Assembly: GCA_021432655.1 (NCBI GenBank)
Contig: MU271584.1
Location: forward strand, 1-41,790
DNA from: Atractiella rhizophila
Taxonomy: Eukaryota
DNA length: 41,790 nucleotides
Reading direction: 5' to 3'
A program made the position numbers and the translations under genes. This document shows positions 1 through 41,790 of this stretch, piece by piece. The notes beneath the pieces were generated by a model, which did no database searches, was not told the origin of the DNA, and saw only the letters and a program-made list of their open reading frames with translations. Positions within the stretch are counted from its first letter, which is position 1. Each line of letters starts with the position of its first letter.

Positions 1-724
1 TTGCTGTGAGTCTTCCCTGTTGACCATGGCCTTGCGAAGAGGCTGTCAGTGAAAGTATGTGCCGGGTTATGAGAGAGGTGAGATGAACCTTTGGACGCGT
101 CTTCACTTAAAGAGACCTCTTGCGATATAATTGCCACAATCGGACGCGTTGATAGCCTCTTGCTCTCTCTTCCTGTTTGTCAAACATTTGTTTGGAAGGA
201 CTGCAATCTGCATATCGAAAAGGACGCAAAGTGGAGAAGGAGAGCAAGATGATTGAGGTCCTGTAGCGCTCACTCACGACTGCATTCCTTGTCGAAAATG
301 CAAGTAGCCGATTAAGTCCTCCTGGTTCATGCATTTGATTTTTTGGTTCTGCTGTACCGCATTCGCCCTGTAGTCTAATTGGATTATGTATTGTCTTAGG
401 AGGAAGCTACATTACCCTTGCACGTTCCAATGACTGAAATTCGTGTAAACGAAGCTAAATCCCATCCAATCAAAGGATAAAGGAGAATAATCATGCTTGT
501 GGCGTAGCCGTCAATGGAAGATAGTGTCTAGAAGTATTACAGTAGGCGAACCAAGCTCCATCTTCATCTTGAACGGTTGTTATTATGTCAGCGAATGTAT
601 GCGGATATTCATTTTGGACAGAGCTATTGGCATAATGTTAACCTGACATGTTTAAACTGAGTTGCTTTGAGACCGCATTGCTTGTTACAATCGTTCTTTC
701 GCACAATCCCACTTCCAAGCTTGA

Positions 725-2173
725 ATGGTCAATTTGTTTTCCCTACTTCCACCTATGGCGCTCCAATCTCATTTATTGTACAGACGCCATGTCCTCTTCT
801 CCTCGACAAGTCTCGGCCTACCCCGTCCACCGCTTTCTTCACATTTCCTCATTCTTCTCCCTCACTACGTCCCTCCACTCGTACAGCCCCTACTTACCCA
901 GATGTTTTTCGAGCGCTTCCACCTTCCCGCCGTTCTAGTCATCACTAGGGAGCTAGCATCTTTATATGGGGCTGGTGCCAACTCGGGACTCGTGATCGAC
1001 ATTGGGGATTATGCCTGGAGGACGGAGGACGAAGATGATGCTGAAGTGGTGCGAACACCATCATCGCTAGTTCCTATTTTTGATGGGGATCCACTCTTTC
1101 ACAATGCACACTCGAGCCCTTTAACGAGCTACGATCTCGACCTTCATTTCGCCCACCTACTGTTGACAGCCATTCCAACTCTCCCATCACAGCTCTCCTT
1201 ATCGGGTGTACCACTACTTCGCGCTTTGACTCGTATCATTTCCTCCCTCAAGTCTGAGCGACATCTTGCTTGTGATCTCCATCCTTCTCTGGGTTTGGGA
1301 ACTGGAACAGAAGAGCCTGCAGAAGCTGAGGACGAGGAAGGGATAACTGATGTGGCGAAAGCATTGGCTAGCGGCAAGGCGAATAAAATCATTGAGAACG
1401 CCAAGCGCAAGAAGTCTGGAGTAGAAGAAAAGAAAAAGGATACGGTCGAGATTGATCATCCTGCAGGGAAGGAAAATGGCAAGATTTCAGTTCCAATCCC
1501 CCTTTTGTCGAGGTATATGGATCCACTTTTGAAACCTGAAGTGCTCAAAGATGTGAGGCAATCATTTGCAAAGCCGGATATCGGACTGAAGAATGTAGCA
1601 TATTCCACTGAGGAGTTACAGGTTTGTATTCATGTTCTGGCGCCAGGCGGAACTCATGCTTGATCATAGGAACTTTCAAATTCGGTTTTAGATGCAGCCC
1701 ACTATGCCCTTGATTGGAATTATTCCGAGATAGAGACTGGCATGAGGGCAGGCATTCGAGATACAATAGTTATAGCTGGAGTCGGATCGACGATAAAAGG
1801 TATGAATGTCTACACTCGCCCCAGTGACCTGACGCCTGCGGGAAGGATTTGGTCAAGCACTGGTCTCTGTCCTACCGTCCTACGTTGAACTTGCAGAGTC
1901 ACCCGACGTAGAAGGAGAGACAAAACCATTCAACCTTGGTCGCCTAGCCGATTACTTTTCTGGTTTCCGAGGGAGAGAAGATTGTTTGGCCTTCTTGGGA
2001 GGATGCATCATTGCCAAGGTGCGTTTCCTTACTGCGTTTAGAGCTTCCATCCAACTGACAGGACCGTATTTCTCAAGCTGGGTTTCAATGACTCGAGTTA
2101 TAAGCTCGTTGTCACAAAGCAGGACTACAATGCCCTTGGACCGCAGGCTGGACTACTGTTGGAGTCGTCATAG
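725..2173 (+). CDS. ARP9: Actin-related protein, Arp9-like (chromatin-remodelling Arp); multi-exon, start codon unresolved
   Basis: Actin-fold motifs QMFFERFHLP..LASLYGAGANSGLVIDIG. Downstream exons spliced via GT-AG introns give IVIAGVGSTIKGFG, AFLGGCIIAK and VVTKQDYNALGPQ; stop TAG at 2171-2173. The 5' exons could not be assembled. Confidence 0.75.
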
Positions 2174-2441
2174 CTGCTTGCGTTCCCCTGTAACAGATTG
2201 TCATTAGCTCAATTGTGAAAACGGCGGTCACCCGCTCTCTTCCTGCCGTGTATTCCTGAACCTGCAGCATAGGGCACGCGTGCTGAACACAGGAAAGGTA
2301 AGTGGCGCTGCTCAGGCTGTCGGCAACTGCCGAAGTACCCCTCCGCCAATCCGCCCACGACACGACCAAGTTGCGAAGCCAAAACACGGCGAAAGCTGTG
2401 ACCTAAACAACCGTTAACACATCCTCCAACAAATATCTTTC

Positions 2442-3052
2442 ATGGCCGCCCAGCTACGGAAGGAGGCAGAGCGTTTGAAGCGTTCAGGGGACGAAGCAGG
2501 GGCTTTGGCGAAGTATGAGCAAGCTTTGAAGCAATGCGACCGTGATGGACAAGAATACTTAAAGATCGATGTATACTATGGCCTTGCGACCCTGTATCAT
2601 GAGCTCTCGATGTTCAAGGAGGCGTCCGACTTGTTCGAGAAAGGACTAGAGCTGCAGGGAAAGTTTGGTTATAACCTGGAAGCTGTGCGTCTTGCCATTT
2701 CTTTGCATCGCTTTTCGTTTCCATTGACGGCAGGTTGTATACTAATGGATCGATAGGAGATCAACTCAGCTGCGAAAGCGAGCTTTACCTTGAGTCGATG
2801 TTACACATTGTTAGGAAGGGAGAAGGAAGCCTCAGCTGCTAGAGCTCGAGCTGCGAAATGGGGATATGATCCAGACGGAATACTGCTCCGTCCACAAGAA
2901 GAACCACCGGTCTGTCGCGTTAGTCTCAATATCTCCCTTGAATTCTCATGCTCTTTGTGGCTGAATAGGGAACAATCAATGCTGGTCTCTTGTTTGTTAT
3001 TATCGTCTCCATCGCGGTCACCTATTGGGCAATTTCATTGGTTCCCTCTTAA
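2442..3052 (+). CDS. Small TPR-repeat protein with C-terminal transmembrane tail (3 exons)
   Basis: TPR-like helices ALAKYEQALK, VYYGLATLYHELSMFKEASDLFEKGLEL and FTLSRCYTLLGREKEA. Two phase-0 introns (gtgcgt..gatag; gtctgt 2910..aatag 2968). Last exon GTINAGLLFVIIVSIAVTYWAISLVPS* is hydrophobic. Confidence 0.7.
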
Positions 3053-3549
3053 AGCCATCTTCTGCATGCCGATCTCCATCTATTTTCTTTCCGAGCCTTC
3101 GCCACCTTCCGAATCTCGAAGCTAATTACGGCGTAGTGAGCTGGTGAATGTTCCAGTGTAACCCCTCCTTCGAATATTTTCAAAGATGTTCCTCTCGCAT
3201 ACAGCGATACCCTCTCAGCCATGAGATTAAACGTCGTCTTCCGACATGAACTGTCTGTGGACTGCCAGCTCTTGCTTCAATTCCATTCTGGTAATATACA
3301 GAAACACTTCCAAGTTGGGACTGGTACAGCTTTCTTTGATGGCTCAATGAAGGCACAGGAAGCATAACGAGCGAACGACGAACTGCCCGTTAGAAGAAGA
3401 ACGAGCTACCACGACAGTTGTCGTCTCACAGAACGAGGTGAAAGCGGTGAATTGTTGCCTCAATCAGTTCAGAAGGAACGACTTTACTTCATTCCAGGTC
3501 ATGCCAGCAGCCTACATAGGAACACTTCGACTAGCAACATATAGCAGTC

Positions 3550-5860
3550 TTAAGCAAGGGTGAAGGTCTGGTCCGAGGCTCCGTCACAAGCAGCAGCATC
3601 CAACTTGCCGTTGTTGATCACGAAGCAAGTTTTTCCTTGAGAGTTCTTGGGGGAGAGAGCGAGAGAGGTCTCGCCAGCGGTGAAGGGGAATAATTGCGAG
3701 TCTGTCGTCTCTCCTTCGCCGTCAGCTCGTCCTCCGCACGAGAAGATGATGACCTTATCGCCATCCGCGCGACGGTCGTCAAAGTTCAAGCATCCTTGAG
3801 TCTATCCTGCTTCGTTAGTGGTAGGCTCGACTGATGATGAGAGTAAGGAACGCGCACGATGGAGCTGACGATGAGAGTTGCGCCTTGTTGGTTGTTGTGT
3901 TTACCGCTGGTGATCAAATCCCATTGGGTGTTGAGGGAGCCATCACAATCAGCCTCAGTGACAGGGATGAGGTTCTGTCTGAAGTCGCCAGCTGTGGGAT
4001 CGACGAAGAGGCATTTTCCGCTTGGTATCTATCGCACATCACCCCGAAAACTATCAGTGTACGAAGTCAAAAGATTCACAGACGGATATACCTTGATTTG
4101 CACACCAGTGGCAGCCCTCGTTGCAGTGTCATCTCTCTGGTTAGCCTCAGCCGCTGCAGACGGTTGAAGTGTTCCTCCAGCACGCGAGACAGGCACCTCA
4201 GTTGTCGGGTTCGCAGTGGGAACGGCACCAGCGGGGACAGAGGTGGTTGCTGCTAGTTCGGAGGAGGAAGTCTCTAAAGGTGCAGCGGATGAGGACGACG
4301 AGGATGTCTCCACTGGAGCAGCGGAGGAGGACGAAGAAGTCTGGACAGGCGCTGGTGTGTTTCCTGCTCCTCCTCCAATGGTGAAAGTTTGATCAGCGGC
4401 TCCATCACAGGCGGCAGCGTCCAGTTTGCCATTATCGATCACGAAGCAAGTCTTTCCTTGGGAGTTCTTGGGAGACAAGGCAAGGGAGGTCTCGCCAGCG
4501 GTGAAGGGGAAGAGCTGAGAATCGGTAGTCGCTCCTTCGCCATCCGCTCGTCCTCCGCAGGAGAAGATGATGACCTTGTCCCCATCTGCGCGACGATCGT
4601 CAAAGTTCAAGCATCCTTGTGTCTATCCTTCTTAGTTAGCTATGGAACACTGAATTGAGGGTAGGGAAGCGGACAATCGAGCTGACGATGAGAGTTGCGC
4701 CTTGTTGGTTGTTGTGTTTCCCGCTGGTAATCAAATCCCATTGGGTGTTGAGGGAGCCATCACAATCAGCCTCAGTGACAGGGATGAGGTTCTGTCTGAA
4801 ATCACCCGCTGTAGGGTCGACAAACAGGCACTTTCCGTTCGGGGTCTACACACAATGCACGCCACCAATTATCAGCGCACCGGAAATACTCGCCATGGAC
4901 GGACCTACCTTGATTTCCACTCCAGTAGCAGCCCTCGTTGCAGTGTCATCTCTCTGGTTCGCCTCTGCCGCAGCGGACGGTTGCAGCGTTCCCCCAGCAC
5001 GGGAGACAGGGACCTCAGTCGTTGGGTTCGCAGTGGGGATGGTACCACCGGGAGCAGAGGTGGTTGTTGCGGGTTCAGAGGAGGAAGAAGTCTCCACTGG
5101 AGCGGCGGAGGCAGAGGAAGAAGTTTGGATGAGGACTGGCGCGCTACTGATTTCGCTGCCGTCACCATCCTCTGGATTCTGAGCCCCGGGTTCACCATCT
5201 AACGTGAACTCCTGCTCGCAGGCATCGTCGCATGGCCGAGCGTCCAGCCGGCCGTTGACGATTTCGAGGCAAGTCGAGTTCTTCGAGTTGGCGGGAGAGA
5301 GGGTGAGGGTGGTCTGGGACGCGGAGAACGGGAAGAGTTGGGAGTCAGTCACTTGACCTTCGCCGTCCGCTCGTCCTCCACACGAAAAGAGAATGACCTT
5401 GTCTCCATCTGCACGACGGTCGTCGAAGTTGAGACATCCTTGGGTCTGCACACCACGATGGAATCGTGAAACAAATCAAACACTTCGGAAGGAAACGAAG
5501 ATGAGGGAGGAGACGAACGAGAGAAGAGACAAACAGCGCGAAACCGGGGCGATCGTTGTGCTTGCCGCTAGTGAGGATGTCCCAGTCTTGATTCGGAGAA
5601 CCATCGCACTCTGCCTCCGTGATGGGGATGAGGTTCGCCCTGAAGTCACCACCGAGGGGGTCCACGGTGAGACAATTTCCGGACGAGGTCTATCACGAAC
5701 GTCAGCGCGTATCAAATTAAGCGAGCCATCCAAGACGGAATGACGCAGTGGATGAAATAATGCAGAAGGGAAACGCACGAGGATGGGGACACCAGAGAAT
5801 GCGCGCGTAGCGGTATCATCTCTTTGCTGAGCCTCAGCCGTGGCAGCCTGGTCGAGGGAG
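3550..5860 (-). repeat. Three ~820-bp intragenic tandem repeat units (exon+intron) of the lectin gene
   Basis: For example gagctgacgatgagagttgcgcc occurs at ~3862 and ~4679. Units 2 and 3 are much more similar to each other than to unit 1. Confidence 0.9.
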
Positions 5861-5958
5861 CCCACTGCTCGCGGGTAGACGCGTCCATAATGGTGGGAGG
5901 GGATTGGGAGGGCGGAGAAGGCGGAGATGAGAGGGAGGAGACGAATGAAGCTGGCCAT
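3550..5958 (-). CDS. Secreted protein with three tandem ricin-B/beta-trefoil-like lectin modules separated by Ser/Thr-rich linkers
   Basis: Signal-peptide-like MASFIRLLPLISAFSALP. Three copies of AEAxQRDDTATRA...CLxVDPxxGDFRxNLIP..CDGS..QxWD..SGKHN..VSSxTQGCLNFDDRRADGDKVIxFSCGGRADGEGxxTDSQLFPF..C..LDAxxCD..QxFT, with QxW/QxF motifs and paired Cys. Introns sit at equivalent positions in each copy. Confidence 0.8.
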
Positions 5959-6432
5959 GTCAATATTTCCTCAAGTTGGACGGTATTTCTTCTTGAATGT
6001 TATAGCTTTGCTGATTGCAGTGTTGCTGCGAGTGAATGTCACTTCGAGTGATGATAGAGAGCGTAGGCTGTCAAAGCAAAGAGCGAAAGGTGCTGGACCT
6101 GAATGCAAGTAATGGCAGGTGCTAGCCTGAGTGCCAACTAGTTGACAAGCGAGAACTGACGAAGGAGAGAATGAAGAAACAAAGGAGCGCAGTATTTTTG
6201 CATTTCTTATCAAGTTATCTTATATAGCCTGTAAGAAGTCAAGAAGGAGGCTGTGCACGTTTCAAGAGCATGCGAGCATGCGACCAGGAGAGAAACATGG
6301 TTGTGCAAGTGCATTCTTGTTTAGTTCGTTCAGAGCTGCCCGGGTTGTATTTCTCTAGTAGAGTTATCATATTGCCATTCTCTTCCTCTCAATCCGCATA
6401 TTCACATGAACAGCCCTCCAGCGAAAGCACAT

Positions 6433-8256
6433 TCAACTGGTGTGAGCTTTATGTATCTCCACACCTTTCGGCGCGCCGAGCACTACACACCATCCGCCAT
6501 GCACGTCAGCACCATTTCAGGAAACAAAAGCAAGTAATCAAAACGTGACAACAAGGAAAGGACAAATGAATGAATGAAGCTTAATGAAGCACGTAAACTA
6601 ACCCGTCGTACGAAAACGAACAGCAAAACTAGTGATTGAAATGCAAATGAAGAACTCACGCTCTTTGATGCGTCCATATATCAGGAACTGACTACTGACT
6701 AGCCCAGCGGTCATCACCGTCCTGGGACCTAAACCGGCGAATAATCCTCGAATACCAGTTTCGCGAGCGAGGGAGGACAGGCGTGAAAGCATGGGTCCGG
6801 TTGGTCCGTGACCCTTGTTTATCTTCAGTCACGTCATCCAAACGTTAAGGCGTTCGTGTTAGAGTGTTATTGTTCGATTGGAAGATATGTATATGATTAG
6901 TAACTTGGCTTTTCTGCGTAAAGAAAAATGAAGGGAGAATGGGATGGGAGATAGACTAACTTGTGAGAGAAGCGTATCGGCCGGATGAGAGAGGAAGGCG
7001 GCTGCTACTCCTGCTACTAATCCGCTTCCAAGATCGATGCCTGTTCCAACACTAGTCATTAATCATTCGCTATCAAAGCGATTGAGCATTGAATGGATAC
7101 GCTCGCTAAAGAAAGGGGAGAAGTATGAGAGACAGACCTGTACGTTGCCAAACCCCCAGCGCTTTCACCTCCTCCTCTTTAATGCCCAGTCCACGATATG
7201 CAGCCTCATGACACAACTCGTTGGTGACAAACTGCCCAATAGCGAAGGGTATCTGTCTGCCGTCCATTTATCCAATTAGCATAGCATTCAAGACGGTATA
7301 GCGACGAATATGGAAAGAGGGGGGACGCACTTGAAGAGAATGGGCACGAAGCCCGCATATAGCTCCCTTAGCCCTCCTTCACGTGCCATCCGCGTCAATC
7401 CTGGGACTAGGCCAGAGGCATAAGTCTTGTCAGAGACCAATCTGATCCTCGTCGCCTCCAACGGCTACCATCGAGTCACATCACGTCAATCAATCCCACA
7501 CAGCAGCACAAACAAAGGGGAAGGGAGAGAAAGACTCACGGTGAGCAGGATGTCAGCGAAGAACTCAGCCACGCTCGCACCGATGAGATAAATCGGCGTC
7601 CGTAGCCTGACCGCCTCTTCCTCCCCCACTGCCTTACACAGCTGTAGCTTCCAGAACTCGTACCCCGCGAACTTTGCTCCTCCTTGCACCAGGTAACCGA
7701 CGGCGGTTGGTCCAAAACCCGTGAGGAGGCCCTGCATTCATACCATATCCATATGGTCAGTCTTATTCCTTTATGGGTTCGGATATGGATACGGCTGGCA
7801 GGTGAAGGATGGGGAGGGAGGAGACGCACTCGTGGACCGTCGGTAGATACCACCCGCCGCATACCGCTCAATAAGGAGTCCTTCTTGTACGCCGCATCGA
7901 TCTGAATGCGCGTCTTGACCACGTCCAAGGCTGCATCCAAGACGCGCGTTTAGTCATCGAACGTTCGCGTCATGGAGGGACGCGGCGAGAAAGTGTAAGC
8001 AATGGGGAGGGAGGACAGACGGGTCATGGCGCCGTGGGTTAGACTGATGACGTCATGTTAATATTTGGAAACGAAGATGGTGAAAGGAGTGGACACGGAC
8101 GTAGCACATAATGCTCCTGTTCCCTCAATATCAACTCATGCTCATGACGTCGGAATGGGATGAAAAGAAAAGCGAACCAGCAGAAAAGAAGACTCCATAG
8201 CTGTATGGGGTGAAAGTGGGAAGTTCGGATATCGGTTTCGGTTTCGTGGCCGTCAT
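6433..8256 (-). CDS. MIR1: Mitochondrial phosphate carrier (Mir1/PiC family), many short exons
   Basis: Motifs GALCATLTHGAMTPLDVVKTRIQ, LLTGFGPTAVGYLVQGGAKFAGYEFWK, AEFFADILLTPLEATRIRLVS, SHPADTLLSQ and LGPRTVMTAGLVSSQF. Ends LGAPKGVEIHKAHTS*. ATG at 8256. Confidence 0.92.
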
Positions 8257-9079
8257 CTCTATCTCTTTGGGGAGTCTCTTCAGGCCCTCAGGAGACTATT
8301 GGGGCGTATATCTATCTTTGAAGAGGAGGTTGGACAAGTTGGAAGTGGTTTTGAGTGAGCGGGAAGCGGGAAGACATTTATATCTTTCGGCCCTCGGCGA
8401 GACCCCGGCACCAATTTCGACGCAGGGTTCATCTTCTGCGCAACTTGTACGCATACTGCATGGTCCCATAGTATACTTCAAGCGGAAACAGTCCAGAAAC
8501 AGCAAGCTATTTGCTTAAATAACCTCAATGATCTTTTACAAGGTATCTGTATTCGGTTATGTTGTGTTCCCGTGTTTACAACATAATTGCCACGTGATTT
8601 TTCCACTCACAAAAAAACCACGAACGCCAGGCGACAAAGGAAGCAGTAAAGCGTTGGGACACTCAAGATTCAGAGAGGATGATTGTCAGCTATGGTGAGC
8701 TGGTTCGATATTCCAGCGCCAGATTTGCACGCCATACCTCAGGCGTCTCACGTCTCACGCCTCAGCATTTTCATGGCAGCTCAGCAACCGCGTCCTATTG
8801 CCCCATATTCTCTATTTTACTCTGAGCTGAAGTAGCTCTCAGATCCTCGCATCTTCTAAAGCGTTCTAACGTCTGCCCATGGCAAGTTTTCTACCTTAAC
8901 CCATCTAGAAATAAGGAGTGTCGTCATTACATCAAATGTAAGACATGTTGGTTCCGTATGATCTCTCATCCACATTGAAAGATGTTAAACTTGTTTTGTG
9001 GTCTCGATAAGCACGCATCTAGATGCGGCAATCATAACTACTGCGACATCTCGCGAGCTCTTTCTAATGTGCTGGGTTA

Positions 9080-10430
9080 GGCTACTCTTGACCTCCTGCC
9101 GTTGACACCGTCAAAGCTACCTCCACACACATTCAATTTCACAGAAACTCGAGGATTTACACACATCCCGTCGACGGAAATCCAAGAAGCTTATGAAAAA
9201 GCACTGAGGGTCGAATCCGAAGTCAAAGGCGAGGCAAGCGGCCTCATCTGTGTCCGAATGGTTGGATTCTTCATTCTCCACTTCGCCCTCCCTCCCGCTC
9301 TTGCTGAATTTGGCTCCATGGCTCCATCTTAGTGATGCAGCTTGCGCGAGACGTCAATTTGGATAAGAATGACAAGTTGATGCCATTGAAACAGAAAGAC
9401 GTTCACTTGGGCCAATTCTATCGAAATTGTTTCCTTCTAGCTTGTTCGTCTCATTATAATTTCTATTACCTTACTTTGATAAGTGGTGCAAGTCAGAGCA
9501 ACAACCAGAACTCTTATTCCTTCAGAGCATTCTTCGCGACCGTCTTTCGATGAGGATGTTAGGGGGTTAGAATCGTTAATCAAGGAGTCTCCAAAGACTA
9601 CCAAACGGCAAAGAAGTATGTGCGTCACCAATCTCCCTCAGGCATGCTGTATTCACGCGCGGTTACAGGCTCTATTGTGAGATGGCTTCTGCTGCATGGT
9701 CAGCGGGTGCATAGACTCTAGTAAATATCGGCGCCTTTCAGCGGAGGACAAAAAGAAGAATACTGAAAAGGTGGCGCACTGAGTGTTGTCATATCTTGGC
9801 GGACTTCGTTACTCAGGGATTGCAGGACCCCAAGAAGGTCATCATAGATTGTTCCTCCTTATTGTTGCTGAGTGTGACGTAGCACGGAAATGCCGCCAAC
9901 CTGACAACATTTCTCACCTCCTTCGCCTTGGACGAGACGGTCGAGAGACTACTTGAAGGATCACATCACTTGTCCAACATTCTCACTCTGTCAACTTCCC
10001 TACACGATGCATGCGGGAAATTTGACTTTTGGTTCGAGGCTGTTGAAGGAAGACAAGTTTGTTCACCTGCCTCATTTCAATGTTCCTCGTTTGATAGTAC
10101 TTTCTAGAACACCTACAAAATCATTGTGCCAGACCCCGAACTCTTGGGGCCGCAACCTTCTCACTTCAAATGGGGAGGTCACGCTCACACACAGCGAGTG
10201 CGTCCAGACCAATGCAGCCAACTTTCCTCCCCAAATTGCTTGCCCTGCACGCTGCAGCCGCTCGTATCGCTCACGCATCTCCTGCTGCTGAACAGTTGGA
10301 TAGGTGGGAGAGTGACTGGGAGGAGACAAAGACTTTAGCACAGGACGGGTCTAGTCTTGAAGTTATCGATATGATTGCTGCACGACTAAGATCACTTGCA
10401 GCAGTTGCGCGACGGCATGGTCAACTGTGC
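9080..10430 (+). pseudogene. Disrupted fungal HNH-endonuclease-domain (HNH_2-like) gene
   Basis: Fragments match the basidiomycete HNH family: TLIPSEHSSRPSF; ALL*DGFCCMVSG (typical ALxRDGxRCxxTG, with TGA at 9678-9680 in place of Arg); C-terminal LLALHAAAARIAHASPAAE..TLAQDGSS. A further stop or frameshift lies near 9330 and others in 9750-10240. Confidence 0.7.
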
Positions 10431-10991
10431 ATATACGTAGGTGTTAACCAGTTTCATCAATATGTAAAAGTGCTCCAAATGAAGTTATTGTAACTATCTG
10501 CTTCATCCGACGTTATATACACAGTATGCATTGACACACTTGCAACGACGCCGATAAAGCTCAGAACGACTTTCGCGGATAGTTGAGAGTGTGTATAAAG
10601 GTGGACTGTCCTTGTGACCTTTAACTTGATTTGACCTTGAACGGATTTGCCTTGCTTCTTGACGGTCACAATGGACACTCTACGTCCATCTCCGCGTCGG
10701 TCTACGTTGCTTTGGGCAAAGCCTTTGAATCTTTGAATGTCAAAGTGGCTTGCACAGTAAGCACCCTAAACTTCAGTCAAACTGTAATGCTCGCAATACT
10801 TCATTGGGGTGCCTCGACCTTCGCTGTGTTTCTTCCCAGCTTTTGGTGTGAAACTGACAATCAACATATAATGCAAATATCGTGTATGAAACGGCTTGAT
10901 GCCATTGCTGTCTTGCAAGCCTTCTAGGCACAGACTCGAAATTTTGCGCTAAATTTCAAGTGAAGTGAATCGAATCGCTAGATTCACCACC

Positions 10992-11469
10992 ATGTCTCTT
11001 CCCACTCACGTATACAAATTGATACCCTCCGCCGCCGCCCCTCCAACTCCTCTCCCCCTTTCGCTCCCACTCTCCGAACTAGACACCCGCAGTGCCTTTA
11101 TCCACCTCTCCACTTCGTCTCAGGTGCAGAACACGCTTGTACATTTCTTCAAAGACGAAAAGGACGTGTGGATACTAAGGATTCCGTTTGAGAGGGTAAA
11201 GGAGAAGGTGAAGTGGGAAAGCCCAGATTTGAAGGGTGCGTTCCTTTCTTCTCATTCTGAGATGTCAGTTAACCACGATATGATTTCTGATTCCTGATGA
11301 TGCTGATGGATGTGCAGTTTGTGGTGAGAGGCCTGAAGAGGGGTTATTTCCTCACATATACAACGGAAAGTTGGGGAGCGAGGAGGTAGACAGTGTGCGG
11401 AAGGTCGAGAGGGGAACGAAAGAGTGGGGAGATGCCTTAAAGGAGCATATGGAATGGCTCGTATCCTGA
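10992..11469 (+). CDS. DUF952-domain protein (2 exons)
   Basis: VYKLIP...LSELDTRSAFIHLST..QV..TL..FF...VKWE. After one intron, GLFPHIYNG, the DUF952 FPHxY motif. Stop TGA at 11467-11469. Confidence 0.88.
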
Positions 11470-11729
11470 TTTAAAAACGAACCTGGGGAGAAATTGATTG
11501 ATGAGCGAGCATTATTCGTTACGCTGAGGAACTACCTGCGATGCCTGTCATGTTTCTTTCGATTCGATTATTGCTCAAACAAGGTTGACTGGTTCTCACA
11601 TTGCTTGCAGAAACGTATATATACCAAGAAAACAAAATCAATTACCAAGAAAGAACTCCACAAACAGACATATAGCCCTAGCTACAGGTGAGCTGAAAAC
11701 TCTCTTTGACCGACTCCACGCCTTCCCCT

Positions 11730-13004
11730 TCAAGTCCTAGAACGATTTCGAAGTACCCAACAACTAAAATCGTAGAGGCCCTCCAACTCCCACTCCGATA
11801 CGGAAGTTCCTTCCTTGTCCTCCAAACCAAACAGCATCATGTTAGCCAAAGACACCGACGGCGTCTTCTCAACGAACTCCTTCATAGCCTTCACAAATAC
11901 GTCCCTTGCGGTGGGGTCGTGCTGAGCACATGGATTCTGGCGAAGGAACTTTTTGGACAGGAGTTTAGCTCTCGAGTCGTAGGATTCGACAATATCGACG
12001 CTTAGACTCCTGTTGCCGTTCTCGACCCACGATTGTTGGCGGAAGGACTTCTTTGCGACCTCGAGGAGGCAAAGTAGCTCTGGATCCTGCCTATCGACTG
12101 GGATGCACTCCTTGTGCTTCTGATGGAAGAACGACAACCAAGCTGTTCATCGTGTGACAACCGATTTAGTATTTCGGACAAATTGAAAGAAAGATGAGTG
12201 ACGCACTGTAATCGTTCTGTGGTCCTATCATCCCCTTCATAAAGTAGCCCATCCCTGAAGGCATATGATTGAGGCAGTACACTTTGATGACTATTCCACC
12301 ACCCAGGATACCCATCAATAAGCGGGACGCAGAAGGGGGGAGATGAGAGACAAACTATGGAGGATGATAGCGTCCCTAATCGATATTCTCTCATCTACGT
12401 TCACTCGCTTCCAAAGCCGCTCATACTCCTTTTTCCAGTCTACGCCCTTCGTCGATCCTCTATCACTCATCGACGACGTAGAAGTTTCTCTCTGCTTGCT
12501 TGCGGGAGAGGGATCGGCGAATTGAGAGAACGACGGCAATGGAGCATCGGTTGGCGATCGCATAGTAGGACTGTATATCGTATCAGGAGAGCGGAATCCA
12601 GCCGAGGTGGATCTGGACAAAGACGGGTGGACAGGCTGTGGAGAGAAAAGGGGTTCAGGCTCGGCAGACGGTTCTCTCGATGACGGGACAGAGAAAGTAG
12701 CTAGAGGCGAAGGCTGAAGGGGAGGAGACGGTTTGGACCTTGACCAACATTTCTTCGTTCGCAATCCATCTGACCGCTGCCAAAGCGCCTCGAGCTTCTC
12801 CTGTTCTTCCTTCATCCTCGGACCGAACTCATCCTCGAGATGTTGGAGGACGTCAGCGTGAAGCGACTCGTATTTTTCTTCCCGCTTCAATTGGAGGTAG
12901 TTGATGCGTGTGTGCGTCGCAAGAATAGAAGCGTTGAGGTCGCTCCTTTCGTACACGCTCTCGGGTGCTTCCTCCTCGCAGTTATGCGACGTTCGGTTGG
13001 CCAT
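11730..13004 (-). CDS. Hypothetical protein with N-terminal coiled coil, S/P-rich linker and C-terminal helical domain (3 exons)
   Basis: ATG 13004 (MANRTSH). The frame is kept across two GT-AG introns (..IILH|IIKVYC..NDY|TWLSFFHQK..); stop at 11730. Confidence 0.65.
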
Positions 13005-13579
13005 GTTCAAAGTGCGAATTCGACAGCAGTATTCACATGAAAGAGCTGTAGTAATGTGGAAAAGCTCCCGATGAAGGTATTGGTGTCGATTAGAAGGGAG
13101 AAAGCCCTTTAAAGCGATCGAGGTGGCGAAAGCGGGAAGGGTTGTTGTTACGGGAGCCGTGTGAGAAACATCTTCCCGCTTAATTATCACGTGTTATAAT
13201 TCCCGTTCACAAATAAACATAGCCTTTTGAGAAAGAAATGCAATAAATTCATGAGCCTCTTATGTTGGCTCTTGCCTTTCGGGTACGCACAATCAAGAAG
13301 TAATGTGAACAAGAAGAAAGAGTGTAGACACAAGACAGAGGTGGATTTGTGAATTTAGAAGGTTGAAATTGACAAGAGAGAGGATATGAACAGTTGAACG
13401 CGTGCTATCATACTTGAATACTGAATGCCAAATCACGAAGCTCGAAGGTTGCGGTACGGTGAAGCATCCACAAACAACATAAATAAAGACGAACCAGAGC
13501 ACCCAAACCAGGACCTGACCACCAAAACCAAGAGAAAGAGACAAGACGACGAATCTCTGTCCTTCCCAGATCCATCTGC

Positions 13580-15729
13580 TCAAATCCTCAACTCCGGACT
13601 TTCCTCTCTCGGTGTCCAATACCCGCCCGTCCCCTCCCCCGTTCCCGTCTCAAACGTGTCGATAGAATACAAGCTCTTCTCCCTCTCCTTCCCTTTAACA
13701 CTCTTCTTCTGTTCCGCCATCCCAAACGTAGATGCAGACTCGGGATCTCTGATAGATGCAGGGGGCGTGACTGATCCAGACCGGGTTCGGCTCAGCTCAT
13801 TCGATTCTGATTCTGGAGCAGGAGCAGGAGCGGAGGTGGGAACGGCTGAGGTGGAGGTTGTAGGCGTGGTGGCGGGCTGGACAACATTGGGAGAGACCAG
13901 TCCGCCTGGGAGGATGGGAGTTGGATTGGGCGGTTGATCGACGTGATCTTCATCTCTCGCCTTCTCTTTTCCTTTCCCTTTTCCCTCTGCTGGCTTTGCA
14001 TCATCCACATCCACACCCGCATCCACAGAGAGACCCGTGTTGGAAGCAGACAGTTCCCTCTCCAACACCCTCCTCTTGACCTCATCCGCCTCGCTCTCCT
14101 CACCTCCTCCTCCCCTCCCACCTCCACCGCCATTCCCATTCCCACTACCCAGGGGACTGCCGACCTTTCCACTCAAGCTCCCTCCCCCACCCGTGAAAGC
14201 AGCGGACCACTTCGACCTCACGCTCTCCCCGCTCTCCCTCCGACTCGGCGGCAGCGCTCTCACGCTCGCATCCTCGTCCGCCCTCCCGGCTGCGGCATCC
14301 ACATCTCCCCTCGTCCTGATCGAACGCGTGTAAGTCGACGGGGGCGCGGTCATGGTCCCTCCTCCTCCGGCGCCGCCTCCGCCACCAGCGTTGGAGTAGT
14401 GGTGCGGAAACGTGCTGGAGGCGAGAGTGAAGGTGGACGCGTTGTCGTTTGGTGGGTAGGACGGGTGAGGGTTCCGAGACGGGTCGGGGTTGGTGAATGT
14501 GGGGACGTGGATGTGCAGTTCGCCGCGGAGGGGAGAGGGGGAGGACGGGGAGTTGGGTTGGTGGGAGGACGCTCCGTCCGGAGAGGTTGGGATGGAGGCG
14601 GTCGTGCCGGTGGAGAGGAAGAGACCTGGGTTGGAGGTCGAGGAGTAGGATGCGTGTTGAGCTGTTCCCATTTCCATGTCAATAGATATTCCTATGGGAT
14701 CTTCTCCCAATAGTGATGAAAGGAACAGGCACCATGTCTCCCTTCTGGCCTCCACACGCTTGAGCTGGGTGCATTTGTCCCTCCACTCGTACTAGCATGC
14801 TGAGTCTGATTCTGAGGATGACTATTGGGGTTCGTCACAGTGGCTATCCGATTCGCTCCATTGCTCTCCAACGACCACAGCGTCGTAGGCTTCGTGCTCG
14901 CAACAGCGGCCGAGGTCCCGGTAGCCATGGAGTCGTGAGAGTGAGAAGAATGGGAGGAGTACGTAGCATTGTCCACTGACCTCCTCGCTAGTCGGTGACT
15001 GTCGAGAGCCGAAGGAGGAGGCGGAGAAGTGGGCGAGGGTGGAGGCTGCTCTTCGTCACCATCCTGATCTTGGTGCAGTGACGACGGTTGTTGGAGCGAG
15101 GATGGAGAAGACGGACGAAGCGACGACGGCGGGAGGGAGAGGACGGATGCATCGGTGTCTGCTCCTTCTCCTTCTCCATCCACATCCACATCGCCGTCAC
15201 CATCACCACCTCCGTTACTCCCGACACCACGCTTCCTGAGTCCGTTCGCACGCTTCCCATGACCGTTCGTGGCTGTGCCCTTTCTAGCAGCAGCGGAGGA
15301 AGGCCGCAACCTGTCCTTCTCCTTCCTCTTCTCCTTCCTAGACGGACCAGACCCATTGAATGCGCTCGCACTCCCTTTCCTGCTCACCTTACTCCCGCCA
15401 CCACCACCACCACCACCGTTTGAGCCATTGGCATTGGAAGCCTGCCGAACGACCCCATTAGCGCTCACGCTCCTCGCGCGCTCCACTCCCTCCCCTGCGG
15501 CACCGCCGCCATTACCATTTGTATTGGGATGTGTGGGGATGGACGGATGTTTGCCGACGGTGGAGAAGCGGTGGAAGAGCGACTTGAGCAGCGGCTTCTT
15601 GCTCGTCGACTTGGAGCGGGTGGTGTTGGTGTTGGTGTTGCTGCTGCTGCTCGGCGTCGATGGTGGCGAGGCGGAGGGCGACGAGGGAGCAGGCGGAGAG
15701 GGAAAGGGCACGTTCGTGGGCGTTGGCAT
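13580..15729 (-). CDS. Large low-complexity (S/P/G-rich) protein with short conserved-looking motifs
   Basis: Two long ORFs joined by an intron at ~14662-14732 (gtgcct..ggaacag). Motifs STKPTT.WSLE.NGANRIA, NPHPSYPPNDNASTFTLASS and DEDASVRALPPSRRES. A 5'UTR intron lies just upstream. The exact 3' end is uncertain. Confidence 0.65.
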
Positions 15730-16356
15730 TGTAGATGCCTTGATAATACTAGTAATCGTTAGCTACTGGCCATGTAAGAACAGAGGGACTCACTGTTACG
15801 ATGTCGATATGCCTGCTTTTGTGTGTTTCAAGTTGAGCCCCGTGGTTTATGACGTCGGTGATCAGGCAAGCGGGAATACCGGTTAACTTGTCTGTTGTCT
15901 CATCCACATCACAAAGTGAGCAATGAACAAAGTAATTATTATCAAGTGTAACACGACAATGAATCTATTACTGTATAATTTCAAAGGGCAAGGATCAATG
16001 TCACACCAGAAAGCGAAATAATCTACACCGTAACAACAGCCAAAGGTCTCAACCTCGCAGAGACAATATCCAAACCAGCGGAAAAAGATCCTCCACAAAC
16101 CCTCCCGCAACTGGCGCCATCTTTCTGGCGTGCAGAAAACTTCGTTGAAGGTCCAATAAATCTCGCTGGACGCGACCCGCTTCCCTAGGGGACCACGTAC
16201 AACATCCTTCGTTTGTCTTTGTTGTTCACAGTCGCAGCTTTCCATAACCATGATACTCCAATCGTTGCTTGAGATTTGGTTACGGAAGATCCGTCGCATG
16301 CTGGTGGTGACTTCCTACACTTTGGTCCGCCCCTTGCTCCCTCGAGGGCGCAGCTG

Positions 16357-17288
16357 ATGGAGAGTCAGGCACCAAAACGCAAGTCAAGGATAACAGGATA
16401 TGTTGAGCCACCATATCAAGGCTTTGTCGCCCGCTGCTGGGGCGTCTTACACAGACAGCTTTACTCTCTGTCTTTATGGTACTGCAGGCGTTACGGAATT
16501 CGTTCAGTGGAGGCCCTTGGCTTCGCTGATTGGGGACCTCTGCCGCTTGGGCTCTTTCTTAAGGTCAGCAGTCGACCATTGGACGTCGACTGTGCTGCTA
16601 CGAAATTTGCTCGATCTCTTGGGGTTCCAACACCTAGGATTCTCAGCTACGGATTCTTTTACACCGACGACGGATACCCACACTATACTTTGCTAATGAC
16701 GCGCCTGCCAGGCGTCAAGCTCTCTGAGATTTGGGAAGACTTATCTGAAGAGAAACAGGATAGATTGAAGGAAGAATTGCGAGTATATCTCAAACGCATG
16801 CGAGCGGCAGAAAACCCCTATGGCCGTCAAATCTGCTCTGTTCTCGGCGGCGCACTGTGGAGCCCTCGATTGCCCTGGGGTAAAGTAGGGCCCTGCGACG
16901 CGAGCGCCTTGAGAAGAGAGCTCATCCAAGACGCTCCTGAATCCTCTTTCGCTCAGTTGGAGTCTATGGAGCTTTCCTCTCGCACGCCACGTATAGTCTT
17001 CACCCACGGTGACCTCTTTCCCTGGAATATCATGGTCCACAACGACCGGATATCTGGCATTTTTGACTGGGAGACGGCGGGTACGGATTTTTCAAAGCCA
17101 CTCAAGGGAAGCTGACGTGTAGAGCAGGATGGCTCCCTGACTATTGGGAAGTGACGACGACGCAGCGAATGTCTCAATTCTACTGGGGTGATGTAGTCCG
17201 TCAACTGGTTGATGAAGACTACACCGAGGAGCTTAGAGCTGAAAGGCTCATCTGGAAATGTACCAGCGATTTGTTTCCTTTCATGTGA
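16357..17288 (+). CDS. APH/choline-kinase-like phosphotransferase (2 exons)
   Basis: LGVPTPRILSYG, LLMTRLPG, Brenner motif FTHGDLFPWNIMV and SGIFDWETA|GWLPDYWE; stop TGA at 17286-17288. Confidence 0.9.
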
Positions 17289-17605
17289 AATTGGTGTTGG
17301 AAGTGTTGGGATGTGGAGGTCGCGAAGGAACCAAGCACACCAGTCTACATCTGCGTTAAGCATCTGACTGAGGATCACTGCATTGCTGTCATCAGTCATC
17401 AAATGAAGGATTGTTATGCTTCGGAACCTGTCTGGCTCGCTCATGCATGTCCCCATATTGTTGCGTTCGTTTCTATCCAAGATCCCGACCCAAGAACCCA
17501 AAAGGCATCAAACCACTCGTATCCCACTTCCCCATTTAAGCCAGACTTCAAGTTATTACAGTGAGTTTGTTGGCTGTTGCTTCTCCCTGGAAGCGAAATC
17601 CGCTT

Positions 17606-17667
17606 TTGATGAGCGCTTTCGAGGCTTGGACCAGATCAGAAGGAGTGGGTGGACTGGGAAATTCTGA
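17606..17667 (+). ncRNA. Candidate intronic box C/D snoRNA (orphan)
   Basis: TTGATGA (17606-12) ... CTGA (17664-67) closed by a CGCTT/AGGCG stem, inside a GTGAGT(17561)..CTGAC..CAG(17713) intron. No canonical rRNA guide identified. Confidence 0.45.
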
Positions 17668-17904
17668 TAGGCGAAATTTAGAGAGTTGCATTTCTGACTT
17701 TCAATCATACCAGCAACTGCAGCGTCAGCACAAGCGAAATGACTTGAACCCTGTGCCTGGACCGTGATCAGACCGTGACCACAGCCAAACAAAAAAAACA
17801 ACCACCTCCCCCAAACACAACAACTAACTTGTCTGACCTTCTCTGATTTGAGCTCTTCGGCTTGAACTGTGCGTGTTTTCTCTTATATCCCTTAATAATT
17901 CAAG

Positions 17905-18008
17905 AGGATGAAAAACCGATTCATGCATGGCTTTCCTACTCCCCCTTCCAAGCGAAGAATGGGATGTGAGGACACACAATCAATGCTCGCCTAGACAGCG
18001 AGTTCTGA
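17905..18008 (+). ncRNA. Intronic box C/D snoRNA, predicted guide for 18S rRNA C49 (yeast numbering)
   Basis: C box AGGATGA 17905-11. The 12-nt element CATGCATGGCTT (17922-33) is complementary to conserved 18S AAGCCAUGCAUG. D' CCTA 17935-38; C' GTGAGGA 17966-72; D CTGA 18005-08. Lies within intron GTGCGT(17869)..CCAG(18052). Confidence 0.7.
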
Positions 18009-18147
18009 CGTTTCCACTCCGAAAGCATTTTTACGGACTCCTCTGATTCCAGACTCGTTAGTAGCACCTTTCGTCGCGTCGGAAAATTTTGTTTGGTGAG
18101 CTTTTCGACTTTTTTTCATCGGATGGAAGCAGAGAGGGAGGACAAAA

Positions 18148-18231
18148 GTGATGAGCTCTTAAACCGCATGTTAGACTGCCTACTCCTTAAGACAGAGGAT
18201 GAGGAACGAAAGAATTTTCACGTCAGACTGA
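18148..18231 (+). ncRNA. snR58: Intronic box C/D snoRNA, snR58/SNORD104-like (25S Cm663 guide, yeast numbering)
   Basis: C box GTGATGA 18148-54. Guide GCATGTTAGACT (18166-77) is complementary to LSU AGUCUAACAUG. D' CCTA 18179-82 places the +5 rule on the C of GAGUCUAAC; C' ATGAGGA 18199-205; D CTGA 18228-31. Long external stem gatgga..gcagagagg / cctttctgc..tccatc. Lies within intron GTGAGC(18096)..CACAG(18318). Confidence 0.8.
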
Positions 18232-18332
18232 TTTCTCCTGCCTTTCTGCAACTCCATCACTGCATCACTTTCTGAACAACTCAAAAAGTAGTGAAGCTGA
18301 TTGTGTGATCTGGCACAGGTGAACACTCCATC

Positions 18333-20418
18333 ATGTCAACTTTGCAGAAAAAGACAATCCAAACCTTCCTCCCCGACCTCCCACCTTCGACACTGCACCG
18401 CATCTACGCCTTGCCCTCAAATGTGTTGGCCGTCTTCCGCCTCCTCCCTCCTTTAGCTCGGCAGGTCGTTATGAATCTGCTCTGGTTACCAGTCAGTGCC
18501 GACCGTAAGGGGAAGGGGAAGGCGAAAGACGGTGGTGTTGGAGTCGGTGGGGTGGAGAAGGGGGAGATGGAGATGTGGATGAAGAAGGGAGAACAGGGGA
18601 AGAGGTGCGTTGCTCTCTTATGGCTCTTCGTTTGGATAAGGAGAGGAATAAACATATCTGCATGCAATACAATTTTCGTCTATCCCGTGCTCTTGCTTCA
18701 CTTCTTCAGATTGAGAAAGTGAGAAAGAATCTGATTTGAGCCTTCAGCTTGTTAAATGCCGCACTTGAGGTCCTACAGCGTCTATCCATCCTCTCCCTCT
18801 CTCCTTCAACCCAATCATACACCCTCAACTCGTCCTTCTCCACATCCTTACGTCTCGCAATCCTCGGCGGGTCCGTCAATCCTTCCTTTTCCTCCCCTGC
18901 GAGATTGATGTGCGAGTAGAGGAAACCATCAATCCTTCGGTGTCATCTCCCCATCCTCCACACGAGATAACGAAAAGTCCCTCACGTTTCTGGATCGACA
19001 CGCAAAAGAGAAATGGGAGACCATACTTCACTTCCTCGTCTCTCCGTCCACTCAGGTTGCTCCGACGAGACAAGTGCTAGGGCTGTTAGAACGAGGGGGA
19101 TTCATGAATCGCATGTCGGTTTTCCTTCCCGCACCTTGATAATAAAGAGCTGCAATGCTGACATTTGGGTGACGGTAGAGGAAGGAATCTCGATATCACG
19201 AGTCGCGGGTTTGGCTTTCTGCTTGAGGAGATGAATGCGCAGATATGGGAGATCCTCCTCGTCTATTTAGAGGGATGTTCGGTACGCTTCCCGGGGCGGT
19301 ACTCGGAATGCGCTCACGAAAGAGAAACAGGACAGGGATATGGACCTCGTCGAGGTATTGAGCTGCATATTTATGCTGGGATCTCTAGAACTCGGTAAAG
19401 TATGCCTTCCCATCTATATCCTTCTTTGTCTCCTAGATCATTTCGGTTGGCTCGGGAAAGGCATACAAAACGTCTCCACTGTCGCCCACGGTGTTGTCCA
19501 TGTTACAAGATCTACGCGATTACGGATTGGTATACATCGACCCGAAACAGCCGGATCGCTTTTTCCCTACTCGCCTCGCTACCACTCTCACCTCTTCCTC
19601 AATTGTGCTGCCTAATAGCGAGGCGCAGATGAAGATGTCGGAGAAGCACGTAGGAGTGGGAGAGATTGAGGAGGAAGGGAAAGGGTTCATTATCGTCGAG
19701 ACAAATTACAAAGTTTATGCTTATACGAGTCTGTCTTTTCCTTCGTCAAATTCCGTGATGTTCATGTGGAGTGTCAGACAACGCGTTGCAGGTTTCGCTT
19801 CTTGGCCTCTTTGTGCATCTTAGGTCCAGATTCGCGAACTTGGTGGTAGGGATGATCACCAGAGAGAGCATCAAGGAAGCTCTGGCTAAGGGGATTACAG
19901 CGGACCAAGTGGGGTCCAACCTCTCCTTTCGAAGGCGAACTGACGATGGATTGCAGATAGTGGCGTATTTGACAGCGAATGCACATCCACAGATGCTGAA
20001 TCAAGTTCGTCGTTTGATCTAGCATAAATCCAGTCAGGGGTGACCCAATAGATATGAATTGTAGAACCCGCTCCTTCCCCCCACTGTGGTGGATCAAATA
20101 AGACTCTGGGAGCTAGAAAAGAATCGAATCCGTACCCACGAAGGTTCGTCCTTGCACTCAAGTGCTTTAATCATTTTGTATAATTGACCTGGCACTCATC
20201 AGGATTCTTGTATGATGACTTCCATACGCGGGAGGACTTTGAACTCGTCATGAAATATGCCGACGAGCTTGGAGCTTTGTTGTGGAAGAACGAGGTGAAG
20301 ATGCTCCTCTTTGTCGAGGGCAGTGGGAACGATGCTGTGAGGTCCGTCTATTTTACTTTGCATGATCTTCCGAACTGAACAATGGGCCAGGGACTATATA
20401 AGACGGCGAATGACGTGA
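18333..20418 (+). CDS. TFB2: TFIIH core subunit Tfb2 (p52/GTF2H4), multi-exon
   Basis: Motifs [106 protein letters not shown] and GFLYDDF; stop 20416-20418. Confidence 0.96.
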
Positions 20419-20490
20419 TGGGTCGACCTTTGAATGACTCTTGTACAACGACATTGTTATTTTCTTTGGTTCATTGTGGAATGTTAAACA

Positions 20491-22944
20491 TCAAATTCGA
20501 CCGATCAAAATCGCTTCGGCCCTCTCCCCCTTCTTGAGTACTGTCTTCCCTCCTCCCTCCTCCAAAGCTGGAACGGCGACCAAACCATTCGCACCAGCAA
20601 GGCTTATCATGCGCGACGACCTCTGCCCTCCGGTCGAGTCTGCGATTAGACCATCTCCATTCAATGAAGGGATGATGTGGACGCGGTGAAACTCCGGACG
20701 AGGATCGAGCTTGAAATCGGATGTTATCTGCCGCATTCGTGAATTAGGTGTAAATACATATCGTCTCCTAATGAAAGAGAGAAGGACGGACCGTGACTGG
20801 AACACGAGGCAGCTGCCATCGTTCTTGAGGGAGACCGCCCATCTTACGCAAACAGGGAAGGACGAAGACGTAGAAAGTGACAAGAGCTGAAGCTGGGTTT
20901 CCTGGAAGTGCGAAGAGGAGCGTGTCATTCGGGAGGGTCGCAAAGGTGGTCGGTTTCCTTCACAATCTGCATTCAGGTTGATTATCAGAACAAAGAAAAT
21001 AGGCAGACCCCGGCTTCATCGCAACGCGCCCAAAGTGTATCTTTCCTTCCAAATACCTCTCCACTACAGGTTTGAGCAAGTCAGCCTCTCCCATACTCGT
21101 TCCTCCAGTGGTGACTATCACGTCACATTTGTCAATTCCCTCCTTCAACACCCTGACATGGTCATCGACGGTATCTTGTGCAATCCCCAGATCCACCACT
21201 TCGAAATTGAGCGAACGGAGCGCAGAGATGAGCGATGGTCGGTTGGTGTCGTATATCTTTGAAGAAGTGGGAGCAGAGGAGGAAGAAGGGGAAAGGTCAC
21301 TGATCTCGTTCCCAGTGGAGAGGACTCCGACAACTGGACGACGGTGGACTTGCACCTGTTCACATTCCATCACCACATCATGAGTAGCTAAGGCTTAGAG
21401 AAGCGATGGATCCATTAGCACACACATCAGTTTGGCCGACAAACACGATCGATCCAATCTCGCCTCCAACCTCTGTGATTTCCGTTCCCTTCTCAAGAAC
21501 GGTATCTCCCTCTCTCACGTCACTTCCTATTCAGACCATAACCACACGCAATCATAAACGACAGTCAGCGGTGTAAATTGTTTCAGGAGATAAAATCGGA
21601 AACATGCCTATCTCACGAATCTCCCTGCTTCCTCCTCCTCCCAACACTCGGATAGTTTTCTCTTCAGCGTTCAAATCCACATCCCCCACCTCCGTATCCT
21701 CAACCATGATCACGCTCGCCGTACCATTCGGCAATCTCCCGCCTGTATTCACACGACACGCTTTCCCCGCTTCCAGCTCTTTGGAGAAATCGAACTCCTT
21801 GCTGGTCACAACTTCATACACGCTCCCAGGCACCACCGTTGCATCCTTAATTGCATATCCATCAACGTTCGTGCTTCGCCACGGAGGGATTGGAGTGGCC
21901 GCAACGACTGGGGAGGAGAGAACACTGCCTATTAAGCTAGACGGATGTGAAGAAAGGAGTGATGCGGTGGTGGGAGGAAGGTTAGGGGTGTTTTTGAATA
22001 TGAGGGAGAGTGCAGAGGAGAGGGGAATCATGGGATAAGGTGAGATGCGGTTCCGTTTGCTAGCTATCAAATTCAAAATTAGAGTTATAGGAAGCATTGA
22101 TGGGGAGAGATGGGAACCTGATTGGGTTGGATCGTGTGAGAGGTGTTGGTGCGAATGGGAATCGGTGTGATGATGGTGGTGATGTGAGTGAGCATGACGA
22201 TGGGAATGAGGTTCCTGCTGCATTTTTTCATGTACCTCTTTTCCAGATCCACCGGAAGAGAGCTCCAATGCTACTCACACATAAATTTTATCAATCGGGT
22301 GTTCTTCAGGTAGGAATGGATAATGCTTACCATGAGGGAAGACCGCCATCAGCTCAGCCAATATCTCTTTCACAGCCTTCGCGCTCCCCGGAAGAGTGAC
22401 GATCAAACAATTCTCTTTGGTCAATCCAGCAATTGGGCGAGAGAGAGCAGCCATTGGTGTCTTTTTTAACGAAGAAGCAATTATGAGATGAACAATTCCT
22501 GGCGTTTCTTTGACGATGAACGGCTTGACCGACTGCTCATACACCAGTCCTTCTTCTGATCTCTAAATGAAAGACAAATGAGGAACTGACCTCTGGCGTA
22601 ACATCTACACTCCACAGGGCTGTGAACAAAAACTCAAGGAGAATAAATAATGAAAAACAAACCTCGAATGCCAAATCCAGTGCCTCCCGTCGTCAAAATC
22701 ATCCTCACCCCGTTACCAATCGCGGCCGCCACAGCTTGCACGATTTGAGTTCCTTCATCCTTGACGATCTCAAGAGAATCGATGATGTAGGTACTCCCTG
22801 AGTTGGCGCTAGAAAGAAAGGATCGGATCTCCTTCCCTGCAGAATCGGTGGAGGAGGTTCGAGTGTCGCTTACTGCTCTACTTATTCAGAGATGGCTTGG
22901 AATGAGGACAGGCACAGACCTACGATGATCGATACTTTGTACAT
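20491..22944 (-). CDS. cnxE: Gephyrin-like molybdenum cofactor biosynthesis protein (MogA G-domain + MoeA E-domain fusion)
   Basis: G-domain: [49 protein letters not shown]. His-rich linker. E-domain: [72 protein letters not shown]. Confidence 0.95.
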
Positions 22945-23237
22945 TGATTCAGTCTATGTACCAATGACTTATTAATAGTATTGCAAATAAGGATCGAACG
23001 AAGGAACATTACTTCACTTTTTGATTCCGCACTCGATCATGGTTAACACTGCCTTGACGCTCCACAACTCGTTTTGGGACGAGCTTCTTACCCACCATCT
23101 TATTAGACATCCAGTGATTTATCCACAGCTCTATACTATTTCAGCTCTACTACTGACCAGCGCTGGCAGCTCATCTAGCCTAAAGCTAGAAATAGCACGG
23201 CATAGCTAACTTCCATCATTACTGCTGCACAAGTGAT

Positions 23238-26200
23238 ATGTCAGGTAATATGGCCATTCCGACACCAGCGGAATGGAAATCCAAGCTACGCGAAGCACAG
23301 TCTATCGGCTCTCAAGCCATACAACACGAATCCGCAAAGTCCTACACCCTCGCCTTTCCCTTATACCTCCAAAGTGGCCAAACTTATCTCTACCTCATCC
23401 GTCACTTCTCTTCCAATCCCGACCCAGTAGGAATCACGAAGAAAGACCTACAGAACGCGAGTAAGAGGGTGTTAGAGAGAGCTGAGAAGATCAAGGTATG
23501 GACGAAGGCTGGAGACGACAGGAAAGATGGCAGAGCGGTGGATAGAGCCAAGGGGTGGAGGTTACGGTCTGGTCAGTTTTTCACCCCTTGCCATCGCAGG
23601 TGAATTAATAGCTCGTTAATGCAATGTTCACACAGAGTCTCAGTCTGCGGTCCTACATGCATCGTCTAGAATCAACGGCGTCTTATATCCACCCATCGCC
23701 CATTCCTCCACTTCGCCTTCTCAAGCGTCGAGTTCGAATCTCTCCCAGCCCCTTCTGTCTGATCTTCAAATGTCCTACAACGCCACCTTCCGCCGTCCTA
23801 AGGAAGCTTTAGAAGACGTGCTGATGTTTAGGACCGATGTGAGCCCTGAAGATTTGGAGCAAGATCTTGTCGGCGATTGCAGTCTGGTCAGCGGTCTAGC
23901 GGGATGTTTGAAGATGAGCACCAAGGTATAATGCCACACTGCGTTTGGTGACACCTTCATTGCTGAATTTAGTCATGAAACAGCTGGCTTTCACACCCCT
24001 ATTCCCTAAGGAAGACGGGTGCCCCACCATCTCCCCTGATGGAAGATACACTGTGCGACTCTTGGCAAATGGAGCTTATCGGGACGTACGTAGGTTCTGC
24101 CAATTGTTTCGTAGATGTTTGCTAAACTGATTGCATGCTTGGAAGTGATCAATGACGCTTTACCAGTTGCTGAGGACGGACGGCCACTGTTTCTGTCCAC
24201 AGCTGAGAGAGATCAGTTGTGGCCCGCACTAATTGAGAAGGGCGTGAGTCTCCTTCTTAAGGTCAGTATGCGTGACGCTGATGGTGTGGTTGATTGTAGT
24301 ATCTCAAGCTGAAGGGTGGCTACGGTTGGGCAGGATCGTTTGTCTCCCTCTCGTTGCTAGCTGCTCCATTTTCGATGACAAACCTAAACGGCATACAGAA
24401 ACTCTAGCATCGACATCTATGCACTTACGACGTGGATTCCGGAGCATATCCACGTCTCCTCTCCCTCTTTCAAGGCTTCCAAAACCTTCCTAATGCTCCT
24501 AACCTCATTCCAACAGCGGAAATGCATTATCAATCTCGGCACCACTTCCTCCACCTCCCATGCTTTCGAACAGCTAGTGGCTAACCACTCGTATGCTGTA
24601 ATGGATGTTTTCGAACGAGATGGAAGCAGAGAGTTGACCCTGTTGAATCCGTGGAAGAGCGAGGGAGCTCGTGCGTCCATCTTCTCTTTTGGCTCATACT
24701 GAATTAAATATTACCGATGAAAAGGTACATTGACCCTGAGCTGGGACGCGGTATGCGAGCATTTCGAATCTGTTTATCTGAACTGGGATCCATCCATATT
24801 TCCACACAGTACATCACTGCACACGTTTGTCTCTTCTCCCGTCTTCGCTGCCCTGAACCATTTGATAATATGATATGCAGAGCGATAAGAACGGATGACA
24901 CATCAAGTGACCGGTTATACCAACAATGCGCTTTCGAAATTTCTTTCGAGCAGACCAACTCAGAAAGCGAAAAGAGCAGAGCGGCGTGGAATAGAGAGGT
25001 TTGGATATTGATCTCACGACACCTCGAAGATGAGGACCACGGAGACCATTTCCTCTCCGCCTTGGTGTCAAGGCAGGGTTCCATTGTGGCTCAAGTAGGT
25101 TATGGCCATTCCTCTTTCCGAAGGATGTTTGATGCTGATGAATTGGAAGGCTGAGATGACCAACAGTCCTCACTTGCTCGTGCGAAGTTTATTCCAATTC
25201 CTTCGCTCCAGGAAAAGTTGCTGACACCATTCTGTATTAGTTAAAAGTTCCCTTCACATGTGCTGCGAAATTCGAAGTGACCATCCGCCGCCGCTCCGTC
25301 GCTGATGAGACGCGGTTGACGATGACTATTTACTCGCCCACACCTTGCACTCTGTCAGATGGTCCTGCTGCGTTACCATACACCCATCGGGTAGCTTCTC
25401 TCTTCCCTCACTCCTGATGACTATTAACAAAATAAGTAGGAAGAAGGTACCTGGTCTGGTCGCACCACAGGAGGAAATCACACATTCCCTACATATATGA
25501 ACAATCCTCAGTACCGTCTGTCATTCCCTTCAGCTGCCAAAACGGACAAGATACAACTCGACGTCTCTCTCGAGTGTGAGAGTGACATACCGATCAATTT
25601 TCAGCTGGTGAGATGTGAGCAGGAGAGGGTTACCTCGTCCGTCTTTTCTACTGCCCTCTTGCCACTGTTGATCGTATGTGAAGCATCGAGGAACGTGATC
25701 TCGTGCAAGGCTCAAGCGATCAATATAAATACAAACTTGTGTCTTCACGATCGAAAGACTTGCCTCGTAAGTCAACTTCCCAGCTATCATGCTTTGGCGA
25801 GAGACATGAATACCGCTTGCAGCCGAAGAATACTTCCTTGTCGCCTCTACTTTCCGACCTCAACAAGAAGCCGATTTCCGCCTCTTTTTAGAATGTTCTC
25901 ATCCTCTCAAGATCAATCAGGTCCCTCAAGAAGGTGCTGGAATGTTCAGCAGGCCATTTAAGTCTCGCTGGTCCGTTTTTCTCTCTGCAGATGTCCCTCG
26001 ATGGCAACGAAGCTGCAGGACGAAGGGACAGCGGCCGCGAATCCTACTCACAGCTCGCGAACCCACAAATCTCATGTAAGTTCCCACGGTGCAAGTTTAG
26101 ATCGCACTGAGATAGAAGCGTAGCATTCGACTCCAGCCTGAACCCAAGGAGGGTACCTTCCCTCCTTCGCGTGTGTCTTTGTTCAACCAGCAATCTGGCA

Positions 26201-26440
26201 ACATGGTTCCCTTCGCCACAAAGACCGTACCATTTTCTGACGCGGTTTGTGGCACGGTGGTTAAAGAGAGGGTATCGGCTGGAGGTACGCTGATCCACTC
26301 CGAGTCCAGGCATCGAACTTAACCCGAACATCGTAGATTTCCTCGTGGTTCCAGAGACCTACGAACAGACCTGGGAGGGAGATTTCACACTTCTCATCTA
26401 CAGTAATAAATCGGTACAATTACAGGAATTACATTCATGA
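23238..26440 (+). CDS. palB: Calpain-like protease PalB/Rim13 with N-terminal MIT-like domain
   Basis: MIT-like start (AFPLYLQSGQTYLYL..VLERAEKIK). Catalytic triad EQDLVGDCSLV (Cys), ANHSYAV (His), LLNPW (Asn). Also LWPALIEK and calpain domain III GGNHTFPTYMNNPQYRL; stop TGA at 26438-26440. Confidence 0.92.
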
Positions 26441-27159
26441 CACATTTTTCGAACAATAGTCAATATAACTAGTCAGATGTCGGTCCATCCAGGTCATCAC
26501 GTCAAGAATTGTAACAAAACCCTTCCTACAGGAGAAATGGTACTCTTTGGTGATGGTTTTTACAGGATCAAAAAATCAATCTTGCGCTCCGTCTGGTCGG
26601 AAACGGCGTGTATCCTGTATCTTCACGAAAAGAAGAGGACAAGGTGCCAATCCGGAATTAAGAAACGCGTTATATTGTCACAGGACTGATAAATACACCT
26701 GGTGTGGATATATATCAACACAGTCTATACTACGAGAGAATTACTCTCGAATGTGCTACAACAACGTGCCTTGCTTTGGCGGAGGGAAGCATTCTCTTTC
26801 CCCTCCACAACCTCATCTCCAGACCCGTTTTCTACTCAAAAAAAATAAATGGAAAAACAAACACCTTCGTCTTAGAGAGAGACGTAGAAAACAGTTTCCA
26901 TTTTTCACCCTCATAGCATAATAAATCGAACTAGTTAAAAACTTGATTCCATATCGTACCTAAGGTGCTCAACATTGATTTAGTTAGAGTAGCAGTTGGG
27001 CTGTGGTGGTGAAAAAAATTGAGCAACTCCCGGATCATTGTCCGGATCCACAATTCCGACCGACAGCCAAACATCGACAAGCATCTCCAGTCTGCACATA
27101 TAAACCAATAGATTCTATTCTACTTTTTAGCCCGTAGTGAGAGGAATTGGAAAGGAAAT

Positions 27160-27895
27160 ATGGGGAAACGCAAGAAGTCAGCACGTTCCAAAATGGGGGG
27201 GAAGAAAGCGCGAATGGCGCCGTTGGGTTCGTCTCGTCTTCCTCTCTCTTCAATGCATTGGCGGCACTTTCGCGGGTATGGGATTCATCGCTGACTTTCT
27301 TTTCATTTGCAATGGACAAAAGACAAATCCTTCCGTTGCCTCTTCTGCAACAACGCGTCCACCATTTCCTGTAAACTCGACAAGTCCTCCGGGATCGGGA
27401 CGCTGGTGTGCAGTTCCTGCAACCAGACCTTCAGCCACAAAATCAACCGTGAGCCTCTCCCCCTCCCTCCCCTCCCCACAAAACCAGACATCCCAGGGCG
27501 ACGACCGACGGGATGATTGACGGTTGGGCGTGGTGGGAGCAGACCTAAGCGAGCCCATCGACCTGTATTCGGACTGGATCGACGCGTGCGAAGCCGTGAA
27601 CGAGGACGACTACGCCCACCCCGTCTCTTCCTCCCGTCCTCTCCGCGCGTCTTCCTCCGCAACAGCGAGAGCAGGAGCGGGAGCAGCGACGGGTTCGAAG
27701 CGGCGGCGACACGTGGATGTCGATGATGAGCAGGATGACCTGCCTGAGCACGGTAGAGGTGGTGGGGGTGGAGGAAGAGGGGACGGTGGGAGCGCGAAGA
27801 GGAGGAGGGTGGAGGCGGAGCTGGATGATGATAATCTTCCGGATTTTGGGGGTGGTGAAGCGGCGGAAGTGGGAGGGGAGGAGGATGAGGAGTGA
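27160..27895 (+). CDS. ELF1: Transcription elongation factor Elf1 with acidic/Gly-rich C-terminal tail (3 exons)
   Basis: MGKRKKS.., zinc ribbon FRCLFCN...LVCSSC, and LSEPIDLYSDWIDACE after splicing two GT-AG introns. Confidence 0.95.
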
Positions 27896-28549
27896 GTTCT
27901 TGTGCATTGATTTTAGATGTGTATTTTAGGTTGGTTTTGACATGGTATGTCGTTCTACGTGTATTGCTGGGAATTGGTGAAGCATTGTCTTCTAGGGCTC
28001 TTATCATAGGATCCTTTAATGCGTCTTGAACATTTCTTTCTGCCCAAGGGAAGGCATTGTCGCAGTGCGAAAGGTTAGTTGGTTCTGAGAAGGGATACTG
28101 AATGTCAAGTAAATTGATGGTAATGGTACCCCATCCCTCATAAGTAAGCAAAGGCATCACCACAGCTGCCAAGTAAGGAAAGACTCCGACATCAACTGTT
28201 CTTCAAACGGAGAATGCTGTGCCACAACAGAGACTCGCTAGTATTCTCCAGAACCATAATTGATAATTGAGGACGTCCATCCCCTTCCTCAGCAACAGAC
28301 TCAACTTCCTCCTGCCCCACAAGATACGCCCCATCCTCCTTTGACGCGTAATGCGAGTAATACGAGTGCTAATCTCCGCCGGGCAAGTTCCCGCGTTCCC
28401 GCGATGGAGCTCGCATCCCCGCTCCCCACCCGCGCATGCGATGCGTGACCTCTCCGGCCGGCCCACACAGAAAAGAAGAAGGGCCTCAAATCTCCCTCGC
28501 ACAGCCACCATCCATCTCCCCATCATTTCCTTTGGCAGTGGCACTCGAG

Positions 28550-30015
28550 ATGGCATCGTTCGCCTTGACGGAGAATCATGCGCCGTGTTCCCTGCCGCTC
28601 ATCGAGGACTCGCTCAAGGCTTATGGCGCCGCCGCCGCCCCGCCTTTTCCTATCCACGTACGTCTCTTCAACCATGTCAGGGTCTTGGAGTCATTCTTCG
28701 TGTCAGGTTTGGGGACAGAAACCAAAGAGCGGGAATACCGCTGTCAGGACGGTGGGCGATCGAAGGCTGTATTGCGGTGCGTTTTGCTTGCCGTCTTCTT
28801 GTGTCTGAGTGACGCATTTGGCATGCAGATGCGTGCGGCAGTCCCAGGAAGAAGGCAGTGTGCGTCCCTTCCTCCTTCCCTTGTTCCGTTGGCTCAAGCA
28901 TTGACGTTTGTGCAGCGACGAATTCGGGGCTGAAATCCGCTGTCCCTTCCTCGTCGAAGTGACGTGCACATCCCTCTCTCCGGAGCTGTGGCAAGTGAGC
29001 TCGATCCAAAACACGCATTCGGACGCCTGTACCGCCTGGCTGCTCCTCCCACCCGAACTCGTTCGCTCCCTCCTCCTCTACCTCCATCCCACTAACTAAC
29101 GAGACATGCGTGCGATGTGAACAGCAAACGGCGCGAAACAACAAGAAGAAGCGCACCTCCACCTCCTCCCACGCCCACGGCTCGCCCGAACGCTCCACCC
29201 AACGCAAGAAACCGAACCCGTCCGCCCTCTCCGCCTCCTCCTCTTCCGTCGCCGCTGCTGCTGCCGGCTCAAAGAAGGAGATTCCAAAGATCCACTCGTC
29301 CGAAAACACCTCTGCGCCCACGGTTTGGATACCCTCCAAACACCGCGAACCTCCAGCCGCCTCGTCCAATCCGGCAGCCTCGCCGCGATCGAATTCTCTC
29401 CCTCTCATTCATGTTTCCCCTGGGGAACCTAATGGTGTCCTTGACGTGGGAGGAGGAGGCGGAGGAGGGGAAATCAGGACGCTCCACATTGGCCCACCCA
29501 CGCGTTCCCCCGCGTCTCGTCACATCGTCCCCCCCACAACGACAACGAGCACAACAATCACGCGTCCAAAGTCCAAAAAACGCAAGCGCGCCCCCACGCC
29601 CCCGATCCAGAGCACCACGGCTCGCCCTCCTCCTCCGGCGGCGTCTCCTCGCCGCGCTCCGACTTCTTCCCGCCCCCCCACCGTGGCCCTGAACACGACC
29701 GAGAGCGAGCTGCTCTCCTTCCTCCAGTCCGCCCTGCCCTCCGTCGTCACCGTCGGGAACCAGCCGCTGGTGTCCATCGTCCGCGCGCTCGTGAAGAGGT
29801 GTGGATGGTCCGCGGGAGGGTTGGTGGAGGTCGCGGAGGATGAGAGGGCGTTGAAGGAGCTGTGGGAGAGGACGGTGGAGAGGTTGTGGCCTGGGGAGGA
29901 GGGGAGGAGGGGAGGCTTTAATCCGATGCAGATCACGATGGTTAATAGGGCGTTGAGGAGGAGGAGGGAGGAGAGGAAGGCGAGAGAGATGGAGGGTAGG
30001 ATCGCTATTGATTGA
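28550..30015 (+). CDS. Hypothetical nuclear protein with N-terminal MULE/FAR1/WRKY-GCM1-like zinc module, disordered middle and helical C-terminal domain
   Basis: Spliced exons give AVLRC..RCPFLVEVTCTSLSPELWQVSSIQNTHSDAC. NLS-like KKKR and KSKKRKR. Long final exon 29110-30015. Start codon uncertain. Confidence 0.6.
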
Positions 30016-30639
30016 TCGGATTTACTATATGCTTTATGGGAAGGGTGAAGATGGGTAGGACGAGGTTATTTAGGATTGTGAGCTATGTATTCTTTGGCAA
30101 ATGATACTTAACGGAGTGAGTTGGTGTGATGTGATTGACAGCAATATTTACACTAATCTGTATGTGTTCTCAAATCCTCTTGCAATCGATTATCTTTCAG
30201 GATCATCACTATCCTCCTGGCTTTCGTCACATCATTCCTTTCTCAGACCAGTTGCCCTCAGACAAGCTGTCCATCTATTAGTTTGCCAGATACGGCATTG
30301 GCGCACACGATGACAGACGCGACCGCAGTCAAGATGGAACGGAACGAGGAACAAACAACCAGAAACCACGACTACTTGTCCCCACATCCATATCGTCACC
30401 TCTACTGGATACTATGTACAGCTCAGCGTGGAGAGGACGTCAACATCAGGCATATAAAGTGTAGAAATGTGAAGACGGAGCGGGAAACTTGATTCCCTCG
30501 CATAACACTAACGCCGTGAGCTTTCGGTTTTATAATGGACAGTTCCCACGGTTGTATACCTAACTTGAATGCTAGCTAGCAGGATTATCACGAGGCATGA
30601 GGTCGAACTCCCCTACAAACAAGAGACGAGCCTTTCTCC

Positions 30640-31640
30640 GAAAGCGAAGCCCAAAGGGATTCCGATTTCGGCCCTGTCAGATTGCAAAAGGGTATGCGAA
30701 AGAAGGGCGGGTTGAGGACATTGCTCGACTGTGTTGTCGTCCAAGAAGTGACAAGGTCATGTGAATCCTCCTTCGTTCACCCTCCTTCCGAGTCTGTTAT
30801 TGTTGAAATAAGTCAGAGATGTAAAACCTGGTAAAGGTGCAAATTCGGCGTCCAGCTCCAACTTGTGAGCGTCAACCCGTCCTCTGGCAAGTGTTCGACG
30901 TCGTACACAACCACTCGTTGGATTGTAAAGTGGAGGCACGAGCTTCATCGCGACTTCTCTCCTCCCAACCGATTTTCTTGCTCAGTTGTCCCTTGGGCAC
31001 ATCCTCAGGCTGGTAGAACGAACGCTCTCTTTGTACTCGAAGCAATGGTGTGCAGGGCGATATTCAGGGAATAGGCACTTTCCAACCTCCTCGGGTACTT
31101 CCAAATAGATTGCTCCAAGCCGCATCATCTCCTACTGCTTCGACTGTCGATGACGATGGCGATGACCATGCCGCTGTGTTCATACCTAGAGATAAAATGC
31201 TATCTTTGGAGCGAGACCACACTCAGCCTCCCAAATCCTCTGCCCAGCTTGCTCTAACTCCATGACCATTACCGGTCCAGCAATGCTCGCCACTCCGCAA
31301 ACGGAGTTGGATACGGATCTCGGACAGGACACCGTTAGGGGAGGAGATGCTGATCTGAACCTGTCATTGGAGCCGAAGCGAGAAGATCAGAGATAATCAA
31401 TCAAGATCGAAAGCCACCAGGAAGAGGGTGGAAAAGAAGAATCCATACAATAGTTCTTGAAGCCTGCTTTAGAACAGAAGCGTTGCGAAATTATTTCAAT
31501 CGCTATGGAGCCGAAAGAGAGGAACATCAATCAGCGTAGACATCTCACAACGCTGATCCAGAGAGAGAGATCCGACTTTGTCGAGGGAAAGTTCCACTCT
31601 CTAGGGGTAGATGATGCTCGTGCAATGTTGAACAGTTAAA
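30640..31640 (+). pseudogene. Decayed tandem paralog of the 28550-30015 gene
   Basis: RCKTW*RCKFGVQLQLVSVNP-[frameshift ~30880]-LWQVFDVVHNHSLDC aligns with RCPFLVEVTCTSLSPELWQVSSIQNTHSDAC. EESIQ*FLKPAL (TAG 31451) aligns with ESELLSFLQSAL. Confidence 0.65.
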
Positions 31641-32162
31641 GGACGAGGTGAAGACGGAGAGGCCTCTGTGTAAATGGTGGAAATATGGAATATCAGTTGA
31701 AAGGGATCATATTGTATCTCAAAGCTACTTTTCTGCTTCTGCGATCTGTAGACGGGAAGCATACTGTAAGCCTTGGTATGTATCTGGTTAGTTCTTGTGT
31801 GAACAGGTTATGACAAACCCACCTGCGTTAAAACTTACAAGCATTATCTGTGATCCCGAACCAACGAAGATATCTGCATCTGGTCCAAATCGCAATCCCT
31901 TGTCTTCGTCGCAATCTCTTATCTTCGTCGTCCAGAGGCTCTGTATCCCTTTACATGAATGTCCATGAATAGGGCTGCGGCGATCATGTAGCTCATCCAC
32001 TACTTGGAAGATATACGTATTAAACAAAATTGGAATTCCTTGATTATTCGAGTATAACCAAAGGGTATGAAACCTCTTGATAGTACGTGATGCTCAACAG
32101 TTCACTGCTCAAAGTAAATGCAGCCAAAATGCAACTAGGAAGGATAAAAACAAATATTTACA

Positions 32163-32786
32163 CTACACATCTCGAGGCGTGATTGTAAGATTCTTCATCG
32201 CACTACTGAGAATGATATGCTCGATAGGTGTACCTGGAGGAGCGTCTCGCGATTCTGGAACGGGTTCTGTTGGCACCAGGGAAGAAGGGTGAGAGCCATG
32301 ATGTGATCCCAAGTGTGAATGGTGGCTTGAGAGACCCCTGTCGCTTCCCCCTGTTTGCACGGCTGCTTCTTGATCCCCACCTCCAGAATTCCCACTTGCC
32401 CTTTGGAAGACTAGCTTTAATTGCTGTTCTAGATTTTCCATTCGTCCGTTGAGTTGGGAGTTGTTCTCTTTCAGCGTATCAACTTCCACCCTGAGCTTGT
32501 CTCCTTCAGCCCGGAGCTTGTCGCCTTCAGCCCTGAGTTTGTCTCCTTCAACCCGTAGCTGGTCACCTTCACTCCTGAGCGTAACGACTTCAGCCCTGAG
32601 TTTGTCGCCTTCAACCAGTAGCTTGTCGCCTTTGGTCGTGAGCGTAACGACTTCAGCCCTGAGCGTGACAACTTCATTCTCGAGGACGTTCACTCGTTCC
32701 CTAAGGACCGTGTTTTCTTTCCTGAGGGAGACATCTTCGGATGGCAGTGTTTGTAGCTGATCCACAGGAGATGGTGACCTCGACAT
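32163..32786 (-). CDS. Coiled-coil protein built from heptad repeats (EVVTLRx / EGDKLRx)
   Basis: 207-aa ATG-initiated ORF with a perfect heptad Leu register; further 3' exons are possible but unresolved. Confidence 0.6.
   Translation of the reverse strand: MSRSPSPVDQLQTLPSEDVSLRKENTVLRERVNVLENEVVTLRAEVVTLTTKGDKLLVEGDKLRAEVVTLRSEGDQLRVEGDKLRAEGDKLRAEGDKLRVEVDTLKENNSQLNGRMENLEQQLKLVFQRASGNSGGGDQEAAVQTGGSDRGLSSHHSHLGSHHGSHPSSLVPTEPVPESRDAPPGTPIEHIILSSAMKNLTITPRDV
32476..32680 (-). repeat. 21-bp coding minisatellite (about 9 units)
   Basis: Repeated cttcagccctgag/ccttcaacc units at 21-bp spacing; gagcgtaacgacttcagccctgag recurs at 32577 and 32640 (63-bp higher-order period). Confidence 0.85.
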
Positions 32787-33553
32787 GACCGTGGGGATGA
32801 TGAAGATATTGCCTGACGAGAGAGATGGAGCTGCTCGATGGGAGGCTGTTGCAGGACAACAGAGGGTTTGGATACTACGTGATCGGTAGCGCTAGCTGAG
32901 CATCATATTTGAGATCAGCATGCTTCTATTGCTCAAACGGCCAGTCGCCACCAACTTGCCCTGCTATTCACCATAAGCCTTGAGAACACTTACCTTGAGC
33001 TCGTTCTCTTATGTCCTCAACCCCGCGCAACTTCAGCGCTTCAGCTTCCACGCTGCTTTGAAAGCAGCTTGGTGGAATGTGTCTGGTCCCAATAGGTGCT
33101 GCCCTGGAACAAGGGAAGATGCCTGAGGGGCCAGGGCAAGGGGCAATTCCCTTCACGTGATCTATCATGCTCTCGCTTCTCCTGTGTAGAAAATTGGGTT
33201 CCATGGCTGGAAAGAAACTGGACACCGTCTTCTAGCTTTTACGCGAGTGCTCAGGTTTATCTTAAAGAAATTGTTGCAACGGTCGGTGCGTCTTTTCTCT
33301 CTGGTTGCGTCTGGCACCTTGGTGCAAGGTTGTTCAAGTCGAGCTCGTTGAGCTCAGCACTATTTTGCCAAGGGGAAACACGCTGCGTGGGACATTGATT
33401 TAACGACCGTGGTCCAACTCTGGTGTTCCCTGCCTTGAAAGCTTTAGGTCATTTTATCTACTGTGTCTAGTAGCCTTTAGCTTTGGAAGGAACTCTTCCT
33501 TTGCAAACAAAAAAATGATGCAAACCTTTGTACGACATACAGCAAGTTGATTT

Positions 33554-35974
33554 TCAATCGTGTTTGAGGATTATTGCCTTCACCTTTTTATCGAGTAAGT
33601 CTTGTGGAAAATTACCAACAGCGCAGAGACAAACCTCAGTCCAAACTTCCAAAGCTAAACAATTATCAGACGAATAATCAATAAATAAAGAAGATGTGAA
33701 ACGCACCTTGTGCACTCTTCTCCCTCCCAACGCCGCTTGACTTCCAGCCTCCGAACGGCATATCCTGTGCACTAAACACAAACAATACGTGAAAATGAAA
33801 TCTGAACGAAGCAGGGAAAGGCGAACTGCATCGGGGAATTCGTATTGATGGCTACAGACCCAGCTTCCAAAGCTTTCGCAACCCGCATGGCCCGGTCGAT
33901 CTATTTTTCCTTCACTTTAACGACCGCTCCTTACAACATGGTCCACCTACGTCTTTTGTGAATACGGCTGCATAGAGACCGTCTAGTAAAGTTGTGAGCG
34001 AGGTGGGAGAAAATTCTGGTGTGGTTTACATTCAGTATCATTTGCACGTTCGATGGCCTCCTCTTCCGTTTTACTGCATTTGCTTCAGCATGTGAACCTT
34101 CAACGAGGCAGCGGAGGACAAACAAGGTATGGAAAACCAGCACCGGTCCGAATATCTGTTTGTTGTTGTTAGTTTCGCCGCTCAATCCAAAGTGAATTCA
34201 CTTACTTCCTCTATCGGTGATGTGAGTACATTGAGTTCCAGCTCTTTGGCACTTTAAACCACTTACCTTTATTGATTCTAGAAGTTTCCGCAGCCTCAGT
34301 GAAGATTGTAGGCTGGAAGAAGTGCCCTTTCAGTCCTTCGACACGCTCGCCTCCCAAAACAACTTTTGCTTCTTTCTTCCTGTTCACATAGTCAGTGCAT
34401 ACAAAGAAGAGAGCTTCCTCTAAGCACACCCAATATCAAGATAAGATGCCACAGTGCGGCCTTGGATATCGTCTGCCATTGGTCTAGATAACTTCGAGCT
34501 CAGAACGTGACAGAGAACAAGGACAGAACAGACCCCATCGTCGTCGAGGAGTCCAAAGGGTCACCGTGCTTTACGTTAGAAAAGCTTTTCTTGTACTTCT
34601 CGAGAAACCTCTCGGCTACTGTTTCTTGAACATACAGGCGCGTCGAGGCCATACAAATCTGTCCGCTATTACGACACAGACGCCATCAACTATGCTCAGA
34701 CAATTTCAAGAGAAGCATACGCGTTGATTTGAAGCGAGAACACGCTGGAAGCGACCGCCTTTTCCAGGTCCGCATCTTCGAAGACAATTGTAGGTGACTT
34801 CCCTCCCTATTTGTTCGGTATTTGATGATCGTCAACATACCAATCTGGGCAAGAAGAGTAAACACGCACAAGTTCCAGGGTAACATTCTTCAAGTTCGAA
34901 TCAGCAGCCGCTTTCTGTATCAGCCTCCCCGTCCTCGTGCTATAGTACCATCAAATGATTATTCAACTTGGAGTGTTCGTGAAGCGAATGGAAGTTTAGA
35001 CCTTCCAGTGAACGCAATTTTGCGAATCTCCATATGCTCTGCAAGGATTTTGCCAGTGTCACCTGTACGACCCATGTTACCATCTCACTTTATTGGAACC
35101 AGCATAGTACAAAAGCGAACCTGCTCCTGAAACGACATTGATCAACCCATCAGGGAATCCAGCTTCTTTCGTGAGGGAAGCCAAGTGGATCGACGTGAGA
35201 GGTGCCTAGCCAGGCACGAACGGCATGAGTATCATCCCAATGAGACCGGAGGATCCATACCTTCTCACTGCTCTTGAGAATGATGGCATTGCCAGCGGCG
35301 ACAGCTGGCGCGATCTTGAGACAAGCCATAATGATGGGTACATTCCAAGGGATGATTCCAGCAACCACTCCAAAAGGCTGACGGATGCTGAAGTTCAGGT
35401 GTCCTGGGGTATTGAGGGATGTTGTTCCTCCGAGTGATTCTCCCAGACCCTTCACTTCATGAGTAGGTAGAAGAGTTGAGGAAGGAGGCCGTACAGCAAA
35501 GTACTCGAAGTGCCTTGCACCAGACTGTACATCATTCCCGTATCCAGAAATTGGGCGACCCATGCTCTGAGCCTCAAGCCAGGCGAGCTTTTCACCTATC
35601 GTAGATCCAACTCAGGGCTTGCGCTCAAAGCAGAAGGAAAGGCACACCTTCCTTTCGTAGCAGATCAGCCATCTTCTTCATCACTGCAGATCTTGCTGCA
35701 GCAGATAACGCTGCCCATCCCTTCTGAGCTTTCTTTGCACACGAAACCGCGTAGTCGATGTCTTCTTGATTCGCAGACGGAAGTTTGCACACCAAGGTTT
35801 CAGTCGCTGTCACCCACCACGATTAGCCGAAGGTATGGCTTGAGGAGACAGCAGGCAAGTTTATTCAGGAGAAAGGAATAATTCACCTGGGTTGTATAGA
35901 TCAAACGTCTTTCCTCCCTTTGAATCTACAAACTGGCCGTTGATCCAAAGCCTCGTTTCAATGTTATGGCTCAT
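33554..35974 (-). CDS. NAD(P)+-dependent aldehyde dehydrogenase, many exons
   Basis: Motifs ETRLWINGQFV..FDLYNP, QPFGVVAGIIPWNVP, KIAPAVAAGNAIILKSSEK, IAFTGS, catalytic LELGGKSP and NAGQICMA, EIFGPV, and MPFGGWKSSGVGRE. Ends VKAIILKHD*. Confidence 0.95.
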
Positions 35975-37124
35975 GTTGAGTATTATCGCTGTTGCTTCAG
36001 TTATCTGAGGATCTGAAAATGATATGCGGGACAAGATCTGAGAGAAGCGATTCAGAAGAGAACGCCTTTAAAATCGAGCACTGCTAGCGACTCAGTAAGC
36101 GAGAAATGAACTTGTCGGAGCAAGTGTTTTGCCTGGAGGATCGGAGATGAGGAAAATGTGCAAATGCGGGACAGCAGAATTCGGTCAAGCTGCCAAAGTC
36201 AGTGCCAAAGTCAGAAGAGTCTCAGAAGGGAAGGAACCACGCGGACTACAACTCGCAATTGAGATAAAGATAATCAAGTGAAGTGAGATCGTATCAAGCA
36301 AGATACGCTGCGCACGGATACCTCCGGAAGCAAAAGTGCTTGTTTTGCCGCAGTCCTTTGTTCCAAATGAGAAAATAGCCGATAACATTTCCTCTGCCAT
36401 TTAATCTTCAACTTCTAAACAACTGAGCATCAAGCACCCGACATGTCGACACGCGGTGCCTGGCGCCAGCTTCCTTACGATCTACGACGGCCAGTGAACC
36501 TCCCCCCAAACCGGTTCCAGCGCTCCGTCCAACTTTTCACCTGGGTCACCCTTGCTGGTCCGTCGTCCGCCATTCTCTTTTCATAGTGGGTTAGCTGATG
36601 GGCGCTCGAAAGCTACTGGAGCATATTTTGTCTTTTATCATGATTTTGGGCCAATGGAGAACTCTTTCACACCCGTATGCCTTCCTCTTCCTCATTCATG
36701 AATACAGCGAGCGTTAACTGAGGACGAACGAATAGATTCGACAAGCTCTTAAGATAGATAAATACGAACACCCCGTTCCTGCTTCCATGCCCATGCCAAA
36801 TTTTACACCTCGATATGAGCCGGTGAAGTCGAGGGATTATCATTCCAAAGAATGGAAAAGGGCAAGGGCAAGGGAAGAGATGGAAAGCAGAGCGAAGGAG
36901 GAAGAGTCTGGAAGTTCATAGCGATAAGTCTAGCCGGTGTGTGTTTAATTTCTCGTGTATATTTGCATTCCGTCATTCCTCTCAAAAATACAACTTGATT
37001 CCTTTTGCACGAAGTCACAAGAGAGATAATACAGTACCCATACATACACATTCGATATTGTTCAACAGCGCCGCATATATACAGCGTGTATTATCCGCTT
37101 TACTTAATTCCTTCATCCTGGTAC

Positions 37125-38167
37125 TCATTTGCCAGTTAGCTTTGGACCCAACCACTTGTCGAGTCCTAGACCTCTCAAGATAGAGGTCAAACCTGTCGCG
37201 CCGACTTGACACAATTGCATCAGTTTGCTTTCTGCATCAAAGGGCGGAGAAAGGGAAGGACTTACGGATGCCTCTGAGCAGCCCGTCAAGACCCAGACCG
37301 CTCAACAAATTGGCGACCAGGTTGAGAACTCCTGAGAGGAGGAGACCGATTCCGCCTACAATTTGAGTGAGAGGTTGTCCGAGGGCATCAAGGAGTGGTC
37401 CCTGGTTCAATCCGTGTTTGTCGGCATTTAGTCTGATTGTGAGAAAGAGGCTGATACGCACGAGATCCTTCTTCGCTTTGGGGAAAGAGTCCAGTTTGCC
37501 TTTTGCCCATTCAATGGTGCCTCCGACTTCTTCGATCAACTGTTTTCTTCTTAATACGGAGGAGAGAAGATAGTACGAGGGAACATACGACTTTGAGAGC
37601 TTCCGCTAGACGTTGTTCTTCTGGAGTTGCTGTTCCCACCACGCTTCGTTAGTACATACTGACTTGGTGTGCAATGACGGCAAGCGAACCGCTATGGTCC
37701 TCCTTGTGTCTCTTCGCCGCGTTCGTCAATCGATGATCCGGATCCGCACCCTTGATTGCTCCTTGTGTCTGCTCCAAAATGGACGTCGCCTGCTCAAGGA
37801 GAGGCTTGACGGCTTTCACTAGTTCACCTTCGTCTCTATCTTCTTCCTTCTTCGCTTCCTGATTCTCTATATGCTACGACCCCGACACAGCACAGACCGC
37901 TTGATCTTAGCTTTGACATTGCAGAAAGCAAGAAGGGAAGCGAACCTTTCGGATCATCTTGACGATGGGCACGACCTTCTCGTTTGCGTCCTCGATGAGG
38001 ATGGACAGTCGGACAGCGAGCTCCTTGTCCTGTTTCTCCTGCTCTTCCTTGGATTTTGTATCACCTCCACCTTGAGGAGGAGGGATGGCAACTTCTCCGC
38101 CTCCAGCGTCGGAAGGGAGATCTGGGACGTTCTTCTGTATTTTGATCTGGTCTCCAAAGTCTGACAT
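37125..38167 (-). CDS. DUF6987-like helical protein (stand-alone form of the C-terminal domain of fungal LEA-like proteins)
   Basis: DKELAVRLSILIEDANEKVVPIVKMI, DEGELVKAVKPLLEQA..GAIKGADPD, KLDSFPKAKKDLGPLLDALGQPLTQIVGGIGLLLSGVLNLVANLLSGLGLDGLL; last exon LGATGLTSILRGLGLDKWLGPKLTGK*. The family name is from recall. Confidence 0.75.
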
Positions 38168-38504
38168 GTCTGTGAATTCTGTTTGGGAATGTAAGCTTCG
38201 ATTTGATGATCTGTCTGAACTAGATCGGTGATTGTTTCGTAGCTCTTGTTCTGGTTCTGGATCGGGTGAAACGAAGTGGTCTGCTTCGAGAGAACTTGTG
38301 GAAGGGGAAGAGTTTTGGGATTTGGGAAAGGCACCAGACAGGTGCCTTTTATGCAGTGACGGTCGACTTTGCTCATTTCCCATGAAGGATTTCGAAGGAT
38401 GATGATGTAGCTGCTATGTAAGTTGACAACGTGGCAAGTCGTCAAATGAATTGTGGGAGGCAAAAGACTCGATGGCGAGAAACTTCAAACGCAGGCTTTG
38501 AGAA

Positions 38505-38740
38505 ACGTCATGATTTATGGGATTTCCAACCGTTAGACATTTTTACAACTCTACATGTGCCACCTTCTTTGGCCCGATCTTGTGGCAATCTTTGCCCCAG
38601 TTTGCCCTCTTCTGAAGATACCAGCCAAAACTAAAAGCGCAATCTACAAGCGGGCGGAAAATGGCGCGTCATGCATTTCGACAGGAGAAGGTTAATGAAT
38701 CCACGTCACAACAGAGTTCATTATGAAGACGCGTCTTCAT
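38505..38740. promoter_or_regulatory. Candidate bidirectional promoter elements: two ACGTCA (CRE/ATF-like) sites and a perfect 18-bp palindrome
   Basis: ACGTCA at 38505-10 and 38703-08; ATGAAGACGCGTCTTCAT at 38723-40 with an ACGCGT core. All lie between the divergent starts at 38167 and 38885. Confidence 0.4.
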
Positions 38741-38884
38741 GACCTCACGCTGCCATCACAGCTTCTGTCTCGAGGAAGGGGTACAAAAGATGTGCCCCTT
38801 TCTTTTCCCTTCCTACTAAATCCAAATAATCCTTTACGAACTCCAACAAGTGACGATTTACGAAACTTCTTCCGTCTGTGAACC

Positions 38885-39395
38885 ATGTCCGAATCTCCTT
38901 CCCGCTCAGCTTCCCCAGATCCCCAACCCCAACCTGCCCCAGAATACAACCGTCAACGATCTCGTCCCATCCGCTCGCGCGATCCTTCCGTCGCCTCGAA
39001 CGCTTCCGAGGAACCCGAGGCGGGTGGAAGACGCCGAAGGAACAGGAGGAAGCAGCGCGGCGGACCTCTCGGTGGACTCGGTGGATTGGGAGACGTCGCT
39101 GGAAAAGGCGGCGCGCTTGCACCAGTCACGGATACCGTCGGTGGTGTGACGGATTCCGTGGGTAATTTGACCGGCGGCCTTCTCGGAGGTGGCCAGGAGG
39201 ATGATGAGGAGGAGGGCGGAAAGAAGGGTGGAAAGGAACCGCTCAAGTTGAGGCTGGACGTGAATTTAACTGCTGAGATTACCTTGAAAGCTAAGGTTCG
39301 TTTAAATCTACTGTTTTGCTTTTCGTAGGAGGGAGGTTAATCAATTCGCTTGTCAATAGATTCACGGGGACCTGACGCTGTCGTTGCTTTCTTAA
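38885..39395 (+). CDS. Small hydrophilic protein with conserved fungal C-terminal motif LKLRLDVNLTAEITLKAKIHGDLTLSLL (2 exons)
   Basis: ORF 38885 spliced at AAG|gttcgt..caatag|ATTCAC gives ...KAKIHGDLTLSLLS*, stop 39393-95. Gly-rich GGLGGLG..VTDTVGGVTDSVG repeats. Confidence 0.85.
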
Positions 39396-39838
39396 TCGAT
39401 GACGATATGGACTTTTCTCAACAATGATTATGGTGCGTTACTCCTATCTTCTCTTGTCTTCGTATCTCTCAACTGATTCTTGCTGGAACGCAGGAGGTTT
39501 TGTGAATAGCAGGATACCTTCGATACAAAGAGTTTAATCAGTCAAATTGTATTATGACCTTTTGTGAAAGGACTTTATCTGGCTTCGCCACTTCCCTGTA
39601 AATCTGTGCGGAGCCTTATTACAAGTTTCTGAGCTTCTCATTGGCCCTACACCCTCCTCACTCTGTTGTCTACTGTTCGAAAGGCAATGCACGTGAAACC
39701 ATTGAACATCCAATTCTTCGCCACCCTCCGTCAACGTAAAATATGGAATGCGGAGGACCAAGTCACAAGTGACCACAGTGCTTTCCTTTTCTCCAAGGTT
39801 TCTTAACTCGAAACCATCAAGAATACCTATTACACAGG

Positions 39839-41431
39839 ATGGGACAAATTCAAAAGGAAGACTTAGAAGAATGGGAATCTGGTGGAGAGACGGAAGCATG
39901 GGACAGCGAAGGTGAAGAGTGGGAAGCTGTTGCTGGAACAGGTCAAAAAAGAGCTCAAAATAATGCTGAACGAAAGGAGAAGGAGCTATCAACTGATAGC
40001 AAAGAGAAGGGAAAAGAAAAATCTCAAGACGGACAACTTGAGCCTGACACGAACGGTCCACCAGCGAAGTCAATCATGAGGCAGCCAACGCAAGCGAGTC
40101 AACTGCTACGGGACTGGGACTGGGAGGTTGACTCAATCGCAACCGAAGCTTCAAAAGCTCCAGAGTTCTCAGCTACATATCCCCCACCTCATACCCAGGA
40201 TTCCTACGAAAATCGAGATAGGAAAGTCACCATAGCGCAAGCTGACAAGTCTTCCGTTCCTTGCGATACCGTGCCAGTGGAAGAACAAGTATCTATGCCT
40301 GCCGGAATTCAACCAGGATTCGGAACCATAAAGGCTTTCTCTCCTACTCCCGAAACAGAAGAGCCTGCAGGATCGAAACCTTCTAAAACGTCGAGGAACA
40401 GGCACGGTTCGGGTTCGACGAAGAAGGCGTCCAAAGGCATATCCGCTGCATTGGCAAACCCATTTAAAGACTGTATGGAAGAAACAGGACTAAAGACGAG
40501 TGTTGGTAGCGCCAAAGTGCAATTGACGCTGGAGCTAGGCCCAGATATCGTATTTCAGGTGGTATGTCTTCGCCCCTCCCACTCCTCAACCGTACTGAAG
40601 ACGTTTTCAGACGGAAGGATGTCCTAAGTGGACGAGGGTGAGATTTTGTCGCCTCCGATATTTACTGATTTTGACCGTCACTTTCTAGAACGTGATCTAC
40701 AAGGCTTTTCACAAAAACGCAACGCGGTTCGCCTGGCTTGACGTGCTGGGGGACAAGACGTATGGGTAAGTTCCACAACTTTGCTAAATACCTGTTACTC
40801 AGTGACGCGTTTAGAGCTTTCAGCTTCAATTCCTACAACCTTGTCCCCTCCGATATGCTCAACTACGACCTTCCGGCTGAAGGGGACGTTGTGCTCTATA
40901 AGGACAATTACAGCGGCTTCCGCTTCGGCCTCTTCTTTCGTCCTGGCGCGAGGTTCTACACTCCTCGTACGTTTCGTCCCCTCTTTTAAAGTACAATCAA
41001 GATATTGATTCTATGCGCATCACGAAGGCTTGAAAATTGGCCACTTGACTCCAGAGAGCATCGAGACGTTGAGGAACCTCTCAGATTCTGGGATGTACAC
41101 CTACAAAATCGAATCCGTTGGCGCAGAACGCACTAAGACACGAGCTTCATCCAAGTCATCTGACCTGTTGCCCACATCTTCGACCGCCGTTAACAGAGAA
41201 TGGGCGCGGATAGAGACGGAAGGGGCAGCGATTGAGGTGACGCCTCCAATGTCGAGGGGTGCGCAGGCGCTTGATAGCCTGACGGATCAACAGTGGAGAA
41301 CTTTGGAGACCTTCATGCTTCTTACCGCCTCACAGGATGTGGAGCTGGCTGCGAATATGTTGGCTTGCCATGAATGGAACATGGATCAAGCGGTGGAAGT
41401 TTTTTTGGATGTTAATGCTTCCACCCAGTAG
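39839..41431 (+). CDS. Hypothetical protein with acidic disordered N-terminus, small central globular domain and C-terminal UBA-like domain
   Basis: Long first exon, several short exons in 40560-41030, and C-terminal LETFMLLTASQDVELAANMLACHEWNMDQAVEVFLD matching the UBA_4-type pattern; stop TAG at 41429-31. Confidence 0.65.
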
Positions 41432-41790
41432 TCTGTGATCTCATTTCTTCTCTTTTGAATGGCTTGGAAACTTGAGGCGATTGCTGTTGTGTTGTTGTGC
41501 TTGTACTGTCCAGGAGTTTCAGTCCAGGAGTTTCAGTTTATGGAATTGCCTCATATCTCAGGAATTGCATGATCCCTCAATATTACATTAGTTTTTCCTT
41601 TTTAGCGTCGCAGCAATCTACTTCCCGTGCTGAATATTCCAGCACCAAGCATTAAACTGCCAACAAAAATCGTGATGTTTTGAAAACCATGTGCCCCATA
41701 CGTATGTTCTTTTGTTGTAGGTTGATAAAGCAAGCTCGCAAGAGGAGGACCGGCTAGCACAGCAATCCCTTTGAGAATGGAGAGGAGGGA

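Follow-up and report, generated by a model that had tools for sequence, protein, structure and literature searches.

What occupies the approximately 1 kb between the upstream + strand gene and the start codon of TFB2 in Atractiella rhizophila? The window analyzed here is a whole stretch of 41,790 nucleotides (assembly GCA_021432655.1, contig MU271584.1, positions 1 to 41,790). An original prediction, made from the letters of the window, divided the segment before the TFB2 ATG into four introns and three tiny exons and placed snoRNAs in three of the introns. In summary, the segment is probably best explained as a spliced non-coding leader of TFB2, whose long introns would carry snoRNAs. On this reading, the snoRNA host is a protein-coding gene that bears its cargo in 5′UTR introns, and the locus is not a four-intron, three-snoRNA cluster.

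The identity of the downstream gene is as predicted. Pfam Tfb2 (PF03849) matches 18333-18602 with an E value of 3e-10; Tfb2 was found in all three exons tested, and Tfb2_C in a fourth exon. For the exon structure, contigs of run X3 were read as RNA-derived because 13 of the 15 joints listed have GT..AG or CT..AC ends. Among these joints, 12 introns with GT..AG ends lie in the region 16000-21000. The leader and the first coding exon are as follows.

17561..17713, + strand: putative leader intron 1 (GTGAGT donor, CTGAC branch site at 17695-17699, CAG acceptor)
17787..17868, + strand: leader exon 5′ of the first confirmed intron, of presumed extent (colinear for at least 20 letters; loose end at 17787)
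17869..18061, + strand: leader intron 3, 193 nt (joint 17868 to 18062, GT..AG)
18062..18095, + strand: leader exon of 34 nt (joints on both sides), opening with an in-frame TAG
18096..18318, + strand: leader intron 4, host of sno4, 223 nt (joint 18095 to 18319, GT..AG)
18319..18604, + strand: exon with the TFB2 start codon (ATG at 18333; Pfam match, contigs spliced onto 18319)

All four proposed introns do start with GT and end with AG, but the full parse did not hold. Intron 4 lies exactly where it had been placed. Besides the X3 joint, it is supported by one 29-letter loose end, one variant joint in X3 and one contig of run X1, from a related organism. In this X1 contig, 18027-18096 is joined to 18332-18497, which reaches 166 nt into the TFB2 coding exon. 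For intron 3 the donor at 17869 was right, while the X3 joint puts the acceptor at 18061 instead of 18052. The short side of this joint is 20 letters, placed at 88% likeness, a weaker class of joint; a second X3 contig has 10 loose letters that equal 17859-17868. Intron 2 (17724-17852) is contradicted, since the contig with the intron 3 joint stays colinear over 20 or more letters 5′ of 17868, past the supposed acceptor at 17852/17853. This acceptor is GAG, which is found in 0 of the 12 confirmed introns. The loose end at 17787 and an X3 depth of 15.7 in the bin 17670-17836 suggest an exon reaching to at least about 17787. Intron 1 has no joint among the X3 joints listed. The tiny exons of 10, 16 and 43 nt do not survive either, with intron 2 lost and the joints giving 34 nt for the exon that precedes intron 4.

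X1 and X3 contigs splice the exon 18062-18095 onto the TFB2 start exon. The joints and the search for an ATG bear out the view of this region as a spliced non-coding leader, and the in-frame stop is present as TAG at 18062-18064, 48 nt upstream of the ATG. As predicted, no ATG precedes 18333 in the assumed spliced leader, but an ATG at 17739 comes in if 17714-17868 is a single exon; a stop would then follow two codons later. The 5′ gene model of TFB2 is thus corrected to three or more non-coding exons ahead of the ATG, which protein-only annotation misses. The two confirmed leader introns (193 and 223 nt) differ from the confirmed non-leader introns, which are 44-64 nt (n = 10); intron 3 has three times the usual length of confirmed introns.

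What do these long introns carry? The clearest element is in intron 4.

18138..18242 (approximately), + strand: sno4, predicted box C/D snoRNA (Rfam alignment, boxes, rRNA duplexes)
18140-18146 with 18232-18238, + strand: terminal stem, 6 of 7 positions paired in the snoZ122 alignment
18148-18154, + strand: C box GUGAUGA, perfect
18176-18188, + strand: D′ guide, flush with the D′ box
18189-18192, + strand: D′ box AAGA
18199-18205, + strand: C′ box AUGAGGA, after a 6-nt loop from the D′ box
18214-18227, + strand: D guide, flush with box D
18228-18231, + strand: D box CUGA, 74 nt after the C box

sno4 has C and D boxes, a terminal stem and guides of at least about 10 bp that abut the boxes; in the fold, the stem has an alternative 5-bp register. 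Pairing with the targets was scored on the LSU of L062, which is a contaminant contig and not the rRNA of A. rhizophila itself. The D guide pairs with UCUGACGUGCAAAU (L062 LSU 861-874) at 13 of 14 positions, as nine Watson-Crick pairs, one U-C mismatch inside the duplex and four further pairs. The D′ guide makes 12 Watson-Crick pairs and one G-U with L062 LSU 1350-1362. An anchored run of at least nine Watson-Crick pairs to rRNA is found at 14 of the 353 CTGA sites in the 41.8-kb window, and only two of the 14, one of them 18228 of sno4, have a perfect upstream C box. Since a C/D guide RNA is expected to be less structured than its shuffles, the z-score of +1.21 for the sno4 fold is as expected. 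sno4 starts 42 nt past its donor and lies upstream of the CTGAY branch site. Intron 4 is therefore a convincing candidate to encode a double-guide box C/D snoRNA, judged from boxes, stem and two box-abutting guides, as had been predicted for the last intron. Its host is protein-coding; the intron 18096-18318 is removed from X3 and X1 contigs that carry the TFB2 coding exon. The proposed coupling to TFB2 thus stands for at least one snoRNA, through spliced contigs with the TFB2 start exon.

The leader introns have no Rfam match at the gathering score; the best sub-threshold match is snoZ122 (RF00343), in sno4 only, with 23.9 bits against a gathering score of 38 (E 1.3 in a 1.5-kb search). In the same sub-threshold search, introns 1-3 have no match. 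sno4 resembles the plant C/D snoRNA snoZ122 in length, in box layout and in the D-guide core CACGUCAG before CUGA. In contrast, the D′ halves are unrelated, and the sno4 guide is mismatched where the family consensus has G. The base adjoining box D is A in sno4, opposite U of fungal rRNA, and U in the snoZ122 consensus, opposite A of plant-like rRNA (contig L055). A scan of metagenomes for the C box, D guide and D box found one locus, in the unrelated eukaryotic contig L081. The L081 snoRNA has the same guide as sno4, and its best Rfam match is also snoZ122 (20.5 bits). The sequence there is AT-rich and seemingly non-fungal, and TFB2 is absent from its surroundings. A literature search on Z122 with snoRNA found no report.

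How would sno4 be produced, and what would it do? Trimming of the lariat to ends protected by core proteins is established knowledge for intron-encoded snoRNAs. Here, the contigs show the removal of introns 17869-18061 and 18096-18318 and connect the intervening 34-nt exon with the ATG exon. After splicing and debranching, exonucleases would trim the lariat to the ends protected at the C/D kink-turn by the core C/D proteins; a stable box C/D snoRNA is bound by fibrillarin/Nop1, Nop56, Nop58 and Snu13. The sno4 snoRNP would then direct 2′-O-methylation of two 25S rRNA adenosines, predicted to be A865 of the L062 LSU for the D guide, by the fifth-nucleotide rule, and A1354 for the D′ guide.

Is sno4 alone? 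A second unit lies in putative intron 1.

17601..17673, + strand: sno1, C/D-like RNA (motif scan, 5-bp stem)
17601-17605 with 17669-17673, + strand: terminal stem
17606-17612, + strand: C box UUGAUGA, one mismatch
17664-17667, + strand: D box CUGA

A 32-nt core of sno1 (17617-17648) is matched in RNA contigs of two related organisms (X1 and X2), and the surrounding leader is unmatched. By eye, in loose ends, the relative has GUGACGA and UCGA as boxes, keeping the GA of both. Its stem has two double changes, U-A to C-G and C-G to U-A, also by eye. The fold is less stable than its shuffles (z +1.15). sno1 starts 40 nt past its donor and upstream of the CTGAY branch site. It has no Watson-Crick run of at least 10 nt to the SSU, 5.8S and partial LSU references searched. 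A 9-nt match of its D′ guide to LSU 120-128, on the margin of the variable D1 hairpin, was rejected, the match being extended in 0 of 35 distinct rDNA contigs. sno1 is plausible as a snoRNA and is probably a second C/D-like RNA in an intron of its own. The locus would add at least one unannotated snoRNA gene, perhaps two.

Intron 3 has a candidate as well.

17905..18008, + strand: sno3, candidate (AGGAUGA 17905-17911, GUGAGGA 17966-17972, CUGA 18005-18008)

The candidate lacks a good terminal stem, has no D′ box adjoining its 18S match at 17922-17933, and has a hairpin (17985-18003) on the would-be D guide. Within the intron, the X3 depth reaches 48 at 17895. An alternative candidate from GUGAGGA at 17966 to CUGA at 18043 forms a neat stem of 5 bp; the branch site would serve as its D box, and with rRNA it pairs at best over six Watson-Crick pairs, a mismatch and five more pairs, one of them G-U. 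By eye, intron 3 does not fit an H/ACA RNA, as its 3′ hairpin spans just some 29 nt and lacks an ACA behind it. Thus, of the three snoRNAs predicted, one is convincing (sno4), one is plausible (sno1), and the third is a candidate only. Of the C-box..CTGA units, only that of intron 4 has a perfect C box; those of introns 1 and 3 each deviate at one position, and the GTGATCA of the intron 2 unit lacks the G needed for pairing with box D.

Both of the predicted 12-nt rRNA complementarities exist (17922-17933 with 18S 46-57, and 18176-18187 with L062 LSU 1351-1362), but length alone is not significant, because the + strand of the 41.8-kb window has 27 such matches of at least 12 nt, counted as rows over eight partly redundant references. 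The rRNA references are contaminant contigs, ascomycete-like and plant-like; the fungal LSU extends to about 1916 and the plant LSU lacks about 2272-2340. Further LSU sequence from a DNA query was discarded as partly bacterial, from a chimeric contig. A 16-nt rRNA motif in viral contigs, at 18 loci, was taken as chance matches because Rfam rRNA was found in 0 of 10 scanned. Against the + strand of the window itself, guide-like complementarity did not exceed 11 nt.

Does the whole array belong to TFB2? The prediction that the entire cluster is the TFB2 5′UTR is not borne out as a whole; the X1 contig begins at 18027. There could instead be two overlapping units. An upstream non-coding host would carry sno1 and the intron 3 cargo, and TFB2 would start mostly near 18027-18062, with intron 4 as its only true 5′UTR intron; the upstream splice into 18062 would then be read-through or a minor isoform. 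The X1 contig is colinear and unspliced from 18027 through 18061 and splices only intron 4; thus, some TFB2 transcripts may start downstream of sno1 and intron 3. In X1, the block 18027-18096 has three differences in 70 letters (67 of 70 kept) and a different sequence stands in the 13 nt ahead of the ATG, as might be the case for a core promoter or start region. The X3 depth is low (1.29) over 17503-17669, a measure that cannot rank parts of a gene when it comes from contigs. Spliced non-coding snoRNA hosts are described in Basidiomycota (PMC3596301; bioRxiv 10.1101/2024.10.08.617225). However, upstream transcripts do share the downstream exon, as the joint from 17868 to 18062 in two X3 contigs shows; the end of a contig need not mark a start of transcription, and no terminator or poly(A) evidence divides the two units. 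I regard this arrangement as possible but rather unlikely. A separate, improbable reading is a hybrid unit, an upstream snoRNA host fused to the TFIIH gene, in which sno1 would be an orphan C/D RNA with a non-rRNA target or the host pre-mRNA as its target, and many transcripts would be mainly snoRNA precursors. It builds on the nearly invariant sno1 core, whose boxes changed together (UUGAUGA/CUGA here, GUGACGA/UCGA there) without an rRNA target among the references. The main X3 contig over TFB2 exon 1 continues past the donor of the first coding intron (143 nt), a hint that many transcripts never become TFB2 mRNA.

It is equally doubtful, though conceivable, that only sno4 is real. The C-box..CTGA pairs of introns 1-3 would then have arisen by chance, and intron 3 would be long for regulation or for an alternative donor, GTGAGG at 17966. 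Chance pairs are expected in part because CTGAY is the branch-site motif of A. rhizophila, and the CTGA at 17696, 17843, 18043 and 18297 are in expected branch-site positions. With one C-box mismatch allowed, the window has 113 C/D-like pairs on the + strand and 63 on the - strand. The commonness of 12-nt rRNA matches, the shortfalls of sno3 in stem, D′ box and D guide, and the absence of Rfam matches in introns 1-3 fit as well. What argues for more than sno4 is the selective conservation of the sno1 core in RNA contigs of two relatives, with the double stem changes, together with the length of intron 3 and its depth. That the locus has no snoRNA at all, being an ordinary 5′UTR with long introns, is very improbable. 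Such an artefact would agree with the lack of a match at the Rfam gathering score, and the sno4 RNA is a prediction; yet sno4 joins a perfect C box, D box, C′/D′ boxes, terminal stem and two box-abutting duplexes with a guide common to plants and L081.

The predicted D target of sno4 is an A that probably adjoins yeast G867. By this numbering, the fifth-nucleotide target is the neighboring A, in contrast to G867 and A876 of snR50 and snR72. Yeast snR50 and snR72 are not known to be intronic. Yeast 25S rRNA is methylated at Gm867 and Am876 within the D-target stretch, and their guides snR50 and snR72 act on the same stretch that the sno4 D guide pairs with, while neither predicted sno4 target is among the methylation sites listed in the table of that source (PMC5699541).

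The non-coding hosts of fungal polycistronic clusters I-III also keep snoRNAs in introns between small exons (PMC3596301). The TFB2 locus resembles them in its several short non-coding exons between long introns with C/D-type elements. In contrast to them, the array here ends with the exon in which an essential protein starts, the host is coding, and only one snoRNA is secure. Splicing onto the TFB2 start exon sets the locus apart from a non-coding (UHG-like) host. None of the leader snoRNAs matched the snR72-78, snR57-55-61 or snR41-70-51 sets.

Is a fungal TFIIH gene known as a snoRNA host? A search for TFB2 with snoRNA and intron gave no report on such a host, judged by title or abstract. 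The searchable text of the Cryptococcus and Tremellomycetes work does not mention TFB2 among the hosts; its supplementary tables may list it. The layout is less novel than the prediction of a hidden cluster supposed, because intronic snoRNAs of coding genes, including 5′UTR introns, were already described for Cryptococcus. Of its 67 C/D snoRNAs, 83.6% are intronic; the introns that house most of them belong to coding genes or lncRNAs, and one of these introns is in a 5′UTR (bioRxiv 10.1101/2023.12.08.570810). Intronic snoRNAs in coding pre-mRNAs are likewise described for Tremellomycetes (bioRxiv 10.1101/2024.10.08.617225). Thus, current understanding is unchanged, as this layout was described for Cryptococcus and its relatives, and the TFB2 leader is a useful annotation rather than a surprise. 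It is an example of how snoRNA production in this fungal lineage is coupled to many kinds of host genes, including a general transcription and repair factor. The hosts of Cryptococcus and Tremellomycetes are alike in having one C/D snoRNA per long intron of a coding pre-mRNA, with a 5′UTR cargo intron (bioRxiv 10.1101/2023.12.08.570810; 10.1101/2024.10.08.617225). As at the TFB2 locus, their introns show poor conservation among relatives beyond the snoRNA itself.

The TFB2 gene, encoding a TFIIH subunit, has its ATG at 18333 on the + strand, about 1 kb beyond the 3′ end (17288) of the upstream + strand gene, whose predicted translation, read by eye, suggests a phosphotransferase. When three TFB2 exons were tested, each gave a match to Pfam Tfb2 (PF03849), and a fourth exon matched Tfb2_C (PF18307). 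The secure core of the finding is that the TFB2 leader is spliced, with a predicted double-guide box C/D snoRNA in its last intron. The original prediction of a four-intron, three-snoRNA cluster was not established beyond this core.

Splicing was assessed using contigs of three public sequencing runs (X1 to X3; X1 and X2 from related organisms) containing parts of 16000-21000. An RNA origin is not on record for any of them. Among the 15 X3 joints listed, the ends are GT..AG in 12 and CT..AC in one, and the joints are located where the TFB2 reading frame requires introns. Thus, X3, and likewise X1 and X2, were treated as RNA-derived. The four introns originally proposed (17561-17713, about 17724-17852, 17869-18052, and 18096-18318) all start with GT and end with AG. 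The fourth was recovered exactly, by one joint, a 29-letter loose end matching the upstream exon, and one variant joint. A 252-nt X1 contig joins 18027-18096 to 18332-18497, within the TFB2 coding exon. The donor of the third (17869) was right, while the X3 contigs place its acceptor at 18061 instead of 18052 (one joint with a 20-letter side; the 10 loose letters of a second contig equal 17859-17868). Since the next donor is at 18096, the exon ahead of intron 4 is 34 nt long (18062-18095) instead of 43 nt. The expected in-frame TAG opens this exon, 48 nt before the ATG once spliced.

Intron 2 is unsupported because the contig carrying the intron 3 joint stays colinear with the genomic sequence over at least the 20 letters ahead of 17868, crossing the proposed acceptor. 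That acceptor is GAG, used by none of the 12 confirmed introns. The contigs suggest that 17714-17868 is a single exon; if so, a two-codon upstream ORF (ATG ACT TGA, 17739-17747) lies in the leader. The putative intron 1 (17561-17713) has good splice signals, and no joint for it was found among the X3 joints listed. The confirmed leader introns (n = 2) are 193 and 223 nt long, in contrast to 44-64 nt for those outside the leader (n = 10), and this difference hints at cargo. The first coding intron of TFB2 (18605-18747) is also long, at 143 nt, where the other introns have 44-64 nt. The X3 joints listed include none that spans it, and no snoRNA boxes were seen in it. The main X3 contig on exon 1 (18360-18685) runs 81 nt past its donor and then ends, perhaps because the intron is retained or the transcript ends early.

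The C/D features of the leader are as follows.

Box C/D candidates in the TFB2 leader introns
About 18138-18242, + strand: sno4, inside the intron 18096-18318
18140-18146 with 18232-18238, + strand: sno4 terminal stem, 6 of 7 positions paired
18148-18154, + strand: sno4 box C, GUGAUGA
18189-18192, + strand: sno4 box D′, AAGA, followed by a 6-nt loop
18199-18205, + strand: sno4 box C′, AUGAGGA, after the 6-nt loop
18228-18231, + strand: sno4 box D, CUGA
17601-17673, + strand: sno1, putative, boxes UUGAUGA and CUGA, 5-bp stem CGCUU/AGGCG

On sequence grounds, the candidate sno4 is regarded as a real snoRNA gene. Its fold is less stable than its shuffles (z +1.21); C/D guide RNAs fold less stably than their shuffles. 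The rRNA references were contaminant rDNA contigs located by a standard primer, not the rRNA of this organism: an ascomycete-like set (SSU and LSU 1-1916, with L062 as LSU reference) and a plant-like set (SSU, LSU 1-2271, and about 2340 to the end), whose contig is partly bacterial. Many bacterial assemblies and MAGs (L019-L080, L082) have fungal-like and plant-like eukaryotic rDNA contigs, and one MAG contig (L055/L082) is chimeric, since plant-like LSU rRNA is joined to bacterial-looking sequence.

The D guide of sno4 (18214-18227) pairs flush with box D to L062 LSU 861-874 (9 Watson-Crick pairs, a U-C mismatch, and 4 pairs), and the D′ guide (18176-18188) pairs flush with D′ to LSU 1350-1362 (12 Watson-Crick pairs and one G-U). 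By the fifth-nucleotide rule established for C/D guides, the predicted methylation targets are L062 A865 (D) and A1354 (D′). In yeast numbering as I count it, the D target is presumably the A adjoining G867, and the yeast sites Gm867 and Am876 presumably both lie inside the stretch paired with the D guide. These 25S sites are tabulated for snR50 and snR72, respectively, in PMC5699541, where the D′ target has no counterpart among the tabulated yeast sites. A Cryptococcus snoRNA, snR50-snR40l, is mentioned in bioRxiv 10.1101/2024.10.08.617225.

For sno4, an Rfam search, suggested with the original prediction, returned nothing at gathering score. The C/D family that sno4 matched best when searched locally was snoZ122 (23.9 bits against a threshold of 38, E 1.3), with an alignment based on the boxes and the same D guide. 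The guide base adjoining box D is A in sno4, where fungal rRNA has U, and U in the plant family consensus, where plant-like rRNA has A; this is the behaviour expected of a real guide. An unrelated AT-rich eukaryotic contig (L081) has a snoRNA with the same guide, whose best match is also snoZ122 (20.5 bits). As a control, CTGA sites were screened for a run of at least 9 Watson-Crick pairs to the rRNA references starting at most 3 nt from the box. The window has 353 CTGA sites, and 14 of them have such a run. Only two of the 14 are also preceded, 45-160 nt upstream, by a perfect C box; one of these two is the sno4 site (18228).

The 12-nt rRNA complementarities originally noted in two introns both exist, while their length carries no significance. 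A search of the whole + strand gave 27 rows of at least 12 nt against 8 partly redundant references, so two such matches in about 800 nt are unremarkable. Being adjacent to a box is what counts, and only the match of sno4 is so placed. In intron 3, the match (17922-17933 to 18S 46-57) is invariant across two SSU references, and no D′-like box with GA was found after it. The AGGAUGA...CUGA pair of the candidate there (sno3) has no terminal stem, and a hairpin (17985-18003) occupies its D guide position. For an alternative pair, GUGAGGA at 17966 and CUGA at 18043, the stem is neat, but the D box would coincide with the branch site. A stable RNA, intron retention, or GTGAGG at 17966 as an alternative donor could account for the X3 depth of 48 at 17895.

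In putative intron 1, sno1 has a C box with a single mismatch, which falls where constraint is lowest. Within the upstream leader, the sno1 core (17617-17648) alone is matched at 88% or more in contigs of both X1 and X2. In the related organism, loose ends read by eye give GUGACGA and UCGA at the boxes, with GA kept in each, and a stem with two pairs altered on both sides and one broken. sno1 starts 40 nt past the putative donor and ends 25 nt ahead of the branch-site A, a placement near that of sno4, which starts 42 nt past its donor. Neither guide region has a 10-nt match to the rRNA references used; a 9-nt match lies on the margin of the variable LSU hairpin D1, and in no case did the 35 distinct rDNA contigs that were inspected extend it. 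Putative sno1 is a plausible snoRNA, slightly more likely real than not.

Is the upstream host one transcript with TFB2? A live alternative is that TFB2 starts separately, at about 18027-18062, and that transcripts of the upstream host are spliced to the same exon. The X1 contig starts at 18027 and is colinear through 18061. It has 3 differences from the window in the 70 positions of 18027-18096, making this block no less conserved than the coding exon next to it (3/70 versus 9/166), and the 13 nt ahead of the ATG are replaced by 16 unlike letters. The block might belong to an RNA element or serve as a promoter or start region. In X3, depth stays low across 17503-17669 and climbs from about 17670 on, although contig depth cannot rank gene parts.

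Elsewhere in the window, 6042-6165 (+) is a C/D candidate with a perfect GUGAUGA (6048), CUGA (6156-6159), and a 5-bp stem (CUUCG/CGAAG), without a match in Rfam. Soon after its box C, 6058-6069 matches plant-type SSU 780-791 over 12 nt, where the ascomycete-like reference differs. Another candidate, 9738-9845 (-), combines a perfect AUGAUGA with CUGA and, directly abutting box D, an rRNA run of 9 nt. Apart from sno4, it alone in the window passes the CTGA control, and it weakly matches Rfam sR28 (13.4 bits). A C/D-like GUGAUGA and CUGA pair with a 6-bp flanking stem lies at 35612-35684 (-).

TFB2 was not found as a snoRNA host in the searchable text of the literature, and supplementary tables may list it. 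The fungal snoRNAome paper reports several families as poorly recovered in Basidiomycota (PMC5824354). Fungi across the kingdom, Basidiomycota included, are described as having clusters of intronic snoRNAs whose hosts are spliced and non-coding (PMC3596301). A preprint with 63 C/D snoRNAs reports many from introns of coding pre-mRNAs (bioRxiv 10.1101/2024.10.08.617225). For Cryptococcus, another preprint gives 67 C/D snoRNAs and places 83.6% in introns, either of coding genes or of lncRNAs; one example lies in a 5′UTR intron of CNAG_03729 (bioRxiv 10.1101/2023.12.08.570810).
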